The notes beneath the pieces were generated by a model. It saw only the letters and a program-made list of their open reading frames with translations. It searched no databases and was not told the origin of the DNA. From a virus: 64,000 bases of DNA. This document shows positions 1 through 64,000 of this stretch, in pieces. Positions within the stretch are counted from its first letter, which is position 1, and each line of letters opens with the position of its first letter. The stretch is taken from positions 2,732 through 66,731 of the IMG/VR virus record IMGVR_UViG_3300048574_000423, one strand, 5' to 3'. The position numbers and the translations under genes are program-made.

Positions 1-686
1 AAAGGCATTAGGTGTTATGGCACGAAAATCCTTCAGGCTGTTTCTGTTAAAAATACGGAGGCAGTTTTCAATCGCTGCTACACTCCGATGTCGGATATTA
101 CAACCGAAAATCCTTGATGTCTGACAAAATGCACATGCAAAAGGACATCCCCTTGTGATTTCTATTGGACCAAATCTCCTATATTTTTCAGAAAAAGGCA
201 AAAATTTATCAAGGTCCACTTGGCCTCTGGGTTTTGTGAAAGTATATTCTCCATTTTTTGAATAGCTGCATACGCCTGGGACTTTGCTCATATCTTGATT
301 ATCTAAGATTGCCTCAAAAAAGCCATTGATAACTTCTTCGCCTTCACCAGCTAAAACATAATCGAAGCCAATTTTTAAAGTTCCCTTCGGATCTCCTGTT
401 GGATGCGGCCCACCTGCTATAAAGATAATTCTGTCACCGAATTTTTTCTTATGCGCTTGAGTTCTGGATAAATATCCCAAATCTGGGTTGTAAAAAAAGA
501 AAAAGCAAATACAATCTTCTTATAGGTCTTTACGCAATCAGACAATAAATCATCAGGGGCTTTCGAATCGTAAAAGAAGACATCAATCACATCCAGTTTT
601 CCTTGACTCTCGAGTGCGCCTAGAAGCGCATTATAACTATACTTATTAAGTTTCGTTGAGTTGATAATAAAAGCGACTTGATTCAA
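1..686 (-). pseudogene. B12-binding domain/radical SAM protein (TIGR04013-like), one frameshift, runs off the left edge
   Basis: TTG start at 686 after GAGGTG. The N-part (FSFFTTQ) stops at 417. Adding one base to the T6 run at 442-447 continues as KKFGDRIIFIAGGPHPTGDP...GFDYVLAGEGEE...IEITRGCPFACAFCQT (CxxxCxxC), open to base 1. Confidence 0.75.
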
Positions 687-1149
687 AAAGAAACACCTCG
701 TTCCAATGCTGCTCTCCACTAGAACTCCGTTGGGCTCTCCATCCCTCATAAGTCATGGACTTGGATGTCTTCCTGCAAGTCCCCAAAGGAGCTTTTCATC
801 CCTTGGGGATGATGCTTTACATCGTGCAATCTAGTAAAAACAGCTAAATCTTCGCTCATTAATGGCATTATTCCAGAAAGAATCCGCTAAAAATTCCAAA
901 AAGTCCCTATAAAATCCCAAATAACTCAATAGAAACCTATACAATGTTAATGTATACATTATATCACGCCAATATCAATATTACAAGCAAGAAATGGACG
1001 CCTGAAGCCGCGTTATGGACCAAGAATTACCGTGAAGTGAGCTTCAGTTGCATGTTGATTTTGCTCCCCTGTCCCATTCTTCACCAAACATATCCGTTTT
1101 ATATGAACTGGCCTTCCCCAATATCCTTTTTGCGCAGGACGGCGACATC

Positions 1150-1466
1150 TACCAAATTGGCAAGCTTTTGACAACGAAAAGTACGCCGGCGACGTTCGCC
1201 TGTTCAAGACGTATAGCGCAGGCTTTCCTGACAAGCGCCGATTCAAAAACAAGGGGGAACGGGACGAGTGCATTGGCCACGGCATGCACCCCGGAATCGT
1301 CACAAAGGAGCAGTTCGAGCAGGTTCAAAATGAACGCGTCCGGCGATCCAATGTCGCCGTTGATGCCAATGGAAACGTCGGCCGGAAGTCAACGCACTAC
1401 AGTATGAAGCAGATAAGGGCTGTGGAGGGACAGGAATATGGTCAGAAGTGCAATATAGATGAGTAG
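1150..1466 (+). pseudogene. C-terminal remnant of a large serine recombinase
   Basis: IGKLL(T)/NEKYAGDVRLFKTY...HPGIVTKEQFEQVQNERVRRSN with a frameshift near 1170. Resembles the NEKYxGD and HxxI motifs of the intact recombinases at 59-62 kb. No catalytic N-terminus. Confidence 0.7.
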
Positions 1467-1484
1467 GCTAAATACCGTTTTAGC

Positions 1485-1502
1485 GGCGTGTAATGGTGCA
1501 CC
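1485..1502 (+). repeat. Left copy of an 18-bp direct repeat (candidate att/terminal motif)
   Basis: GGCGTGTAATGGTGCACC; 17/18 identical to 63983-64000. Confidence 0.6.
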
Positions 1503-2172
1503 CAGTCCAGAAAAAAGGCCCAATTGTGGAAATCTCCTCCTATATATGCTCGGGGTGTGTGCATGATTCCTCGGATTGGTGCAGGCGACTCCGAAGCCCA
1601 TTCGATACGTGAAAGCCAGACTGCGTATTACTGCAAGATTACCCGCAGGAAGGCGATATGAGCCCCGTATTTGCAGGCAAAAGAAAATACCCACCGCAAT
1701 CGGTGAGTATTATCCCGGAACTAATGTCCCAGTCTTTGTCCGCCATAGCATTAGTTGACACAATTACACAACGCCCTGCACATAGCCGGATTTCGTTTCT
1801 ATTATATGACGGATCGTCAACCGCGTAATAATGCACCCATGCCGACAACGGATTTCGGCGCGATGCCCGGCATTATTTGATACAATTACGCGAATGGGCG
1901 CACAAAAAGGACAGATAATGTCCCGCGGTAGAGAGCTGGACATTGCCGGTGATGATATATGATCACGCTGGACGATGTAACCGCAAAGGGCGGTGAATAA
2001 TTGTCCGGCATGGATGCCTCCTCCATATCACGCTTCGACTTGACCGAGTATCTTGACCTATCATACCGTACAAGATAGGATGTGCAATTACGTCTCGTCT
2101 TTCGGGGAAAACCTTTCGTTCCATGATGCGCAGTTCATGCGACCACGGGAATGGGTGTACAACAAGACGGAT

Positions 2173-2200
2173 AAAGCCCGGCACAAAATGGCCGGGCTTT
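2173..2200 (-). terminator. Hairpin terminator
   Basis: AAAGCCCGGC-8nt-GCCGGGCTTT, just after the stop of 2214-2864. Confidence 0.6.
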
Positions 2201-2213
2201 GCAGGCGTGCCTA

Positions 2214-2864
2214 TCAGTCTGCGATAAAGCCCTGTTCCGCCAGCGCTTGTACCAATGCGGCATTGTTCTCACCCGTCAGCGTGCCGCCCTTGTCTACAGT
2301 ATAGTCTCCGATGGCATAGGCGAAGGCCGGCGCGTTCTGGAATGTAGCCGTTATGCCGGTGAACTGGCCGATTGCCTTGACCAGTTCCTTCCGGCGTTCG
2401 CCCGTCACATGGTATGTAATCTCCATGATCTCGGGTTCTCCGGCTATGCTGGCCTTGTGGTCGCCCTCCGATGCTTCTGTGACCTCTACCGCGATGGAAT
2501 CGTCGATCCCCATGATCTCGCTGATGGTATCTGCGGGCTGTCTCTCTTCTTGGGCCTGTGGCACTACATCGGTCGGAGCCGTCGAAATCGCCTGTGGAAG
2601 ATCCGTAGGTTCTTCCGTTACAGGCTTTCGGCTCTTGAGTCCACGTGGTCCCGGCATCGGGTCGGGCAGAACCCCTGCCGCAAATGCGATCTTGAAAGTG
2701 ATAGCTCCAACCACCGGTACGTCAAACGTGAAGTCCTGGTACTCCAGCCGTTTTAGTTCGTCCGGAACCTCGATGTTCTTGTACCGCTTGATCTCCTTGC
2801 CCTCCACCAGGAAGCAAACGGGCACCGCGTCCCTGAGCTTAGCTGTGAGCTTTCCGCATTCCAT
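2214..2864 (-). CDS. Phage hypothetical protein with two small domains joined by a Pro/Glu-rich linker
   Basis: RBS GGAGG before ATG. The C-terminal MEITYHVTGERRKELVKAI domain resembles small phage proteins often labelled 'virulence protein'. Confidence 0.65.
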   Translation of the reverse strand: MECGKLTAKLRDAVPVCFLVEGKEIKRYKNIEVPDELKRLEYQDFTFDVPVVGAITFKIAFAAGVLPDPMPGPRGLKSRKPVTEEPTDLPQAISTAPTDVVPQAQEERQPADTISEIMGIDDSIAVEVTEASEGDHKASIAGEPEIMEITYHVTGERRKELVKAIGQFTGITATFQNAPAFAYAIGDYTVDKGGTLTGENNAALVQALAEQGFIAD

Positions 2865-3355
2865 AATTCATTCCTCCGTTTTCTGCTGCACAGGCTTCTT
2901 GCCTGTGGCTCACAGCTTACATATTCACGGCTAGAAAGCAAGCCTCACCATCCAGAAAGTCAAAGATTTTTTATGCCTCGACATTTCTACCGACATTTTT
3001 TACGGCTAGGAACGGGAATCTGGTTGAGCTATACAAAATATTCAATACGGCGGCGATGGCTTGATATGACCGTCCTCCCCAGAAGGAAGACTGCGCCCAC
3101 ACTTGCACGCGACACCACAACTAAATGGGGGTAAAATGGAAGTCAGGACACAATGTGAGCACTTGACGCAGCAATTTTGCTCGAAGTCAAGGGCAAAACG
3201 ATAGATTTTATGTCGATTTAGTTGTATAATAAAAAAGTCTAGACGTTGGCATGAACTTCAGGTAGTGAACGCAGTTTTCTTCCCGCTGTTTAGGACTGAG
3301 CAATGATATTCCCGCAACTGACAACCACTGTTGTCACGTCATTATAGGAGGGCAA

Positions 3356-4516
3356 ATGGCAGCGGAGCGTATTTTTGCCTTTACGGACGAGTCTGGCGCG
3401 TTCGGGTGGCAATTGGATAATCCTGATGTCTCTACGCACTTTGTCATTTCAGCAATCATTGTCAAGGAAGGCGAATTGGAGGGAGTCCGACAGCAAGTCG
3501 AAGCTTTACGAGAGAGATATTTTCAAACTGGGGAAATGAAATCATCAAGTGTGGGAAGAAATCATGCTAGGCGGAAAAGGATTCTTGCGGATTTTTTGTC
3601 AGTCAACTTTTCTGTTTTTGCGGTTGTCATGGATAAGAGACGTATGGCGTCGATGCAAGGATTGAGGTATAAAAGTTCGTTCTATAAATTTACGAATAAT
3701 ATAGTCCACAAAGAGCTTAGACGAGCCTTTCGACTTTTAACGATTGTCGCAGATGAGATTGGCGGAAGCGACTATATGAAAAGTTTCGCTAAATATGTTC
3801 AGGAAAAACAAGATATACCTACTCTTTTAGGGGACGCGGAATTCATTTTCAAGAATAGTCAAAATGACGTTTTGATTCAACTGGCAGACTTAATCAGCGG
3901 ATCATTGGCATTTGATTATGATCCTCATAGGGGAGATTTAACTCAGAATTATCGAAGAATACTGGATTCTAAAATAACACGAATTGAGCTTTATCCAAAA
4001 ACAATCGAGACTTATAGCGTGGAAACAAGTGTCATGGCAGAAAACTACGACAAGACGATTGCTGATATCTGCTTGCGACAAGCCTTAATGTTTATTGGAA
4101 AGTACGAGGCCGATAATGATCAAGAGCGAGTAGCTCAGGTAATAATTCTTGAATATTTACTATTCAGATTTATGAACAATGACCTTAGGCGATATATTCC
4201 GACAAAAGAACTCAAGAATCAACTTCTTCACACCTTATCATGGGATATATCTACTCAGGCATTCAGATCCAGAATTATCGGAAAACTGCGTGACGAGGGT
4301 GTAATTATCGCAAGCTCAAGCCCTCAGAAGGGCTATAAAATACCTGCAAATAAAAAGGAGCTTTACGATTATGTAAACCATGGTACAACAATCATTACCC
4401 CAATGATGGAACGATTAAAAAAGTGCCGTGACATTGTCAAGCTTGGGACAGCGAACGAGGAAGATCTTTTTGAAAAAACAGAGTACTCAGCTCTAAAGAG
4501 ATACTTTGAGAATTGA
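3356..4516 (+). CDS. DUF3800 (RNase H-like) protein with a C-terminal wHTH-like extension
   Basis: N-terminal FTDESG and late IQLADLISG motifs; RBS AGGAGG; AT-rich. Confidence 0.75.
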   Translation: MAAERIFAFTDESGAFGWQLDNPDVSTHFVISAIIVKEGELEGVRQQVEALRERYFQTGEMKSSSVGRNHARRKRILADFLSVNFSVFAVVMDKRRMASMQGLRYKSSFYKFTNNIVHKELRRAFRLLTIVADEIGGSDYMKSFAKYVQEKQDIPTLLGDAEFIFKNSQNDVLIQLADLISGSLAFDYDPHRGDLTQNYRRILDSKITRIELYPKTIETYSVETSVMAENYDKTIADICLRQALMFIGKYEADNDQERVAQVIILEYLLFRFMNNDLRRYIPTKELKNQLLHTLSWDISTQAFRSRIIGKLRDEGVIIASSSPQKGYKIPANKKELYDYVNHGTTIITPMMERLKKCRDIVKLGTANEEDLFEKTEYSALKRYFEN

Positions 4517-4570
4517 CACGTTTTGCCTGGACCTTTGGATGGAGAGATGCAAAAGAACGGAGGATTTTAT

Positions 4571-6070
4571 ATGTTTTTTTCAGAGCGATTCAATCTTGAT
4601 TCCGAATTAGTAAGGGCTTATGGGGCGGTAGACATCTCGTTGGTATGTGACATGCCGTTGTTTATTGATCCCATGCTTATCTTTAATAGCGAAAAGCAAG
4701 AATATCAAACTCTACATGCAGAGATTATTAAATACTTTCATTTTCTGAATATTAAAGCACAAAGAGGATTGCTTTCGAAGGAGATTGATGCGTGGTTTAA
4801 TTTTAGCGAGGTACCTAATAACTGGTTGGGATTCTCTTTAGTTGGGAATAAAGGCCTTGCCCTCGGGAAAAAATACGCAAGATTTTTATATAAAAATATT
4901 GGGTTTGCTCTTGAGACGCACGACATTTCTCATGGGCAGCATATTGAAAAGACTATGTTACTGTATGAAGGTAGCGGAAAAGATAAGATTAGTGATTTGA
5001 CGGTCAACTTGGTCAAGGGATTTCTTTGTGAATACACAGAGAAATTTGCGAATGAGTATATTGAATTAGATTTGTGTAAGATATTTCCTGTTGAAAAAGC
5101 ATTTTTTAATTATGATACGGAGAGTTTTGTTAGCAGAGAGTTTTTGCTTCCGTATGTGATTAATGAGAAGGGTAAATCCGAGTATGTGTTGCTTACTCCT
5201 TATGATATTCTTCGAGAAGAGGAGCCGTCTATTAATAAAGATGATTTTTATCGAAGTCACGAACGTATTCGAGCGGCAATAGAGAATGATTCTTTGCGCG
5301 CATATGTGAATAATTATATCGGACAGGCTGTGCGGAGATACGAAGAGAATCAGAGGAAAAATCGTCGTGCTATAAAAGAACGGTCAATCCAAAAGATAGA
5401 AATGGGAGCATTTAAAGAGATTGTAAACGAGTATCCAGAGCTTTACGATTATTATATTAGACTAAAGGAGGCTGATACCGACGAAATTAGGTTAAAATGT
5501 GCGAATGAACTGAATAGGCAACTAGAGAAACTCCTTTGGGCCTCTAAGAATCTTGTAGCACTATTCAAGCAGAGCGGATATTCAACTGATGATTGCCTAT
5601 CCGCCAGAGAAGAAGCGAAAAACCGAATTCGGTTCTTTAAGCATATTATTGAAGACTGCGATGGGTACAAAAATCTTTATGTTAAAGGAGAGAAGATCGC
5701 GAGCGAGAATGATCTACAAAGACTCTTTCGGTTTGTTTGGTACGGGACAAGCTTTAAGGTTGATGCAGAACCAAACAACGGGAGAGGACAAGCAGATTTT
5801 ATTGTATCGATTGGTCAGAATAACCAAAATATAATCGAGTTTAAACTTGCCAGTAATTCATCGCTATCCCATGTATTTGCTCAAGTGAATATTTATGAAT
5901 CGGCTAATTGCGTCGATGGTAGCCTAATTGTAGTTTTCTTCTTTTCTGAAGAGGAATATCTTTTTGCGAGGAGAGTAGTAATTGATGCTGGTTATCAGGA
6001 CATGATCGACAACTCGATTTACCTGATTGATTGCAGGAATGACAATAAACCATCAGCTTCAATAGCTTAA
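4571..6070 (+). CDS. Hypothetical protein with a C-terminal PD-(D/E)XK-like nuclease domain
   Basis: GGAGG-ATG at 4571; SENDLQ...EPNNGRGQADF...IIEFKLASN motif; cotranscribed with the DUF3800 gene. Confidence 0.6.
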   Translation: MFFSERFNLDSELVRAYGAVDISLVCDMPLFIDPMLIFNSEKQEYQTLHAEIIKYFHFLNIKAQRGLLSKEIDAWFNFSEVPNNWLGFSLVGNKGLALGKKYARFLYKNIGFALETHDISHGQHIEKTMLLYEGSGKDKISDLTVNLVKGFLCEYTEKFANEYIELDLCKIFPVEKAFFNYDTESFVSREFLLPYVINEKGKSEYVLLTPYDILREEEPSINKDDFYRSHERIRAAIENDSLRAYVNNYIGQAVRRYEENQRKNRRAIKERSIQKIEMGAFKEIVNEYPELYDYYIRLKEADTDEIRLKCANELNRQLEKLLWASKNLVALFKQSGYSTDDCLSAREEAKNRIRFFKHIIEDCDGYKNLYVKGEKIASENDLQRLFRFVWYGTSFKVDAEPNNGRGQADFIVSIGQNNQNIIEFKLASNSSLSHVFAQVNIYESANCVDGSLIVVFFFSEEEYLFARRVVIDAGYQDMIDNSIYLIDCRNDNKPSASIA

Positions 6071-6116
6071 TTGTAGCATTGATGTATTTGGAAGTCCGTA
6101 AACTCGTCTGTGTTAT

Positions 6117-6151
6117 AAAAAAGCTCTCGGAGTTTGCAAACTTCCGAGAGC
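6117..6151 (-). terminator. Rho-independent terminator between convergent genes
   Basis: GCTCTCGGA...TCCGAGAGC stem with an A-run on its left (U-tract on the minus strand). Confidence 0.6.
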
Positions 6152-6159
6152 AGATTTAC

Positions 6160-8073
6160 CTATTCTAAGTAATTTGTTATAATGTAGCTCTTCAATAGTT
6201 CAATATCGGTATAGTACCGATATCCGCTCTGACTAACGATTGCCAGCGTTTCCGGTGTATCATTGATTAGTAAGGCGATCGGTTCACTAAGACCACTTTG
6301 AAGACCGTTTGGCCAAGCAAGATCAATGATTGCGGTAACTTTACCATCATGATCGAGCAGTTCAAAATTTGGTATTCCTTCGGTAAGGTGGTGTTCGGTA
6401 AGCCAAGATGATATGTTAGTAATCGCTTCCTCTTCGTCTACGTGTGTCTTCATGTTTTCTCGATCTGCATAGCTCTGTACGGCCGTTTCGGCTATCCTGC
6501 CAGCATAAAGAGAATCAAGCAGTCCATTAGCAGACGTTGCCAACAAAGCTCTCCGCTCCTCAAGAAAACGTTCGTAGTTATCTATCTTCCATAATTCAGG
6601 ATTGTTTGGTATCCAGTGCGATTCGAGAGCGCCGGGTCTAATTTCCTTGTATTCGGGGATATAGTCCTCCGGCGGACGATTAGAAATCGTTATGTTGGTG
6701 TCCTTGGTTAGAAATGCATAGTTGGCTAGCGCGTTGACAATACTTTTGCTTTTCCCAGCCTTATAGAGCAAATCCTTCGGGAAGATGTGATGTATTTCCA
6801 GCGTAGAGTTCTTGCCCAGTAATGCATTGGAAAGCTCCAGTCCAGATCCCCAATCCTTCGAGTGCCCTGTGCGCGTAAGCAAGTACAGCAGGGGATAGAA
6901 TCTCGCACCCGTGCTCCATCCCCAGAAGTCCTCGGCCCGAATAGTCAGATCACCACGATTCTGTCGAAGTAGCTTGATCAGGCCGTCAATGCCTTCGCCT
7001 TTTTCAAGTACGTTGAGATCCTGCGCCAGTATACTTTCTGTCGAACCCGTATATCGCCCCCACAAAAAAGTATGTATATACCAGAATAAGAGCTTGTCCC
7101 ATTCCGTGCTCCCCGAAAGCTTTTTCCCACGCATGTGCAGGTATCCGACCATTGTTGCAATGGCATATACGCCACCCAACACCCTGGCGTGATCTAGGCC
7201 GAGACGTGTGCCAATGTGATCTAAGCAGGTTCCGATCAACGAGTTTGCTTCGAATAGGCCTTTTTTAAAATCGGAAATGCTGCATTTGGATAGAGCAGCA
7301 AAATATGGCTGATTTGTTAGATAAACCGTAACGCAACGTAAAAACCAATCTAAGTTAAAGTCATATCCAGCATTTTTATACTTTTCCAAGATAGCCTTCA
7401 TCGCCATTCGAGCCTCAGGCCACTCCGCGCAGATTTTCGCTAAGGCAAGATCGCCCTTGCTCAATTTGGTGCCGCCGGAATTGACGTTGTTAAAAATCTC
7501 GACAACAACGTCTATCGTCATGTTTTCTCCAGATACTTCTTGGACGTGCAATTCCTGATTTTTGATGTTTTCCAATGGTGTCAGCTTAGATAACGCGCCG
7601 AACCAGTATTCCATTGTGCCTTCACCGCGTTGCACCGCTTGCTGTGCATAAATCGATGCGCCCAACTTCATAACACTTGTCACATTGACCCATATCGGAT
7701 TGCATTGCATCTTAGTGGCGGCATAAAACTCAAAAGCTTCTTCTTCGATGTTAAAGTACAGGTTTGTAAACGCCGCAGCGTTACCATCAAAGAACATTGG
7801 CGGCTTTCCCTTTATGATGCCATACAGCGTTGTTATACGTTGCTGGCCATCAAGGATCAGTTTGACATGACCGGACGACAGTGGGCCATCACCGCGAGAG
7901 ATATCTGGATTCGTTACCGTATCCCATACAAGCAATCCACCAATTGGATAGCCCTTATAGAGTGAATGCATCAGTTTGCGTACCTGATCACGATTCCAAA
8001 CATAACCTCGTTGGAATTCGGGGAGCGCAAAACTACCAAGATCGATTTGGCTGAGAATGGTATTGATGTCCAT
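6160..8073 (-). CDS. GmrSD-like type IV restriction protein (DUF262 + DUF1524/HNH)
   Basis: LPEFQRGYVW, YPIG, LDGQQR, FNNVNSGG (DUF262); EIHHIFP...NYAFL (HNH-like). Confidence 0.85.
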   Translation of the reverse strand: MDINTILSQIDLGSFALPEFQRGYVWNRDQVRKLMHSLYKGYPIGGLLVWDTVTNPDISRGDGPLSSGHVKLILDGQQRITTLYGIIKGKPPMFFDGNAAAFTNLYFNIEEEAFEFYAATKMQCNPIWVNVTSVMKLGASIYAQQAVQRGEGTMEYWFGALSKLTPLENIKNQELHVQEVSGENMTIDVVVEIFNNVNSGGTKLSKGDLALAKICAEWPEARMAMKAILEKYKNAGYDFNLDWFLRCVTVYLTNQPYFAALSKCSISDFKKGLFEANSLIGTCLDHIGTRLGLDHARVLGGVYAIATMVGYLHMRGKKLSGSTEWDKLLFWYIHTFLWGRYTGSTESILAQDLNVLEKGEGIDGLIKLLRQNRGDLTIRAEDFWGWSTGARFYPLLYLLTRTGHSKDWGSGLELSNALLGKNSTLEIHHIFPKDLLYKAGKSKSIVNALANYAFLTKDTNITISNRPPEDYIPEYKEIRPGALESHWIPNNPELWKIDNYERFLEERRALLATSANGLLDSLYAGRIAETAVQSYADRENMKTHVDEEEAITNISSWLTEHHLTEGIPNFELLDHDGKVTAIIDLAWPNGLQSGLSEPIALLINDTPETLAIVSQSGYRYYTDIELLKSYIITNYLE

Positions 8074-8134
8074 ATTCGCCCTCCGTTAGCCTGACTTTTC
8101 CGGTTATAATTATCTCTTTCGATAGGGGAGAATT

Positions 8135-11100
8135 TCAACCCATCACTTTATTGAGCAGCTGCTGGTAGTTATCTATATGGTCATATTTCACCGTTCCTGT
8201 AGAAAGAGTGGCGAACAACTTTTTCGCACAATCGATTTTAGCCTTCTCGATGGGCCGGAGATTTAGGCTATCCATGGTACCCTTTGTTTCTGCCACAAAG
8301 TAAATGTGGCGGACAGTACCTTCATGGAATACAATGGCCCAGTCGGGCGAGTAGTGCCCGACCGGAGTGGGAATGGAAAATCCCTTAGGTAGCTTGGCGT
8401 AGATGTTGACCTCGGCGGCGCTATCCAAGTCTTCTACGAAACGACGCTCAATACTCTTTTCAGCAATGCCGTCCGTATAGACATAATCCTGAATCGCCTT
8501 GGTGGCGACGAAGGCTTCCTCAAGCGATTTCCCGTGCTTCTCGGCGGTAAATATGCTGCTGTCATAGCAGCCTTCGATTTGGTCGTAGGTAATGTGCTCC
8601 ACGATCATGGTTGCCTTTTGCTCCCGAATAAGTCGAATGACCTTGCTAATGAATTCCTCCGGGTTGTGCTGGAACATAGCAAAGGTTGTTGAGCGAATCC
8701 CTTTCAGAATAGTCGCTACGGTGCGGCGAGTCAGCACGGTACCCTCAACGATCTTGCCGATAATATCATACCTCACTTGACTGATTTCTGCGTGCCTCAA
8801 AGCTGCAGTCTTCGTTTTGACTGCATTGAACGAGTCGCCACCATGCATCATGTCTGCGCTAATGGCATCGCGTTGGCTGGCTTGCGAAACCGTATATTGC
8901 AGCTGACTCACGAATAGCTGCGAGTCGATAGCGGCGATGGCGTTGCGGATCAATTCATCGCTGTCGAAGTCCACGGTATAGGCATAGCGATGATTGATGG
9001 CACGCCACAGCGTTTGGAACGAGTCTTTATAGAAGCGCTCATTGAGCGGATTCTCTGGCGCTTTTGTCTTGTTGCCGTCCTCAAACATATCTTTCAGGAC
9101 GCTGTCGTCGAAGATTGCCTGCACCAGCTTATGAATACTTTCAGCCATGGGCTGCAAGGCCTCTGGCAGCGGTGCAAGCGCCTTTGTCGCAAGGTCTTCC
9201 CGGTATTCCCGCGTGATACTGTCATCATCGCCGATGTAGTCGTTCTTGGCCAGGTATTTATAGATCATCTTGGCTTGAGCCTGATCCAACTTGACGGGAT
9301 TACCATTCACAACGACCGTCTTCCCCGTGAAGTATTCGATGGTAGCCTTTGTCGGACGCTCGTACAATACGGCGCGCGTCTGATCCTGCAGATCGCGGAC
9401 AAAAGTAGAATATCCTTCACTGGCAATGACGGTCAGTGTGTTGATGGCCTGAACGTTATCGCCACAAGTCTCCGCATCCATGCGATTGCCCTGCTGGTTC
9501 ACGCATAGGCGCAGGCCACGGCCTACCTCCTGCCGCTTCTGGGTGCTGCTGTCGCCTCCATGCTTCAAGGTACATATCTGGAATACGTTGGGGTTATCCC
9601 AGCCTTCACGCAAAGCGGAATGCGAGAAGATAAAGCGGGTAGGTTCCTCGAAGGATAACAGGCGCTCTTTGTTCTTCAAAATGAGGTCGTAGGCAGAAAT
9701 ATCGTCCGAGAATTCGCTGCCTCGCTTAATATCGCTGTCAACCGCCCGGCCTGTCCTTTTGTCGATACTAAAATAGCCCTTGTGCGTATCAGCGGCGGAG
9801 ATACCGTCCAGATACTGCAGATAGGCGGGATTTAGGAATTTACGGTATTCGGCCAACACAGAATAATACTCCTGCTCGAAGATGTGGCCATATGCTCCCA
9901 ATGCTTCGTTGCCATCATCGTCATACTGACGATACTTGGCTACTTCGTCAATAAAGAACAGCGACAGGGTTTTGATTCCCATATCGAAGTTCTGTTCTTC
10001 CTTCTCAAAATGGGAGATGATGGTCTCACGAATTTGCACACGGCGCATATCCATTTCGGAAATATCGCCTACGACCTCGCCCTTTCGGATCGTATCGCCA
10101 TTTGTGAATGTAACGCTTCCGGCAATGGGGTCAATCTCGGAAATGGAGAGACCATGATACTGCTCCATCTCGCCAGAAACGTAATAGAGATTATCACCCA
10201 CGCTTAAAATGCGGAATTCGCGGTTGATGGATTTATTGTACTTGATCTCCAGCTCCATGCGCACCTGGGGCGGTTTCTTGGGAGATAGTAGAATCGCCTC
10301 CAAATACAGATACTGGTCGGTGCCTCGGAAGTTCTTTACTTCAAAGCCTTTGACCTCAATCTTTTTGACCAGACGGTTATTGTAAGCGTCCAAGGCGTCC
10401 AAAACATAGACGAGGTTGTGCTGCTTGGCATGGGTCGCGGAGTAGTTGAGGCAGAAAAGCGGATTGAAGGTTTTCAGTGTTTTCTGCGTCACCTCGCCGC
10501 CCATCTTCTGCGGTTCATCCAAGATGATGATCGGGCGGTTGGCGGCGATCACGTCAATAGGCCGCCTGGAGGCAAATTCGTCGCGCTTGGAGTAGATGAT
10601 GCGGGACTCTTTGCTCCTGCCGTCCTCTTTGAGCGACGCGGCAAATGCCTGGGTGTTGATTATCATGACGTTGATGCCACTGTCCGAGGAGAAGCTGTCG
10701 AGCTGGTTCAGGTTCCCGCTGTTGTAGATAAAGAAACGGGCCTTCTTACCATAGTGCTCCATGAAGTGATCCACGGTGATCTCGAAGGACTTCTTCACCC
10801 CTTCGCGAATGGCGATGGAGGGCACGACCACGATAAACTTGCTCCACCCATACCGCCGGTTGAGCTCAAACATGGTCTTTATGTAGACATAGGTCTTGCC
10901 TGTGCCGGTTTCCATCTCTACATCCAGCGAACAGCGTCCCATGCCGGTGACAAGCCCTGACGAAAGGTGGATATTGTTCTCCGTCTGAACGGTATGAATG
11001 TTCGCCAGCAGTAGATCATCCTGGAGCATGATGGCTTCGTTCCTATATCCGGTTTCGTCCGTCATGTCATCCATGGATAGCTGATTCGGCTTGTCCTCCG

Positions 11101-11269
11101 GGAACAAGGCCAATTGCTCTGGCTTTGCGGAAAGAACCGGAGGCATTTTTATAGTCCCCATGTCTCGCATATATGACACGCCGTCATTGAACGGTTGACC
11201 GTTGAATACACGGACTATGCTATCAACCGCGTCGGTCTGATACTGCTGGATTTTGAAGCGGAATTTCAT
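8135..11269 (-). CDS. res: Type III restriction endonuclease subunit
   Basis: METGTGKT, DEPQ, SATH, LREGWDNPN, QEVGRGLR, and C-terminal YSPDWA...AETKG. ATG at 11269 overlaps the upstream stop. Confidence 0.92.
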   Translation of the reverse strand: MKFRFKIQQYQTDAVDSIVRVFNGQPFNDGVSYMRDMGTIKMPPVLSAKPEQLALFPEDKPNQLSMDDMTDETGYRNEAIMLQDDLLLANIHTVQTENNIHLSSGLVTGMGRCSLDVEMETGTGKTYVYIKTMFELNRRYGWSKFIVVVPSIAIREGVKKSFEITVDHFMEHYGKKARFFIYNSGNLNQLDSFSSDSGINVMIINTQAFAASLKEDGRSKESRIIYSKRDEFASRRPIDVIAANRPIIILDEPQKMGGEVTQKTLKTFNPLFCLNYSATHAKQHNLVYVLDALDAYNNRLVKKIEVKGFEVKNFRGTDQYLYLEAILLSPKKPPQVRMELEIKYNKSINREFRILSVGDNLYYVSGEMEQYHGLSISEIDPIAGSVTFTNGDTIRKGEVVGDISEMDMRRVQIRETIISHFEKEEQNFDMGIKTLSLFFIDEVAKYRQYDDDGNEALGAYGHIFEQEYYSVLAEYRKFLNPAYLQYLDGISAADTHKGYFSIDKRTGRAVDSDIKRGSEFSDDISAYDLILKNKERLLSFEEPTRFIFSHSALREGWDNPNVFQICTLKHGGDSSTQKRQEVGRGLRLCVNQQGNRMDAETCGDNVQAINTLTVIASEGYSTFVRDLQDQTRAVLYERPTKATIEYFTGKTVVVNGNPVKLDQAQAKMIYKYLAKNDYIGDDDSITREYREDLATKALAPLPEALQPMAESIHKLVQAIFDDSVLKDMFEDGNKTKAPENPLNERFYKDSFQTLWRAINHRYAYTVDFDSDELIRNAIAAIDSQLFVSQLQYTVSQASQRDAISADMMHGGDSFNAVKTKTAALRHAEISQVRYDIIGKIVEGTVLTRRTVATILKGIRSTTFAMFQHNPEEFISKVIRLIREQKATMIVEHITYDQIEGCYDSSIFTAEKHGKSLEEAFVATKAIQDYVYTDGIAEKSIERRFVEDLDSAAEVNIYAKLPKGFSIPTPVGHYSPDWAIVFHEGTVRHIYFVAETKGTMDSLNLRPIEKAKIDCAKKLFATLSTGTVKYDHIDNYQQLLNKVMG

Positions 11270-12102
11270 GGCTTGCTCCTCTTTTCGTACGTCTCCCAAA
11301 AGAATGTCACCAGCGTAATGCTCGCCCCAACGGCTAATTTGGCGTGGCGTGGTTCCAGACCTTTAAAAGATGCGCTCTTACCATGCCCGCTGCCATAAGG
11401 ATTTCGCAGTTCCGCCATGCGGGAAGCCACCTGCAGCAGATTGCCTAGTAAAGCCTTCATATTTTTCGCTTCAACAGCCGTTTCAGGTATATCGGCTGGC
11501 ATAAGCTTAAGCTGTTCCATCGTTTCGCCTGCAAGATTGGCTACTGTCCAATCCTTATCCCAAGCAATGCCCAGAACGTCCAATATCGTCTTACAGCAGC
11601 TCTCGATGAGTTCCTTTGCCTTCCCGATTGCTTCCGTTGGGTTTTCTTCCTGCATTGCGATCATTAGCGTAATCTGCTTTGAAAGATACTCACTCGAGAA
11701 TTTTTCTTTCAAAGCTTCAGCCACCGGTGCAAGCGGGGTAACAATCGGTGAAAAGCGATTCATAATTTCCCTGCATTTGAGATACTGTCTTTTATACTTC
11801 TCATCAAATTGCGGTGCAGTAAACCAGCCGTCGCCTTCGCCTTCAGAATATTCACTTTTGAATTCTTCCTCGTAGTAAGCAAACAGATCAGATATTATCC
11901 TAAATTTATCCGCGTCATTTGCATCATCAAGGAAAGCTATTAGGGATTTCCCTTTGGACGCTTTGTATTTAGCACACAGAGCCACCCCAACGCTACGCAT
12001 GGTAAACACATCGAACTCACTGGTCGAGAAGTTTAGCACATATCCACCTCGGTTGAAAAGGAGCATAAACTGACCAATTTCTTGTTGCGATAAAGCAGCC
12101 AT
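11266..12102 (-). CDS. Abortive infection family protein (AbiJ-like N-domain + Abi_C)
   Basis: GGYVLNFS..FDVF..SKGKSL N-domain; AIGKAKELIESCCKTIL...ELRNPYGSGHG C-domain. Confidence 0.75.
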   Translation of the reverse strand: MAALSQQEIGQFMLLFNRGGYVLNFSTSEFDVFTMRSVGVALCAKYKASKGKSLIAFLDDANDADKFRIISDLFAYYEEEFKSEYSEGEGDGWFTAPQFDEKYKRQYLKCREIMNRFSPIVTPLAPVAEALKEKFSSEYLSKQITLMIAMQEENPTEAIGKAKELIESCCKTILDVLGIAWDKDWTVANLAGETMEQLKLMPADIPETAVEAKNMKALLGNLLQVASRMAELRNPYGSGHGKSASFKGLEPRHAKLAVGASITLVTFFWETYEKRSKP

Positions 12103-14154
12103 TTACAGCACCTTCCTCACGGTCGAGGGCGAATATGTCTCGAATATCTGGTCGAAGTTGGTGGCAACACTGTCGTTCGCCATGGAGCTGTCGCGGAAGA
12201 CGGCATAGTATGGCTGCTTTTTCGCAATGTCTGTAACGGTTTCGGTGGTCACGCCCGCATCGAAACAGGCCAGCAGGAAGCCGTCTGCAACATCGAATAC
12301 CTTTTTGCTAGCGATGATCGTCTCCGCAATTTTACTGGAGGGCAGTACGCCCAGCTCAAGCATCACTTGGAACAGCAGGTCTTCCGGCGTGCGGTCGGGC
12401 TTGATGTTGTCGGCGGTAAAATCAAGCAGAGACTGCGCCATTTGTGCAGGGTTATAGTACACATCCTGCATGTTGCTGCTGTCCAGGCGCAGGACGCGGA
12501 AACCGATGTCGAGGTCTTGGGCGATTAAGCCTGCTTCCTCTTTGATCTTGCGCCCTGCCCGGCGTATACGCTCCTTGCCAATATCGCAAAGTGTAGAATA
12601 TAGAGGCGAACTGCTTTTTTCAGGTAATTGGACAAGGATAAATCTCCGCGCTCCGTCGTCTTTACTATTCATGCTCATAACAGCATGAGCTGTTGTTGCA
12701 GAACCAGAGAAAAAGTCCAAGACTAATGACCCCTTGCCTGCTGCTATCGTTATTATTCTTTCTAGTAATCTTGTCGGTTTCGGAGTGTCAAATGGTGCAC
12801 TTCCTTCAAAGAGTGCTTTCAGTTCTTTTTTAGCCTCATCTGTGTGCCCAACTTCTGAGTATGGCCATAAGTTGGTTACTACACGACCATCGGTATCGTT
12901 AAGGTAAGTTTTTCGTGCAATTCCACCATGGCCGCCTTTTGTAAAGAAAAAACGTGGCCAACTTCCCGCATTATACACTTCTTGAGCATGCCTTCTTGCA
13001 TCTTCTAGCGATGTAGCTAGAACAATACCCTTAACACCAGGGCGAACCTCAGACGGCTGAATGCCACAGACTGCAGCTCTTTGCTCAGCATCGTCAGTAT
13101 CCTTAAGTATATATCTACCCCATCCTTGCATTATTCCAAGCATATCGGATTGCCGAAGGGGCCAACAAGCACCTTTATATGGATACACCATTTCACCAGT
13201 AAATGGATGCTGGATGGCATATACCATTCCTTGATGGGTTACAGCATTCGGAGCGAATGCGTCGCTAGTCCTCCAAGGGCTAGTATCATTATCCGGATTT
13301 TTATATTTCGCATCCATTTTTTCTGTACGAGGTAGTTTGTATGGATTCCAGTTGATGTTTCTACCGTAAACTAACAAGTGTTCTTTTTCGTCGCTTACGC
13401 CTTGAGAATCATTTCGTGGCGAATATGTACGCTGCCAAGCGATATCGGCAATAAAGCAGATCTCTCCAAAAATCTCATTACACATCTTCATGAGGTTAGC
13501 TGCTTCATTGTCATCAATGCTTATAAAAATTGCTCCATCCTCAGTCAGCAGATCTTTAGCAATCTTTAAACGCGAATATATCATATTCAACCAATCGGTG
13601 TGATAACGACCGTTACTGTTTGTATTCTGAACTAATTTATTCCCCTGTTCATCATACTGTCCACTCCGGGCCATATAGATCTCTATATCCTCAGAAAAAT
13701 CATCTGCATAGACGAAGTCATTCCCTGTGTTATAAGGTGGGTCGATATAGATCATCTTTACCTTGCCGAGATACGTCTCCCTGAGCATCTTCAAAACATC
13801 GAGGTTATCGCCTTCAATGTACAAATTCTCCGAATCAAAGCCACCGAGTGTGCCATCTCGGCCCGCGCTGTCCGCCCGCACTGGTCGCAGGGTAGCAGAA
13901 ATGGGCGCATTCGCCGCCAGCATGGCCTTCTTCTTGTCCGGCCAAGTGAACTGATATCGCTCCTCTCGCCCCTCCACCACTGTGGTGGAAATCTCCTGCA
14001 TCAGCACATCCTTGTCAATCGCCCGCTCCACTATGGCCTTTCCATCTTCGTCATATCCGGTAATTGTCTCCGTAACTGCGTTCGGGAAAAGCGCCGCTAG
14101 CTTTTTGAAGTTTTCGTCCGCGAGGTTCGGGGTGTGCATATTGAGCTTATCCAT
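12103..14154 (-). CDS. mod: Type III m6A DNA methyltransferase
   Basis: IEGDNL, IYIDPPYNTG, FDTPKP, LDFFSGSATTA; AT-rich central target-recognition region. Confidence 0.92.
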   Translation of the reverse strand: MDKLNMHTPNLADENFKKLAALFPNAVTETITGYDEDGKAIVERAIDKDVLMQEISTTVVEGREERYQFTWPDKKKAMLAANAPISATLRPVRADSAGRDGTLGGFDSENLYIEGDNLDVLKMLRETYLGKVKMIYIDPPYNTGNDFVYADDFSEDIEIYMARSGQYDEQGNKLVQNTNSNGRYHTDWLNMIYSRLKIAKDLLTEDGAIFISIDDNEAANLMKMCNEIFGEICFIADIAWQRTYSPRNDSQGVSDEKEHLLVYGRNINWNPYKLPRTEKMDAKYKNPDNDTSPWRTSDAFAPNAVTHQGMVYAIQHPFTGEMVYPYKGACWPLRQSDMLGIMQGWGRYILKDTDDAEQRAAVCGIQPSEVRPGVKGIVLATSLEDARRHAQEVYNAGSWPRFFFTKGGHGGIARKTYLNDTDGRVVTNLWPYSEVGHTDEAKKELKALFEGSAPFDTPKPTRLLERIITIAAGKGSLVLDFFSGSATTAHAVMSMNSKDDGARRFILVQLPEKSSSPLYSTLCDIGKERIRRAGRKIKEEAGLIAQDLDIGFRVLRLDSSNMQDVYYNPAQMAQSLLDFTADNIKPDRTPEDLLFQVMLELGVLPSSKIAETIIASKKVFDVADGFLLACFDAGVTTETVTDIAKKQPYYAVFRDSSMANDSVATNFDQIFETYSPSTVRKVL

Positions 14155-14159
14155 AACTT

Positions 14160-14945
14160 TTACTCCTCATCAATACCAAATTCAGTTTCGCTGACTTTCG
14201 CCTGCTTATAGGTCGCCCCGATCGCGCTAGAAGCACGAAATAGCTTAGCTTTATTCTCTGTAGAGCAGTTGACACCAGCAACAATCTTTGACGTTTTTAA
14301 TCCAATCTCCTCGACAGGAATACTCTTGCCTAATGATTTAGTGCCAAACATCGGGAAAAGGATTCGATATTCATTTTCCCATTCCCATGATTTGTGTTTC
14401 ACATAGGCCGCTTCCAGCGCCAGGCGAGCATAAAACTCCTTATCGGCCTCATGGTTAACTCTAAAGGCTTCATACAAATTAGCAGTAATCACCGCTGTTC
14501 CAATGCGGTTTTCTTCATAACTTACTTTATGAAAAGTTTCGGAGCTAACCACATCATATTCAACACAAAAACCACGATGATTGTTTGTGTAATACGCCCA
14601 CATAGGTAAGAACTGCTCATTGTTTGCAGTAAAACATCCCACATAGAATTGTTGCCTGAAATCTAAGCCAGCGGCGATTCTCTCTATTACATCCTTAGGC
14701 CATCCATACCCAATCAATTTCGCTTTATTTATATACATGGCTTGGAAGTCATAAGGGTCATTTTCTTCTTCTGCCGCCGACACCCAAAATCTCTTCTCTT
14801 CAAGGGTGTTAAATTTCTTTTCGTTAGCTGTCTCATCGTCTGACAAGGAAACAAACTTATATAGTTTGGGGGGTATCAAAGAAGCCATCAGCTTTTTTGC
14901 CTCTTCATATTTTCGATCAAAAAGCAAGCCGTAATATGTACTCAT
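14160..14945 (-). CDS. DUF2971-like protein
   Basis: KLYKF, NDPYD, MWAYY.NNHRGFCVEY, KHKSWEWENEYR motifs; AT-rich insert. Confidence 0.75.
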   Translation of the reverse strand: MSTYYGLLFDRKYEEAKKLMASLIPPKLYKFVSLSDDETANEKKFNTLEEKRFWVSAAEEENDPYDFQAMYINKAKLIGYGWPKDVIERIAAGLDFRQQFYVGCFTANNEQFLPMWAYYTNNHRGFCVEYDVVSSETFHKVSYEENRIGTAVITANLYEAFRVNHEADKEFYARLALEAAYVKHKSWEWENEYRILFPMFGTKSLGKSIPVEEIGLKTSKIVAGVNCSTENKAKLFRASSAIGATYKQAKVSETEFGIDEE

Positions 14946-14947
14946 GC

Positions 14948-15556
14948 CTAGCCCCTCAATTCTTCTCTATACTGTCTTATCCGTTGTACCAAATCAAATT
15001 TCCGCTTCGGCTGTTTCTCCGCTCTCGCCAGCTTTTCGAGCTTAGTGATTTCCTTCTGTACCTTCTCACGCCTGTCGGCAATGGCGAGCTGCTCGTCCAG
15101 CGTGTTGCCCTGTTCCATCTCAATTCCGGCGATGCGGGCAACAATATTCTCCCACACTTCATCCAGATTCAAGCCGATGAGGTTGATATGGAGCGACTCT
15201 GGTGTGGCCCATTCGCCCATGATGAGCTTAGTTTGCCATAGCGCCAGGCGCTGCTGCTCGTCGGCCTCCAGCACCATGAGCAGCTTCTGCCCAAACATCC
15301 GGGCGATGAAGGCAATGCTCTGAGGATCAAACTCCTTCTGCCGAAGCCCAATCAGAACAACGAAAAAAGACTTGATTTCTTCTCCGGCTTCGAGGTTCAC
15401 AGATACAGGCGAAATCTCATTCGTCAGCGTGATGCGAGCAATGTCGCCGTCGAAGCGTTTGCGGCGTTCGGGGTTCATCTCCGCACCGAAACGCTCGAAC
15501 ACCTTTTTCTTGGTGATGGCCTTTCGGATTTGAGTGGATTGCGGCAGCCCCAGCAT
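14948..15556 (-). CDS. DUF4391 protein
   Basis: MLGLPQST start and EKQPKRKFDL C-terminus; usual position between SNF2 and mod. Confidence 0.75.
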   Translation of the reverse strand: MLGLPQSTQIRKAITKKKVFERFGAEMNPERRKRFDGDIARITLTNEISPVSVNLEAGEEIKSFFVVLIGLRQKEFDPQSIAFIARMFGQKLLMVLEADEQQRLALWQTKLIMGEWATPESLHINLIGLNLDEVWENIVARIAGIEMEQGNTLDEQLAIADRREKVQKEITKLEKLARAEKQPKRKFDLVQRIRQYREELRG

Positions 15557-15568
15557 AGCAGTCACCCC

Positions 15569-18500
15569 TTACTTCACCACGAGAAAGCAGATCAGTTCGA
15601 AGTCCTCCAACCCGGAAATAGCCCCTTTGAGGAAGCTCGTCTGATTGCCCTTGAGGAAGCTATCAATGTCGCTTTCTTCCTTCACATGAATGATGGAATC
15701 AATCGCCTCGGAAAGCATTTCGGAATAGGTTGACATATTCCTCCCATCCTTTGTATCCCGATTGAAAGCGCGGCACATCTCCATATCGGGCTCGTCTTTG
15801 CCCCTGCAAAGCAAGCGCATCTTGTCCAGCATGACCTTGGGAGATAGGTGGTCGCAGACAACCTCGCCGTCTTCTCCAATGTACACCATGTAGAAGGGGT
15901 GTAACCGGTTCTGTTCGTCGATATTGACTCCACCGTTGATATTGCGCAGCACAAACAGGACGCCCATAGGCGCTTCTTCTGTGGCCCGGACAATGGCGTT
16001 CATGCCGTGCGGAGCCTTTTCGATATCTGGATGACGCTTCATGTACTCCAACAAATCAAGCCGGAATTCATTCAGTCCTAAGTCCATGATGGAGATACCG
16101 GACTGCATATCCTCTATATCTACAACTTCTTCCTGCAGGCGTTTGAGCTGTTGTTTGCGGTATTCCAGGTCGCCCTTTTCCTCGGCATTGATGAGATCGT
16201 CGTCGCCGGTGGAGGTCATGACAGAAATCCTCATGCGAGTCTCTACACGGCTTTTTAGGTTGATGTACTCATCAAGCGACAGATCGGGCCAAAAGTTCAC
16301 GAGCTGGATGCTGGCGTTCCGGCTGCCGATCCGGTCAATACGGCCAAAGCGCTGGATGATCCGGACGGGGTTCCAATGGATGTCGTAGTTGACACAATAA
16401 TCGCAATCTTGGAGGTTCTGTCCTTCGGAGATGCAATCCGTAGCAATTAGAATGTCGATGCTGGACTTCTGATTCGGCATGAGCAAGGCTTTGTCCTTGG
16501 ATATGGGCGAGAAGCAAGTCAGCACACTATTCATGTCGGCATGGAAGCCGTGAATCGTCGTTCTGCCGTCTACGTCACCAGTGATCATCGCGGTGTGAAG
16601 CCCAAATTCGCGCCGCACAAAATCGCTCACCTGGCCATACAAATACTCGGCGGTATCGGAAAAGGCCGTAAAGATCAATATTTTCCGGTTGCCCGGATTG
16701 AATGGATGCTCGATCTTTTCGCGCATCAAGCGAAAAAGCTCCTGCAGCTTAGTGTCGTGTGCTGGCGTGATGTCTTGAATCATCAGCGAAAGCAGCTCAA
16801 GGTTGTCCGCATCGGCAGCCAGTTCCTTGCGCCACGAAACGTAGTCCATGTCCGATAGGTCAATTTTTATTTTCTTGCCAATCGTGAAGAAATCTGTGTT
16901 CTGGTCGTCCTCGTCGAAATCATCCGCATCTTCAATACTCAACGCATCCAGCACGAAACTACCCGTCCGATATGCGTCTATGGCCTTGATCGTTGCGTCG
17001 ATAAAACCACGCACGCGATCTACAGTCAGACGGAAAGAATGGACGGAGCTTTCCAAACGCTTTAGCAGATTGATACTCATGAGGCGGCGGATGCCTTGCT
17101 CACGGCCTTGTTGGTTCAGAGCCTTGGATGTATCCACATACTTGCTTAATTTACTGGGGAAGATAAAGTGGGTTGGAGTGTATATGTGCAAATTGAGCAG
17201 CATAAGCAGCTCATATATCTCGTTGTAGTTAATGGCACCATTCAAATCTGTCAGGCAGGGTCGAACAGGCACAGGCCTTCTCCGTTCGGGGAAGTTACCG
17301 ATGTCTGAGGTATTATAGTACTTTTGAATATGCTTGCGCGACCGGGCAATGGTCACGCTGTCCAATACCTCGAAGAAGTCGAAGTCGAGCATACGGAGGA
17401 GAGCGGGGGTTGTACGTTCCTCCTGAGGCATCTTACTCCAAGCATTGAAAACGCGCTGGGCATTGCGAAAAATTTCGTCGATGGACTTCTTCGTATTAAG
17501 ACGTTCATTGATTTGCTGACTGTCGCCTTCATACGCCAATGCGAGCTGATTGCGTAGATCGTAGAAACGATTATTTACCGGGGTGGCTGAAAGCATGAGT
17601 ACTTTTGTTCTGACGCCAGTGCGGATCACCTTATTGAGCAGCCGTAGATAACGGTTTTCACGGCTTCCATCCTCGCCGGACACCTCACCGCCATTGCGGA
17701 AATTGTGCGATTCATCTATGACTACCAGATCATAGTTGCTCCAGTTTAGACGAGAAAGATCGAGGCCATTGGAGGTGCCGCGCTCGCGAGAAAGATCGGT
17801 GTGGTACAGGACATCGTAATTCAGCCGATCTGCGGCGACGGGGTTGTTTATATAGTTGTCTTTGAAGGTATTCCAGTTGTTCGACAGTTTCTTTGGGCAG
17901 AGTACCAGCACGGTCTTGTTGCGGTTTTCATAATACTTGATGACTGCAAGAGCCGTAAAGGTCTTGCCGAGACCGACACTGTCAGCCAAAATGCAGCCAT
18001 TATATTTTTCCAATTTGTTGATGATAGCAAGAGCTGCATCCTTCTGGAAATTGTAGAGCATCCCCCAGATGACGCTGTTCTTGAAACCGGTAGCCTCATT
18101 CGGAAGATCATCCTCGGATACATTTTCTAGAAAATCTTTGAAAATGTTATATAGCGCCACAAAATAAATGAAGTCAGGGGAGTTCTCACGGTAGGCTGCG
18201 GTTATATTATCCAACACTACCTCGGTAACGTCTTGCAATTTGGAGGCATTACTCCAAACATTATCAAATAGCTGGAGGTAGGCGCTGCTCATTGGTGCTT
18301 CGAGCTTGTTGACATAGTTATAGGCATTATTTCCGCGTTCGCAGCCAATATCAATGGTCGTAAAACCATTCATCGGCATATAGGTAATTGCGTTTCCAGT
18401 TGACTCCACATTGACAAAGCCGCCCATATTCTCGCCGGTGACGTTTGACTTGAATGTGACTTTTCGCCGAATCCAGTCAGCGCACTCTTTGGCAATGGCT

Positions 18501-18793
18501 TTCTGAGATAACTCATTCCTCAACTTGATTTCAAAATCCGATCCATATAGGCTACGCTCGCGTGATAGTCTGGGAATATAGAACTCCCGTTTTTCCTTTG
18601 GTGCTTTTTCAGTTGTAAAAGCCTGTGCAGTGAAGATGAACCGTAATTCGGACACGCCTTCAAGCTGTTTTTTTAACTCATGATAAGCATAGATAGAGAA
18701 ACAGGCAGCGGCAATGGATATGCGGCTGCCAGGCCCTATTGTTTTGGTCAAATCATCTCGGACAATCTTTGCAACGTTGTCAAATACTTCCAC
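15569..18793 (-). CDS. SNF2-family helicase with a degenerate PLD-like N-domain
   Basis: LADSVGLGKT, DESHNFRN, LSATP, SEGQNLQ, QRFGRIDRIG. Confidence 0.9.
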   Translation of the reverse strand: MEVFDNVAKIVRDDLTKTIGPGSRISIAAACFSIYAYHELKKQLEGVSELRFIFTAQAFTTEKAPKEKREFYIPRLSRERSLYGSDFEIKLRNELSQKAIAKECADWIRRKVTFKSNVTGENMGGFVNVESTGNAITYMPMNGFTTIDIGCERGNNAYNYVNKLEAPMSSAYLQLFDNVWSNASKLQDVTEVVLDNITAAYRENSPDFIYFVALYNIFKDFLENVSEDDLPNEATGFKNSVIWGMLYNFQKDAALAIINKLEKYNGCILADSVGLGKTFTALAVIKYYENRNKTVLVLCPKKLSNNWNTFKDNYINNPVAADRLNYDVLYHTDLSRERGTSNGLDLSRLNWSNYDLVVIDESHNFRNGGEVSGEDGSRENRYLRLLNKVIRTGVRTKVLMLSATPVNNRFYDLRNQLALAYEGDSQQINERLNTKKSIDEIFRNAQRVFNAWSKMPQEERTTPALLRMLDFDFFEVLDSVTIARSRKHIQKYYNTSDIGNFPERRRPVPVRPCLTDLNGAINYNEIYELLMLLNLHIYTPTHFIFPSKLSKYVDTSKALNQQGREQGIRRLMSINLLKRLESSVHSFRLTVDRVRGFIDATIKAIDAYRTGSFVLDALSIEDADDFDEDDQNTDFFTIGKKIKIDLSDMDYVSWRKELAADADNLELLSLMIQDITPAHDTKLQELFRLMREKIEHPFNPGNRKILIFTAFSDTAEYLYGQVSDFVRREFGLHTAMITGDVDGRTTIHGFHADMNSVLTCFSPISKDKALLMPNQKSSIDILIATDCISEGQNLQDCDYCVNYDIHWNPVRIIQRFGRIDRIGSRNASIQLVNFWPDLSLDEYINLKSRVETRMRISVMTSTGDDDLINAEEKGDLEYRKQQLKRLQEEVVDIEDMQSGISIMDLGLNEFRLDLLEYMKRHPDIEKAPHGMNAIVRATEEAPMGVLFVLRNINGGVNIDEQNRLHPFYMVYIGEDGEVVCDHLSPKVMLDKMRLLCRGKDEPDMEMCRAFNRDTKDGRNMSTYSEMLSEAIDSIIHVKEESDIDSFLKGNQTSFLKGAISGLEDFELICFLVVK

Positions 18794-18883
18794 AGCGCTG
18801 CCTCCGTTTCAGTATTCCGTTACTCAACAGATTTTACCACAAAGATCGATGTAATTCAACATTTCTTGCGTTAAGGGCGGTGC

Positions 18884-19546
18884 CTACCTTTTTTCAAAAG
18901 GTACATTGCAGTCCCCACATACCACATTTACCTGCTTCGTCGCCCGGATGATCGCGCCGCAGACCCGGCAGACATATTTGATGCTGCGGTTCTTACTGGT
19001 CTGGCGGCCTCCCCGGATGGTGGTCGTAGTCGGCGCTTCGCCGTCTTCCTTATCGCCCGAGGTGGTCGTTATCTGCAAGAGGGTCTTCCGGCTGGCGGCA
19101 ATGTCCTCCACGCCGGGCTGTGCGGCCAGCCAAGCTGCCGTTTCCTCGGCCAGCGTCGTGATCGTCCAGCCGTAGGTGGTGTGTTGCTCGATGCGCAGGC
19201 CGTGGGTCTCGGCAGTTTCCTTGAATTTCATGTTGTGGTAGTAGCCGTTGTTGCTCACGTCCTTGATCCCGTGCGTCAGGTCGTAGAAGTGCGCCATCTC
19301 GTGGAGCATGGTCGCGGCCACCTCGCCAATGGGCCGGTTAATGTACTCAGCGCAGATGTTGATCTCTCGGTGCGCTTCGCCGTTGCCCTGCCAGATTTCG
19401 TATACGCTGCACCAGCCATACGCGCCGTGCCCGCCGTCCGGCGATACCGTGATGGCCGGGCGATGGAGTTCGCCCAAGTAGAAGTGGGCGTTGAAAAGGT
19501 CAAACATGGCTTCGGTCTTGGCTACGATCTCGGAAATGCTCAGCAT
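18884..19546 (-). CDS. SprT-like zinc metalloprotease with a C-terminal zinc ribbon
   Basis: TMLHEMAH (HExxH); CRVC...CGDC; RBS AAGGA before ATG 19546. Confidence 0.8.
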   Translation of the reverse strand: MLSISEIVAKTEAMFDLFNAHFYLGELHRPAITVSPDGGHGAYGWCSVYEIWQGNGEAHREINICAEYINRPIGEVAATMLHEMAHFYDLTHGIKDVSNNGYYHNMKFKETAETHGLRIEQHTTYGWTITTLAEETAAWLAAQPGVEDIAASRKTLLQITTTSGDKEDGEAPTTTTIRGGRQTSKNRSIKYVCRVCGAIIRATKQVNVVCGDCNVPFEKR

Positions 19547-19699
19547 GATGGGTTCCTTCTTGAAAATTGTGTTCGATGTGGTCACAGCTTAGCGTTATGA
19601 ACATAATCTTCAAGTCAGAAAAGCGTCCAAAGAAAAGCCCTCGGCTGCTGATAAAGCTGCCAAGGGCGTTGGGACATCCTGAATTAAGAGGCGTGAGGG

Positions 19700-20788
19700 T
19701 CATCCGACCTCGTTCAGCTTCCTCGTGGTCGTGCCGCGATTGTACCGGACGCCATACTCCGTTTCGATGGTGTCCAGATGGTATTCGGCGACGGTTTCCT
19801 CGTTCGTGGCATGGACGACATCCACGCAGTAGTCGTAGCAGAGCGATGCGGCGACCTCCAGCAGCTTCGGCCACTCTTTATCTCTCACCCCGTCAAGTAC
19901 CCGCTCCGAGCGCTTGGCCGCCGAGCGGGATTCAATATAAATGCCCGCCCTGTATTTCAATTCACGATAGAATCTATCCCAGGCGACCGAGTACTTCCGG
20001 TCGAATGCCGCCACCGCGATGGCCCGGATCAGGGCGTTCAGCGTGGCTCGCGGCGGCCAGACGAGCGACTTCTGCGCGAGCATGGCGTTGACAGCGTTCA
20101 GGGAGTTATTGGCCTTCTCCAGGGCGGTACTCTTCACCGCCAACTGCTGGTTTGACGTTTCCAGGTGTTCTGCTATTTCAGAGAGGGCCGTCACCTGCTG
20201 CTGCGCTGCGAGAAGATGCCGGTTCAGATAGTCGTTCATCTTCTTCGCCGCCTGTGCGAACGCCATGATGTCGCCGGAAGCGAACGCCTTCCCGATTTCC
20301 AGCTGCATCTCCTGCTCGTTCACGATCTCCGTAACGCGCGCCTGAGGCGACGCATTTTCGGCGATGTTCAGAAGCTGGTTGCGTACCTCCTTGGCCACCC
20401 GAGAATTGGGGAGCAGCATCGCCATGTTCAGGATGGCGCGCGGCGGGAACATGCGTGTCGCGCAGTTGTTGGCCTCAAAATATACGTCGTCCACGCAATA
20501 CAGCCGCTTCGCCCTCATTTTGACGGACTGGACATCTTGTCCTGTCCGTTCGTCTACCTCAGAGAGCGTTAGAAGAACGGTGCCGTTTGCATCCAGTTCT
20601 TCTCTGTTTCTTTGGTAGCATTTGCGGACGGCATCAACTTCCACCTCAAAAAAGTCCGCCACCTGCTGCGTGGTCGCCATGAAAAGCCTGGGGATCAGGA
20701 GCAGCGCCTTGACCTTCTGGAGGACTTCCACACGCTCCAGCATGGCCGCGCGTTCCTCTTTAGTCATGATGATGTTCTCGCCGTGCAT
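19700..20788 (-). CDS. Phage antirepressor-like DNA-binding protein with a coiled coil
   Basis: ATTQQVADFFEV...FPPRAILNMAMLLPNSRVAKEVRNQLL resembles phage antirepressor-type N-domains; RBS GAGGTG. Confidence 0.55.
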   Translation of the reverse strand: MHGENIIMTKEERAAMLERVEVLQKVKALLLIPRLFMATTQQVADFFEVEVDAVRKCYQRNREELDANGTVLLTLSEVDERTGQDVQSVKMRAKRLYCVDDVYFEANNCATRMFPPRAILNMAMLLPNSRVAKEVRNQLLNIAENASPQARVTEIVNEQEMQLEIGKAFASGDIMAFAQAAKKMNDYLNRHLLAAQQQVTALSEIAEHLETSNQQLAVKSTALEKANNSLNAVNAMLAQKSLVWPPRATLNALIRAIAVAAFDRKYSVAWDRFYRELKYRAGIYIESRSAAKRSERVLDGVRDKEWPKLLEVAASLCYDYCVDVVHATNEETVAEYHLDTIETEYGVRYNRGTTTRKLNEVG

Positions 20789-20817
20789 GGTATCACCTCT
20801 CGTGTAAAAACTAGCCG

Positions 20818-21354
20818 TTATTCCGTCGGATAGTCCATATTCTTTAGAAAACCGCTCCCCGCCATCAGCGGCGGCATAACGCTGTAGCCCTTCCGCTTGA
20901 GAATGCGGAACTTGAAATCCAACAGCTCGGGCGGCACGCGCAGTTCTCTGGCAGCGCCAAAGAAGTAGGTGTCATTGCTCAAGATGTCCAGCACATCCTC
21001 GTCAGCCAGCAGGTATTCGGCGGCGAACAGATTCGCCTCGTATTCGTGAACGGATGTATCGTCGAACAGACCGAAATCGCGAAACTCCGCCCCGCCTTGG
21101 AGGTTCCCGTGGAGAACGGCATGGCCCAACTCGTGCGCCAGCACGATCCGCCGGATGTCCTCGGGCAGGTCGCTGTTGATCACAATGACCGGGATACGGA
21201 ACTTGCGCAAATAGAAGCCCTTGCAGTCCGTGGCCGTTTTCCCCATGCTGAGAAAGAGAACCTTGATCCCCAGTGACTTGCAGAGCCGGAGCGGATCGGT
21301 CTCATCATATTTCCTCTGGACTCTTGCGACTTCCCGCACAATGGTTTCCATCAT
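20818..21354 (-). CDS. ImmA/IrrE family metalloprotease
   Basis: VLAHELGHAVLH and EYEANLFAAEYL; directly downstream of the XRE gene. Confidence 0.9.
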   Translation of the reverse strand: MMETIVREVARVQRKYDETDPLRLCKSLGIKVLFLSMGKTATDCKGFYLRKFRIPVIVINSDLPEDIRRIVLAHELGHAVLHGNLQGGAEFRDFGLFDDTSVHEYEANLFAAEYLLADEDVLDILSNDTYFFGAARELRVPPELLDFKFRILKRKGYSVMPPLMAGSGFLKNMDYPTE

Positions 21355-21393
21355 AAATCGAAACGCCTCCTCTCTGAATTGGTGGGGAAATAT

Positions 21394-21837
21394 CTACTCT
21401 GCACGATCATCCGGCTTCTTCTGGCCGAATTTGGCCTTGGCCTCGTTCTTGCAAGTCACATAGGCCGTCATGATCGCCTCGAAGAAGGCGTCCTTGGCTT
21501 CCTGATCCAAAGAACCACCGGCGAGCAGCGCGACGTTGCGGGAGAGCAGTTCTTCCGCTTCCCTGGCACCCTTGCTGCCGAACATCTCCCGCGCGGCGTC
21601 CACGTTCTCTTCCCGGATTCGGCCTTGCTCGGGATCGTCGCATTCTTCGGTCGTAAGGTATTCGGAGGTCACGCCGAGCGCTTTCGCCAACTTTCGCAGC
21701 ATGTTTTCGCGTGGAACCGACTTCCCGCTCTCATAAGAATAGATGGATCGCCTGGACACACCCACCCTCTCCCCAAGTTCGGTCATGGAGAGTTTCGCTC
21801 TCTCCCGCGCGGCGATCAGCTTCTTCGCAAAATCCAT
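21394..21837 (-). CDS. XRE-family prophage repressor
   Basis: LSMTELGERVGVSRRSIYSYESG HTH; RBS GGAGG; divergent from the lytic genes. Confidence 0.9.
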   Translation of the reverse strand: MDFAKKLIAARERAKLSMTELGERVGVSRRSIYSYESGKSVPRENMLRKLAKALGVTSEYLTTEECDDPEQGRIREENVDAAREMFGSKGAREAEELLSRNVALLAGGSLDQEAKDAFFEAIMTAYVTCKNEAKAKFGQKKPDDRAE

Positions 21838-21864
21838 AATTGCTCCTCCCAAGTATTAATTGGC

Positions 21865-21991
21865 AACTTCCCACTCCGGCTTGACAGGCTTGAGGACGTC
21901 TTGGTAGAATTCATTCGTGACGTGAATTCGATTGAATTATACTTCCCGAAAAGCGCGCATGTCAACGGAAATACCTGGGAAGTGGGAAGTT
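21865..21991. promoter_or_regulatory. Genetic switch with opposed sigma-A promoters and operator repeats
   Basis: Rightward TTGACA(21881)-18-TAGAAT(21905). Leftward TTGACA(21965)-18-TATAAT(21941). Inverted repeat AACTTCCCACT at 21865-21875 and 21981-21991. Confidence 0.75.
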
Positions 21992-22013
21992 TCAGACGGA
22001 GGGAGCAGGGGCC

Positions 22014-22304
22014 ATGCGCGAAGCCGAAGAGGTGATACTTCACAGCGTTCAAGGTGTCATCTCCGAATCAATGCAGAGGATGCTTGAAGCGAGGGCTCCA
22101 ACAAAAGCAAGGAAGGTGACGATTTTGTGTGATTCACCCTGGAACAAGTTGGTTTGTCCGAAGTGCGGTAAAAGGGCTTTGGACATCTCGAAGATTTTCC
22201 CCAAAGATGTCGAAGTGGCGCTTAAATGTCCGAACTGCCACAAATTGGTGATCATCCCGTGTACGGAAAAATCGATTTTGCGGAAGGCCTCGGGCAACCG
22301 TTAA
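22014..22304 (+). CDS. Small zinc-ribbon protein, first lytic gene
   Basis: CPKC...CPNC; RBS GGAG. Confidence 0.65.
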   Translation: MREAEEVILHSVQGVISESMQRMLEARAPTKARKVTILCDSPWNKLVCPKCGKRALDISKIFPKDVEVALKCPNCHKLVIIPCTEKSILRKASGNR

Positions 22305-22394
22305 GCCGGAGCGGTATCCAAGCCACCGGTCGAGACCCAAAAACGAATAGGATCATACCGAGCAAAGGCACCGCATCGCGTCGAGTGACCAAAT

Positions 22395-22456
22395 GGCCGG
22401 ATGAATGTCGAAACACCCCTGTGCGGGTGGAGTAGGTTCATCCGGCCTTTTTCTTT
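22395..22456 (+). terminator. Long hairpin with an inner stem and U-tract (terminator/attenuator)
   Basis: GGCCGGATGAA/TTCATCCGGCC 11-bp stem, inner CACCC/GGGTG stem, then TTTTTCTTT. Confidence 0.6.
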
Positions 22457-22479
22457 GGAGATTTTCTTCGACAAATTTC

Positions 22480-22508
22480 TCAAACCTGACAAAAGGTGTC
22501 AGGTTTGA
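22480..22508. promoter_or_regulatory. Perfect 12-bp inverted repeat, candidate operator
   Basis: TCAAACCTGACA-AAAGG-TGTCAGGTTTGA upstream of an HTH gene. Confidence 0.6.
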
Positions 22509-22552
22509 CCGGTAACATGGCCCCAGAGCCAAGGGAAAGGAGGTGATCGACC

Positions 22553-22909
22553 GTGAACGCCAACGAGCGGCGCGCTGAAATCATGCGAATTTTGATCGCG
22601 CGCCGCAGCGAGACAACGCCCCGTCTTGCGATGGAACTGGGTGTATCCGTCCGCACAGTGCTGCGGGACGTTGTGGCGCTCACGGCCGATTATCCTCTGG
22701 AAACCCAACAGGGGAACGGCGGCTGCGTGAAGGTGGCGGACTGGTACCATCCGCACCGGAACATCCTCTCCGGCGAGCAGCAGCACATCCTCTCCCAGAT
22801 GGTGGCAATCGGCAACGAGCAGCAAGCCAAAGTCCTGCGCGAAATGCTCGCTGAATATGGCTCTCCGAAGGGTAGGCAGACGTTACAGGAGGAAAGAGAT
22901 GCGGGATAA
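22553..22909 (+). CDS. HTH_11-type winged-helix protein
   Basis: LAMELGVSVRTVLRDVVAL; RBS AAAGGAGGTG, GTG start. Confidence 0.8.
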   Translation: MNANERRAEIMRILIARRSETTPRLAMELGVSVRTVLRDVVALTADYPLETQQGNGGCVKVADWYHPHRNILSGEQQHILSQMVAIGNEQQAKVLREMLAEYGSPKGRQTLQEERDAG

Positions 22910-24326
22910 CAACGCACAAATGCCCATCCGCGCCGCACCGTACCGGCATCAGGTAGAAGCCTTTATCTTTGTAAGGCAACTGCTCGCTTCGCCCCAGGGT
23001 GGCGGGGCCGCGCTCCTGATGGAGATGGGTACAGGCAAGACGATCACCTCTGTGGCCATCACCGGCGCGCTGTGGAACGCCGAGCGCATCCGTCGCCTGC
23101 TGGTGGTCGCGCCGCTCTCCATCCTGGGCGTGTGGGAGGATGAATTCCAGAAGTTCGCCGCCTTCGACTACTCCCTGGCCATGCTCGAAGGCACCACCGC
23201 CCGGAAGGTCGATACCATCCGGCATATGAACGGCTCCGCGCTCCAGGTGCTCGTGGTGAACTACGAAAGCGCGTGGCGTCTGGAGGCCGAACTGCTCAAA
23301 TGGGCACCCGACCTCATCATCGCGGATGAGGGCCACAAGATCAAGACCCACAACATCGCGGCATCGAAGGCGTTGCACCGGTTGGGCGCGAAGGCGAAGT
23401 ACCGCCTGCTGCTCACCGGCACGGTCATCACCAACAAGCCGGTGGACGTGTTCAGCCAGTACAAATTCGCCGATCCCCGCGTGTACGGCCAGAGCTTCTA
23501 CCTGTTCCGCAACCGCTACTTCGACATGACAGGCTACGGCAACCACACGCCGGTCATGAAACGGTCGATGGAGCCAGAATTCACCGAGCGCCTGCATTCC
23601 ATCGCGTTCCGGGCGACCAAGGAGGAATGCCTCGATCTCCCCGACACCATGGACATTGTGCAGCGGGTGGAGCTTGAGCTTGCCGCCATGCGAACCTACC
23701 GCCAACTCGTCAAGGACAGCTATGCGGAGTTGGCTGGCGACACCGTGACCGTCACCAATGTGCTGACGAGGCTTTTGCGGCTCTCGCAGCTCACGGGTGG
23801 ATTCCTGGGCGGCGACGATTCGTCGGCCACCGAGCAGGTATCCTCGGCCAAGCTGGACGCGCTCTCCGACATCATCGAAAGCGCGGAACAGGACGGAAAG
23901 AAGCTCGTGGTCATCGCCCGGTTCATCCCGGAGATCCACGCCATCGGGAAGCTGCTCACGAAGAAGGGCATCCGATATTCGCAGATTTCCGGCGAGATCA
24001 AAGACCGCGATGCGCAGGTGGCAGCCTTCCAGAACGATCCCGGCGTGACGGTGTTCGTCGGCCAGATTGCCACGGCAGGCCTGGGAATCACACTGACGGC
24101 GGCGTCCACCATGGTTTTCTTCTCAATGGACTACTCCATGAGCAACTACGAACAGACCCGCGCCCGCATCCATCGCGTCGGCCAGCGGCAGCCCTGCACC
24201 TACATCCATCTCGTCGCCAAGGGCACGGTGGACGAAAAGGTGCTCCAGGCGCTCCGGGACAAGGCCAACCTCGCCAAGGCGCTGGTGGACGATTACCGGG
24301 CCGGGCGCAACCCCTTCACTACATGA
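22899..24326 (+). CDS. Phage SNF2-family helicase
   Basis: MEMGTGKT, DEGH, LTGT, GLGITLT, QTRARIHRVGQ. Confidence 0.9.
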   Translation: MRDNNAQMPIRAAPYRHQVEAFIFVRQLLASPQGGGAALLMEMGTGKTITSVAITGALWNAERIRRLLVVAPLSILGVWEDEFQKFAAFDYSLAMLEGTTARKVDTIRHMNGSALQVLVVNYESAWRLEAELLKWAPDLIIADEGHKIKTHNIAASKALHRLGAKAKYRLLLTGTVITNKPVDVFSQYKFADPRVYGQSFYLFRNRYFDMTGYGNHTPVMKRSMEPEFTERLHSIAFRATKEECLDLPDTMDIVQRVELELAAMRTYRQLVKDSYAELAGDTVTVTNVLTRLLRLSQLTGGFLGGDDSSATEQVSSAKLDALSDIIESAEQDGKKLVVIARFIPEIHAIGKLLTKKGIRYSQISGEIKDRDAQVAAFQNDPGVTVFVGQIATAGLGITLTAASTMVFFSMDYSMSNYEQTRARIHRVGQRQPCTYIHLVAKGTVDEKVLQALRDKANLAKALVDDYRAGRNPFTT

Positions 24327-24334
24327 TTGGAGGC

Positions 24335-24751
24335 ATGATGGAAAACAACCGGCTCTTTGAATTGGCCGACGAGCTGAAAGCCTTGCGCAACCGTAAGGAT
24401 GCACTGGAGGCCGAACTGAAGCAGGTCAACATGGACATCGACAACGTGGACTGGCACCTTTCCACGTTGATGATGGAAACCGAGACGCAGAATTTCACCC
24501 GCGCGGGCACCATGTTCTGCCTGACCACCAAGACCCGCGCCTCCGCCACGGAGGGTATGAAGGACGAGTTGTACGGCGCGCTCCGTGCCGAGGGCTTCGG
24601 CGACCTGATCTACGAAACCGTCAACGCGAATTCGCTCTCCGCCTTCGTGAAGGAGCAGATTTCCGAGAACGACGATTCTCTCCCCACATGGCTGGACGGC
24701 CTCGTGAACGTATTCGAGAAAACGACTGTCGGCGTCCGTAAGGCTCGCTGA
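24335..24751 (+). CDS. Phage replication-module hypothetical protein (Gp157-like)
   Basis: N-terminal coiled coil; conserved position between helicase and PolA; RBS GGAGG. Confidence 0.6.
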   Translation: MMENNRLFELADELKALRNRKDALEAELKQVNMDIDNVDWHLSTLMMETETQNFTRAGTMFCLTTKTRASATEGMKDELYGALRAEGFGDLIYETVNANSLSAFVKEQISENDDSLPTWLDGLVNVFEKTTVGVRKAR

Positions 24752-24774
24752 TCAACGAAAGGAAGGATTTCAAT

Positions 24775-25512
24775 ATGAGCAAGAACGAGATGATCCCCAC
24801 CAACAGCTACACCGCCCTGGAGGGCTTCAACCTCGCCAATGCGCTGTCCGAGGAAATGGTTGGCATGAACGTCACCTTCGACCGGGTGACGATTCCCGCC
24901 GCCGGAGGCACCGTGTTCGAGGTGCCCGGCGCGCTGCCCGGCGAGACGGATACGGTGAAGGAATTCTCCGGCGTGATCCTGTTCCACCATCCGCTGTTCA
25001 CCTACTACCGCGAGCGCTTCACGGGCGGCAACAATCCCCCGGACTGCGGCAGCTACGATGGCGTGACCGGCATGGGTGATCCGGGCGGAGCCTGCGCCCA
25101 TTGCCCGCTCAACCAGTTCGGCAGCGGCGAGAACGGTGGCAAGGCCTGTAAGAACAAGCGCCGCATCTTCATCCTGCGCGAGGGCGAGATGATCCCGCTG
25201 GTGCTGACGCTGCCCACCGGCTCCATGAAGGAATTCGGCGTGTACATCAAGCGGCTGCTGGGCAAGGGCCGGAAATCCTGCTCCGTGGTGACGCGTTTCT
25301 CTCTCAAGAAGGTGACGAACGCGGGCGGCATCGCCTACTCGCAGGCGCAGTTCGCCGTGGATCGGGCGCTGACCGACGCGGAGCTTCCCCTGATCCTCTC
25401 GATGGCCGAACAGGTGAAGCAGTTCGCCACGCGCGTCGGGTATGAGGACGAGGTTGCCCCGGTGGAGGCCATCGACCTTGAAACCGGCGAGGTCATTGAG
25501 CCGTTGCGCTAA
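24775..25512 (+). CDS. Putative phage ssDNA-binding/recombination protein
   Basis: CxxCPxNQFGS...GKACKN motif, acidic tail, lies just upstream of PolA. Confidence 0.55.
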   Translation: MSKNEMIPTNSYTALEGFNLANALSEEMVGMNVTFDRVTIPAAGGTVFEVPGALPGETDTVKEFSGVILFHHPLFTYYRERFTGGNNPPDCGSYDGVTGMGDPGGACAHCPLNQFGSGENGGKACKNKRRIFILREGEMIPLVLTLPTGSMKEFGVYIKRLLGKGRKSCSVVTRFSLKKVTNAGGIAYSQAQFAVDRALTDAELPLILSMAEQVKQFATRVGYEDEVAPVEAIDLETGEVIEPLR

Positions 25513-25572
25513 AGCCAAAGCGCCGGAGGGTGGGCCTCCCATCCTCCGGCATTCCGAAAGGAGTGATACCGA

Positions 25573-27495
25573 ATGAGTTACCGAATGAAAACCGACCTGC
25601 AGGCCATTGAAGATTATCTTCAAGGCGCGCCGGTCGTGGCCTTCGACTTTGAAACCTCGCCGCTGCTGCAATACCGGGAAGACAACCGCGCCGCGCTGGA
25701 CGCGCACCGCGCCTGTATCGTGGGCATATCGCTTTCCGTGGCGGAGGGCAGCGCCATCTACATTCCGCTGGAGCATATCGGCGGCGGCAATGCCGACCCG
25801 GACGAGGTGATCCCCTTCCTGCGGGACGCGCTTTGGATGAATCCCACCGTCACGAAGGTGGCCCACAACCTCTCTTTCGAGAGCATGTTCCTGTACGCCC
25901 TCGGCATCATCCTCCAGCCGCCGTGCTATGACACCATCGCCGCCGCACAGCTTACTTTGAAGAACACCTTTGAGTTTCGCGGCCTGTCCGACAGCGGCTT
26001 GAAAACGCTGGTGCCGGGGTTGTTTGGGGACGAGTTGCCCTCCTTCGAGGATGTGACGCAGGGTCGCTTTTTCGACGAGCTGGATTCTCACGACCCGGAA
26101 ACCGTGCGCTACGCCTGCGCCGACGCGGATTATGCGCTCCGGCTGTACCATCGGTTCAACCAATGGTTCGACGCATTCCTGCCCAAGCACCGTTACATCG
26201 TTGAGCAGGTGGAATCCCCCACGGCGGTCTACTGCGGCCTGATGAAGTACAACGGCCTGCTGATGGACGAGGTTGCCATGATCCGCAAACAGGGCAAATG
26301 CGCGGCCCGGGTGATTGACCTGCAAGCCAAAATCCACAGCATGATCGGCGACGTGGACATCGGCGCAAACGCGGGGACGCAGGCATTCAAGGACTACCTG
26401 TTCAAAGACCTCGGCCTGCCGGTTCTGAAAACGACGGAGAAGAACGCCGAGGCTGCCGACGATCAGGTGATGGTGATGCTCGCGGAATGGTGCGCGGAGC
26501 ACCGCCCGGAATTGGTGCCGTTGTTCGAGCTGGTGCAGGCATACCGCAAGTGGTCGAAGCTCAAGACCACCTACATCGACGGATACCTGCGGTTCGTGAA
26601 CCCGGCGACCGGGCGCATCCATCCCGACCTCATGCCGCTGGCCACCGAGACAGGCAGGTTTGCTGCGCGAAACCCCAACATGCAAAACTGCCCGCGCAAG
26701 ACGAACGACCCTGTGGGCATCCGTTCGTTCATCATCGCGCCGGAGGGCCATGTGCTGGTTTCCTGCGACTTTTCGCAGATCGAGCTGCGCGTCGGCGCCT
26801 TCTATTGCCGCGATGCGAAAATGCTAGAAACCTACCGCACAGGCGGCGACATCCATGCGCAGACCACCGGCGTCATCTTCGGCATTCCCTACGCACAGGC
26901 GGTGGACAAGGGCGCGCCCGACTACAAAGAGCGCCGGACGATTGCCAAGAACGTCAACTTCGGCGTGTTCTACGGCCTGTTCGCACGCGGCCTCCAGCGG
27001 ACGCTGAAATTCAAGGCGGGGCTGGCGGCGTCGGTGGAGGATTGCGAGGGCGTCATCCGCAACCTCAAAGCCGGTTATCCGAATCTGGCCCGCTGGCAGG
27101 AGCAGGCGAAGAAGGCTGCCACCGCCCGCCAGTATACGCAGACTTTCCTCGGGCGGCGGCGCTATCTGCCGGGTATCCGCTCGCAGGATTGGGGACGCCG
27201 GAGCTTCGCGGAGCGCTGTGCGCTGAATACCCCGATCCAGGGCACCGCCGCCGACATCCTCAAGCTGGCGCTGGGCCGCTTGGTGGAACGGCTGCCGGAG
27301 CGTCCGTGGCTGAAACCGCTGCTGCAAATCCACGACGAGCTGGTGTTCGAGCTGCCCGCCGACCGGCTTCATGAGGCCGTGGGCTTCATCCGGGAGTGCA
27401 TGGACGCCCAGCCCTTCCCGGAGATGGACGTGCCGATTGCCGCCGAGGCCTCCTATGGGCCGGATTTCGGACACATGGAGGAAATGGAACCGTGA
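25573..27495 (+). CDS. polA: Family A DNA polymerase with 3'-5' exonuclease
   Basis: DFET exonuclease motif, TGRF...PNMQN, DFSQIELR, KNVNFGVFYG, NTPIQGTAAD, QIHDE. Confidence 0.95.
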   Translation: MSYRMKTDLQAIEDYLQGAPVVAFDFETSPLLQYREDNRAALDAHRACIVGISLSVAEGSAIYIPLEHIGGGNADPDEVIPFLRDALWMNPTVTKVAHNLSFESMFLYALGIILQPPCYDTIAAAQLTLKNTFEFRGLSDSGLKTLVPGLFGDELPSFEDVTQGRFFDELDSHDPETVRYACADADYALRLYHRFNQWFDAFLPKHRYIVEQVESPTAVYCGLMKYNGLLMDEVAMIRKQGKCAARVIDLQAKIHSMIGDVDIGANAGTQAFKDYLFKDLGLPVLKTTEKNAEAADDQVMVMLAEWCAEHRPELVPLFELVQAYRKWSKLKTTYIDGYLRFVNPATGRIHPDLMPLATETGRFAARNPNMQNCPRKTNDPVGIRSFIIAPEGHVLVSCDFSQIELRVGAFYCRDAKMLETYRTGGDIHAQTTGVIFGIPYAQAVDKGAPDYKERRTIAKNVNFGVFYGLFARGLQRTLKFKAGLAASVEDCEGVIRNLKAGYPNLARWQEQAKKAATARQYTQTFLGRRRYLPGIRSQDWGRRSFAERCALNTPIQGTAADILKLALGRLVERLPERPWLKPLLQIHDELVFELPADRLHEAVGFIRECMDAQPFPEMDVPIAAEASYGPDFGHMEEMEP

Positions 27496-27923
27496 ACGAA
27501 CGGATGAGAAACGCCGAGGGTTATTACGACCCCACGGCCGCGACCGCCTTGCTGACCATCGAGCGGGAGAAACGCGCGAAGCGGCTCGGCTACATGCCGC
27601 TGGTCTATATCTGCTCCCCGTATGCGGGCGACGTTGAAAGGAATGTTCAAAACGCCCGGCGCTACTGCGCCTATGCCCTCTCCAAGGGCGTGTTGCCTAT
27701 CGCGCCGCACCTGCTGTTCCCTCAGTTTATGGGCAGCGAAGAAACCGAGGAAACCCGCGAGCTGGCGCTGCACATGGGCCTGATCCTTCTTACGAAGTGC
27801 CACGAGTTGTGGTATTTCGGGGATACCGTGAGCGAAGGCATGAAGAAGGAGCTGAACCGGGCGCGCTGGCGCGACATGGTCGTGCGCCATTTTACCGATG
27901 ATTGCATGGAGGTACCGATATGA
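27492..27923 (+). CDS. DUF4406-like (nucleoside 2-deoxyribosyltransferase-like) protein
   Basis: VYICSPYAGD...PIAPHLLFPQF...CHELWYFG...SEGM. Confidence 0.7.
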   Translation: MNERMRNAEGYYDPTAATALLTIEREKRAKRLGYMPLVYICSPYAGDVERNVQNARRYCAYALSKGVLPIAPHLLFPQFMGSEETEETRELALHMGLILLTKCHELWYFGDTVSEGMKKELNRARWRDMVVRHFTDDCMEVPI

Positions 27924-30451
27924 GCTTCCCCACGGAATTGGCGGCGCTGCCGCAGTGGATATGCTGGCGGCTGGAACCCGACCCGAAGGGCGACAAACCG
28001 CGCAAGGTTCCCTATGATCCCAAGACCGGGCGCAAGGCGTCCTCCACCAACCCGCAGACCTGGGCGACGCTGCCGGAGGCCGAAGCCGCCCGCGACAGGT
28101 ACTCGTTCACGGGCTTGGGTTTCGTATTTACGGAGGAACGCGGCATCGTCGGCGTGGACATCGACCATTGCCGGGAAGCGGATGGTTCGCTCAATGATAC
28201 CGCCCACGCCATTCTGGAAAAGCATCTGTCCTACACGGAAATCTCGCCCTCGGGCACCGGCCTGCACATCTTCTACCACGGCGTGATGCCGGGCAAGGGC
28301 AACAAGAACAGCGCCACCGGCGTGGAGATGTACTCCACGGGCCGCTACTTCACCATGACCGGGCAGCGGCTGGACGGTACGCCCGAAGACATCGCGGACG
28401 GCGCGGCGGCGCTTCCGTGGATTCATGAAGCCTTCCTTGCCAAGAAGCGCAGACCCAGGGCGGCCAAGACCGCGCGCAAAACGGTGCGGCTGGCCGACGA
28501 GCAGGTGCTGGAAAAGGCCCGCGCCGCGTCCGGCGGCGAGGATTTCGCCGACCTGTGGGAAGGCCGTTGGAAGGACAAGTACGGCTCCCAATCCGAAGCC
28601 GACCTCGCGCTTTGCTGTGCGCTCGCCTTCTGGACGGGCAAGGACGCCGAGCAGATGGACAGGCTGTTCCGGCAATCGTCCCTCCTGCGCGAGAAATGGG
28701 ACACCGTCCACCATGCGGACGGCTCCACCTACGGCGCGGAGACGATCCGGCAGGCCATCGCGCGCACCGAGCAGACCTATTCCCCGGAGGGCGAGCCGGT
28801 CATCATCGAGCAGAACGGGCGGTATTACCGTGTGAAGGGCGAGCAGGTCTACCCGATCACCAATTTCATCGTCCGCCCGCTGGAGATGCTCATCTCCGAG
28901 GATGAAACGCAGATGACCTGCGACCTCGTGACCATGTACGGCGAAACCTTCCGGCAAACCTTCATGACCACCGATTTCGGCAACCTCCAGCGATTCAAGG
29001 GTGTTCTCAACAAGCGGACGATCTCGCTTTCCTACACCGGCAGCGAAGGCGACCTTGAATTGCTCAAGGGCTATCTGGCCGGGTTGGAATGGCAGGTGAA
29101 GTACGGCGTCAAGGCGCTGGGCCTCCATGAACGGGATGGCAGGTGGGTTTTCGTCAGCAAGGGCGGCGCGTGCGCAGCGGGCGGCGAAGTAATCGAGGAT
29201 ATGGTTCAGCTCGAAAAGCACGCCTCCATTGAAACCACGCTCACGGAAGCCTCCGCTATTGCGCCGGATCGCTTCGCGGAGTTTGCGCCGCTGCTGCTGG
29301 GATACAACGAACCCGCCAAGACGGTGACGGTGCTGGCATGGTGCGCCGGATGCTTTGCCAAGGAGCACCTGCGGAAGGCGGGCATCAAGTACCCGCACCT
29401 GTTCCTGATCGGCGAGGCGGGCAGCGGCAAATCGAACACCCTGGAGCGCGTGATTCTGCCCATCTTCGGGCGGAGCAAGGTGGTCGCCGCGCCGCAGGTC
29501 ACGGCCTTTACCCTGATGAAGGACGCTGCCTCCAGCAACCTGTTCCCACAGGCGTTGGACGAGTTCAAGCCTTCGAAAATCGACCGCTACCGGTTGGATG
29601 CCCTGCACAACCATTTGCGCGACAGCTACGACGGCCATGCGGGTGTGCGCGGGCGCGCCGATCAGTCGCAGGTATATTATGACCTGCTTGCTCCGGTGGT
29701 CGTGGCGGGCGAGGAATCGGCGGACGAAACCGCCGTGCGCGAACGCGGCATGGAACTGCTGTTCAGCAAGCGCGACCTCAAAGAAGCGACGTGCCGCGCA
29801 TCCTTCCAGCGGCTGGCCGCGATGCAGAGCGACCTCCCCGCGCTGGGCCGGGCGCTCCTGGATACAGCGCTGACGCTGTCCACCGAGGCCGTACGGCAAT
29901 GGCATGACGAGGTGCTTGCACTGTTCAACGCCGCGCTGCCCTCGCGCATTGTAAACAACCTCGCCTGCTGCATGGTCGGCGTCCGGCTGCTTGAAGCGCT
30001 CTGCGCCCGGCTGGGTTTTGCATGGGGACAGGTATTCCCCCTTGGCGTGGACGCCTGCGTCAAGCACATGGAGTATGCCGTCCGGGAGTATCTGCTCGAT
30101 GGCGGCGATACCAACAAGAGCATCATCGAGCAGACGCTGGAGGTCATGGACAGGATGACCGTGAGCCAGGAGCATTGTGCCGTCTCCAAGGATGGAAAGG
30201 AGATTGCCTTCCTGTTCGCCCGGTTCTACGACCAGTACACGAAGTACCGGCGCGACCATGCCATCTCCGGTGAGTGCCTGCCATACAACCAGTTTGTGAA
30301 GCAGCTCAAGAAGTCCGACCTGTTTCTGGCCTTCAAGACGGTGCGGATCGGCAGCGGAACGCCCAAGGCGTATGTGCTTGACTATGAGTTGATCCGGCAG
30401 CGCTGCAATGTATCGGGGTTCCTCGGAACCGATGTTCCGCCGTTATACTGA
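27920..30451 (+). CDS. Primase-polymerase/helicase
   Basis: PQWICW, GVDIDHC, YTEISPSGTGLH (prim-pol); SQSEADLALC (PriCT-like); Walker A GEAGSGKS. Confidence 0.85.
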   Translation: MSFPTELAALPQWICWRLEPDPKGDKPRKVPYDPKTGRKASSTNPQTWATLPEAEAARDRYSFTGLGFVFTEERGIVGVDIDHCREADGSLNDTAHAILEKHLSYTEISPSGTGLHIFYHGVMPGKGNKNSATGVEMYSTGRYFTMTGQRLDGTPEDIADGAAALPWIHEAFLAKKRRPRAAKTARKTVRLADEQVLEKARAASGGEDFADLWEGRWKDKYGSQSEADLALCCALAFWTGKDAEQMDRLFRQSSLLREKWDTVHHADGSTYGAETIRQAIARTEQTYSPEGEPVIIEQNGRYYRVKGEQVYPITNFIVRPLEMLISEDETQMTCDLVTMYGETFRQTFMTTDFGNLQRFKGVLNKRTISLSYTGSEGDLELLKGYLAGLEWQVKYGVKALGLHERDGRWVFVSKGGACAAGGEVIEDMVQLEKHASIETTLTEASAIAPDRFAEFAPLLLGYNEPAKTVTVLAWCAGCFAKEHLRKAGIKYPHLFLIGEAGSGKSNTLERVILPIFGRSKVVAAPQVTAFTLMKDAASSNLFPQALDEFKPSKIDRYRLDALHNHLRDSYDGHAGVRGRADQSQVYYDLLAPVVVAGEESADETAVRERGMELLFSKRDLKEATCRASFQRLAAMQSDLPALGRALLDTALTLSTEAVRQWHDEVLALFNAALPSRIVNNLACCMVGVRLLEALCARLGFAWGQVFPLGVDACVKHMEYAVREYLLDGGDTNKSIIEQTLEVMDRMTVSQEHCAVSKDGKEIAFLFARFYDQYTKYRRDHAISGECLPYNQFVKQLKKSDLFLAFKTVRIGSGTPKAYVLDYELIRQRCNVSGFLGTDVPPLY

Positions 30452-30479
30452 GCCTTGCCACGATCGATGGGACGGGGCT

Positions 30480-30617
30480 TGTGGTAGTGTGGTAGAAAAT
30501 CTTGATTTTCTACATCTACACGGAAAACAGAAATGCGTTTCGCACGCACATGCGCGCACGCGCGCGTATATACGGCTACCTATCCCCAAACCCCTCCACA
30601 GCTACCACAATACCACA
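30480..30617. other. Candidate phage replication origin
   Basis: 16-bp inverted repeats (15/16) flanking a 34-nt alternating purine-pyrimidine tract, directly after the primase gene. Confidence 0.5.
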
Positions 30618-30629
30618 AAGGAGGCGCGA

Positions 30630-30914
30630 ATGGCCGAACGCGACATCGTGGCTGCGATTCTGCGGTTGCTCAAGAAAACTCCCTGCTGCTATGCGTGGAA
30701 GGAGCATGGCGGAATCTATGGGACGGCAGGCGTCCCGGACATCATCGCCTGCATTAACGGGAGGTTTGTGGCCTTCGAGGTCAAGACCAAAACCGGCAAA
30801 TTGACAAAGCTGCAAGAGATCACGATACAAAAAATCAGGAATGCAAAAGGACAAGCCTTCAAGGTCACGTCGGCGGCGGAGGTCGCCGCGATACTCAAGG
30901 AGTTGGAGGGTTAA
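30630..30914 (+). CDS. VRR-NUC nuclease
   Basis: GVPDIIACINGRFVAFEVK...LTKLQ. Confidence 0.85.
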   Translation: MAERDIVAAILRLLKKTPCCYAWKEHGGIYGTAGVPDIIACINGRFVAFEVKTKTGKLTKLQEITIQKIRNAKGQAFKVTSAAEVAAILKELEG

Positions 30915-30919
30915 GCCTT

Positions 30920-31363
30920 ATGAACGATAGACCCCTGGCCGCCAAGGAATTCCTCTCCCAGGCATACCGTCTCGACCAGCGCATCAACGCAAAGCTGGAG
31001 CAGGTGGAAGCCTTGCGCTCGCTGACGCGGAAGGTCACGGTATCATATGGGAGCGAGCCGGTATCTCACACGCGCAACGTTTCCTCGCTGGAGGATTCGA
31101 TTATCCGGTTGATGGAAGCGGAGAATGCCCTAAACGCCACGATTGACGCGTTGGTCGATATGAAGATGGACATTGCTCAGTGCATCAGCGCTGTTCCCAA
31201 CCATGATTGTCAGTTGCTGCTGGAAAAGCGCTACCTGTGCTTCCATACTTGGGAGCAGATTGCAGCCGATATGCACTATAGCGCCCGCTGGGTACACATC
31301 GTCCATTCTCGGGCGCTGGCCGCCGTTGATAAGATGCTGCGTGAAAAGAGTGCGCGCACATGA
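30920..31363 (+). CDS. DUF1492/RinA-ArpU-like late transcription regulator
   Basis: AKEFLSQAYRLD...LLEKRYL...WEQIAADMHYS; last early gene. Confidence 0.8.
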   Translation: MNDRPLAAKEFLSQAYRLDQRINAKLEQVEALRSLTRKVTVSYGSEPVSHTRNVSSLEDSIIRLMEAENALNATIDALVDMKMDIAQCISAVPNHDCQLLLEKRYLCFHTWEQIAADMHYSARWVHIVHSRALAAVDKMLREKSART

Positions 31364-31385
31364 GCCGTCGCCAACAGCGCTGAAA

Positions 31386-31441
31386 GTGTGCACAATAGTG
31401 CACATGAATTCACTTGAGTTCCTCCCTATATGTGGTATAAT
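31386..31441 (+). promoter_or_regulatory. Late promoter with 10-bp-phased repeats
   Basis: GTGCACA at 31388 and 31398; TTGAGT(31414)-16-TATAAT(31436) with an extended TG. Confidence 0.6.
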
Positions 31442-31515
31442 GGCCTTAGTGAAAATAGATTCACGGGAGCGCCCTCAGAGCAATCTGCAGGCGCTTTTTC
31501 CATTTGGAGGAAGCG

Positions 31516-31875
31516 ATGCCCAAGAAACCCCACCACCCATGCGGCTACTCCGGCTGCCCGGCACTGACCGACCGGCAGTATTGCCCGGAGCATCAGAAGC
31601 TGGTGTCCTCGCACTACAACCGGTATGGACGGACGCCCGACATGAAGCGACAGTACAACGGCGCGTGGCCGAGCATCCGCAAGGCGTTCATCGCAGCGCA
31701 TCCACTGTGCGAGGTCTGCCAGCGCGAGGGCCGGGTGACGGCGGCAGCGGAAGTCCACCACATTGTTCCGATCGCGCAGGGCGGCACCCACGAAGATGCG
31801 AACCTGATGGCGCTGTGCAAGGAATGCCACTCCCGCATCACGGCCCGCGAGGGCGGGCGCTGGGGCCGAGGGTAG
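31516..31875 (+). CDS. Packaging-associated HNH endonuclease
   Basis: HPLCEVC...EVHHIVP..GG.H..NLMALCKECH. Confidence 0.9.
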   Translation: MPKKPHHPCGYSGCPALTDRQYCPEHQKLVSSHYNRYGRTPDMKRQYNGAWPSIRKAFIAAHPLCEVCQREGRVTAAAEVHHIVPIAQGGTHEDANLMALCKECHSRITAREGGRWGRG

Positions 31876-31955
31876 GGGGAGCGAAATCTCAAAATTGCGC
31901 TCCGAACATAGCGGGGCCGCCCCTTCGCGTGGAATTTCGCGCTTTCAAAATGGGT
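31870..31955 (+). other. Putative cos region
   Basis: G-run (GGGTAGGGGGAGCGAAATCTC) and GC-rich CGGGGCCGCCCC segment just after the HNH gene, the usual cos position in HK97-like phages. Confidence 0.45.
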
Positions 31956-31963
31956 ATATGGCC

Positions 31964-32887
31964 CTACTCCGCAAGGATTCGGAGATATTCATCCAACTGC
32001 TCAGCCACATAGCGTCCGACCAGCAACACCATAGCATCCGCGCTGCCGTCCCGATAATATGCGTCAAATGCGTCGTAGTATAGCCTTCTGTCGGCGAATT
32101 TGACGTCGATGGTAGGATAGCCCTGCCGGATCAACTCGAAATTCATCAGCAGCCGCCCCGTCCTGCCGTTGCCGTCGATGAACGGGTGAATCCCTTCAAA
32201 GACGAGGTGGAACAGCGCAATGCGCTCGATGGGGTGCATCTTCGTCTGGCGCGCCTTGTCCCCTTTGAGCAGTTCCTCTAGCTTTTCTTCGATCAGAAAA
32301 GGCTCTGCCGGTATTGCGTAGGCTCCGGCAATGCGCACCGGCACACGGCGGAAGCGCCCCTTGTCTTCGGGGCGGTCGCCGAGAACCAGCGAATGGATCG
32401 CCCTAATCTCATGAGAGGTGATGGGCGTCCCCTGCCGAGCGAGTTCTTCCATGTACACGAAGGCGTCTCTGTGACCCACCGCTTCCAGATGATCCTTGAG
32501 GGGCTTCTTGTCAATGGTCATGCCCTCAAGAACCATTGCGGTTTCTCGGAGGGTCAGGGTATTGCCTTCGATTGCGTTCGAGTTGTAGGTAAACTCGATC
32601 AAGAATTCCTTCCGGAGCGCTTCCACCTCGCCCTGCGTCAGCGGGCGACGCTTGGAAAGCTCCATTTTGAGCGCATCAATACGGCGGAACAGCGCCGCAT
32701 ACGCTGCGGGAATCTCTTTCCCCCTGTTTGAGCGCCCGTCCGCCGGGCGCGGCGCGTCCGCAGGAATACGGTACTGTCGGCCTTCATGAACGACACCTTC
32801 TATCAGTCCCTGACTGCAAAGCAAACGAACGCGGCGGTCTGAAAGATTCCATTTCCCCGCAGCTTCGGCAACAGACATAAACGGCAT
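31964..32887 (-). CDS. HTH-Fic protein (class II)
   Basis: HPFIDGNGRTGR catalytic motif; SNAIEGN inhibitory motif; N-terminal HTH. Confidence 0.9.
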   Translation of the reverse strand: MPFMSVAEAAGKWNLSDRRVRLLCSQGLIEGVVHEGRQYRIPADAPRPADGRSNRGKEIPAAYAALFRRIDALKMELSKRRPLTQGEVEALRKEFLIEFTYNSNAIEGNTLTLRETAMVLEGMTIDKKPLKDHLEAVGHRDAFVYMEELARQGTPITSHEIRAIHSLVLGDRPEDKGRFRRVPVRIAGAYAIPAEPFLIEEKLEELLKGDKARQTKMHPIERIALFHLVFEGIHPFIDGNGRTGRLLMNFELIRQGYPTIDVKFADRRLYYDAFDAYYRDGSADAMVLLVGRYVAEQLDEYLRILAE

Positions 32888-33002
32888 TTGATCGCCTCCC
32901 CGGAGGTTATTCGTCGTTTATAGTATATCACACGATCGGAATGATATGCAATAAAAACAGCAAATCTAAATTCATATTATTCCGAATAAAGGGGCGCATG
33001 GC

Positions 33003-33548
33003 ATGGCAAACGGACAGGGCGGCGCGCGCGTCGGCGCGGGCCGCAAGAAAAAGGCGCTGGCCGACAATATCGCGGACGGCAACCCCGGCAAGCGCAAGCT
33101 GACAGTGCTGGATTTTACCGGAACCGCCGCCGAGCTCAAGGGCCAGGCCATGCCGCCGCCCAAGGCGTTTCTCACCGCCCAGCAAAAGAACGGCAAGGAC
33201 ATGCTGGCCGCGAGCGTATACGAGGAGACGTGGAAATGGCTGGACGAGCGCGAATGCGCACGGTTGGTTCCAACGCAGATCATCGAGCAGTACGCCATGG
33301 CAATCTCCCGCTGGATTCAATGCGAGGAATGCATCACCGAGTTCGGCTTCCTTGCGAAACACCCCACCACCGGCAACGCCATCCCCTCGCCCTATGTGGC
33401 GATGAGCCAGTCTTTCAGCAAGCAGGCCAACACCCTGTGGTACCAAATCTATCAGGTGGTGCGTGAAAACTGCTCCGTGGAGTTCAAGGGCGCGACGCCC
33501 CATGACGATATGATGGAGCGCCTTCTTTCGGCGCGCCGTGGAGGATAA
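33003..33548 (+). CDS. terS: Terminase small subunit (P27 family)
   Basis: GGARVGAGRKKK start; GNAIPSPYVAMS; position before terL. Confidence 0.8.
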   Translation: MANGQGGARVGAGRKKKALADNIADGNPGKRKLTVLDFTGTAAELKGQAMPPPKAFLTAQQKNGKDMLAASVYEETWKWLDERECARLVPTQIIEQYAMAISRWIQCEECITEFGFLAKHPTTGNAIPSPYVAMSQSFSKQANTLWYQIYQVVRENCSVEFKGATPHDDMMERLLSARRGG

Positions 33549-33551
33549 TCC

Positions 33552-34136
33552 ATGAACATTCAGACCTTTCCCTTGAAGGACATTCGCCCGTATGGGCGTA
33601 ACCCGCGCAAGAATGACGAGGCCGTAAAAGGCGTCGCGGCCAGCATCCGGGAGTTCGGTTTTCTGGTGCCGCTGGTGATCGACCGGAACCATGAAATCGT
33701 CTGCGGCCACACCCGCTACAAGGCCGCGCAGTCTCTGGGCATGAAGGAAGTCCCTTGCGTGGTCGCCGACGAACTGACCGAGGATCAGATTCGAGCCTTC
33801 CGGCTGGCCGACAACAAGGTTGGCGAAATGGCGCAATGGGACATGGACCTGCTGCCGTTGGAATTGCAGGGGATCATGCTGCCCATGACGGACTTCGGCT
33901 TTCAGGCAATTTCGGACGAGGATTTCTCCGACAATTTCACGCTGGACGCCGGAGAGAAGAAGCCCTTCCAGCAAATCAGCATCACGGTGCATGATGAGCA
34001 GGCCCGCCTCATGCTGGCGGCGATCAAGTACGTTTACGACCAGCAGGCCGTGTCGGAAACCTTCGGGAACGAGAATCACAACGGCAACGGGCTGTACGAG
34101 GTGGTGAGAGAGTGGGCCGCGCTAAAGAAATTGTGA
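33552..34136 (+). CDS. ParB-N domain protein
   Basis: PYGRNPRKN...FGFLVPLVID...GHTRYKAA...FRLADNK. Confidence 0.85.
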   Translation: MNIQTFPLKDIRPYGRNPRKNDEAVKGVAASIREFGFLVPLVIDRNHEIVCGHTRYKAAQSLGMKEVPCVVADELTEDQIRAFRLADNKVGEMAQWDMDLLPLELQGIMLPMTDFGFQAISDEDFSDNFTLDAGEKKPFQQISITVHDEQARLMLAAIKYVYDQQAVSETFGNENHNGNGLYEVVREWAALKKL

Positions 34137-34858
34137 TGAAGGTGCTCCCCTCCGACATCGCCAACGCCTTCATCCGGGCACACCACTACTCCGGGAAGGT
34201 AGTGAACAATTCCAAGCTCCACTTCGGCGTTTTCCTGGACGGCCAACTTCATGGCGTCATGAGCTATGGCCCTTCGCTGGACAAAAGCAAGATCATCGGT
34301 CTTGTGGAGGGTACCGGCTGGAACGAATTCCTGGAGCTGAACCGCATGGCATTCGACAGCGTGCTGCCCAGGAATTCCGAGAGCCGCGCCATTTCCATGA
34401 GCATCAAGCTCATAAAAAAGTACGCGCCGCAGGTCAAATGGGTTATCTCCTTCGCGGACGCCTGCTCCTGCGGGGACGGCTCAATCTACCGGGCCAGTAA
34501 TTTCGTTCTGACCGGTATAAAGGAAAACCTGAACCTCGCGGAGTTGCCGGATGGCACGCGCATCCACAAGATGACGCTGGCCTCAAACCCCACCACGCCG
34601 CGCCGGGAACTTGGCGGACTGACGTTCTTCGACGTGACGGGCGGCACCTACAATTTCAAGAAGTATCTGGATTACGTTGGCGCGAAGCCCATCCCCGGCT
34701 TCCAGCTTCGGTACATCTACTTCATTGATCCTGCCTGCCGGGCGCGGCTGACCGTGCCGGAAATACCGTTCTCTCAAATCGACGAGTTGGGAGCGGGCAT
34801 GTACAAGGGGCAAAAGATCACGCAGGCGGAGCGGCATTCCGTCACCACGCCGAGATGA
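34112..34858 (+). CDS. Mom-like (GNAT-fold) adenine-modification protein
   Basis: HHYSG, ELNRMAF...PRNSESRAIS, WVISFAD...DGSIYRASNF pattern typical of Mu Mom homologues; GTG start with RBS GAGGTG. Confidence 0.65.
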   Translation: MGRAKEIVMKVLPSDIANAFIRAHHYSGKVVNNSKLHFGVFLDGQLHGVMSYGPSLDKSKIIGLVEGTGWNEFLELNRMAFDSVLPRNSESRAISMSIKLIKKYAPQVKWVISFADACSCGDGSIYRASNFVLTGIKENLNLAELPDGTRIHKMTLASNPTTPRRELGGLTFFDVTGGTYNFKKYLDYVGAKPIPGFQLRYIYFIDPACRARLTVPEIPFSQIDELGAGMYKGQKITQAERHSVTTPR

Positions 34859-34967
34859 TTCCCGGTGTTTTCATGCGCGGATAGGCTAACAGCAGACCAC
34901 CCACCTACCCGGTGGGAAGCGAAGGGGCAGCACCATTCTCCGCGCTCCATTACGAAACGAGGCTATT

Positions 34968-35876
34968 ATGGAACTATGGCAGCTTACGCAGATGCAGAAC
35001 CTTCCGTTGGAGGCGAAGATACTCAAAACTCAGCTTCGCATCCGGGAATGGTATGAGCACTGGGGCGGGATGGTTTACGTCTCTTTTTCCGGTGGCAAAG
35101 ACAGCACCGCCCTTCTGAACCTCGTCCGCTCCATGTATCCGGACGTCCCTGCCGTCTTTTCCGACACCGGCCTTGAATTCCCCGAAATCCGCGAGTTCGT
35201 CAAGAGCGTTCCGAACGTCATCTGGGTACGCCCGGAGATGTCGTTCCGGCAGGTCATTGAGAAGCACGGGTATCCCGTGGTCGGGAAAGAGCAGGCCGAG
35301 TGGATATATCGAATCCGACAGGGCAATCCGGAGGTTATGGAGCAGAAGCTGTACGGCGTCCGGCGTGACGGCAAGAAAAGCCGGTTCCGGCTGTCCGACC
35401 AATGGCAGTACCTGCTGGGCGCACCGTTCAAGATCGGCTCCGGTTGCTGCTCTGAGATGAAAAAGAAGCCGCTCAAAAAGTACGCCCATGATACCGGGCG
35501 CGTGCCCATCATCGGCACCATGGCGGCGGAGAGCAAGCTGCGGACTCAGCAATGGCTGCGGACGGGCTGCAACGCATTTGAGTCGAAGCGCCCTGTCTCA
35601 ACGCCCATATCATTCTGGCTGGAGGATGATGTGTGGGCGTATATCCGGCAGAACGATGTGCCTTACAGCAGGATTTATGACATGGGCTATGAGCGCACCG
35701 GCTGTATTTTCTGCATGTTCGGCGCACATCTGGACGATACCCCGAACCGCTTCCAGCGCCTCCAGCAGACGCACCCCAAGCTCTGGCGCTATTGCGTGAA
35801 GGATTGGGACGCCGGTGGCCTTGGGATGCGGCAGGTGCTGGAGTACGTCGGAATCCCCTATGAACAGTGCATGTAA
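34968..35876 (+). CDS. PAPS-reductase-family (PP-loop) protein
   Basis: SFSGGKDS PP-loop; GCCSEMKKKP and RTGCIFC cysteine motifs. Confidence 0.85.
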   Translation: MELWQLTQMQNLPLEAKILKTQLRIREWYEHWGGMVYVSFSGGKDSTALLNLVRSMYPDVPAVFSDTGLEFPEIREFVKSVPNVIWVRPEMSFRQVIEKHGYPVVGKEQAEWIYRIRQGNPEVMEQKLYGVRRDGKKSRFRLSDQWQYLLGAPFKIGSGCCSEMKKKPLKKYAHDTGRVPIIGTMAAESKLRTQQWLRTGCNAFESKRPVSTPISFWLEDDVWAYIRQNDVPYSRIYDMGYERTGCIFCMFGAHLDDTPNRFQRLQQTHPKLWRYCVKDWDAGGLGMRQVLEYVGIPYEQCM

Positions 35877-35886
35877 GGAGTGCGGC

Positions 35887-37182
35887 ATGAACATTCAGAA
35901 GATCCCCGCCGCCCGGCTCAACCCTGCGGCGTACAACCCACGGAAAGACCTAAAGCCCGGCGACAAGGAGTTTGAGAAGCTCAAGCGCTCCATCGCCGAA
36001 TTCGGGTATGTGGAACCGGTCATCTGGAACGCCCAGACGGGCAATGTGGTCGGCGGCCACCAACGGCTGAAGGTGCTGCTGGACCTGGGCCTCACCGAAA
36101 TTGACTGCGTGGTGGTCGATCTCGATCCCCAGCGCGAGAAGGCGCTCAATATCGCCCTCAACAAAATCCAGGGCGATTGGGATGAGGGGAAGCTGGCATC
36201 GCTCATGGCCGACTTTGACGCAGAGGCGTTCGACGTATCGCTGACCGGCTTCGACGCCGATGAGGTGGATGCGCTGCTCAACAAGTTCTACTCCAAGGAT
36301 GCCGTGGAGGACGATTTCGACGCCGACGAAGCAAAGAAGGACATCGAAGCATCGGGTGGTGCTACCTCGCGCACCGGGTCCCTGTGGCAACTCGGCGATC
36401 ACCTGCTCCTGTGCGGCGATCCGGCCGACGCGGAGAGCTATGTGCGGCTCATGGGTACCGAGCGTGCGCAATGCGCGATCACCTCGCCAGTTGTCGATCC
36501 TAAGGCATACAACAGGGACGGAATCGACCCCTGGCTGGAACGCATGGGCGCGGTCATCCAGCACCTTACCCGGTACGCAGACATCATCTGTTGGCAGACT
36601 TCCGACGTTACGAAGACCGGGAGTCAATTCATCGAGCCAACCGGGTTCCACTCCATTCGACTGTTCGCGGACGCGAACTACCGACCACTGTGGATTCGCG
36701 TCTGGAAGATGACCGGCAATCTCCCCACGGCAGGCGCGTTGCAAGCGGCCTCAAATAAACCCGCACCGCAGTACGATTACGTGACCGCTTTTTCGGGGCA
36801 AGAGACGGACGCCTACAACGACCAGGAGTATTCCTGGGTGTCGGCCTTCGCCTCTCACGCCTTCCAGTTCGTGCGCCGCCTCACCCGCGACGAACGTCGC
36901 AAATGGGGATACGCAGGCGTATGGGAAATTTCCGCCGTCCGTCGCGATAAGGACAGCGAACCGCAAATTCCGGTGGAGCTTCCGTGGCGCTGTATCAAGA
37001 TGCACTCCGATGTGAACGGCGTGGTCCTGGACCCCTTCGCGGGCTTGGGTACGACGATCATCGCCGCCGAGCAGTCCGGGCGCGCCTGTCGTGCCATCGA
37101 GGCCGACCCGCTGCGCTGCGACCTGATCGTGCGGCGCTGGGAGCAATTCACCGGGGAAACGGCCACACGGGTTGAAGAATAA
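35887..37182 (+). CDS. ParB-N + DNA methylase (N6/N4-like) fusion with an atypical catalytic motif
   Basis: YNPRKDL...GGHQRLK ParB; VLDPFAGLGTTIIAAE SAM-binding motif; ITSPVVD where SPPY/DPPY is expected. Confidence 0.75.
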   Translation: MNIQKIPAARLNPAAYNPRKDLKPGDKEFEKLKRSIAEFGYVEPVIWNAQTGNVVGGHQRLKVLLDLGLTEIDCVVVDLDPQREKALNIALNKIQGDWDEGKLASLMADFDAEAFDVSLTGFDADEVDALLNKFYSKDAVEDDFDADEAKKDIEASGGATSRTGSLWQLGDHLLLCGDPADAESYVRLMGTERAQCAITSPVVDPKAYNRDGIDPWLERMGAVIQHLTRYADIICWQTSDVTKTGSQFIEPTGFHSIRLFADANYRPLWIRVWKMTGNLPTAGALQAASNKPAPQYDYVTAFSGQETDAYNDQEYSWVSAFASHAFQFVRRLTRDERRKWGYAGVWEISAVRRDKDSEPQIPVELPWRCIKMHSDVNGVVLDPFAGLGTTIIAAEQSGRACRAIEADPLRCDLIVRRWEQFTGETATRVEE

Positions 37183-37320
37183 CTTAAAAAAGGGCAGCCT
37201 TCGGGCCGCATTTTTCATCATCCGCGCGCTTTTCTTTTCCTGAAAAGCGCGCAAAAGCCTTGTCTTTCCGGGGTGTCTCGAGTACAGTCCAGTCACTTCA
37301 ACGCAAGGAGGACGACGGAC

Positions 37321-37614
37321 ATGGCAGGCAAATTCCCGATCGGGCAACTGGTGGCGACGCGCGGGGTGGCAAACATCATAGAGGAAAGCGTTGAATTCGC
37401 TAGGTTCGCCAAGGCATCATTCACGCGCTATCTCAATGCCGACTGGGGCGAGATGTGTGAGAGCGACAGGCAGCAGAACGAGGACGCGCTCAAGCACAAC
37501 GACAACCGCATCTTCGCTGCCTACGAAAACGCGGCGCATCCCGCCTGGAAACTCTGGATCATCACCGAATGGGATCACAGCGCCACGACGCTGCTTTTCC
37601 CCAGCGAGTATTGA
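37321..37614 (+). CDS. Conserved phage hypothetical protein
   Basis: GQLVATRGV...DWG...LWIITEWDHSATTLLFPSEY; RBS AAGGAGG. Confidence 0.7.
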   Translation: MAGKFPIGQLVATRGVANIIEESVEFARFAKASFTRYLNADWGEMCESDRQQNEDALKHNDNRIFAAYENAAHPAWKLWIITEWDHSATTLLFPSEY

Positions 37615-37628
37615 AGGAGGTGGCCAAT

Positions 37629-37850
37629 ATGAACGGTTTTCCTTCCCGCGCGGTGGTGGAGAGCCTCCGCCGCCAGTATCCGGCAGGCACGCGCGTTGCG
37701 CTAGTATCCATGAACGACCCCTACACCAAGCTCCGGCCCGGCGACGAGGGCGCGGTCATCGCGGTGGACGACATCGGCACCATCCACATCCAATGGGACA
37801 GCGGATCGACGCTGGGCGCGGCGTATGGCGACGTGATCCGCAGGCTGTAA
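37629..37850 (+). CDS. DUF4314 protein
   Basis: YPAGTRVALVSMNDPY...GDEGAV..VDDIGTIHIQWDSGSTLG. Confidence 0.8.
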   Translation: MNGFPSRAVVESLRRQYPAGTRVALVSMNDPYTKLRPGDEGAVIAVDDIGTIHIQWDSGSTLGAAYGDVIRRL

Positions 37851-37866
37851 ATCAAAAGATATCTTC

Positions 37867-37888
37867 AAAGCGGCGCGAGCCGCTTTTT
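37867..37888 (+). terminator. Rho-independent terminator
   Basis: AAAGCGGC-GCGA-GCCGCTTT followed by T residues. Confidence 0.75.
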
Positions 37889-37918
37889 GTTGCCCATTTT
37901 CGAGAAAGGGGGCTGCGC

Positions 37919-38437
37919 GTGGGAAATCCCATTACCATCACCGAGAATGGCTACTGCGTCGCCTCCTTCGGAAAGGGCGGCGCTTTTTTGTTCGACCCCG
38001 CCGACCTGCCGCTGATCCAGCGCCATACATGGCACCTCGGGAAACGCGGCTATCCGGCCACGCATACCCGGCGTGGGACGGTCGTGCTCCACCGCCTCCT
38101 GTTCCCGGAGGTAGATGGCATGGAGATCGACCACATCAACGGTAACAAGTTGGACAACCGACGCGCGAACCTACGCGCCTGCACACACCAGCAGAACGGG
38201 TTCAACCAGAAGCGGCGGGGGACCAACACCAGCGGCTATATCGGCGTGAGCTTCTCGCCACGACTCGGCTGCTTCGAGGCGTACATTCACCATGACGGGA
38301 TGAAACACCATTTGGGCCTATTCGCCGATCCTGCCGCCGCCGCACGGGTGCGCGACTGCGTGGCGCGACTGCTTTTCGGCGAGTTCGCGCGCCTGAATTT
38401 CCCCAGGAAGGCGGGATGCAGGCGTGGCGCGCACTAA
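37919..38437 (+). CDS. HNH-AP2 homing-type endonuclease
   Basis: LHRLL...IDHINGNKLDNRRANLR (HNH); SGYIGV...HHLGLF...AAARVRD...GEFARLN (AP2). Confidence 0.85.
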   Translation: MGNPITITENGYCVASFGKGGAFLFDPADLPLIQRHTWHLGKRGYPATHTRRGTVVLHRLLFPEVDGMEIDHINGNKLDNRRANLRACTHQQNGFNQKRRGTNTSGYIGVSFSPRLGCFEAYIHHDGMKHHLGLFADPAAAARVRDCVARLLFGEFARLNFPRKAGCRRGAH

Positions 38438-40022
38438 GGGATTCCGGCCCACGGAGTTCATGCTGCCCACTTCCCATTACGATAAAGCCCGCGCGGACCA
38501 TGCCGTCGCCTTCATCCAGAGCCTCAAGCACACCAAGGGCGTGTGGGCGGGCCAGCCATTTTTGCTGTTCGACTGGCAGGAGAAGATCATCCGAGACCTG
38601 TTCGGCGTGGTAAAGGGGAACGGCTACCGGCAGTTCAATACCGCCTTCGTGGAAATCTGCAAGAAGGCCGGAAAGAGCGAGCTGGCCGCCGCCGTCGCGC
38701 TGTACATGCTCTGCGCCGACGAGGAAGAAGGCGCGGAAATCTACGGCTGCGCCAATGATCGCGCACAGGCCAGCATCGTGTTCGACGTGGCGAAGGACAT
38801 GGTGCTTCAGAGCCCGGCGCTGCTCAAGCGCATCAAGATTGTGGAGAGCCAGAAGCGCCTCGTCTACACGCCGACCCGAAGCATCTATCAGGCGCTGTCC
38901 TCAGAGGTCGCCTCCAAGTACGGCTACAACGTCCACGCCTGCATCTTCGACGAGCTATTGGGCCAGCCGAACCGGAAGCTGTTCGACGTGATGACGAAGG
39001 GTTCCGGAGCCGCGCGAAAGCAGTCGCTGAATTTCGTCATCACCACGGCGGGCAGCGACAAGAACAGCATCTGCTACGAGGTACATTCCAAAGCGACGGA
39101 CATTCTCGAAGGTCGGAAGCACGACGCCACCTTCTACCCGGTGGTGTACGGCGCGCCGACGGAGGCCGATTGGACGGACCCGAAGGTGTGGCACAGCGTC
39201 AACCCCTCGCTGGGAAAGACGGTGGACCCGGAGTTCTACCGCGCCGCTTGCGAGAGCGCGAAGCAGAACCCGGCTGAGGAAATGCAGTTCCGGCAGTTCT
39301 TCCTCTGCCAATGGACGAGCAGCACCGCCCGTTGGATGCCGATGGACAAATGGGACGCCTGCGCGTTCCCGGTGGACCCGGAGCGCCTGCGCGGGCGCGT
39401 CTGCTACGGCGGCCTCGACCTGTCCTCCACCACCGACATCACGGCGTTCGTGCTGGTCTTTCCCCCGGAAGATGAGGATGGCAAATATGAAATCCTGCCC
39501 TTCTTCTGGCTGCCGGAGGACAATGTGGAGCTTCGCGTCCGGCGCGACCACGTTCCCTATGACATCTGGGCCAAGCAGGGCCATGTGTTCACCACCGAAG
39601 GCAACGTGGTTCACTACGGCTTCATTGAGGAATTCATCGAGGAATTGGGCACGAAGTACAACATCCAAGAGATCGCCTTCGACCGCTGGGGCGCGGTGCA
39701 GATGACGCAGAACCTCGAAGGGCTGGGCTTCACCGTCGTGCCCTTCGGCCAAGGCTACAAGGACATGTCGCCGCCCACCAAGGAGCTTATGAAACTGACG
39801 CTGGAGGGCAAACTCGCCCACGGCGGACACCCGGTACTCCGCTGGATGGTCGATAACGTGACCATCCGCTCCGATCCTGCCGGGAACATCAAGGCGGATA
39901 AAGAAAAATCGACGGAGAAAATCGACGGCGCAGTCGCCACCATCATGGCGCTGGACCGGGCGATCCGGCACGGCGGCCTATCCGGTTCTGTTTATGACGC
40001 GAGGGGATTGCTCTACATATGA
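38424..40022 (+). CDS. terL: Terminase large subunit
   Basis: CKKAGKSE Walker A, IFDE, GGLDLSST, KIDGAVA. Confidence 0.95.
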   Translation: MARTKGFRPTEFMLPTSHYDKARADHAVAFIQSLKHTKGVWAGQPFLLFDWQEKIIRDLFGVVKGNGYRQFNTAFVEICKKAGKSELAAAVALYMLCADEEEGAEIYGCANDRAQASIVFDVAKDMVLQSPALLKRIKIVESQKRLVYTPTRSIYQALSSEVASKYGYNVHACIFDELLGQPNRKLFDVMTKGSGAARKQSLNFVITTAGSDKNSICYEVHSKATDILEGRKHDATFYPVVYGAPTEADWTDPKVWHSVNPSLGKTVDPEFYRAACESAKQNPAEEMQFRQFFLCQWTSSTARWMPMDKWDACAFPVDPERLRGRVCYGGLDLSSTTDITAFVLVFPPEDEDGKYEILPFFWLPEDNVELRVRRDHVPYDIWAKQGHVFTTEGNVVHYGFIEEFIEELGTKYNIQEIAFDRWGAVQMTQNLEGLGFTVVPFGQGYKDMSPPTKELMKLTLEGKLAHGGHPVLRWMVDNVTIRSDPAGNIKADKEKSTEKIDGAVATIMALDRAIRHGGLSGSVYDARGLLYI

Positions 40023-40035
40023 AACCTCGTCACCT

Positions 40036-40437
40036 TCATCCCGCGACGAATCGAAGCTCTGCGTTCTCGACGCATATGGATATCTCCTGGTAGAGATCGT
40101 CGGGCAATCGGATATGCTTACGAGAAGGTTGACCCTCCCTTTCGCTGCAAAGGAAGGCGTATTGTTCTGTGTAGATTTCGCGTATCTTCACCGCGATGGG
40201 CGAATCGCTGGAATAGCGGACATGTATCATGTCGCCGCGCTCCGGAGCGCTTCTCATGGGCAGGCTTCGTAATTGCGCGAGATATTTCTGACCGTCCAGT
40301 TCAATGGAAATGTCCTTCCTCTCGCCGCGTGCTAAATTGTATCCAAGCTGATGAAACAGCATCGCTTGGACCGCCAGAGGTATATTCATGCCGTCAACAA
40401 AAACGGACCAGTCAACTTCCTTTTTGAATATCTCCAT
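40036..40437 (-). CDS. Moron hypothetical protein resembling the N-terminal domain of HNH restriction nucleases
   Basis: KKEVDWS..DGMNIP...IHVRYSSDSPIA; own TGcTATAAT on the minus strand (40475-40483) and RBS GGAGG. Confidence 0.55.
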   Translation of the reverse strand: MEIFKKEVDWSVFVDGMNIPLAVQAMLFHQLGYNLARGERKDISIELDGQKYLAQLRSLPMRSAPERGDMIHVRYSSDSPIAVKIREIYTEQYAFLCSEREGQPSRKHIRLPDDLYQEISICVENAELRFVAG

Positions 40438-40523
40438 GATTGTTCCTCCCGTAGAATAGGGAATACACGCAAGAATTATAGCACACTTTGACTCGTTTCT
40501 TAATCATGTTGGAGGTTAGATGG

Positions 40524-41786
40524 ATGGGAAATCCTCTGCGCATCCTGTTCAGGAATCGCGACAAGCCACAAAACAACTTGAACGGTGGCGCTTATTCCTT
40601 TTTCTTTGGAGGGACCACTTCTGGCAAGGCAGTGAACGAGCGCTCCGCCATGCAGATGACCGCGGTCTATGCCTGCGTGCGCATCCTGTCCGAGGCCATC
40701 GCCTCGCTCCCGTTGCACGTGTACCGGTACAACGACGCGGGCAGCAAAGAAAAGGCGCTCGCGCATCCGCTGTACGGCATCCTGCATGACGAGCCAAACC
40801 CCGAAATGTCGGCCTTCTCCTTCCGGGAAACCCTCATGACGCACCTTCTTTTGTGGGGGAACGGTTACGCGCAGGTGATCCGCAACGGGCGCGGCGAGGT
40901 CGTGGCGCTGTATCCGCTCATGCCCGATCGCATGAACGTGGACCGGGACGCCCAGGGCAACATCTTCTACGAGTACACCCGTGCGGACGGGGACGTGCGC
41001 TCCATGGTTGGCAAGTCCACCGTGCGGTTGGCTCCCTCGGACGTGCTCCACATTCCGGGCCTGGGCTTCGACGGGTTGGTCGGATACTCGCCCATCGCCA
41101 TGGCGAAGAACGCCATCGGCATGGGACTGGCCTGCGACGAATACGGCGCGTCCTTCTATCAGAACGGCGCGCAGCCGGGCGGCGTGTTGGAGCATCCGGG
41201 CGTCGTGAAAGACCCCAAGCGCGTGCGGGAATCCTGGAACGCCATCTATCAGGGCAGCGCCAACGCCCACCGCGTCGCGGTGCTGGAGGAAGGAATGGCC
41301 TACAAGCCCATCTCTATCTCCCCGGAGCAGGCGCAGTTCCTGGAGACGCGAAAATTCCAGATTGACGAGATCGCGCGCATCTTCCGGGTGCCGCCCCACA
41401 TGGTGGGCGATTTGGAGAAGTCCTCGTTCAGCAACATCGAACAGCAGTCGCTGGAATTCGTGAAATACACGCTCGCGCCATGGATCACCCGCTGGGAACA
41501 GGCCATCTACCGCGCGCTTCTTTCGCAAGCTGAGAAGGAGCGCTTTTTTGTGCGCTTCAACGTGGAAGGGCTTCTGCGGGGTGATTACCAGAGCCGCATG
41601 ACCGGCTACTCCATCGCGCGCCAGAACGGGTGGATGAGCGCCAACGACATCCGCGAGTTGGAGAACCTCGACCGCATCCCCGCCGAAGATGGTGGCGACC
41701 TTTTCCTCATCAACGGGAACATGACCCGACTGGCCGACGCGGGAATCTTTGCCGCCAGCCAACAAAACAAGGAGGCCCCGAAATGA
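40524..41786 (+). CDS. Portal protein (HK97 family)
   Basis: AVYACVRILSEAIASLP, LLLWGNGY, QFLETRKFQ..EIARIFRVPP. Confidence 0.95.
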   Translation: MGNPLRILFRNRDKPQNNLNGGAYSFFFGGTTSGKAVNERSAMQMTAVYACVRILSEAIASLPLHVYRYNDAGSKEKALAHPLYGILHDEPNPEMSAFSFRETLMTHLLLWGNGYAQVIRNGRGEVVALYPLMPDRMNVDRDAQGNIFYEYTRADGDVRSMVGKSTVRLAPSDVLHIPGLGFDGLVGYSPIAMAKNAIGMGLACDEYGASFYQNGAQPGGVLEHPGVVKDPKRVRESWNAIYQGSANAHRVAVLEEGMAYKPISISPEQAQFLETRKFQIDEIARIFRVPPHMVGDLEKSSFSNIEQQSLEFVKYTLAPWITRWEQAIYRALLSQAEKERFFVRFNVEGLLRGDYQSRMTGYSIARQNGWMSANDIRELENLDRIPAEDGGDLFLINGNMTRLADAGIFAASQQNKEAPK

Positions 41787-42505
41787 AACGATTCTGGAGA
41801 TGGGCGGAGTCCGCCGCTCGTGTGCGGGACGAAACCGCACCTGAAATCCGCACCCTGTACCTGGACGGCGTGATCGCCGAGGAAAGCTGGTTCGAGGATG
41901 ATGTGACGCCCGCCGCGTTCAAGGCCGATCTTCTGTCTGGCTCCGGCCCCATCACCGTCTGGATCAACAGCCCAGGCGGCGATTGCGTCGCGGCGGCGCA
42001 AATCTACAACATGCTCATGGAGTACCCCGGCGACGTAACGGTCAAGATCGACGGCATTGCGGCCTCGGCAGCGTCCGTCATCGCTATGGCGGGGACGCGC
42101 GTGCTCATGTCGCCCGTCTCCACCATGATGATCCACAACCCGCTAACCGTGGCGATTGGGGACAGCGACGAAATGCGCAAGGCGATCCAGATGCTGGACG
42201 AGTACAAAGAGAGTATCGTCAACGCCTATGAAATCAAGACCAGCCTGTCCCGCGCGAAGCTGTCCCACCTCATGGACGCGGAAACGTGGATGAACGCGAA
42301 CATGGCGCTGGAGTTGGGCTTCTGCGATGAGATCATGTTCAAAGCCTCCGCGCCACCCGGCGAAGCGCCGGAAAACAGTTTCTCCTTCTCCCGCAGGGCT
42401 GTGACCAACAGCCTGCTGGACAAGGTGAAGGCCCGGATTCCCAAACCCGAACAACCCCGAGTAGAAGCGTCAGCCCTCGAAAAGAGGCTGGCGCTTTTAA
42501 AATGA
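41783..42505 (+). CDS. ClpP-like prohead protease
   Basis: INSPGGD, GIAASAASVI, MMIHNP, ETW...ELGFCD. Confidence 0.92.
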   Translation: MKRFWRWAESAARVRDETAPEIRTLYLDGVIAEESWFEDDVTPAAFKADLLSGSGPITVWINSPGGDCVAAAQIYNMLMEYPGDVTVKIDGIAASAASVIAMAGTRVLMSPVSTMMIHNPLTVAIGDSDEMRKAIQMLDEYKESIVNAYEIKTSLSRAKLSHLMDAETWMNANMALELGFCDEIMFKASAPPGEAPENSFSFSRRAVTNSLLDKVKARIPKPEQPRVEASALEKRLALLK

Positions 42506-42519
42506 AATGGAGGATTTCC

Positions 42520-43722
42520 ATGAACCAGATTCTTTCCCTGCGCGAAAAGCGCGCCAAGGCGTGGGACGCCGCGAAGGTTTTCCTGGATACCAAGCGCGGG
42601 AACGACGGGATGCTCTCGGCCGAGGACGCCGCCACCTATGACAAGATGGAGGCGGATGTGGTCGCCCTGGGCAAGGAGGTCGAGCGCCTGGAACGCCAGG
42701 CCACATTGGACCTGGAATTGTCCCAGCCGACCCGCAACCCGCTGACCGACAAGCCCGGCACGCCTGCCAATAAGGGCAAGTCCGGCAGGGCGACCGACGA
42801 GTACAAAGCTGCCTTCTGGCAGGTCATGCGCAACAAGTCGGTCGCCCACGACGTGTACAACGCGCTCAAGATCGGCCAGGACGATCACGGCGGCTTCCTC
42901 GCGCCGGACGAATTCCAGCGCACCCTGATCGATTCGCTCCAAGAGCAGAACATCTTCCGCCAGCTCGCCAAGGTGATCACCACCTCCTCCGGCGACCGCA
43001 AGATTCCGGTCGTGGCCTCAAAGGGCAGCGCCGCCTGGATCGACGAGGAAGCGGCCTACCCCGAGAGCGACGATACCTTCGGCATGACGTCCATCGGCGC
43101 GTACAAGCTGGCGACGATGATTAAGGTCTCGGACGAGCTGCTGAACGACTCGGTGTTCGACATCGCGTCCTATATCGCCACCGAATTCGCGCGCCGGATT
43201 GGTGCGGCAGAGGAAGAAGCGTTCTTCACCGGCAACGGCAGCGGGAAGCCGCTCGGTATCCTGGCTGCCACGGGAGGTGCGGAAACCGGCGTCACTGCTG
43301 CCAGTGCCACGGCGATCACGATGGACGAGGTACTGGACCTGTTCTACTCGCTGCGCGCTCCCTACCGGAGGAACGCTGTTTTCCTGATGAATGACAGCAC
43401 GGTGAAGGCCCTCAGGAAGCTCAAGAACGGGGCCGGTGACTACATCTGGCAGCCCTCCGTCACGGCCGGCACGCCCGATACCATCCTGAACCGGCCCGTG
43501 TATACCTCCGCATTCATGCCTTCCCTTGCCGCCGGTACCAAGACCATCCTGTTCGGCGACCTGGGCTACTACTGGGTGGCGGACCGCGAAGGCCGCTCGT
43601 TCCAGAGGCTCAACGAACTGTACGCCGCTACCGGTCAGGTCGGGTTCCTCTCCTCCGAGCGCGTGGACGGCAAGCTCATCCTGCCCGAAGCGGTGAAGGT
43701 ACTCCAGCAGAAGGCCTCGTGA
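42520..43722 (+). CDS. Major capsid protein (HK97 fold)
   Basis: Delta-domain coiled coil, GGFLAP, EEEAFFTGNG.GKPLG, GQVGF...RVDGK. Confidence 0.95.
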   Translation: MNQILSLREKRAKAWDAAKVFLDTKRGNDGMLSAEDAATYDKMEADVVALGKEVERLERQATLDLELSQPTRNPLTDKPGTPANKGKSGRATDEYKAAFWQVMRNKSVAHDVYNALKIGQDDHGGFLAPDEFQRTLIDSLQEQNIFRQLAKVITTSSGDRKIPVVASKGSAAWIDEEAAYPESDDTFGMTSIGAYKLATMIKVSDELLNDSVFDIASYIATEFARRIGAAEEEAFFTGNGSGKPLGILAATGGAETGVTAASATAITMDEVLDLFYSLRAPYRRNAVFLMNDSTVKALRKLKNGAGDYIWQPSVTAGTPDTILNRPVYTSAFMPSLAAGTKTILFGDLGYYWVADREGRSFQRLNELYAATGQVGFLSSERVDGKLILPEAVKVLQQKAS

Positions 43723-44000
43723 TGGTGACCCTGAACGAGCTGAAAGCGCACCTGCGGATCGAGGCGGACGATGAAAACGACTATCTGGGAATGCTGCTGC
43801 GGATCGCGGAAGCGGCCGTGGCGGACTTTTGCGGGCAGTCGTTTTCGGACGCCCCGGAACCCGTGCGTCTGGCGGTGCTGCTGTTCGCGGGGTACCACTA
43901 CGCACACCGGGAAGCCGACGATGCCTCCGCGCACAGCGCCATGACAGCCGCGTTCCACGCGCTGCTCTGGCCGCACCGGGAGCCGGGGGCGCTCTTTTAA
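43722..44000 (+). CDS. Head-tail connector (gp6-like)
   Basis: LNELKAHLRIE...PVRLAVL...YAHRE. Confidence 0.85.
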   Translation: MVTLNELKAHLRIEADDENDYLGMLLRIAEAAVADFCGQSFSDAPEPVRLAVLLFAGYHYAHREADDASAHSAMTAAFHALLWPHREPGALF

Positions 44001-44011
44001 CGGAGGCATGT

Positions 44012-44356
44012 ATGCCAAAAAACCAATACGACCTGAACGCGGGCGACCTGCGGGAGCGGCTCGAGGTTCGAAAGCGCGCCGTGACGGTAAAGAGCGGCAT
44101 CACCACGGAAACGTGGGAAACCCTCTGCGCCGTCTGGGCGAAGGCGGAGCCGCTCTCCGGGCGGGCGTACTTCCAGGCGGCAGCGGTCAACCGTGAGAAC
44201 TCCATCCGCTTCATCATCCGGTACCGGGCCGACGTCACCGCGGAGATGACCATCCGCTGGCGGGGCACGGACTACGGAATCGAATCGGTGGTCAACCCCG
44301 GCGGGCGGAACGTCGCCCTGGAGATTCTGACGAAAAGCGAGACGTCCTCCGAATGA
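44012..44356 (+). CDS. Head-tail adaptor/closure protein
   Basis: GDLRERL, VWAKAEP.SGR, FIIRYR. Confidence 0.85.
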   Translation: MPKNQYDLNAGDLRERLEVRKRAVTVKSGITTETWETLCAVWAKAEPLSGRAYFQAAAVNRENSIRFIIRYRADVTAEMTIRWRGTDYGIESVVNPGGRNVALEILTKSETSSE

Positions 44357-44751
44357 GCGCGCTGGATTTGGATTCCTTCGGCGAAGTCGGCAACCAGGCA
44401 AAAGCGCTGGGTGACGCCGCGAAGGGCGCGATCTCCTCCGCGCTGTACAAGGGCGCGCAGGTACTCGTCCCAGCGGTGAAGGCCAAAGCGCCGCGCAGCC
44501 TGAAACACCGGACGGGCGGAAAGCTCTCACCTTTCCATCTGGCCGACACCATCACGGCGGACAAAGCGCTGAACATGGCGGGCGTCACCGTCGCGGGTGG
44601 CGCAAACGGCCCCTCGTACTACTGGAAGTACCTGGAGCACGGCACTGTGAAGATGGCCGCGCGGCCGTTCTTCGCGCCCGCGCTGGAGGAAAAGGCGGCG
44701 GAAGTCCACCAAGCGGTGGCGGACGAACTCAAAGAAAAGCTCGGATTGTGA
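44353..44751 (+). CDS. HK97 gp10-like neck protein
   Basis: YWKYLEHGTVKMAARPFFAPA. Confidence 0.85.
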   Translation: MSALDLDSFGEVGNQAKALGDAAKGAISSALYKGAQVLVPAVKAKAPRSLKHRTGGKLSPFHLADTITADKALNMAGVTVAGGANGPSYYWKYLEHGTVKMAARPFFAPALEEKAAEVHQAVADELKEKLGL

Positions 44752-44762
44752 GGGGTACGGAT

Positions 44763-45143
44763 ATGGATTGCAGCATGTTGGTGGACCTTCTGCTCGCGGA
44801 CGAGCGCCTCACGGCACTCCTGCCATCAGACCCTACCGGCCACAAGGCCATTTATCAGATTCTCTCGCCCCAGGCGGAATTGTTTCCCCGGCTCGCCATA
44901 TCCGAGGCGGGACGCGAGTATACGGCCTGGGCGGATGACGCCCCCACCCAAGAGCGGACGGCGTACCGCATCGACATCTATGCCAGGGAAAACGTCCTGC
45001 GCGGCGTGAACGCCGCGCTGCACAAATGCCTTTCTTCCCATGATTTCCGCCGCCTTGCCCAGGCTGCGGACGATTACCTGCCGGACGAGGCGATCTACGT
45101 CAAGTCCGTGAACTATGAACACTACGAGAGCCTGGAGGGATAA
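44763..45143 (+). CDS. Tail terminator-like protein (DUF3168-like)
   Basis: Position before the tail tube gene; WADD...YRIDIY motif. Confidence 0.65.
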   Translation: MDCSMLVDLLLADERLTALLPSDPTGHKAIYQILSPQAELFPRLAISEAGREYTAWADDAPTQERTAYRIDIYARENVLRGVNAALHKCLSSHDFRRLAQAADDYLPDEAIYVKSVNYEHYESLEG

Positions 45144-45145
45144 AC

Positions 45146-45715
45146 ATGCAGCCGGTCGGCTTACGAAACCTGCACTACGCGCTGCTCACCGAGGATTCGG
45201 AGGACGCGCTCGCCTACGGAACGCCCCAACCCCTGATCGGCGCGGTCACCGCAAAGATCAGCCCGGCATCAAACCAGGAGACCCTGTACGCGGATGACGG
45301 CCCGTTCGACACCCAGACGAGCCTGGGCGACATCGCCTTTGAGATGGAGCTGGCGACGCTGCCCATCAAGACGCAGGCGGCGCTGCTGGGCCATACCTAC
45401 AGCGCGGGCGTCATGATCCAGCGGGACACGGACATCCCGCCCTATGTGGCCATCGGCTTCATGTCCCGCACCACCAAGGGCAACTACCGGTTCGTGTGGC
45501 TGCTCAAGGGCAAATTCGCGCTCAAGGACGACGAGTACGCCACCCTGGAGGACAAGCCCAAGTGGAACAACCCGAAGCTCTCCGGCACGTTCGTCAAGCG
45601 GATTCATGACGGCGAATGGAAGCGCGAGGCGGACAGCGGCGACGTGGATTTCACCGGCGCGGCCATGTGGTTTGACAAGGTGCCCGGCGATGAAAGCACC
45701 GGGAGCCAATCCTGA
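45146..45715 (+). CDS. Major tail protein (phi13 family)
   Basis: VGLRNLHYA, LYADDG, AIGF, YRFVWLLKGKF. Confidence 0.9.
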   Translation: MQPVGLRNLHYALLTEDSEDALAYGTPQPLIGAVTAKISPASNQETLYADDGPFDTQTSLGDIAFEMELATLPIKTQAALLGHTYSAGVMIQRDTDIPPYVAIGFMSRTTKGNYRFVWLLKGKFALKDDEYATLEDKPKWNNPKLSGTFVKRIHDGEWKREADSGDVDFTGAAMWFDKVPGDESTGSQS

Positions 45716-45735
45716 CGGCACGGAGGTAATGGAAT

Positions 45736-46068
45736 ATGGCACTCAAGGACATTCGGGAAATCGCGGTCCCCATTGAACTGGACAAGCCGCGCTGCCTGAA
45801 ATTCGATCTCAACGCCTTTGCGGAATTAGAAGAAAAGTTCGGCTCCATGGACGCGGCGTTCCAGGCGATGCAGAAGGGCAGCCTCAAAGCCGCGCGCACG
45901 CTCCTGTGGGCGGGCCTTCTCCATGAGGACGAGACCTTGACCGAGAAGCGCGTCGGCGGCATGGTGACGCTGGCCAATCTCAGCGGGATCATGGACAGCA
46001 TCACGTCCGCGCTCACCGCTGCCATGCCGGACGGCGACGAGGTGGTGAACACCGGGGACCCTACCTAG
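45736..46068 (+). CDS. Tail assembly chaperone (gpG-like)
   Basis: Lies between the tail tube and tape measure genes; LKFDLNAFAELEE. Confidence 0.8.
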   Translation: MALKDIREIAVPIELDKPRCLKFDLNAFAELEEKFGSMDAAFQAMQKGSLKAARTLLWAGLLHEDETLTEKRVGGMVTLANLSGIMDSITSALTAAMPDGDEVVNTGDPT

Positions 46069-46289
46069 ACGAGCTCTGGAACTCGTTTGCCCCGGAAGGG
46101 GAAGCCGCATCCGGCGAGGGAATCGACTGGGTGCGGCTTTACCATATCGGCACGGTCGTGCTGGGCATGACGCAGGCCGAATTCTGGCAAACGACGTTTC
46201 GGAAGCTCCGGGCGCTTTATTTGTGCCATCTGGAACAGCGCGGCGGGAAGCGTACCAGAATGGCGACGCCGTTTGACGATCTGACCTGA
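46059..46289 (+). CDS. gpT-like extension in the -1 frame (not in the ORF track)
   Basis: PYLDELWNS...IDWVRLYHIGTVVLGMTQAEFWQTTFRKLRAL...; overlaps the end of gpG (GAC CCT ACC TAG). Confidence 0.65.
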   Translation, partial: PYLDELWNSFAPEGEAASGEGIDWVRLYHIGTVVLGMTQAEFWQTTFRKLRALYLCHLEQRGGKRTRMATPFDDLT

Positions 46290-46308
46290 CGGAAGGAGGT
46301 GGTGGAGC

Positions 46309-49300
46309 ATGGCGAAGGAACTGGGCGACCTCATCGTCCGGCTGTCGCTGGACAGCGCGAAGTTCGAGACCGGCATGGCGAAGTTCGAGAAGCAGATGAC
46401 GGCGCTTCAGAACCAGTACAAAAGCTCCACCACCGGCGTCACCGACTTTGACAAGGTCGTTTCAAAGCTCCGGGAGAGCGCGGGGACCCTGACCGAAAGA
46501 TTATCCCTTCAACGCGATAAGGTCGAAAAGCTCGAAGCCGCTTACCAGAAATCCGTTGAGGCGAAGGGTGCTGACGCGGAGGAAACCCAGAAGCTCAAGG
46601 AAAAGCTCGACGCCGCCAAAGAAAAGCTCGAGCAGACCGAGACGGCGCTCAAGACCGTCAACGACCAGATCGCAAACAACCAGAACGGCTGGTACCAGTT
46701 CTCCGTCAACCTCCAGGGCGTCGGAGAACGCCTGACTGAGGTCGGGGAAAAGATCACGGGTGCGGGTGAAAGCCTCTCCAAGAACGTGACCGCGCCCATC
46801 GCCGCCCTGGGCGCTGCCAGCGTCGCAGCATTTTACGACCTCGACGAAGGCTTGGACGGAATCGCCACCAAGACCGGGGCTACAGGCGACGCGCTCTCCG
46901 GCTTGGAGGATGCGGCGGTCGGCCTGTACACGAACATGGCGGTGTCCATGGATGACGCGGGCGCGGCGGTCAGTGAGGTCAGTATCCGCTTCGACGCCAC
47001 CGGCGACAAGCTGTCCGAGCTTTCCCAAACCTTCCTGGAATTCGCCGCCGTCAACAACACCAACGTGAACGACGCGGTGGACTCCACCGCCCGGCTCTTG
47101 AAGCAGTTCGGCCTGGATACCTCGGACACAAACGCCCTGCTCGGGATGCTGACCGCCAAGAGCCAGCAGACGGGCCTGTCCATGTCGGACCTCATGTCCA
47201 TCCTGGAAGCCAACAGCGCGACCTTCAAGGAACTGGGGCTGTCGGCGGAGGAGTCCATCAACCTCATCGCGCAGATGGAGCTGGCGGGCGTGGATACCGG
47301 CGTCGCCATGGCGGGCCTGAAAAAGGCGGTCAACAACCTCACCGACAGCGGAATGCCGCTGGGCGAGGCGCTCCAGACGGTCATCGGTAGCATCAAGAAC
47401 GCGTCCTCCGAAACCGAGGCGCTCGCCATCGCCCAGGAGACATTCGGCGTCAGAGGCGCGGCCGAAATGGCGACGGCGATCCGGGAAGGCCGCTTCACCG
47501 TGGAAGACCTCGCCGACTCCATGGAGAATTACGGCGATGTGGTCGAAACGACCTATGGGACCATCATGGACTCGTCCGACGATGTGACCGTCGCGTTCAA
47601 CAAGATCAAGAACGGCGGGCGCATGTTGGGGGAGAAAATCCTCGACACCCTGGTTCCCATTTTGGAGACTGTCGCGGAGAAGATCGAGGCGGTCGGGAAC
47701 TGGTTCGGCTCGCTCAGCCCGCAGATGCAGGAGATGATCGTGAAGATCGCGATGATCGTCGCAGCCGTGGGACCCGCGCTCGTCATCGTCGGCAAGGTCG
47801 TGGGGACGATCGGAACGGTGACGAAGGCGCTGTCTCCGGTGGCGAAGCTCATCAGCGGGGTTGGCACCGCATCGAACGGCCTGGGCGCGGCCTTCACGGC
47901 GCTCACCGGGCCGGTCGGCATCATCCTCGCGGCCGTCGCCGCGCTGGTCGCTGCCTTTCTCTACTTCTACAACACCAACGAGGATTTCCGAAACAAGGTC
48001 AACGAGGTCTGGGCGTCCATCGTCGCCGCGCTCCAGCCGGTGAAGGAGATGTTCCTCGCCACCTTCGAGAACATCAAGGCATCCCTGGAACCAGTAAAAG
48101 AGGCGCTGACCAACCTGTGGGCGACGGTCGTGGATGTCTTTCAACGGATCTGGGCCGCAATCGAGCCGGTGGTGACGGCCATCGGGGTCGTCATCGGGGC
48201 GATGGTGGCCTATGTCCTCGCCGTCGCAAACGGAATCATGAACGCCATCGGGCCGTTCATCCAGGTGATCGTCTCTGCGGTGACCGTTGTCATCGACATC
48301 TTCGCCGCGCTCATCGCGTTCTTTTCCGGGGATTTCACCGGCGCGCTCGAGTACCTGAAGGCGGCGCTCGCAGCTCTGGGCGAGTATTGGCACAACATCT
48401 GGGCGACGATCCAGGCGTTCTTCGTCGGCGTGTGGGAAGCGATCAAGACCATTGCCGAGTCGTTCGGCATCGACATCGCGGGCATCATTGCGTCCATCTG
48501 GAACGGCGTGAAGGATTTCTTCTCGGGGCTATGGGATTCCATCAAATCCACCGCCTCCGCCGCTTGGACGGCTTTCTCCGATTCGGTCACGGGCATCTGG
48601 ACGTCCATCAGCGCGGCGGCCACTTCCACATGGAATGCGATCTCCGGTGCCATCTCCAGCGCGGTGGATACCGCGAAGGCCTGGGCGGAAGATCAGTGGA
48701 CGAAGGCCAAGACTGCCCTTTCCGGCACCTGGAACACCCTCTCCTCCACCGCCTCCACGGTATGGGCCGGGATCACCTCGGCAATCCGCACGGCGGTCGA
48801 TACGGTGAAGACGGCCATTGAAAGCAAGTGGGAGTCCGCCAAGACAACGATCTCCGGCAAGTGGGACAGCCTCAAGACTGCGGCTTCCGACAAATGGGAT
48901 GCTATCACCGGTGCCGTCACCGGCGCGGTGGAAACGGCGAAATCCACCCTCTCCGAAAAGTGGACCACGATTTCCAGCAGCGCGAAGGACATCTGGGAGA
49001 CCTTGAAAACCGACGCCGGGACGAAATGGCTCGCGATCACAAACGCCGTCAAAAGCGCGGTTTCCATCGGAAAGACCGGCATCACCGATGCTTGGGACTC
49101 GGTGAAATCCGGCGTGAAGGATGTGTGGGACAAGGTCGTGGACATCGTGAAGTCGCCCATCACCACGGCTTACAACTGGGTCCAGGGCAAGGTCCAGGGC
49201 TTCAAAGATTTGTTCAATTTCAGCTGGAAGCTGCCGAACTTCAAGCTGCCCACCATCGACGTGACCTGGAGTGACGTCGGCTGGGGGATCAAAATCCCGA

Positions 49301-49674
49301 AGCTCTCCCTCAAGTGGAACGCCCTGGGCGGCATCTTTGACCAGCCGACCATCTTCAACACCCGCGCGGGGTTGCAGGGCGTGGGCGAGGCCGGGCCGGA
49401 GGCGATCCTCCCGCTCGATGCCCTCTGGACGGAGATGTCCGCGCGGCTCAAGTCTGGTATGCGGGAAATCCTCGCCGAGTCCCGTGCGGACGGCGAACGC
49501 CAAGTGAATCAGCTGGTCCGGGCCTTCACGGCGGCCATCGCCGCCACGAAGGATTCCGCTGCTTCTCCTTCCGTGACGGTGGAGCAGAACATCTACGCCC
49601 ATGAAACCTCTTACGTCGGCCAGCAGCGGGAGGCCGCGCGGCAGTTCAGGCAGATTGCGAGGGCGCTTACGTGA
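46309..49674 (+). CDS. Tape measure protein
   Basis: 1121 aa; N-terminal coiled coil, Trp-spaced repeats, C-terminal GEAGPEAILPL. Confidence 0.92.
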   Translation: MAKELGDLIVRLSLDSAKFETGMAKFEKQMTALQNQYKSSTTGVTDFDKVVSKLRESAGTLTERLSLQRDKVEKLEAAYQKSVEAKGADAEETQKLKEKLDAAKEKLEQTETALKTVNDQIANNQNGWYQFSVNLQGVGERLTEVGEKITGAGESLSKNVTAPIAALGAASVAAFYDLDEGLDGIATKTGATGDALSGLEDAAVGLYTNMAVSMDDAGAAVSEVSIRFDATGDKLSELSQTFLEFAAVNNTNVNDAVDSTARLLKQFGLDTSDTNALLGMLTAKSQQTGLSMSDLMSILEANSATFKELGLSAEESINLIAQMELAGVDTGVAMAGLKKAVNNLTDSGMPLGEALQTVIGSIKNASSETEALAIAQETFGVRGAAEMATAIREGRFTVEDLADSMENYGDVVETTYGTIMDSSDDVTVAFNKIKNGGRMLGEKILDTLVPILETVAEKIEAVGNWFGSLSPQMQEMIVKIAMIVAAVGPALVIVGKVVGTIGTVTKALSPVAKLISGVGTASNGLGAAFTALTGPVGIILAAVAALVAAFLYFYNTNEDFRNKVNEVWASIVAALQPVKEMFLATFENIKASLEPVKEALTNLWATVVDVFQRIWAAIEPVVTAIGVVIGAMVAYVLAVANGIMNAIGPFIQVIVSAVTVVIDIFAALIAFFSGDFTGALEYLKAALAALGEYWHNIWATIQAFFVGVWEAIKTIAESFGIDIAGIIASIWNGVKDFFSGLWDSIKSTASAAWTAFSDSVTGIWTSISAAATSTWNAISGAISSAVDTAKAWAEDQWTKAKTALSGTWNTLSSTASTVWAGITSAIRTAVDTVKTAIESKWESAKTTISGKWDSLKTAASDKWDAITGAVTGAVETAKSTLSEKWTTISSSAKDIWETLKTDAGTKWLAITNAVKSAVSIGKTGITDAWDSVKSGVKDVWDKVVDIVKSPITTAYNWVQGKVQGFKDLFNFSWKLPNFKLPTIDVTWSDVGWGIKIPKLSLKWNALGGIFDQPTIFNTRAGLQGVGEAGPEAILPLDALWTEMSARLKSGMREILAESRADGERQVNQLVRAFTAAIAATKDSAASPSVTVEQNIYAHETSYVGQQREAARQFRQIARALT

Positions 49675-50555
49675 ACGGAGGAAGGATCGAGACCCTTGTC
49701 TATACCAACGAGAACGGCGAGGCGCTCGCGTTCTCGCACGCCTCCGCCTTCTGCACCCAGGAGGTGAGTGGGCTGACCGACGTGCGCTCCACCCTCTATA
49801 CCATCCACTCGATGGGTCAGGACGGGGACTCCTACGTCGCCAGCCGCATCGAGGGCCGCGAGATCGACCTGTCCGGCTCCATCCGGGAGCGCGATCCCTC
49901 CAAGGCGCGGGAGCTTCGGCGCAAGCTGGCCCGCGTGCTCAATCCCAAGCTGGACGGCGTTCTTTCCTATCAATACGGCGACTTCCTCCGCGTGATCGAC
50001 TGCCGGGCGGTCAGCTCGCCCGTCGTGACGAAGAAGCCCCAGGACATCTACCACAAATTCGCGGTCACGCTCTCATGCCTGAACCCCTTCTGGCGGGAGG
50101 CGTCCGAGCGGCGCACCGACGTCGCCGCCTGGCTGGGCGCGCTGGAGTTCCCGGTGCGCCTTCCGGCAGCAGGCATGTCTGTGGGGTATCGCCAGCCCAG
50201 CGTCATCGTGAATGTCTATAACGGCGGCGACGTGGAGAGCGGAATCCGCGCGGAGATGAGCGCGGTGGACACCGTGGTCAACCCCAAAATCCTGAACGTT
50301 GCGACGGGCGAGTTCATCCGCTTCAAAATCACGCTCTCCGTCGGCGATACGCTCGCCGTCTCCACCGGCTATGCCGACAAGTGGGCGACATACACCCACG
50401 AAGGCGTGGAGGATGATGCGCTCCAATATCTGGACATCGACAGCGCGTTCCTCGCGCTCGAACCAGGGGACAACCTCATCAAGTACGAGGCCGACGCGGG
50501 CGTGGACAACCTGGAGATCGTCGTGTACCACAGCAACCGGTACTTGGGGGTGTAG
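49671..50555 (+). CDS. Distal tail protein (Dit)
   Basis: Follows the tape measure gene; CLNPFW, LEPGDNLI motifs. Confidence 0.8.
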   Translation: MNGGRIETLVYTNENGEALAFSHASAFCTQEVSGLTDVRSTLYTIHSMGQDGDSYVASRIEGREIDLSGSIRERDPSKARELRRKLARVLNPKLDGVLSYQYGDFLRVIDCRAVSSPVVTKKPQDIYHKFAVTLSCLNPFWREASERRTDVAAWLGALEFPVRLPAAGMSVGYRQPSVIVNVYNGGDVESGIRAEMSAVDTVVNPKILNVATGEFIRFKITLSVGDTLAVSTGYADKWATYTHEGVEDDALQYLDIDSAFLALEPGDNLIKYEADAGVDNLEIVVYHSNRYLGV

Positions 50556-50587
50556 GTGTACTTCTAAACACAATGAGAGGCGCAACC

Positions 50588-51673
50588 GTGGAACTATACG
50601 TCTATGACGCTTCAATGACCCTGCTCGGGATCATCGACGAGATCGCCTCCCTGGTCTGGACCCGGCGGTACTGGTCGTGCGGGGAGTTCTCGCTGCTCGT
50701 TCCCATGACGGACAAACACGCCTCGCTTTTGAAGCTCGGGCGGATCATCCTCCGACGGGACTGCGACGAGGCAGGACAGATCCGCTATCGGCACATTGCG
50801 AAGGACGCGGACGGGTTGGAGAACATCGAGATCCAGGGGATGTTCCTGACCCACTGGATCGGGAAGCGGCTCATCATCCCCATGATCAGCGTCGAGGTTG
50901 GGACGCACGAACTGCTCGCCCGGATCGTGAACGACAATCTCGTCGCACCGACCGATCCGCGCCGGATGGCGCCGAATTTGGTGATCGACCTTTCGGGGGT
51001 TTTGTCTGAACCCTACGCCTACACCTCCGAAGAATTCGCAAACGCCCTTGACGTGTGCGAGGCGCGGGCGCAGGTGGCGAAGCTCGGGTTCAAGATCACG
51101 ACCGACCCCAGGACGAAGCTCCATACGTTCAGCGTGTACAAAGGAGTTGACCGGACGTCAGGCCAAACGGTAAACCCGATGTGCGTTTTCTCTCCGGACT
51201 TTGACAACGTGCTGGAGCAGGAGTTCTCCGAGTGCGATGAAAACGTTGCCACGGCAATCTACCTGCAGAGCGATTCCACCCTCAGCACCGAGGCGCGGGA
51301 ACCTGTGGAGGTGTCCGACGATTCGAAGGTCGGCCTGGACCGGGTGGAGTTCTTCTATTCCGCTTCTGACATCGCATCCGGCGAACAGAATGTCGATTAC
51401 GCTGCGCTCCTGACGGCAAAGGGGAATTCAGTGCTGGCTGACAAGGTGGAGAACGTCTCGTTTTCGAGCAAGATCAACCCATCTTCTCACCTGAAATATA
51501 AGAAAGATTACGACGTGGGCGACCGCGTGACCTGCCTGAATCGGCGCTGGGGCGTGAAGATTGACGCGCGGATTACGGAGGTCCAGGAGGCTTACGAGAG
51601 CGGGAAGGCCGAGGTGACAATTACGTTCGGGACGTCCCTCCCGATGCTGAGCGACAAGCTCAAATGGAGGTAA
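50588..51673 (+). CDS. Baseplate hub/Tal-like protein (ReqiPepy6 Gp37-like)
   Basis: SLVWTRRYWSCGEFSL, YDVGDRVT...DARITEV.E.YE. Confidence 0.8.
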   Translation: MELYVYDASMTLLGIIDEIASLVWTRRYWSCGEFSLLVPMTDKHASLLKLGRIILRRDCDEAGQIRYRHIAKDADGLENIEIQGMFLTHWIGKRLIIPMISVEVGTHELLARIVNDNLVAPTDPRRMAPNLVIDLSGVLSEPYAYTSEEFANALDVCEARAQVAKLGFKITTDPRTKLHTFSVYKGVDRTSGQTVNPMCVFSPDFDNVLEQEFSECDENVATAIYLQSDSTLSTEAREPVEVSDDSKVGLDRVEFFYSASDIASGEQNVDYAALLTAKGNSVLADKVENVSFSSKINPSSHLKYKKDYDVGDRVTCLNRRWGVKIDARITEVQEAYESGKAEVTITFGTSLPMLSDKLKWR

Positions 51674-51676
51674 CAC

Positions 51677-53080
51677 ATGGCGGAGAAATCGAGCTTTTTC
51701 AATTCGGTGAACGGCGACCGCACCTATGCCGCGGAGGACTGGGCGCGGTATTTCGCCTCGTTTATCGGGAACGGCGTGTTCGGTTCGCCGGGCACGAACC
51801 TTCAAGTCTCCCCCGGAGACGGCCTCGGCGTGACCGTCGCGGCGGGGCTCGCGTGGATCAACGGATACTTCTATGTCAATGACGCCGACCGCACCCTCGC
51901 GCTCGCCACGGCAGACGGCACGCTGCCGCGCATCGACCGGGTGGTGGTCCGTTGGAGCCTGGCGGGCCGCGCGATTGTGGCGGCGGTCAAGACGGGCGTG
52001 GCGGCATCCTCCCCAAGCGCACCGACGTTGCAACGGGATTCCAGCGTATATGAACTCGGGATCGCGGACGTTTACGTCGCGGCGGGCGCGACTGCCGTCC
52101 CGGCCTCCAACATCACCGACCGCAGGAGCAACGTGGCCCTCTGCGGCATCGTCTCCAGCATCGTATCAGAAGCACACACCCACGACCTCGCGGGGAATTC
52201 GCTGACGGGCGTGCTGCCGATCACCAAGGGCGGCACCGGCGCAAGCGATTCCACAGCAGTTCGTGTGGGCCTTGGAATCACTCCGGCCAACATCGGCGCG
52301 TCGGCTACGGATCATACTCACGGACTTGCGGCAGGCTCCCTGACCGGAGTCCTCCCCGTGGCCAAGGGCGGCACGGGCGGCGCTACAACTGCGGAAGCGC
52401 TTGCGAACCTGGGGGCGGCGGCGTCCGGTCACAGCCATACGCTCTCCGACCTGAACGGTGCGCTCCCGGTCGCCAAGGGCGGAACCGGGGCGACCGACGC
52501 GGCGGGTGCGCGGAACAGCCTGGGCGTGACGTTGGAAAACCTCGGCGCGGCGGCATCCGGGCACGCGCACGCGCTTACGGACGCGCAGATCACCGGCACA
52601 CTGCCGCTCGCCAAGGGCGGCACCGGCGCGACCGACGCGGCGGGCGTGCGGAACGCGCTGGGTCTCGGTAATACCTCCGGCTCGCTGCCCATCTCGAACG
52701 GCGGCACCGGTCAGACGACCATCGAAGGCGCGCGGAATGCCTTGGGCCTAGGGAATACCGCTGGAGCATTGCCTGTCGCCAACGGCGGCACAGGCCAGAC
52801 CACCGTTGCGGCGGCGCGGAACGCACTGGGCCTCGGCAATACTTCCGGTGCGCTCCCCATCGCCAACGGGGGCACCGGCGCGACATCGGTGGACGCCGCG
52901 CGGAACGCGCTGGGCCTCGGGAATACCTCCGGTGCATTGCCCATCGCCAACGGCGGCACCGGCGCGACGTCCGCAGCGGATGCCGTCGCAAACCTCGGTT
53001 ATGCCGCCAATTTGGTGATCTATTCCGCCACCGAACCGGCGGTCGTGGGCGGCAAGCTCTGGCTCAAGCCAGTATCGTAA
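51677..53080 (+). CDS. Tail fibre 1 (BppU-like N-domain + GGTG repeats)
   Basis: SFFNSVNGDRTY...PRIDRVVVR N-domain; four HxH-GGTG units and four 28-aa units. Confidence 0.85.
   Translation: MAEKSSFFNSVNGDRTYAAEDWARYFASFIGNGVFGSPGTNLQVSPGDGLGVTVAAGLAWINGYFYVNDADRTLALATADGTLPRIDRVVVRWSLAGRAIVAAVKTGVAASSPSAPTLQRDSSVYELGIADVYVAAGATAVPASNITDRRSNVALCGIVSSIVSEAHTHDLAGNSLTGVLPITKGGTGASDSTAVRVGLGITPANIGASATDHTHGLAAGSLTGVLPVAKGGTGGATTAEALANLGAAASGHSHTLSDLNGALPVAKGGTGATDAAGARNSLGVTLENLGAAASGHAHALTDAQITGTLPLAKGGTGATDAAGVRNALGLGNTSGSLPISNGGTGQTTIEGARNALGLGNTAGALPVANGGTGQTTVAAARNALGLGNTSGALPIANGGTGATSVDAARNALGLGNTSGALPIANGGTGATSAADAVANLGYAANLVIYSATEPAVVGGKLWLKPVS
52646..52981 (+). repeat. 4 x 84-bp coding repeat (ARNALGLGNTSGALPIANGGTGxTxxxA)
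   Basis: Read directly from the sequence and translation. Confidence 0.9.
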
Positions 53081-53092
53081 CGAGGTGCTTCA

Positions 53093-53737
53093 ATGGCTAC
53101 CGCAACCTTCACGGCGACCCTTTTCTCTCGAAGATACAATGCCTCAACCAATTATCTCGCGGACCGTGCCGGGCAGGGAGCGTATGCCTCCACCGGGAAT
53201 CTCGTCGGCATCTGCAACTTCAAGACCCTCGACATGACGAACAAGGTCGTCACCGGGGTCACGTTCATCACGACCTGTGCATCCGAAGCGGGGGCGGGCA
53301 ACTGGGCGACCAAGACGCTCAAATTCACCCAATCCGCCGTGGCCAATCCGACCTCTTCCTCCGGCGGAACCGGCGCATCGTTCGTGGGTGGCGCGCTGGG
53401 GAACCTTTCGGGAACCGACTTCTACAGCGCCAGCAACGTCTCCCGTGTGGTCTCCTCGACCTCGACCCTGTTCACGCGCCTGAAGGCGTACCTCGAAGGC
53501 GGAGCCCACACGCTGGTACTGTATGCCGCCGACTCCACACCGTCCAGCGGATATTCGGACAACTACCTGTACCTCGATGCGCTGAAGATCGTCATCACCT
53601 ACGAAGAAGGGCTCGTCTATTACTGCACGGGCGGTGCATTCATGAAGTGCCAGGTGTTTTACCCCGTGAACGGCGTCTGGGTGCAGTGCATCCCCTATTA
53701 CGGCTCGGGCGGGGCCTGGAATCAGTGCGGAGGATAG
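53093..53737 (+). CDS. Fibre-associated putative receptor-binding protein A
   Basis: Beta-rich Ser/Thr/Gly protein; paralogue of 56092-56751. Confidence 0.6.
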   Translation: MATATFTATLFSRRYNASTNYLADRAGQGAYASTGNLVGICNFKTLDMTNKVVTGVTFITTCASEAGAGNWATKTLKFTQSAVANPTSSSGGTGASFVGGALGNLSGTDFYSASNVSRVVSSTSTLFTRLKAYLEGGAHTLVLYAADSTPSSGYSDNYLYLDALKIVITYEEGLVYYCTGGAFMKCQVFYPVNGVWVQCIPYYGSGGAWNQCGG

Positions 53738-54562
53738 ATGAACATGAGTGATATGTTTAAGAAGGACGTCCAACTCCATGAGCGGGACGCACAGGGGCGG
53801 GATTGGTTGGTGTATCCGCTGCCGCCCGGCGGGTATCCCCTCGCGGTGGAGAAAGGCGGAACCGGGGCGCAGGACATGGCTTCCGCGCGCGCGGCGTTGG
53901 GGATCACGCCCACGAACATCGGGGCGGCGGCGTCCGGCCACAGTCATGCACTCACAGACGCGCAGATCACAGGCACGTTGCCACTCGTGAAGGGCGGTAC
54001 TGGGGCGGCGGATGCCGCAACCGCGCGAACCAACCTCGGCGCGGCGGCATCCGGGCACACACACGCGCTCACGGACGCGCAGATCACAGGCACGCTGCCG
54101 CTCGCGAAAGGCGGGACCGGGGCGACCGACGCGGCGGGCGCGCGGAATACCCTCGGCCTCGGCAACACCTCCGGCGCGCTCCCCATCGCCAACGGCGGAA
54201 CCGGCCAGACGACCGTCGCGGCGGCGCGAAATACCCTCGGTCTCGGTAACACCACGGGCGCGCTGCCCATTGCCAATGGCGGGACCGGGGCGACCGACGC
54301 GGCGGGCGCGCGAAACGCGCTGGGCCTCGGAAACACCACAGGCGCGCTGCCGGTTGCCAACGGTGGAACCGGTGCGGCAACAGTGGACGCCGCTCGAAAC
54401 GCGTTGGGCCTTGGGAATACTTCCGGCGCGTTGCCTGTCGCCAATGGCGGCACCGGCGCTACGGTGGCCAAGACCGCGCTCGTCAACCTGGGCATCTTCT
54501 ACGCCGACACGTTGCCCGCGAGCGGCGTGGACGGGCAGATTTGTTTGGTGCCGGTGGAATAA
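53738..54562 (+). CDS. Tail fibre 2 (same repeats, short N-terminus)
   Basis: HxH-GGTG units and four 28-aa units very similar to those of fibre 1. Confidence 0.8.
   Translation: MNMSDMFKKDVQLHERDAQGRDWLVYPLPPGGYPLAVEKGGTGAQDMASARAALGITPTNIGAAASGHSHALTDAQITGTLPLVKGGTGAADAATARTNLGAAASGHTHALTDAQITGTLPLAKGGTGATDAAGARNTLGLGNTSGALPIANGGTGQTTVAAARNTLGLGNTTGALPIANGGTGATDAAGARNALGLGNTTGALPVANGGTGAATVDAARNALGLGNTSGALPVANGGTGATVAKTALVNLGIFYADTLPASGVDGQICLVPVE
54140..54475 (+). repeat. 4 x 84-bp coding repeat
   Basis: Same unit as 52646-52981. Confidence 0.9.
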
Positions 54563-54575
54563 CGAACTTTTTACC

Positions 54576-54604
54576 TTGAATTGCTGCTTTGCTTCCTGTA
54601 TAAT
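54576..54604 (+). promoter_or_regulatory. Sigma-A promoter of the moron
   Basis: TTGAAT-17-TATAAT. Confidence 0.75.
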
Positions 54605-54643
54605 AAAGAGTGAAAGTGGAGAATTCTGAGGGGGAGCAGTAAG

Positions 54644-55681
54644 GTGAATGATATTGCTTCAGGTGAGTATTCATATATGGATTTGTCGAGTCCCCTTTCA
54701 GAAGAAATATCTCCATATGATACCGAGTACCCTATTAAACTTCTGTCGAACGGCTTAAAGAATGGTCTGGCACTGGCACAGACTGCAGCCAAAGAAGTGT
54801 ATAACGCAGTATTAAAAGAAGCACCTATACTTGCGCAAGCACAGCAGTCCTTAAAGAAGGGCTATAGGTTTGTGGTTGATGCGACCGATAGCACTCTGGA
54901 GGCAATAGACACTGGTAGAATAAAGCTCACGACAGAGAAATCCGGGAAAATGTTTGCACAAATTCGCGAGGCTAACGGGCGCTATGGCTCCAAGCTACCG
55001 ATAAAGAGGGAACTTTTTCGTAAAGGTATAGACCCGGTTCAGATGGCAAATGCACTGCAGATGATAGCTCTTCAAGAACAAATTCAGGGGATTGCTAACC
55101 AAATCAATGTGATTGACCATAGAGTTAGAGAGGTCTTGCAGGGACAGCAGAATGATAGAATAGGGTTGTATTATAGCGGGAAAGCATTGTATTTAGAGTC
55201 AAGGAGCATCGCTGACTACGAAATGAAAAAGCTATTGCTGGCTCAATCATTAGGAGCTTTATCAGATGCTACATTTCAGCTTGCTCTTACGATGCATTCG
55301 GATATACGGTATCTGGCGAATAGAGAATACGAATCTGAAAAAAAGGCCGGAAGAGTGAAGTTGATTGATGAGCGTATGCGCAGCATAAATCGATCCTTCG
55401 CCTTCACACACCAGGCTACAATGCTAAGAGCTGGCATATACTGCAACCAAGGAGAGTTGGCGGCCATGTCAACAGTCCTTAATGAATATTCGCATTTTAT
55501 CGAGAGTACTGTTGCCAAAAACGCTTCTCTACTGTCCCAGTGTGATACAACTGACGATGGCACAGAAGCAGGCGTGTGGAAGTCAAGAACGAGGCTTAAA
55601 CTTGATGTATCTGATTTCGCAAAACAGTTTAATATGCCTGATAGGACGATCTATTTAGGAATTTCTGAGGAGCATGAATGA
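54644..55681 (+). CDS. AT-rich moron hypothetical protein (helical)
   Basis: 345-aa ORF with its own promoter; no family recognised. Confidence 0.75.
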   Translation: MNDIASGEYSYMDLSSPLSEEISPYDTEYPIKLLSNGLKNGLALAQTAAKEVYNAVLKEAPILAQAQQSLKKGYRFVVDATDSTLEAIDTGRIKLTTEKSGKMFAQIREANGRYGSKLPIKRELFRKGIDPVQMANALQMIALQEQIQGIANQINVIDHRVREVLQGQQNDRIGLYYSGKALYLESRSIADYEMKKLLLAQSLGALSDATFQLALTMHSDIRYLANREYESEKKAGRVKLIDERMRSINRSFAFTHQATMLRAGIYCNQGELAAMSTVLNEYSHFIESTVAKNASLLSQCDTTDDGTEAGVWKSRTRLKLDVSDFAKQFNMPDRTIYLGISEEHE

Positions 55682-55986
55682 TGGGCATTGTTAAAGGATG
55701 CATTAATCCAAAATGCGTAGCCAACCAGAAAAGGATCGCCTATAAAAAAGCGGATAATTCTTGTGCCAAATGCGGGAATAAACTCTATTATGTCTGCAGA
55801 AAGTGTTATACGCAGTTGCCTGATGATTCAAAGAAGTATTGTGTCAGGTGCCTTGCTGGGAAAAAGGATCGGAAAGACAGTATTAAAGATAATGTTCTGA
55901 AAATTGGCGGCGTTTTAGCGACTTTTGCCGTTATCGCAGTAGGTCCTGGAAAAAATGTTATCGCTACTTTTTTCAAGCGCAAGTGA
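55678..55986 (+). CDS. Small Cys-rich protein with a C-terminal hydrophobic segment
   Basis: CxxxxC, CAKC, CRKC, CVRC; IGGVLATFAVIAVG; overlaps the upstream stop. Confidence 0.75.
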   Translation: MMGIVKGCINPKCVANQKRIAYKKADNSCAKCGNKLYYVCRKCYTQLPDDSKKYCVRCLAGKKDRKDSIKDNVLKIGGVLATFAVIAVGPGKNVIATFFKRK

Positions 55987-56036
55987 TAATTTGGTTTCAG
56001 TGCTAGGCTATAATATGTTTACTTGTTTGCACCATA

Positions 56037-56063
56037 ACGTCACCCAAAGGGTGGCGTTTTTTA
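56037..56063 (+). terminator. Rho-independent terminator
   Basis: ACGTCACCC-AAA-GGGTGGCGT followed by a T-run. Confidence 0.75.
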
Positions 56064-56091
56064 ATGCCTGCCGCCGGAAGGGAGGGGCCGA

Positions 56092-56751
56092 ATGGCCACA
56101 TTTACCGCCACCGCCAACGGGAGTTCCACCATCGGCTACGCCCAGTATGGCAGCACGACCTGGAACACCGGATCCTCCGATGGCGCGTGTCAGGGTGCGT
56201 ATCAGGCGACATCCTCGTCCGGTTCCCGCGTCGGCGTCATGGTGTTTTCCGGCGCGGGCGCGGCGCTTCAAGGGAAGATCATCTCGCAAATCACGCTCAA
56301 AATTACCTGCTCGGCGGCGGGCTCTGGTTCCAGTTCCAAGAAGCTATCCTTCCGCGAGGCGAAGTACCAGACGCTAAAAACCGGGATCAAGGGGTCCGAG
56401 CAGGTCGGGAATGTACTGGGCACCCTGACGGGAACCTTCTACGACAATACCGTCACACATACCCTGAACGCCACCACCAACGCCGCGCTGTTTGAGGCGG
56501 TCCGGGCGTACCTTGCCGAGGGGAACAGCGCGCTGGTGCTGTATAATGGTGAGACCTCCACCAGCAGCGGCTACTCTACCAACTACGCGCGCGTGACCTC
56601 CTGCGTCATTACCGTAACGTATATGGACGCCACGGTCTGGTATTTCAACGGGACCGCCTGGACGCAATGCGCCGTCTGGTACTGTCTGAACGGAGTTTGG
56701 ACGCAATGCGTGCCTTGGTACAACTCGGGGGGAACCTGGATTCGCGTTTGA
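56092..56751 (+). CDS. Fibre-associated putative receptor-binding protein B
   Basis: Shares QGAY, LG.L.GT.FY, AYL..G...LVLY, SSGYS.NY and NGVW.QC.P.Y.SGG.W with 53093-53737. Confidence 0.65.
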   Translation: MATFTATANGSSTIGYAQYGSTTWNTGSSDGACQGAYQATSSSGSRVGVMVFSGAGAALQGKIISQITLKITCSAAGSGSSSKKLSFREAKYQTLKTGIKGSEQVGNVLGTLTGTFYDNTVTHTLNATTNAALFEAVRAYLAEGNSALVLYNGETSTSSGYSTNYARVTSCVITVTYMDATVWYFNGTAWTQCAVWYCLNGVWTQCVPWYNSGGTWIRV

Positions 56752-56763
56752 ACATCTCTTTTG

Positions 56764-56789
56764 AGCCGTCCGCCATCGGGCGGCTTTTT
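56764..56789 (+). terminator. Rho-independent terminator
   Basis: AGCCGTCCG-CCAT-CGGGCGGCT followed by T residues. Confidence 0.7.
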
Positions 56790-56940
56790 GATACGCCGGG
56801 CCGCCACGGATGACGGCCCGGCGGAAGGTGCTTAGCCACGTGAACATGTGCAGTTTGCAAGATTCACATTTGCATTGTAAGCCCTGTGGACTTCGATTTC
56901 AAGCGCCGGGGGCGCTATTTTTACACGAGAGGTGGATTCC

Positions 56941-57831
56941 ATGAACTACACGGAAATCGCTCAAGGCGCGCGGGATTGGGCGCTGAAAAAGGTGGGCTGC
57001 CGGTACAGCCAGGCGAAACGCACGCAGGAGGATATCTTCGATTGCTCCTCCCTCATCGCGCGCGCTTATAGCGCACAGGGCAAGGCGTGGAAGTACGGAG
57101 GCAAGGTACCGCTCTCCTGCTACGAGGTGTACGACGATGATTTTGAGCTGCTCTGGCCGGAGAGCTACGCCGCCATTGGGAAGAAGTTCGGCAGTTCCTC
57201 CGTCATCGCGAAAGCCACGCAGCCGGGGGACCTACAGTTCCTCTGCACCGAGAAGAACAGTGGACGTGCGAACCGCATCACCCACGTCACGATGGTGGCG
57301 TCCGCCTTGAAGATTGTTCACGCGAGGGGCTCCGCCTACGGCGTCCGAACGGACTCCATCACGCACTACACGGGCAAGGTTTGCGCCGTGGTTCGGTATA
57401 ACCCCGGCTGCGATCTCGTGTTGGGCCACAGAGGGTGCCGGACGGCCGTGATGCAAAAGGCGCTCAACGATCATGGTGCTGACCTGAACGGCGACGGCGA
57501 GTTCGGCGCAAAGACGCTGGCTGCGCTAAAGGCATTCCAGCAAAAGGCCGGGCTGCCCGCCACCGGTAAGGGTGACGTCGCGACGTTGGCTGCGCTTGGC
57601 TTGGCGGCTGCGGTAGAGGTGCCCGCCGACCCAACGCCGACCGAGGGCATCCGCGTCACCGGGGATTTCGTCAACCTCCGCACCGGCCCCGGCACCGTTT
57701 ATGACGCCGTAAAGGTGGCGAGCAAGGATACAGTGCTGACTCCTGCGGCTACTGACGGTTGGCGTCCGGTTCTGGTCGGCGGCGAGGTCTTATGGATCAG
57801 CAAGGAATTCTCGGAGGAAATCAACTCGTGA
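56941..57831 (+). CDS. Endolysin (NlpC/P60 + peptidoglycan-binding + SH3-like)
   Basis: FDCSSL...ITHV; DGEFGAKTLAALKAFQ..AGLPATG; VNLRTGPGT.Y. Confidence 0.88.
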   Translation: MNYTEIAQGARDWALKKVGCRYSQAKRTQEDIFDCSSLIARAYSAQGKAWKYGGKVPLSCYEVYDDDFELLWPESYAAIGKKFGSSSVIAKATQPGDLQFLCTEKNSGRANRITHVTMVASALKIVHARGSAYGVRTDSITHYTGKVCAVVRYNPGCDLVLGHRGCRTAVMQKALNDHGADLNGDGEFGAKTLAALKAFQQKAGLPATGKGDVATLAALGLAAAVEVPADPTPTEGIRVTGDFVNLRTGPGTVYDAVKVASKDTVLTPAATDGWRPVLVGGEVLWISKEFSEEINS

Positions 57832-57844
57832 AAGGGGTCAAACC

Positions 57845-58273
57845 ATGAAGGACGCTTTCTTTTCCACGCTGGCCGCTGTTGGTGCGGGCGTGGCTTCGAC
57901 GCTGCTGGGCGGCTGGGACAAAAGCCTCGAAATCCTGCTCATCTTCATCATCATGGATTACATCACCGGCGTCGGAGCGGCGTTCAAGACCAAGACGCTG
58001 AAATCCTCGACCGGCTTCGAGGGCCTGATGAAGAAGGGCGCGGTCTTCCTGATCGTCATCCTGGCGGCGCAGATCGACCGGATCACCGGCAACGCGGCAG
58101 GCGTATTTCGCACCGCCACATCGTTTTTCTTTGTCGCAAACGAGGGCTTGTCCATCGTAGAAAATGTCGGTGAGATGGGCGTCAAGTTGCCTGGGTTTAT
58201 CACCAGCGCGCTGACCAAACTCAGGGATGAAAACGGCGACACTGAACAGGTCGAGCCTGAAGACCACAAATAA
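57845..58273 (+). CDS. Holin (phage holin 4 family)
   Basis: LLGGWD, MDYITG, NEGLSIVEN...GVKLP; transmembrane segments. Confidence 0.9.
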   Translation: MKDAFFSTLAAVGAGVASTLLGGWDKSLEILLIFIIMDYITGVGAAFKTKTLKSSTGFEGLMKKGAVFLIVILAAQIDRITGNAAGVFRTATSFFFVANEGLSIVENVGEMGVKLPGFITSALTKLRDENGDTEQVEPEDHK

Positions 58274-58404
58274 TCGCGACGCCGCAGGTCCATCAGCCTG
58301 CGGCACTTTTTCGCGGCCTGCATTATTACACTTTTGCAAGAAAACAGAAATGCAAAAAGACAAGCCACTCTCAATTCGGCTATTGGCCGTCATGTGGAGG
58401 TCTT

Positions 58405-58692
58405 ATGCAGTTCATAAGCAGCCCCATCGCCGCCGCCATCGAACGGGCGCAGACTCGTGCAGGGGAACAGGCGGTTCTGGACAGGGAGTATCTGGCGGGC
58501 ATCGCGCTCGCCCGCACGATGTACGCGCAACAGTTGATCGCCGAGGCGGACTACCGGGAGGCGGAATGCCTTCTTTTTTTGAGGTTTCGGCCTCTTGTCC
58601 GCTATGAAAGCCCTTGCCGGTCGGCGGCCTGTCCGGTAACACAGAAGGTGCATACAAAGGAGGGCATCGATCATGACAAGGGAAGAACTTGA
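58405..58692 (+). CDS. SHOCT-like small protein
   Basis: REYLAGIALARTM...LIAEADY...FRPLVRY; RBS GGAGG. Confidence 0.5.
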   Translation: MQFISSPIAAAIERAQTRAGEQAVLDREYLAGIALARTMYAQQLIAEADYREAECLLFLRFRPLVRYESPCRSAACPVTQKVHTKEGIDHDKGRT

Positions 58693-59080
58693 AAAGGCGC
58701 GCCTGCTCCGCGAAACGGGAAAGTCCTACAGCTATATAGCGGATCTTCTTCGGGTTTCGGTCAACACGGTCAAATCCGCCTGTCGGCGCAACGGTTTTGA
58801 GAACTTCAACGACCGGCAGCACTGCATGAATTGCCGCAGGCGGCTGATCAACGCATCCGGTAACCGTCGCACCTTCTGCTCGAACGCCTGCCGTTATCAA
58901 TGGGATTACCGCCACCGCGTGCTGACCGAGCAAAACGCGGAGGCTCGCGTCTGTCCGGTCTGCGGGAAGGAGTTTTTCCATTATCCGTCCGCCGCCCGAA
59001 AGTACTGCTCCCACGGCTGTTACATCGCCGCCCGCTATGGACGGAGGCGAAACGACAAAGGCGAAAGGATCGCGCGGTGA
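58673..59080 (+). CDS. HTH + zinc-finger protein
   Basis: GKSYSYIADLLRVSVNTVKSACRR; CMNC, FCSNAC, CPVCG, YCSHGC. Confidence 0.8.
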   Translation: MTREELEKARLLRETGKSYSYIADLLRVSVNTVKSACRRNGFENFNDRQHCMNCRRRLINASGNRRTFCSNACRYQWDYRHRVLTEQNAEARVCPVCGKEFFHYPSAARKYCSHGCYIAARYGRRRNDKGERIAR

Positions 59081-59292
59081 TGACGATCGAGCAGCGTGAA
59101 CGGCAGATCCGCTATCTGCTGGGCGTGGCGATGGGGCGCAGCTTCCTGTTTCGCGCGCTGATCGACGAGAGCGACTACACGAGGCTGGAAACCGCCTTCG
59201 CGGAGAAGTTCGCACCGCTCGTTCGCTATTGTGAGCCTTGCCTTTCCGAGCGTCCTCTGATAACACTGACGAAAAGGAGGAAGCGCAAATGA
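59080..59292 (+). CDS. SHOCT-like small protein preceding the recombinases
   Basis: RYLLGVAMGRSF...LIDESDY...FAPLVRY; paralogue of 58405-58692. Confidence 0.55.
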   Translation: MTIEQRERQIRYLLGVAMGRSFLFRALIDESDYTRLETAFAEKFAPLVRYCEPCLSERPLITLTKRRKRK

Positions 59293-60599
59293 ATCAGACA
59301 ACCACACGGCTGGTCACTCAGGTTCGCCCTGCCGCGCAGGAGACGCCGCACATCCTGAACGTGGCGGCTTACGCTCGGGTCTCACTGGAAAAGGATACCA
59401 TGCTGCACTCGTTCTCGGCACAGGTGGATTACTACAGCCGCCTGATCGGAAAGCAGCCCGACTGGAATTTCGCGGGTGTGTACGCCGACAAGGCGCTTAC
59501 CGGCACCAAGGCTTCCCGCCCGGAGTTCCAGCGGCTGCTCGCGGATTGCCGCGCCGGGAAGATCGACATAGTGATCACCAAATCCATCAGCCGCTTCGCC
59601 CGCAACACGGTGACGCTGCTGGAGGCAGTGCGCGAACTGAAGGCGCTGGGCGTTGACGTATATTTTGAGGAACAGAACATCCACTCGCTCAGCGCGGATG
59701 GCGAACTGATGCTGACCATCCTGGCATCCTACGCACAGGAGGAGAGCCGCTCGGTCTCGGAAAACTGTAAGTGGCGCATTCGGCGCGACTTCGAAAAGGG
59801 CATTCCCACGCCGACGCGGCTCAACGGGTACCGGATGCGGGACGGTGAGCTGCAAGTGATTCCCGAGGAAGCGGAGACGGTAAAGACGATCTTCGGCCTG
59901 TATCTGGAGGGCTACGGAAAGAATGCCATCGCCCGGCGGCTGAATGGGATGGGGATACCCGCCCTGAACGGCGGCCTGTGGAACGACTCCGCGATCGGAA
60001 GCATCCTGCGCAACGAGAAGTACCAGGGCGATCTTCTCTTGCAGAAGCAGTTCACCGTGGATCATCTGGGCAAGAAGGTCCGCCCGAACCGTGGCGAATT
60101 GCCCCAGGTGTTCGTCATGGATGACCACGAGCCCATTGTATCCCGCGAGACGTTTGAGACCACACAGGAGATCATCCGGGAACGCGCGGAACAATTCACC
60201 CATGAGAAGGACCTGAACAAATCCTACCCCTTCTCACGCAAACTGGTCTGCGACGGCTGCGGCAGGTGCTACAAGCGGCGCATGAACAACGGTAAGCGCA
60301 CGTGGCAATGCTCCACCTATATGAGCCACGGCAAGGCATACTGCGCGGCCAAGCAGGTACATGAGGAAATCCTCGAACGCGAAGCTGCCGCCGCGCTGGG
60401 CCTTGTAGAATTTGATGCGGCTGTCTTCGCGGAGCAGGTCGAAAGCATCCGCGTCTGCTCCGGCAACCGGCTTGAGTTCATATTCCGAGACGGGCATACG
60501 CAGGAGCGGATATGGGAGGACCCGACCCGCCGCGACAGTTGGACGGACGAAATGCGAAGGCAGGCGGCGGAGAAAACCAGAAAGAGGCGCGAACGATGA
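59289..60599 (+). CDS. Large serine recombinase 1
   Basis: AAYARVS (catalytic Ser), TKSISRFARN, NEKYQGD, zinc ribbon CDGC. Confidence 0.92.
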   Translation: MNQTTTRLVTQVRPAAQETPHILNVAAYARVSLEKDTMLHSFSAQVDYYSRLIGKQPDWNFAGVYADKALTGTKASRPEFQRLLADCRAGKIDIVITKSISRFARNTVTLLEAVRELKALGVDVYFEEQNIHSLSADGELMLTILASYAQEESRSVSENCKWRIRRDFEKGIPTPTRLNGYRMRDGELQVIPEEAETVKTIFGLYLEGYGKNAIARRLNGMGIPALNGGLWNDSAIGSILRNEKYQGDLLLQKQFTVDHLGKKVRPNRGELPQVFVMDDHEPIVSRETFETTQEIIRERAEQFTHEKDLNKSYPFSRKLVCDGCGRCYKRRMNNGKRTWQCSTYMSHGKAYCAAKQVHEEILEREAAAALGLVEFDAAVFAEQVESIRVCSGNRLEFIFRDGHTQERIWEDPTRRDSWTDEMRRQAAEKTRKRRER

Positions 60600-62137
60600 G
60601 CAATGCAAAGAAGATCACGGTGATGCCCGCGACACTGAACCGCTTTACCGCCATGCCGATCCACGGCACCCGGAAGCGCCGGGTCGCCGCCTACGCGCGT
60701 GTTTCCACGGATCAGGAAGAACAGCTCAGCAGCTATGAAGCGCAGGTGGACTACTACACGCAGTATATCCACTCCAAGGATGAATGGGAATTCGTGAAGG
60801 TGTATACCGATGAGGGAATCAGCGCCACCAACACCAAGAAGCGCGACGGCTTCAATCAGATGGTACAGGACGCGCTGGACGGCAAGATCGACCTGATCAT
60901 CACAAAATCCATCTCACGCTTCGCCCGCAATACGGTGGACAGTCTGACCACGGTTCGCGCGCTTAAGGAGAAGGGCGTCGAGGTATTCTTCGAAAAGGAG
61001 AACATCTACACCCTGGATTCCAAGGGTGAGTTGCTCATCACCATCATGTCAAGCCTGGCCCAGGAGGAAAGCCGCTCGATCTCCGAGAACGTCACTTGGG
61101 GTATGCGCAAGCGCTTCGCCGATGGCAAGGTCAGTATGCCCTACAAGGTCTTCCTGGGATACCGGAAGGGCGCGAACGGCCAGCCGGAGATCGTCCCCGA
61201 GGAAGCTGAGATCGTGGTTCATATCTACGACCTGTTCCTGGAGGGCAAATCGCCCTCCTTCATCGCGCGGCAACTGACCGCCGAGGGCATCGTTACGCCC
61301 GGTGGTAAGGCCAGATGGACGCCCAACCGCATTGAGAACGTCCTGACCAACGAAAAGTACAAGGGCGATGCCCTCTTGCAAAAGAAGTTCACGGTGGACT
61401 TCCTGACCAAGAAAACCAAGGTCAACGAGGGGGAAGTGCCGCAGTACTATGTGGAGGGCAGCCACCCGGCCATCATCCCACCGGAGAAGTTCGACGCCGT
61501 GCAAGCGGAGATGCAGCGCCGGAAAGCGAACCCGCACCGGTTCTACACGCCGCATGGCTTCTCCGGGTACATCTTCTGCGAGGATTGCGGCGGTCTGTAC
61601 GGTAGCAAGACCTGGCATTCCACGGATTGCTATAAGAAGGTGGTGTGGCAGTGCAATGCGAAGTACAAGCATGAAAAGCTCTGCCAGACGCCGCTGGTCC
61701 ATACCGAGGAAATGCAGGCGGCCTTCGTGCAGGCGATCAACCGGGTGGTCGGCAGCAAGGCTGAGATCATCGACCTCTGCGAAAAAGCTCTAAACCGGCA
61801 GACGGAAGTAGACAACCTGTCAAAGCAGATCGGCAAGTTCCAAGCCGAGTTGGAAGTCGTATCCGAACTCATGCAGCGGCCTGCGCCGGATCAGGAGGAG
61901 TACATAGCGCGCTGCATGGAAATCCGCCAGCGGCTTGACGAGGCCACGGCCCAGAAAACCCAGATGACCGCCAAGCGCAGCAAGATCATGACGTATCTCC
62001 AGACGCTTCGAAAGGCTGACTTGATCACTGAATTTGACGAGATGCTGTGGTACGGTACGGTGGATCGGGTGTGGGTATCAGCAAAAGGCAGCATCCGGTT
62101 CGTGTTCAAGGATGGTCAGGAAGTTGAGATCAAGTAA
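60596..62137 (+). CDS. Large serine recombinase 2
   Basis: VAAYARVSTD, TKSISRFARN, NEKYKGD, CEDCG, coiled coil. Confidence 0.92.
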   Translation: MSNAKKITVMPATLNRFTAMPIHGTRKRRVAAYARVSTDQEEQLSSYEAQVDYYTQYIHSKDEWEFVKVYTDEGISATNTKKRDGFNQMVQDALDGKIDLIITKSISRFARNTVDSLTTVRALKEKGVEVFFEKENIYTLDSKGELLITIMSSLAQEESRSISENVTWGMRKRFADGKVSMPYKVFLGYRKGANGQPEIVPEEAEIVVHIYDLFLEGKSPSFIARQLTAEGIVTPGGKARWTPNRIENVLTNEKYKGDALLQKKFTVDFLTKKTKVNEGEVPQYYVEGSHPAIIPPEKFDAVQAEMQRRKANPHRFYTPHGFSGYIFCEDCGGLYGSKTWHSTDCYKKVVWQCNAKYKHEKLCQTPLVHTEEMQAAFVQAINRVVGSKAEIIDLCEKALNRQTEVDNLSKQIGKFQAELEVVSELMQRPAPDQEEYIARCMEIRQRLDEATAQKTQMTAKRSKIMTYLQTLRKADLITEFDEMLWYGTVDRVWVSAKGSIRFVFKDGQEVEIK

Positions 62138-62188
62138 GGCGAGAGTCTATGAAAGCGGCACATTCCATCGCGGGATGTGCCGTTATTC

Positions 62189-63565
62189 TCATTTCGGAGA
62201 GTTGCTATCGCGCTTTGGTTTCCGGGCGTGTAGCCTTTTTTGTAGTTTCCCCCATGCGCGTTTTGTATCCCGATCTATCGATTCTCTTTCTCCAAAAATA
62301 CGCTTAGCTCTATCAACATAGCTCAGGAAATTGCCTTTTTTCATTTTGGCTGTGAACTTTCCGCTGTTTGATTTCTCATCTTTCCCATACCTGGAGTATA
62401 GACGATATATTCTGCTCATTGGTATTTTGTTGCCAAATTTCGTCCTCCCATGATTCTGAGATATAGTGTCTGCTTTTCGATACATGCGACCATAGTATTT
62501 AGAAATAGTTTTTGAACGAATGCGGATAGTAATCCCGTCAAAAGTGAACCCTAAATATGATATTGCATTGATGCGGTTTGCTGATGCGTTATCACACATC
62601 GCCTTGTTTGTAATGTTGCCTTCGCTATACTCATACACTTGCGTCTTTTGGGTCTCTAGTTTGAGTCCTGGGACTTTTTGAACTTCACTAAAAATAGTGG
62701 ATAACCGTTTGCCAAATTCATTTTCTTCGGAATATGGAAGAACAATAATAAAGTCATCACAATACCTTCGATATACGCCACCGAGATAACTTACATAATT
62801 ATTTAATGATTTATCTAAATCAATTAAGTAAACATTAGAAAATACCGCACTTATTGCCGATCCTTGCGGTATTCCATAGTCGTTGCTATTTGTAATAATA
62901 TGAGTGCGTTTGTATGACCGAAACTGATCGGGTGAGAAAACGCGCTCTAAACTATAAAACTCTTTGCGTGTCATCCCTTTGAATTCTTTGATAGAGTCCA
63001 AGTCCAAGTATGAATAGCGCGTAATACTCCGGAAAACCGAATACATGTCGTCAGGGAGTCTGTCTGCTCCAAGGAGCGAGCAAAGCATATTCTTAAGATA
63101 AGCGTGTGATATATTGTCAAAGTATCCTGTAAAATCTCCAATAATCACATGAGCATGAGCGATCCTTTTTATTGTATCGAAAGAATCCTTTGCAAAGTGT
63201 ATGTTGTTTCGGTGCATATTGTTTCGGTAAGCGATAGCACATTTATTTGTTCCGTCAGTTTTGACTCGGACGTTATATTTTTCATTAACAAGATAAGCAT
63301 AGTATTCGTATATATAACGATCAATGTGGCTTGAATACATAATATTACGCTCCTTGGGGGAATCGCGATTTTCTTGCTTCCCGGCAAGATATTTCTTCGG
63401 ATATTTATATGCAGTTTGTGTGTAGTGAATGAATGGATAAAAGGCATGTTTCGATATACTGTCAGGATTTTCGACAGTAGAATATACATTACGCCAATGA
63501 ATCCTGGCATCAAAATGAGGATACTTTTTGTACTTGTAAATCCTCTCGCGTAGCTTTTGATTCAT
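62189..63565 (-). CDS. drt2: Defence-associated reverse transcriptase, DRT type 2 (UG2)
   Basis: N-terminal YPHFD, ERNIMYSSHID, GDFTGYFDNI, GIPQGSAIS, YRRYCDD, YLGFTFDG. Standalone gene with a structured ~300-nt leader; RBS AGGAG. Confidence 0.85.
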   Translation of the reverse strand: MNQKLRERIYKYKKYPHFDARIHWRNVYSTVENPDSISKHAFYPFIHYTQTAYKYPKKYLAGKQENRDSPKERNIMYSSHIDRYIYEYYAYLVNEKYNVRVKTDGTNKCAIAYRNNMHRNNIHFAKDSFDTIKRIAHAHVIIGDFTGYFDNISHAYLKNMLCSLLGADRLPDDMYSVFRSITRYSYLDLDSIKEFKGMTRKEFYSLERVFSPDQFRSYKRTHIITNSNDYGIPQGSAISAVFSNVYLIDLDKSLNNYVSYLGGVYRRYCDDFIIVLPYSEENEFGKRLSTIFSEVQKVPGLKLETQKTQVYEYSEGNITNKAMCDNASANRINAISYLGFTFDGITIRIRSKTISKYYGRMYRKADTISQNHGRTKFGNKIPMSRIYRLYSRYGKDEKSNSGKFTAKMKKGNFLSYVDRAKRIFGERESIDRDTKRAWGKLQKRLHARKPKRDSNSPK

Positions 63566-63569
63566 CTTT

Positions 63570-63864
63570 GAAGCACTCCTTTGCCCAAAAATGAGAGACT
63601 CGCCGGTAAGTGCAGCCTACTTTGATCCGGCGAGTCCACGATTGAACAATCCGACCAAACCACTGAACATGAATAAGGCGGGATGGCTGCATCCGAAGTT
63701 GCCCTCGCGCACTTTCATACCTTGTGCTATACTGAAGGAGGGCTGCTCGATGATAATGCTGGCGACGCTATGCGCGCTCAACGCTTACCTCGATTTCGCC
63801 GGTCAAGTTCTGGTTAACTACTTGACAGACGCAATATACTACCCTTATGACAACTCATAAGGCA
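63570..63864 (-). ncRNA. DRT2-associated template ncRNA
   Basis: Starts just after a TGcTATAAT promoter. 5' hairpin 63843-63862, template 63726-63842, ACA at 63723-63725, 10-bp stem 63597-63636 and a 7-bp pseudoknot pairing. The 3' end is approximate. Confidence 0.8.
63726..63842 (+). other. neo: Predicted cDNA repeat unit of a Neo-like hidden gene (39 aa)
   Basis: 117 nt, stop-free in the frame AILKEGCSMIMLATLCALNAYLDFAGQVLVNYLTDAIYY. TATACT near the start, AAGGAGG-8nt-ATG, TTGACA near the end. Confidence 0.75.
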
Positions 63865-63869
63865 ACTTT

Positions 63870-63878
63870 ATTATAGCA
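63870..63878 (-). promoter_or_regulatory. Extended -10 promoter of the ncRNA-drt2 unit
   Basis: The minus strand reads TGcTATAAT, placing the start site near 63863-63864 at the base of the 5' hairpin. Confidence 0.7.
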
Positions 63879-63982
63879 TATGTTGGCATAATACAAAACC
63901 TACGGCCAAAGAAATTAACAAAAATTTACGTGATGCATTTAGAGAAAATGCGAGTTTTACTCTGGTATACCCGTCGCGGGAT

Positions 63983-64000
63983 GGCGTGTAATGATGCACC
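63983..64000 (+). repeat. Right copy of the 18-bp direct repeat (candidate att/terminal motif)
   Basis: GGCGTGTAATGATGCACC; may extend beyond the window. Confidence 0.6.

What the first reader, a model, noticed from the sequence alone, without database searches (positions are those of the whole stretch)
62189..63878. DRT2 reverse transcriptase with a fully predictable hidden gene: rolling-circle cDNA would assemble a promoter and a stop-free 39-aa repeat ORF
Seen: on the + strand (cDNA sense) upstream of the YCDD RT the order is TGT(63723-25; ACA in the RNA) | GC-TATACT(63728-33) - AAGGAGG(63735-41) - ATG(63750) ... TTGACA(63822-27) - 15 nt | perfect 8-bp hairpin CCTTATGA-CAAC-TCATAAGG (63843-62). 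The segment between the ACA and the hairpin is exactly 117 nt. Joined head-to-tail it gives TTGACA-17 bp-TATACT. One frame has no stop, (AILKEGCSMIMLATLCALNAYLDFAGQVLVNYLTDAIYY)n; the other two + frames contain stops. The genomic in-frame stop (TAA 63858-60) lies inside the hairpin that would not be copied. Established: Klebsiella DRT2 makes concatemeric cDNA by template jumping, creating a junction promoter and the toxic Neo repeat protein (40-aa unit). Inference: this is a prophage-borne, Clostridia-type DRT2 with a 39-aa, very hydrophobic Neo variant that no annotation would show. The system class is known; I cannot tell whether this variant has been described.
Basis: partly seen in the sequence, partly recalled or inferred. 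Interest (0 to 1): 0.95.

Follow-up and report, generated by a model that had tools for sequence, protein, structure and literature searches.

The report
Prophage DRT2 with hidden Neo gene
A reverse-transcriptase anti-phage system (DRT2) at the end of a prophage carries an RNA template that, copied head-to-tail in 117-base units, would build a promoter and an endless 39-residue repeat gene; the kind is already known, but this Firmicutes lineage seems to use a different short realignment signal from the Klebsiella model.

Summary
Every motif is at the stated coordinate. A 117-nt head-to-tail unit gives TTGACA-17 bp-TATACT, then AAGGAGG-ATG and one stop-free frame.

The RT is a full-length DRT2: PADLOC Drt2 6e-138, and solved Klebsiella Drt2 9c0i 1.8e-61.

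A stop-free 117-nt frame alone is common here, at 85% of windows. The weight comes from relatives. In 75 distinct Firmicutes DRT2 templates, with the junction chosen by direct-repeat homology only:
- 70 units are multiples of 3.
- 68 of those 70 are stop-free in cDNA sense, against 13 of 70 in RNA sense.

The upstream RNA is real. It has a covarying scaffold hairpin, a conserved pseudoknot and a 5' handle related to Rfam RT-6. RNA-library contigs from 7 runs (5 studies) cover only 63593-63845.

It fails the multiple-of-3 test in three clade lineages, and ACA is not invariant. An invariant AU (63835-63834), 8 nt after the handle, repeated as AUG (63718-63716), fits all 13 clade loci. It sits where ACA-1 sits in three Proteobacterial (Vibrio, Stutzerimonas) DRT2 ncRNAs of Tang et al.'s Table S1. 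Unit length and spacer are unchanged; the repeat ends ...DAIPC rather than ...DAIYY.

No concatemer junction was seen, and only assembled contigs could be examined. This is a new member of a known kind, with a variant realignment motif.

The parts
62189..63565 (-). DRT2 (UG2) reverse transcriptase gene, 458 aa, YCDD active site; GC about 37% against about 59% in the flanking prophage
   Evidence: PADLOC Drt2 6.2e-138; NCBIfam Drt2 382 bits, cut-off 390; PDB 9c0i Drt2 1.8e-61, residues 11-423; GC
63870..63878 (-). Likely promoter of the ncRNA/RT transcript: TGcTATAAT (extended -10) with a weak -35. The -10 lies at the same distance before the 5' hairpin in relatives
   Evidence: sequence read; conserved TATAAT before the hairpin; the consensus scan found no full sigma-70 match on this strand
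63591..63864 (-). Predicted DRT2 ncRNA: 5' handle, template, pseudoknotted scaffold. Both ends are approximate
   Evidence: Rfam RT-6 partial hit 63788-63864; MFE fold z -2.4; RNA-library contigs from 7 runs all within 63593-63845
63843..63862 (-). 5' handle hairpin (8 bp, 4-nt loop); it covaries among clade members
   Evidence: it is the first helix of Rfam RT-6
63834..63835 (-). Proposed donor (template 5' end): invariant AU at nucleotides 8-9 after the handle. This is the position equivalent to ACA-1
   Evidence: invariant columns A33 T34 in alignment A3; offset rule; AUUG at the same place in 58 other loci; ACA-1 at nucleotides 8-10 in ncRNAs printed in Tang et al. Table S1
63719..63835 (+). 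Proposed 117-nt cDNA/neo repeat unit, given in neo sense.
63822..63827 (+). TTGACA, the -35 of the junction promoter (UGUCAA in the ncRNA, conserved in most relatives)
63725..63733 (+). TGc + TATACT: -10 with an extended-10 TG. The TG is kept in the repeat only under the AU/AUG junction
   Evidence: TG before the -10 in all 10 clade loci
63735..63752 (+). AAGGAGG ribosome-binding site, 8 nt, then the ATG of the first neo repeat
63716..63718 (-). Proposed acceptor/realignment site AUG, in the loop of a 4-bp hairpin (63724-27 with 63709-12)
   Evidence: (helix 1)
63597..63636 (-). Scaffold hairpin, 10 bp. Its loop holds GGCUGCA (63611-17), complementary to UGCAGCC (63685-91): a pseudoknot
   Evidence: 100% of cells paired, 9 of 10 pairs covary; the pseudoknot core of 5 bp is invariant and does not covary
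63587..63595 (-). Invariant CUCAU followed by a U run: probable 3' end of the ncRNA
   Evidence: C139-T143 invariant; RNA contigs end at 63593-63605

Best explanation
This is a DRT2 anti-phage system carried as terminal cargo of a siphovirus-like prophage.

Shown by sequence and comparison:
- a Drt2-family RT;
- an upstream co-oriented ncRNA with a 5' handle hairpin, a 117-nt template and a pseudoknotted 3' scaffold;
- in cDNA sense, a template holding the order -10, SD, ATG ... -35.

Inferred by analogy with Klebsiella DRT2:
1. The RT copies the template up to the A that lies 8 nt 3' of the handle (63835).
2. The nascent ...AT-3' end realigns on the AUG (63718-16) just downstream of the -10.
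3. Copying resumes. This yields a concatemer of 117-nt units, 63719-63835.
4. Once double-stranded, each junction forms TTGACA-17 bp-TGcTATACT.
5. The transcript is translated from AAGGAGG-ATG into an endless hydrophobic repeat: 39 aa, GRAVY 1.06, MIMLATLCALNAYLDFAGQVLVNYLTDAIPCAILKEGCS. This arrests the infected cell.
For: Family: PADLOC Drt2 6.2e-138, with the next class at 7e-20. It aligns end-to-end to solved Drt2 9c0i at 1.8e-61.

ncRNA:
- RT-6-like 5' part; RT-6 reaches gathering score in 11 of 20 related loci.
- Scaffold hairpin with 9 of 10 pairs covarying, and a conserved pseudoknot.
- RNA-library contigs from 7 runs in 5 studies lie only in 63593-63845, none in the RT ORF.

Design, tested on 75 distinct templates with the junction chosen blind to reading frame:
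- 63 have a spacer of 17.
- 70 have a length divisible by 3, where about 25 are expected.
- 68 of those 70 are stop-free in cDNA sense, against 13 of 70 in RNA sense.

Junction:
- AU donor and AUG acceptor are present at the unit offset in all 13 clade loci (9 distinct sequences); the AU columns are invariant in the alignment of those 9.
- Shifts compensate in L004 and L088 (spacer 18) and in L090.
- All clade units have an SD, a start codon, a TG-extended -10 and GRAVY 0.45-1.06.
- In 58 other loci the repeat identity at the unit offset is 0.93/0.93/0.88/0.76 at nucleotides 8-11 after the handle, and 0.10-0.47 beside them.
- ACA-1 starts at nucleotide 8 in three Proteobacterial (Vibrio, Stutzerimonas) DRT2 ncRNAs printed.
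Against: - No concatemer junction was seen in 8 runs or in IMG/VR. Only assembled contigs could be examined, so this is weak.
- The homology in the window's clade is only 2-3 nt.
- In the window itself a 4-nt GUAU repeat at offset 119 is longer. It is absent in L001 and breaks the frame.
That allele also changes the invariant acceptor G (63716) and a clade-invariant A, so it may be decayed.
- Stop avoidance does not discriminate junction positions.
- NCBIfam Drt2 scores 382 bits, just under its 390 cut-off.
- A stop-free 117-nt frame is by itself common.
Confidence: 0.62

Rival explanations
1. Same DRT2/Neo system and the same 117-nt unit, but with the reader's junction. The RT runs to the base of the 5' hairpin (63842) and restarts 2 nt after the -10 (63726), leaving ACA uncopied. 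The repeat then ends ...DAIYY.
For: Same unit length, 17-bp spacer and open frame. The X1 soil allele 63725 T>A is harmless under this junction. The hairpin-to-UGUCAA distance is 15 nt in 12 of the 13 clade loci and 14 nt in L090.
Against: The rule gives 137, 128 and 128 nt in L004, L088 and L090. ACA is not conserved: it is AGA in L004 and AUA in L088. There is no complementarity between ...CTAC-3' and the restart site. The junction would drop the TG of the extended -10 that all clade members keep. In the experimentally defined Klebsiella-type RNA the template ends 7 nt before the handle, not at its base.
Confidence: 0.22
2. The + strand ORF is an ordinary small gene (ATG 63750 to TAA 63860, 36 aa, hydrophobic). 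It would be expressed from genomic DNA by the extended -10 TGcTATACT and terminated at the hairpin plus T run. That makes it a type-I-toxin-like peptide antisense to the RT leader, with no concatemer needed.
For: The genomic copy has an extended -10, SD, ATG, stop and a terminator-like hairpin on the + strand. The frame is open from 63591 to 63860.
Against: There is no -35 in the genomic arrangement. The perfect TTGACA lies downstream, inside the ORF, where only joining makes it useful. A monomeric gene gives no reason for 70 of 75 inferred units to be multiples of 3, nor for compensating shifts. The RT is a Drt2, whose solved relative makes concatemers.
Confidence: 0.06
3. The RT and ncRNA are active, but the product acts as non-coding DNA, or the locus is inactive. 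The coding look of the template would be inherited decoration.
For: Tang et al. state that Neo annotation was hard in divergent DRT2 clades and raise alternative mechanisms. Nothing experimental exists for this clade.
Against: Frame, length, SD, start and promoter spacing are maintained across templates that share little sequence, with units from 111 to 225 nt. This indicates selection on coding.
Confidence: 0.07

Closest known systems
Klebsiella pneumoniae DRT2 / Neo (Tang et al. 2024, doi 10.1101/2024.05.08.593200; Wilkinson et al. 2024, PMC12039810)
   Same: - Single RT gene with an upstream ncRNA.
- 5' handle hairpin, then template, then pseudoknotted scaffold.
- -10/SD/start at the template 3' end and TTGACA at its 5' end, giving a 17-bp junction promoter.
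- Unit divisible by 3 (120 nt there, 117 here; 117 is also the commonest length among Wilkinson's 42 homologs).
- Hydrophobic stop-free repeat.
- Template ends at the A 8 nt after the handle.
   Different: - There is no ACA-1/ACA-2 pair. An invariant AU, repeated as AUG, takes its place (AUUG/AUUG in most Firmicutes relatives).
- The junction splits the spacer differently: 8+9 here, and 6+11 in the Vibrio cholerae row of Tang et al.'s Table S1.
- The -10 carries an extended-10 TG.
- The system is prophage-borne in a Bacillota host.
- Nothing has been tested experimentally.
Rfam RF03027 RT-6 RNA (Weinberg et al. 2017, PMC5737381)
   Same: It is a hairpin followed by the conserved UUGUCAA upstream of RT genes. 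It matches 63788-63864 (E 2e-5) and reaches gathering score in 11 of 20 related DRT2 loci.
   Different: The window scores 35.3 bits, below the gathering score of 46.7. Its clade has 15 rather than 12 nt between the hairpin and UGUCAA. The paper gave the RT motifs no defined function and only speculated that they act in retrons or DGRs; here RT-6 reads as the DRT2 5' handle plus the -35 end of the template.
Firmicutes entries in Tang et al. Table S1 (e.g. Clostridiales bacterium KLE1615, Bacillus thuringiensis)
   Same: These are DRT2 loci with a predicted ncRNA, cDNA and Neo CDS columns filled in (the 'Neo identified' flag of the KLE1615 row was not seen). The KLE1615 ncRNA has the same handle-12 nt-UGUCAA layout as most of my loci.
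   Different: The window's clade motifs were not found in the stored part of that table, which is truncated. Their alignment-derived borders for KLE1615 copy AAT twice, giving a spacer of 20. The AUUG rule gives 17.
Telomerase repeat-addition (analogy drawn by Wilkinson et al.)
   Same: A template bounded 5' by a helix, with a short alignment repeat at both template ends that allows realignment.
   Different: The unit is 117 nt and the product is protein-coding. The enzyme is unrelated.

Membership tests
DRT2 (UG2) defence system | RT belongs to the Drt2 sequence family | tested here: met
   PADLOC Drt2 6.2e-138 over residues 7-451, with the next class at 7e-20. PDB Drt2 9c0i 1.8e-61 over residues 11-423. 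NCBIfam Drt2 scores 382 bits against a cut-off of 390, marginally below.
DRT2 (UG2) defence system | Intact polymerase active site (YxDD) | tested here: met
   YCDD is present. Y268, D270 and D271 are invariant in 30 homologs.
DRT2 (UG2) defence system | Co-oriented upstream structured ncRNA with a 5' handle hairpin and a pseudoknotted 3' scaffold | tested here: met
   Handle and scaffold hairpin covary. The pseudoknot core is invariant but does not covary. RNA-library contigs are confined to 63593-63845.
DRT2 (UG2) defence system | Template flanked by two ACA trinucleotides (ACA-1 copied, ACA-2 as alignment site) | tested here: not met
   There is no ACA at the template 5' end. The single ACA (63725-23) is not conserved in the clade. 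An AU/AUG repeat occupies the equivalent positions.
DRT2 (UG2) defence system | Head-to-tail joining creates a -35/-10 promoter with about 17-bp spacing | tested here: met
   TTGACA-17-TATACT in the window. Spacing is 17 or 18 in all clade loci. 63 of 75 family units have a spacer of 17.
DRT2 (UG2) defence system | Repeat length divisible by 3, with one stop-free frame preceded by an RBS and a start codon | tested here: met
   117 nt, with frame 1 open. Family-wide: 70 of 75 and 68 of 70.
DRT2 (UG2) defence system | Concatemeric cDNA is actually made | tested here: inconclusive
   No joints in the contigs of 8 public runs. The junction strings are absent from IMG/VR. Raw reads were not available.
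DRT2 (UG2) defence system | Neo repeat protein is toxic and the system defends against phage | not testable with these tools
   Needs experiments.
Rfam RT-6 RNA | Score at or above the gathering threshold | tested here: not met
   35.3 bits against 46.7. Relatives L005-L044 do reach it.

The most novel reading that the evidence does not exclude
Firmicutes DRT2 systems, whose 5' part is the orphan Rfam motif RT-6, build Neo genes without the ACA/ACA code. A fixed ruler ends the template at the A 8 nt after the 5' handle. A 2-4-nt AU(U)G repeat placed one unit length away directs realignment. The Neo mechanism would then extend to the clades that Tang et al. found hard to annotate. It would also give a simple rule for predicting hidden neo genes, here in a prophage.
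Probability: 0.6. Interest if true: 0.55.

Novelty: new member of a known kind. Interest (0 to 1): 0.5.

Why it matters
DRT2 genes encode a protein that exists in no genome annotation. Being able to predict it from sequence matters for cataloguing defence cargo of prophages.

This locus, read with about 75 relatives, suggests that the published ACA rule is a lineage-specific form of a more general rule: a fixed distance from the 5' handle plus a short repeat one unit away. It also gives a function to Rfam RT-6.

The two candidate junctions differ by 7 nt. One junction-spanning read from the expressed locus would settle which is right.

The ncRNA shows up alone in soil and sludge metatranscriptomes. 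This suggests it is an abundant stable RNA in nature.

Tried and rejected
1. Unit of 123 nt through the CCTTGTG/CCTTATG direct repeat (hairpin 3' strand copied). The frame stays open, but the promoter spacer becomes 23 and the repeat is absent in L002 and L003. Rejected.
2. Unit of 106 nt through the two TATACT copies. It is not divisible by 3 and the spacer is 6. Rejected.
3. Offset 119 through GUAU/GUAU, the longest repeat in the window. It breaks the frame and is absent in L001. Rejected.
4. Using stop avoidance to locate the junction. The open fraction is flat for every junction position from 0 to 12 nt, so it is uninformative.
5. Looking for concatemer joints in 8 public runs. None were seen, and only contigs could be examined.
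6. Exact search of both predicted junction strings in IMG/VR. No hits.
7. Searching Tang et al. Table S1 for the window clade's motifs. None were found, but the stored file is truncated.
8. Literature search for Firmicutes DRT2 work. Nothing beyond Tang et al..
9. Pfam and PADLOC on the two extra ORFs of L001. Nothing convincing.
10. Folding a multi-repeat Neo. Not attempted, because a concatemer is not a sequence the window encodes letter for letter.
Full report
**1. What is in the sequence**

The - strand ORF 62189-63565 encodes a 458-aa protein with YCDD.
- TGT 63723-25
- TATACT 63728-33
- AAGGAGG 63735-41
- ATG 63750
- TTGACA 63822-27
- an 8-bp hairpin 63843-62
- an in-frame TAA 63858-60

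The segment 63726-63842 is 117 nt. Joined to itself it gives TTGACA-17 bp-TATACT, with one frame free of stops.

**2. Is that more than chance?**

Not the open frame alone. A stop-free circular frame occurs in 85% of all 117-nt windows of this 64-kb window, and in 62% within the AT-rich RT gene. The case rests on the combination of features and on comparison with relatives.

**3. Family**

- PADLOC Drt2 gives 6.2e-138 over nearly the whole protein, and the next DRT class gives 7e-20.
- NCBIfam Drt2 scores 382 bits, just under its 390 cut-off.
- The protein aligns from residue 11 to 423 with the solved Klebsiella Drt2 (9c0i) at 1.8e-61. The next hit, a group II maturase, is at 3e-6.

The refuting outcome 'groups with retrons or another DRT class' does not occur.

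**4. Context**

- The record is an IMG/VR provirus of 67,677 bp, and the window is its bases 2732-66731.
- Upstream lie a tape-measure protein, a Sipho_Gp37 tail protein, an NlpC/P60 lysin and two large serine recombinases.
- GC falls from about 59% to about 37% across the RT gene.
- The nearest relative is L001, a Bacillota MAG whose RT is 88% identical. It shares the recombinase end and the DRT2 cassette. Its homology stops about 235 nt beyond the window end.

DRT2 is therefore terminal cargo of a mobile prophage.

**5. The ncRNA is real**

- Rfam RT-6 (RF03027) matches 63788-63864 on the - strand at E 2e-5, 35.3 bits, below its gathering score.
- The same family reaches gathering score in front of the RT in 11 of 20 related loci.
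- In nine distinct sequences of the window's clade, a 10-bp scaffold hairpin (63597-63636) is paired in 100% of cells, and 9 of 10 pairs show changes on both sides.
- Its loop is complementary to UGCAGCC at 63685-91. This pseudoknot core is invariant, so it is conserved but not proven by covariation.
- Contigs from seven RNA-library runs in five studies (soil, sludge, activated sludge) all lie within 63593-63845. None lies in the RT ORF or upstream of the promoter. A DNA run does cover the RT start.

Contigs cannot show strand or ends. Still, the pattern fits an abundant stable RNA of about 270 nt.

**6. Comparative test of the hidden gene**

I collected 160 related loci from genomes and metagenomes. 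In RNA sense nearly all carry the same order: hairpin, UGUCAA, a variable stretch, CCUCC, AUUAUA.

In one search the core from the -10 to the -35 has a length of 1 mod 3 and a single open frame in the same phase in nearly all loci.

I then chose the junction by the longest direct repeat only, blind to reading frame. Results for 75 distinct templates:

| Measure | Result |
|---|---|
| Spacer of 17 | 63 of 75 |
| Unit length divisible by 3 | 70 of 75 (about 25 expected) |
| Stop-free in cDNA sense | 68 of those 70 |
| Stop-free in RNA sense (control) | 13 of those 70 |
| Unit length range | 111 to 249 nt (111 to 225 nt among units with a stop-free frame) |

This is selection for a repeat-spanning ORF, as in the published DRT2 systems.

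**7. Where the junction is**

In the window's clade (WIN, L001-L004, L082-L090) that rule gives 137, 128 and 128 nt in L004, L088 and L090. ACA is AGA or AUA in L004 and L088.

Two things are invariant instead:
- AU at nucleotides 8-9 after the hairpin (window 63835-63834; invariant columns).
- AUG 9 or 10 nt after the -10 (63718-16).

Taking these as donor and acceptor gives, in all 13 loci, a length divisible by 3 and an open frame. Shifts compensate:
- When the acceptor lies at +10, the core length changes class (L004 and L088, spacer 18).
- In L090 the donor lies one nucleotide closer to UGUCAA.

Each resulting unit has TTGACA, a spacer of 17-18, a TG-extended -10, an SD, a start codon and GRAVY 0.45-1.06.

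In 58 other distinct loci the identity between the two template ends at the unit offset is 0.93, 0.93, 0.88 and 0.76 at nucleotides 8-11 (AUUG). It is 0.10-0.47 beside them.

In three Proteobacterial (Vibrio, Stutzerimonas) DRT2 ncRNAs printed in Tang et al.'s Table S1, ACA-1 likewise starts at nucleotide 8 after the 5' handle (my reading). Wilkinson et al. show that the handle docks in the RT fingers.

The likely rule is therefore a fixed ruler from the handle plus a short repeat one unit away.

For the window this keeps the 117-nt period and the 17-bp spacer. It moves the unit to 63719-63835, so the repeat reads ...LTDAIPCAILKEG... instead of ...LTDAIYYAILKEG....

**8. Evidence against my junction**

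- The homology is only 2-3 nt in this clade.
- The window has a longer GUAU repeat at offset 119. It is absent in L001.
- A soil DNA contig (X1, depth 3) has 63725 T>A, which creates TGA in the frame under my junction only. That allele also changes the invariant acceptor G (63716), and A63725 is itself invariant in the clade. It may be a decaying copy.
- Stop avoidance does not discriminate junction positions.

**9. What is not shown**

No concatemer junction was seen, in 8 runs (contigs only) or in IMG/VR. Concatemer synthesis, second-strand synthesis on infection, transcription, toxicity and defence are all inferred from the Klebsiella work.

**10. Novelty**

The kind is known. Tang et al. 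already list Firmicutes DRT2 loci with predicted Neo, such as Clostridiales KLE1615 and Bacillus. They also note that Neo annotation was harder in divergent clades.

What this locus adds:
- It belongs to a metagenome-only clade whose motifs I did not find in the stored, truncated part of their table.
- It lacks the ACA pair.
- Its 5' part links the orphan Rfam RT-6 motif to DRT2.

I rate it a new member of a known kind with a variant realignment motif. Interest is moderate.

Noticed in passing
window 63566-63831 versus L001: From UGUCAA to the RT start codon, the template and scaffold are identical or nearly so between the window and L001, while the RT proteins are only 88% identical. This points to strong constraint on the ncRNA/neo sequence, or to recent exchange of that segment.
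   Followed up: partly
window 63591-63595 and 63716-63718: The invariant 3' tail CUCAU of the ncRNA is complementary (CAU/AUG) to the invariant acceptor AUG. If the RNA ends there, it could prime the first round at the very site used for realignment. This would parallel the 3'-end priming shown for Klebsiella DRT2. RNA contigs end at 63593-63605.
   Followed up: partly
window 63725-63875, + strand: The genomic, unjoined copy already has an extended -10 (TGcTATACT), SD, ATG and a 36-aa ORF. It also has a terminator-like hairpin plus T run, which is the 5' handle read on the other strand. A monomeric peptide might be made at a low level without any reverse transcription.
   Followed up: partly
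window 63591-63860, + strand: The neo frame stays open for 89 codons, running back through the whole scaffold region. This may be chance in a 45% GC stretch. It was not examined in relatives.
   Followed up: no
X1 soil metagenome contig on window 63660-63994: This allele has changes at two clade-invariant ncRNA positions (63716 and 63725, the latter giving TGA in the neo frame) and at 63831. It may be a decaying copy.
   Followed up: partly
L001:4038-5884: The closest relative has two extra same-strand ORFs (404 and 179 aa) between the RT and the recombinase that the window lacks. They have no Pfam match, and only a weak PADLOC PDC-M50B hit at 6e-4.
   Followed up: partly
L003:4187-4260, L007:1708-1857, L012:1922-1994: tRNA genes lie within about 0.4-0.8 kb of DRT2 in several related loci. 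This suggests repeated carriage on elements that integrate at tRNA genes.
   Followed up: no
Tang et al. Table S1, Clostridiales bacterium KLE1615 row: Their alignment-derived cDNA borders copy AAT at both ends, giving a -35/-10 spacer of 20. The AUUG donor/acceptor rule gives 17 with the same reading frame.
   Followed up: partly
L062, L074, L075, L079: This sub-clade has a different 5' hairpin and overlapping -10 candidates. Its core length and open frame do not fit the spacer-17 rule. It may use another junction geometry.
   Followed up: no

What the first reader, a model, noticed from the sequence alone, without database searches (positions are those of the whole stretch)
63570..63722. Pseudoknot in the 3' scaffold of the RT ncRNA
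Seen: a 10-bp stem GACTCGCCGG(63597-606)/CCGGCGAGTC(63627-636). Its loop holds TGCAGCC(63611-17), exactly complementary to GGCTGCA(63685-91). A competing small hairpin GGATG/CATCC (63681-94) overlaps the distal strand. Established: the characterised DRT2 RNA wraps the RT using a pseudoknotted scaffold. Inference: this is the RT-binding scaffold, possibly with an alternative fold.
Basis: partly seen in the sequence, partly recalled or inferred. Interest (0 to 1): 0.65.

Follow-up and report, generated by a model that had tools for sequence, protein, structure and literature searches.

The report
Known DRT2 RNA pseudoknot, phage copy
The flagged pairings are real and are this phage's version of the already described pseudoknot that lets the non-coding RNA of a DRT2 anti-phage reverse transcriptase grip its enzyme, so this is a well-supported but ordinary member of a known system.

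Summary
All three pairings are at the stated coordinates. The RNA is read from the minus strand, upstream of a DRT2 reverse transcriptase (62189-63565, PADLOC Drt2 E 6e-138; PDB 9C0I E 2e-61).

In this window alone the 7-nt loop complement is not significant: it appears in 16-19% of shuffles. Across about 55 distinct homologous leaders it covaries strongly. All 8 pseudoknot columns change on both sides, 0 of 500 shuffles reach the score, and register-shifted controls pair in 34-60% of cells against 84-96%. The 10-bp stem covaries too (92-94% paired), as does a 3-bp helix that closes the pseudoknot loop.

A covariance model built without the window finds only this site in the 64 kb (57.5 bits, E 1e-9).

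[quoted passage not shown] The sequence itself gives no RT-12 match.

The competing GGAUG/CAUCC hairpin occurs only in this sequence and a relative whose scaffold is identical, so the alternative fold has no comparative support.

The template also predicts a 117-nt, 39-codon stop-free neo repeat. The scan has reported DRT2 RNAs before on other DNA.

Verdict: confirmed, new member of a known kind, low interest.

The parts
62189..63565 (-). DRT2 (UG2) reverse transcriptase, 458 aa, YCDD active-site motif
   Evidence: PADLOC Drt2 E 6.2e-138; Pfam RVT_1; PDB 9C0I Klebsiella DRT2 RT E 1.8e-61
63870..63878 (-). Probable ncRNA promoter: extended -10, TGcTATAAT. The transcription start is inferred near 63864 and was not mapped.
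   Evidence: Read; conserved TATAAT in relatives; the promoter scan did not call it because the -35 is weak
63843..63862 (-). 5' handle: perfect 8-bp hairpin CCUUAUGA/UCAUAAGG with a 4-nt loop
   Evidence: part of the Rfam RT-6 match at 63788-63864 (35.3 bits, E 5.9e-6, below gathering score 46.7). RT-6 is above threshold in homologues L040 and L066.
63720..63836 (-). Predicted template, one 117-nt repeat unit. Read on the + strand it gives -35 TTGACA (63822-27), extended -10 TGcTATACT (63726-33), SD AAGGAGG (63735-41), ATG (63750) and 39 stop-free codons. UAU microhomology at 63836-34 and 63719-17 sets a 17-nt promoter spacer across the junction.
   Evidence: (open + frame 63591..63860). The junction position is inferred.
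63701..63743 (-). Clade-specific closing helix GCCCUC (63743-38) / GAGGGC (63706-01) around the -10/priming region
   Evidence: Read by eye on the sequences printed; partner changes seen in L029, L030, L003, L034, L035. Not counted formally.
63685..63691 (-). Pseudoknot 5' strand, UGCAGCC
   Evidence: covariation
63681..63694 (-). Small competing hairpin GGAUG-CAGC-CAUCC (-5.1 kcal/mol); not conserved
63649..63684 (-). Hairpin A, AUCCCGCC...GGUCGGAU. It starts directly after the pseudoknot 5' strand and is longer here than in sister sequences.
   Evidence: -9.0 kcal/mol; the basal stem of the equivalent hairpin is paired in 78.8% of cells, with changes on both sides, in A4
63637..63648 (-). 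12-nt linker UGUUCAAUCGUG, conserved in the clade as UGUU..AUCGUG
63597..63636 (-). Hairpin B (3' hairpin). 10-bp stem 63636-27 / 63606-597. 3-bp distal helix AAG 63622-20 / CUU 63610-08. Apical loop holds pseudoknot 3' strand GGCUGCA 63617-11.
   Evidence: stem 92.5% paired, 10 of 11 pairs with changes on both sides; mini-helix 93.5%
63587..63596 (-). 3' tail UCUCAUUUUU, conserved in the clade. The mature 3' end probably lies here or just beyond; it was not mapped.
   Evidence: By analogy with the Klebsiella RNA, which ends 26 nt after its pseudoknot 3' strand.

Best explanation
The stretch is the 3' scaffold of the non-coding RNA of a phage-borne DRT2 defence system, transcribed from the minus strand (about 63864 to 63587) just upstream of the RT. 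After the template, the RNA runs through UGCAGCC (63691-85), hairpin A, a 12-nt linker and the 3'-terminal hairpin B. Hairpin B has a 10-bp stem and a 3-bp distal helix that closes a 9-nt loop. Seven loop bases (GGCUGCA) pair back to UGCAGCC, giving an H-type pseudoknot that is contiguous with hairpin A and with the distal helix.

Shown here: the pairings exist, they covary, and the architecture is that of DRT2 RNAs.

Inferred from the Klebsiella cryo-EM work: this knot clamps the RNA round the RT thumb and holds the 3' end and the end of the template at the active site. The RT can then copy the 117-nt template round and round into concatemeric cDNA that assembles a promoter and a stop-free 39-codon neo gene.
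For: - **RT identity:** PADLOC Drt2 E 6e-138; PDB 9C0I E 1.8e-61.
- **Pseudoknot covariation, A3 (55 distinct leaders):** 8 of 8 column pairs change on both sides. Examples are GC:30/AU:21, UA:31/CG:23 and CG:41/UA:9/UG:4. 83.9% of cells are paired, 0 of 500 shuffles reach the covariation score, and slid controls pair in 34-60%.
- **A4, without the window and L001:** pseudoknot 95.5%, stem B 93.5%, distal helix 93.5% paired.
- **Alignment-free check:** 46 of 52 distinct sequences pair 7 of 7, in 22 different sequence combinations.
- **Independent model:** R1, built without the window, hits only 63743-63588(-) in 64 kb, at 57.5 bits, E 1e-9.
- **Strand:** G-U pairs are frequent in the stems (for example UG:10 and GU:10), which fits the RT strand only.
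- **Constraint:** the scaffold is 129/129 identical to L001 while the RT gene is 86.2% identical.
- **Rfam RT-12 on loci whose RTs are 53-60% identical to the Klebsiella RT:** conserved GCGGC upstream and GCCGC in the apical loop of the 3' hairpin. These change together to GCGGU/ACCGC in E. coli, where the strands are 95 nt apart, the same as 155 to 250.
- **Working template:** the template predicts a functional neo repeat.
Against: - In this window alone, a 7-nt complement is expected by chance in about one shuffle in six.
- The window's 3' scaffold has no Rfam match at E up to 1.
- Only one hairpin lies between the pseudoknot strands, whereas the Klebsiella type has two (tower and buttress).
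- The 5' strand lies 31 nt after the ACA, against about 8 nt between primer site and pseudoknot strand in Klebsiella.
- The Klebsiella RNA itself could not be fetched and aligned, so the equivalence rests on topology, on RT-12 intermediates and on published numbering.
- RT binding, the potassium site and cDNA synthesis were not tested.
Confidence: 0.9

Rival explanations
1. Lineage-specific switch. In this phage the 5' pseudoknot strand is first locked in the GGAUG/CAUCC hairpin, which also blocks hairpin A. The pseudoknot forms only when the RT or a trigger resolves that hairpin. This would add to the best explanation rather than replace it.
For: The hairpin exists at -5.1 kcal/mol and overlaps both the pseudoknot strand and the 5' strand of hairpin A. 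The minimum-free-energy fold draws it.
Against: It is not conserved. Only 3 of 52 distinct homologues have any local hairpin of -3 kcal/mol or better there, and the hairpins are unrelated to each other. The only sequence sharing it has an identical scaffold. The competing set is far more stable: pseudoknot duplex -11.8 plus hairpin A -9.0 kcal/mol.
Confidence: 0.08
2. Hairpin B is only a transcription terminator or attenuator between the RNA and the RT gene, and the loop complement is a coincidence.
For: It is a strong GC stem, followed after 5 nt by a run of five U. The complement alone is within chance.
Against: Loop bases of a terminator should not covary with a site 70 nt or more upstream, yet all 8 column pairs do. 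Most homologues have no U run after the hairpin. The terminator scan did not call it. In the Klebsiella system, RNA and RT share one promoter.
Confidence: 0.02
3. The element works on the plus strand, as DNA or as an antisense transcript, because perfect stems fold on either strand.
For: The stems are perfect in this window, so they are strand-neutral here.
Against: In homologues many positions are G-U on the RT strand, which would be A-C mismatches on the other strand. The promoter, the RT-6 match and the model hit are all on the minus strand.
Confidence: 0.01

Closest known systems
Klebsiella pneumoniae DRT2 ncRNA (Wilkinson et al. 2024, PMC12039810, PDB 9C0I/9C0J; Tang et al. 2024, bioRxiv 10.1101/2024.05.08.593200; NAR 2025, PMC12596737)
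   Same: - RT of the same family.
- RNA directly upstream on the same strand.
- Order of parts: 5' handle hairpin, template, then a 3' scaffold.
- The apical loop of the terminal hairpin pairs with a strand just downstream of the template.
- About 280 nt overall. The pseudoknot 3' strand is at RNA position about 248-254 here, against 250-254 there.
- The template predicts a promoter across the junction and a stop-free repeat (117 nt here, 120 nt there).
   Different: - 7 pairs here, 5 there.
- One hairpin between the strands, instead of tower plus buttress.
- The 5' strand lies further from the template end, behind an extra clade-specific helix.
- No ACA-1: the predicted jump homology is UAU.
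- The RTs are distant (phmmer E 2e-61).
- The host is a Bacillota phage rather than an enterobacterium.
Rfam RT-12 RNA (RF03016)
   Same: It covers the 3' scaffold of proteobacterial DRT2 RNAs. These have a conserved GCGGC upstream and GCCGC in the loop of a short distal helix on a long 3' hairpin. That is the same design as hairpin B with AAG/CUU and its loop here.
   Different: The window gives no RT-12 match at E up to 1. RT-12 has two hairpins and an extra outer helix.
Rfam RT-6 RNA (RF03027)
   Same: It matches the 5' handle and the UUGUCAA (-35 complement) region of Bacillota DRT2 RNAs: 59-69 bits in L066 and L040, and window 63788-63864 at E 5.9e-6.
   Different: The window scores 35.3 bits, below the gathering score of 46.7. 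RT-6 does not cover the 3' scaffold that was flagged.
Telomerase RNA template-pseudoknot core
   Same: Both have a template followed by a pseudoknot that holds a repeat-adding RT. This analogy was drawn by Wilkinson et al..
   Different: Those authors regard it as convergent, with a different fold and different protein contacts. It is not a homologue.

Membership tests
DRT2 (UG2) RT-ncRNA defence system | RT of the DRT2/UG2 clade, with the ncRNA immediately upstream on the same strand | tested here: met
   PADLOC Drt2 E 6.2e-138; PDB 9C0I E 1.8e-61; leader 63566-63864 on the minus strand
DRT2 (UG2) RT-ncRNA defence system | 5' handle hairpin followed by the conserved UUGUCAA region | tested here: met
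   8-bp hairpin 63862-63843 and UGUCAA 63827-22. Rfam RT-6 E 5.9e-6, but 35.3 bits is below gathering score 46.7.
DRT2 (UG2) RT-ncRNA defence system | Template whose head-to-tail copies give a promoter across the junction and a stop-free in-frame ORF (neo) | tested here: met
   In silico only. 117-nt unit, TTGACA-17 nt-TATACT, SD, ATG and 39 open codons. The same rule gives units that are multiples of 3 with an open frame in most homologues.
DRT2 (UG2) RT-ncRNA defence system | Pseudoknot between a strand downstream of the template and the loop of the 3' hairpin | tested here: met
   Literature definition.
DRT2 (UG2) RT-ncRNA defence system | Tower and buttress hairpins between the pseudoknot strands | tested here: inconclusive
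   Only one hairpin (A, 63684-63649) plus a 12-nt linker is seen in the window and its clade. Which Klebsiella hairpin it corresponds to cannot be told from sequence.
DRT2 (UG2) RT-ncRNA defence system | RNA wraps the RT thumb; potassium-stabilised knot; RNA-primed rolling-circle cDNA; phage defence | not testable with these tools
   Needs biochemistry or a structure. Known only for the Klebsiella system.
Rfam RT-12 (RF03016) | Score at or above the family's gathering threshold | tested here: not met
   No RT-12 match in 63400-64000 at E up to 1. Positive controls: L118 72.9, L126 86.7, L127 81.8 bits.
   Single hit 63743-63588(-), 57.5 bits, E 1.2e-9, full model length

The most novel reading that the evidence does not exclude
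This phage clade may carry a reduced DRT2 scaffold. It has a single hairpin in place of tower plus buttress, a 7-bp knot shifted by one register, and an extra helix that pairs the anti-Shine-Dalgarno part of the template with the post-template strand. In this particular phage the knot's 5' strand is also pre-sequestered in a small hairpin. That hairpin could act as an assembly or activation gate, which would be a regulatory layer not described for DRT2.
Probability: 0.08. Interest if true: 0.45.

Novelty: new member of a known kind. Interest (0 to 1): 0.2.

Why it matters
It confirms that a temperate Bacillota phage carries a complete, apparently functional DRT2 system beside its integrases. 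It also shows that the pseudoknot seen by cryo-EM in one enterobacterial RNA is a covarying, family-wide feature, present even in leaders that Rfam's RT-12 model cannot detect. That helps in annotating DRT2 RNAs and choosing compact scaffolds, but it changes no concept. The mechanism, the pseudoknot and its conservation are already published (Wilkinson 2024; Tang 2024; NAR 2025; the 2026 Minerva preprint).

Tried and rejected
- **Fetching the Klebsiella RNA failed.** The Klebsiella RT has no relative in viral contigs. The plasmid and phage collections hold no Klebsiella copy. I used Photobacterium and E. coli DRT2 loci as intermediates instead (RTs 53% and 60% identical to the Klebsiella RT).
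- **Rfam on the window's 3' scaffold found nothing**.
- **Model R1 misaligns the 5' pseudoknot strand of the window.** It aligns GGGCAAC to the consensus, because a covariance model cannot hold a pseudoknot. Pseudoknot counts were therefore taken from the MAFFT alignments A3 and A4 and from an alignment-free script.
- **3' tail pairing with the post-template strand.** The longest helix averages 4.87 bp, against 4.60 in shuffles. It is not supported family-wide, although AAAGUG(G)/(U)CAUUUU is conserved within the window's clade.
- **Terminator reading of hairpin B.** The scan did not call it, and most homologues have no U run.
- **Other template junction models.** CAAG (100 nt), AGUAUA (107 nt), GUAU (119 nt) and GGUA (122 nt) were considered by hand. 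All were rejected because they give wrong promoter spacing or a frame shift. Only the 117-nt unit gives a 17-nt spacer and an open frame.

Full report
**1. What is there**

The 458-aa ORF at 62189-63565 on the minus strand is a DRT2 reverse transcriptase. It matches PADLOC Drt2 at E 6.2e-138, Pfam RVT_1, and the Klebsiella DRT2 RT of PDB 9C0I at E 1.8e-61. The flagged stretch lies just upstream of it, so the relevant RNA is the reverse complement of the window sequence.

These are the 10-bp stem 63597-606/63627-636, the loop TGCAGCC 63611-17 complementary to GGCTGCA 63685-91, and the small hairpin 63681-85/63690-94. In RNA sense the order is as follows.

| Element | Coordinates |
|---|---|
| UGCAGCC (pseudoknot 5' strand) | 63691-85 |
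| Hairpin A | 63684-49 |
| Linker | 63648-37 |
| Hairpin B | 63636-597 |
| GGCUGCA in the loop of hairpin B | 63617-11 |
| Tail UCUCAUUUUU | 63596-87 |

**2. Is it more than chance?**

Not in this window alone. A complement of 7 nt or more between the 20-nt loop and the 228 nt upstream appears in 16-19% of dinucleotide-preserving shuffles. The evidence has to come from relatives.

I collected DRT2 loci from several sources:
- genomes;
- metagenomes;
- viral contigs;
- plasmids and phages.

I then extracted the leaders.

On a MAFFT alignment of 58 leaders, 55 of them distinct (A3), the results were:

| Measure | Result |
|---|---|
| Pseudoknot column pairs with changes on both sides | all 8 (e.g. 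GC:30/AU:21, UA:31/CG:23, CG:41/UA:9/UG:4) |
| Pseudoknot cells paired | 83.9% |
| Shuffles reaching the covariation score | 0 of 500 |
| Cells paired when the partner is slid by 1-3 columns | 34-60% |
| Stem B cells paired | 92.5% |
| Stem B pairs with changes on both sides | 10 of 11 |

On a second alignment that leaves out the window and its near-twin L001 (A4), the pseudoknot is 95.5% paired. Stem B is 93.5% paired, and a 3-bp distal helix inside the loop is 93.5% paired.

An alignment-free script finds 7 of 7 pairs in 46 of 52 distinct sequences, in 22 different sequence combinations. Examples are GGAUAGC/GCUAUCC, GGGUAGU/ACUACCC, GGGCAGC/GCUGCCC, UGACAAC/GUUGUCA and GGGCGGC/GCCGCCC.

Many stem positions are G-U on this strand, which fixes the strand.

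A covariance model built from A4, and so without the window, finds a single site in the 64 kb. That site is exactly 63743-63588(-), at 57.5 bits and E 1.2e-9.

The 129-nt scaffold is 100% identical between the window and L001, although their RT genes are only 86.2% identical.

**3. Anatomy**

Hairpin B is composite. It has the 10-bp stem, a small internal loop (AUCA/A), and a 3-bp helix AAG(63622-20)/CUU(63610-08). The apical loop is UA+GGCUGCA, and its seven last bases form the knot.

The knot's 5' strand abuts hairpin A with no spacer. Its 3' strand abuts the distal helix with no spacer. The three helices can therefore stack into a compact H-type pseudoknot. That stacking is an inference.

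The window's knot is shifted by one column relative to most homologues. It lacks the outermost G-C pair and gains one pair at the other end.

**4. Link to the known structure**

Three published descriptions bear on this:
- The 2025 NAR structure gives the knot as five pairs, G155-C159 with G250-C254.

I could not fetch the Klebsiella RNA. Three DRT2 loci served as intermediates instead: one from Photobacterium and two from E. coli. The Photobacterium RT is 53% identical to the Klebsiella RT, and the RT of E. coli locus L127 is 60% identical. All three loci match Rfam RT-12 (73-87 bits).

RT-12 has a conserved unpaired GCGGC upstream, and GCCGC in the loop of a short distal helix on the long 3' hairpin. 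In E. coli these become GCGGU and ACCGC, a compensatory change. There the two strands are 95 nt apart, the same distance as 155 to 250.

The window's design is the same. Its pseudoknot 3' strand even falls at RNA position about 248-254 if transcription starts near 63864.

The differences are these:
- 7 pairs instead of 5;
- one intervening hairpin instead of two;
- a longer spacer from the template, which contains a clade-specific helix GCCCUC/GAGGGC;
- no RT-12 match at E up to 1.

The 5' part matches Rfam RT-6 below threshold (35.3 bits against 46.7, E 5.9e-6). RT-6 is above threshold in the homologues L040 and L066.

**5. The alternative fold**

GGAUG/CAUCC folds at -5.1 kcal/mol. It competes with the knot duplex (-11.8) and with hairpin A (-9.0), whose 5' strand begins with the same AUCC.

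Only the window, L103 and L004 show any local hairpin of -3 kcal/mol or better at this place, and those hairpins are unrelated to each other. L001 shares the window's hairpin, but its scaffold is identical, so it adds nothing. There is thus no comparative support for a switch, though it cannot be excluded for this one lineage.

**6. The rest of the RNA**

Read on the plus strand, the template carries TTGACA (63822-27), TGcTATACT (63726-33), AAGGAGG (63735-41) and ATG (63750). Its frame is open from 63591 to 63857.

A jump between UAU at 63836-34 and UAU at 63719-17 gives a 117-nt unit (39 codons, no stop). It also places -35 and -10 exactly 17 nt apart.

The same rule is a microhomology that sets a 17-nt spacer. 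Applied to most homologues, it gives units of 111-171 nt that are all multiples of three with an open frame. The exact junction is inferred.

**7. Context**

The window is part of a 67.7-kb virus record. The DRT2 unit sits convergent to two tandem large serine recombinases near the record's end. Other phages also carry DRT2, for example Clostridioides phage HGP05.

**8. Verdict**

This is the canonical DRT2 pseudoknot in a Bacillota-phage lineage: a new member of a known kind, with modest architectural differences. The scan has already reported DRT2 RNAs on other DNA.

Interest is low (0.2). RT binding, the ion site, cDNA synthesis and defence are inferred from the Klebsiella system and were not tested here.

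Noticed in passing
window 59238-62137 (+): Two tandem, slightly overlapping large serine recombinases (453 and 541 aa; PHROG integrase E 7e-119 and 6e-150) lie convergent to the DRT2 gene near the end of the 67.7-kb virus record. The defence unit therefore sits beside the integration module.
   Followed up: partly
window 63588-63716 vs L001:1351-1479: The 3' scaffold is 129/129 identical between the window and L001, and the template is 98.4% identical. The adjacent RT gene is only 86.2% identical. This means either very strong constraint on the RNA or a recent exchange of the RNA module.
   Followed up: partly
window 63701-63743 (-): Helix GCCCUC/GAGGGC pairs the complement of the neo Shine-Dalgarno sequence with the strand just before the pseudoknot. 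Partner changes occur in the window's clade (ACCCUC/GAGGGU, GCCUCC/GGAGGC, GCUCCCU/AGGGAGC). Other Bacillota clades instead use a short hairpin around the -10 complement. Seen by eye and not counted formally.
   Followed up: partly
window 63587-63595 and 63709-63715 (-): The conserved tail CAUUUUU can pair with the conserved GAAAGUG just after the template. Across all clades, tail-to-post-template helices are no longer than in shuffles (4.87 against 4.60 bp). Still, several clades show 4-5 bp at a fixed place (UUGCG/UGCAA, GGCG/CGCU, UGGA/UCCA).
   Followed up: partly
L056 (metagenome PPYF01445312.1), about 230 nt upstream of the RT start: This locus keeps the pseudoknot strand and the 3' scaffold of its clade, but the sequence upstream of it is unrelated: there is no -10 complement and no recognisable template. 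It may be a DRT2 that lost neo, like the case noted earlier by the scan on other DNA.
   Followed up: no
L003:3187-3260 and L030:191-263: tRNA genes lie within 1-2 kb of two sister DRT2 loci, which suggests mobile-element insertion at tRNA sites.
   Followed up: no
L126/L127 (E. coli chromosomes) and L118 (Photobacterium plasmid pPHDD1): Rfam RT-12 is the 3' scaffold of proteobacterial DRT2 RNAs, and RT-6 is the 5' part of Bacillota ones. Neither Rfam entry's name or description, as printed by the search tool, mentions DRT2. Neither covers the 3' scaffold of the Bacillota clades.
   Followed up: partly
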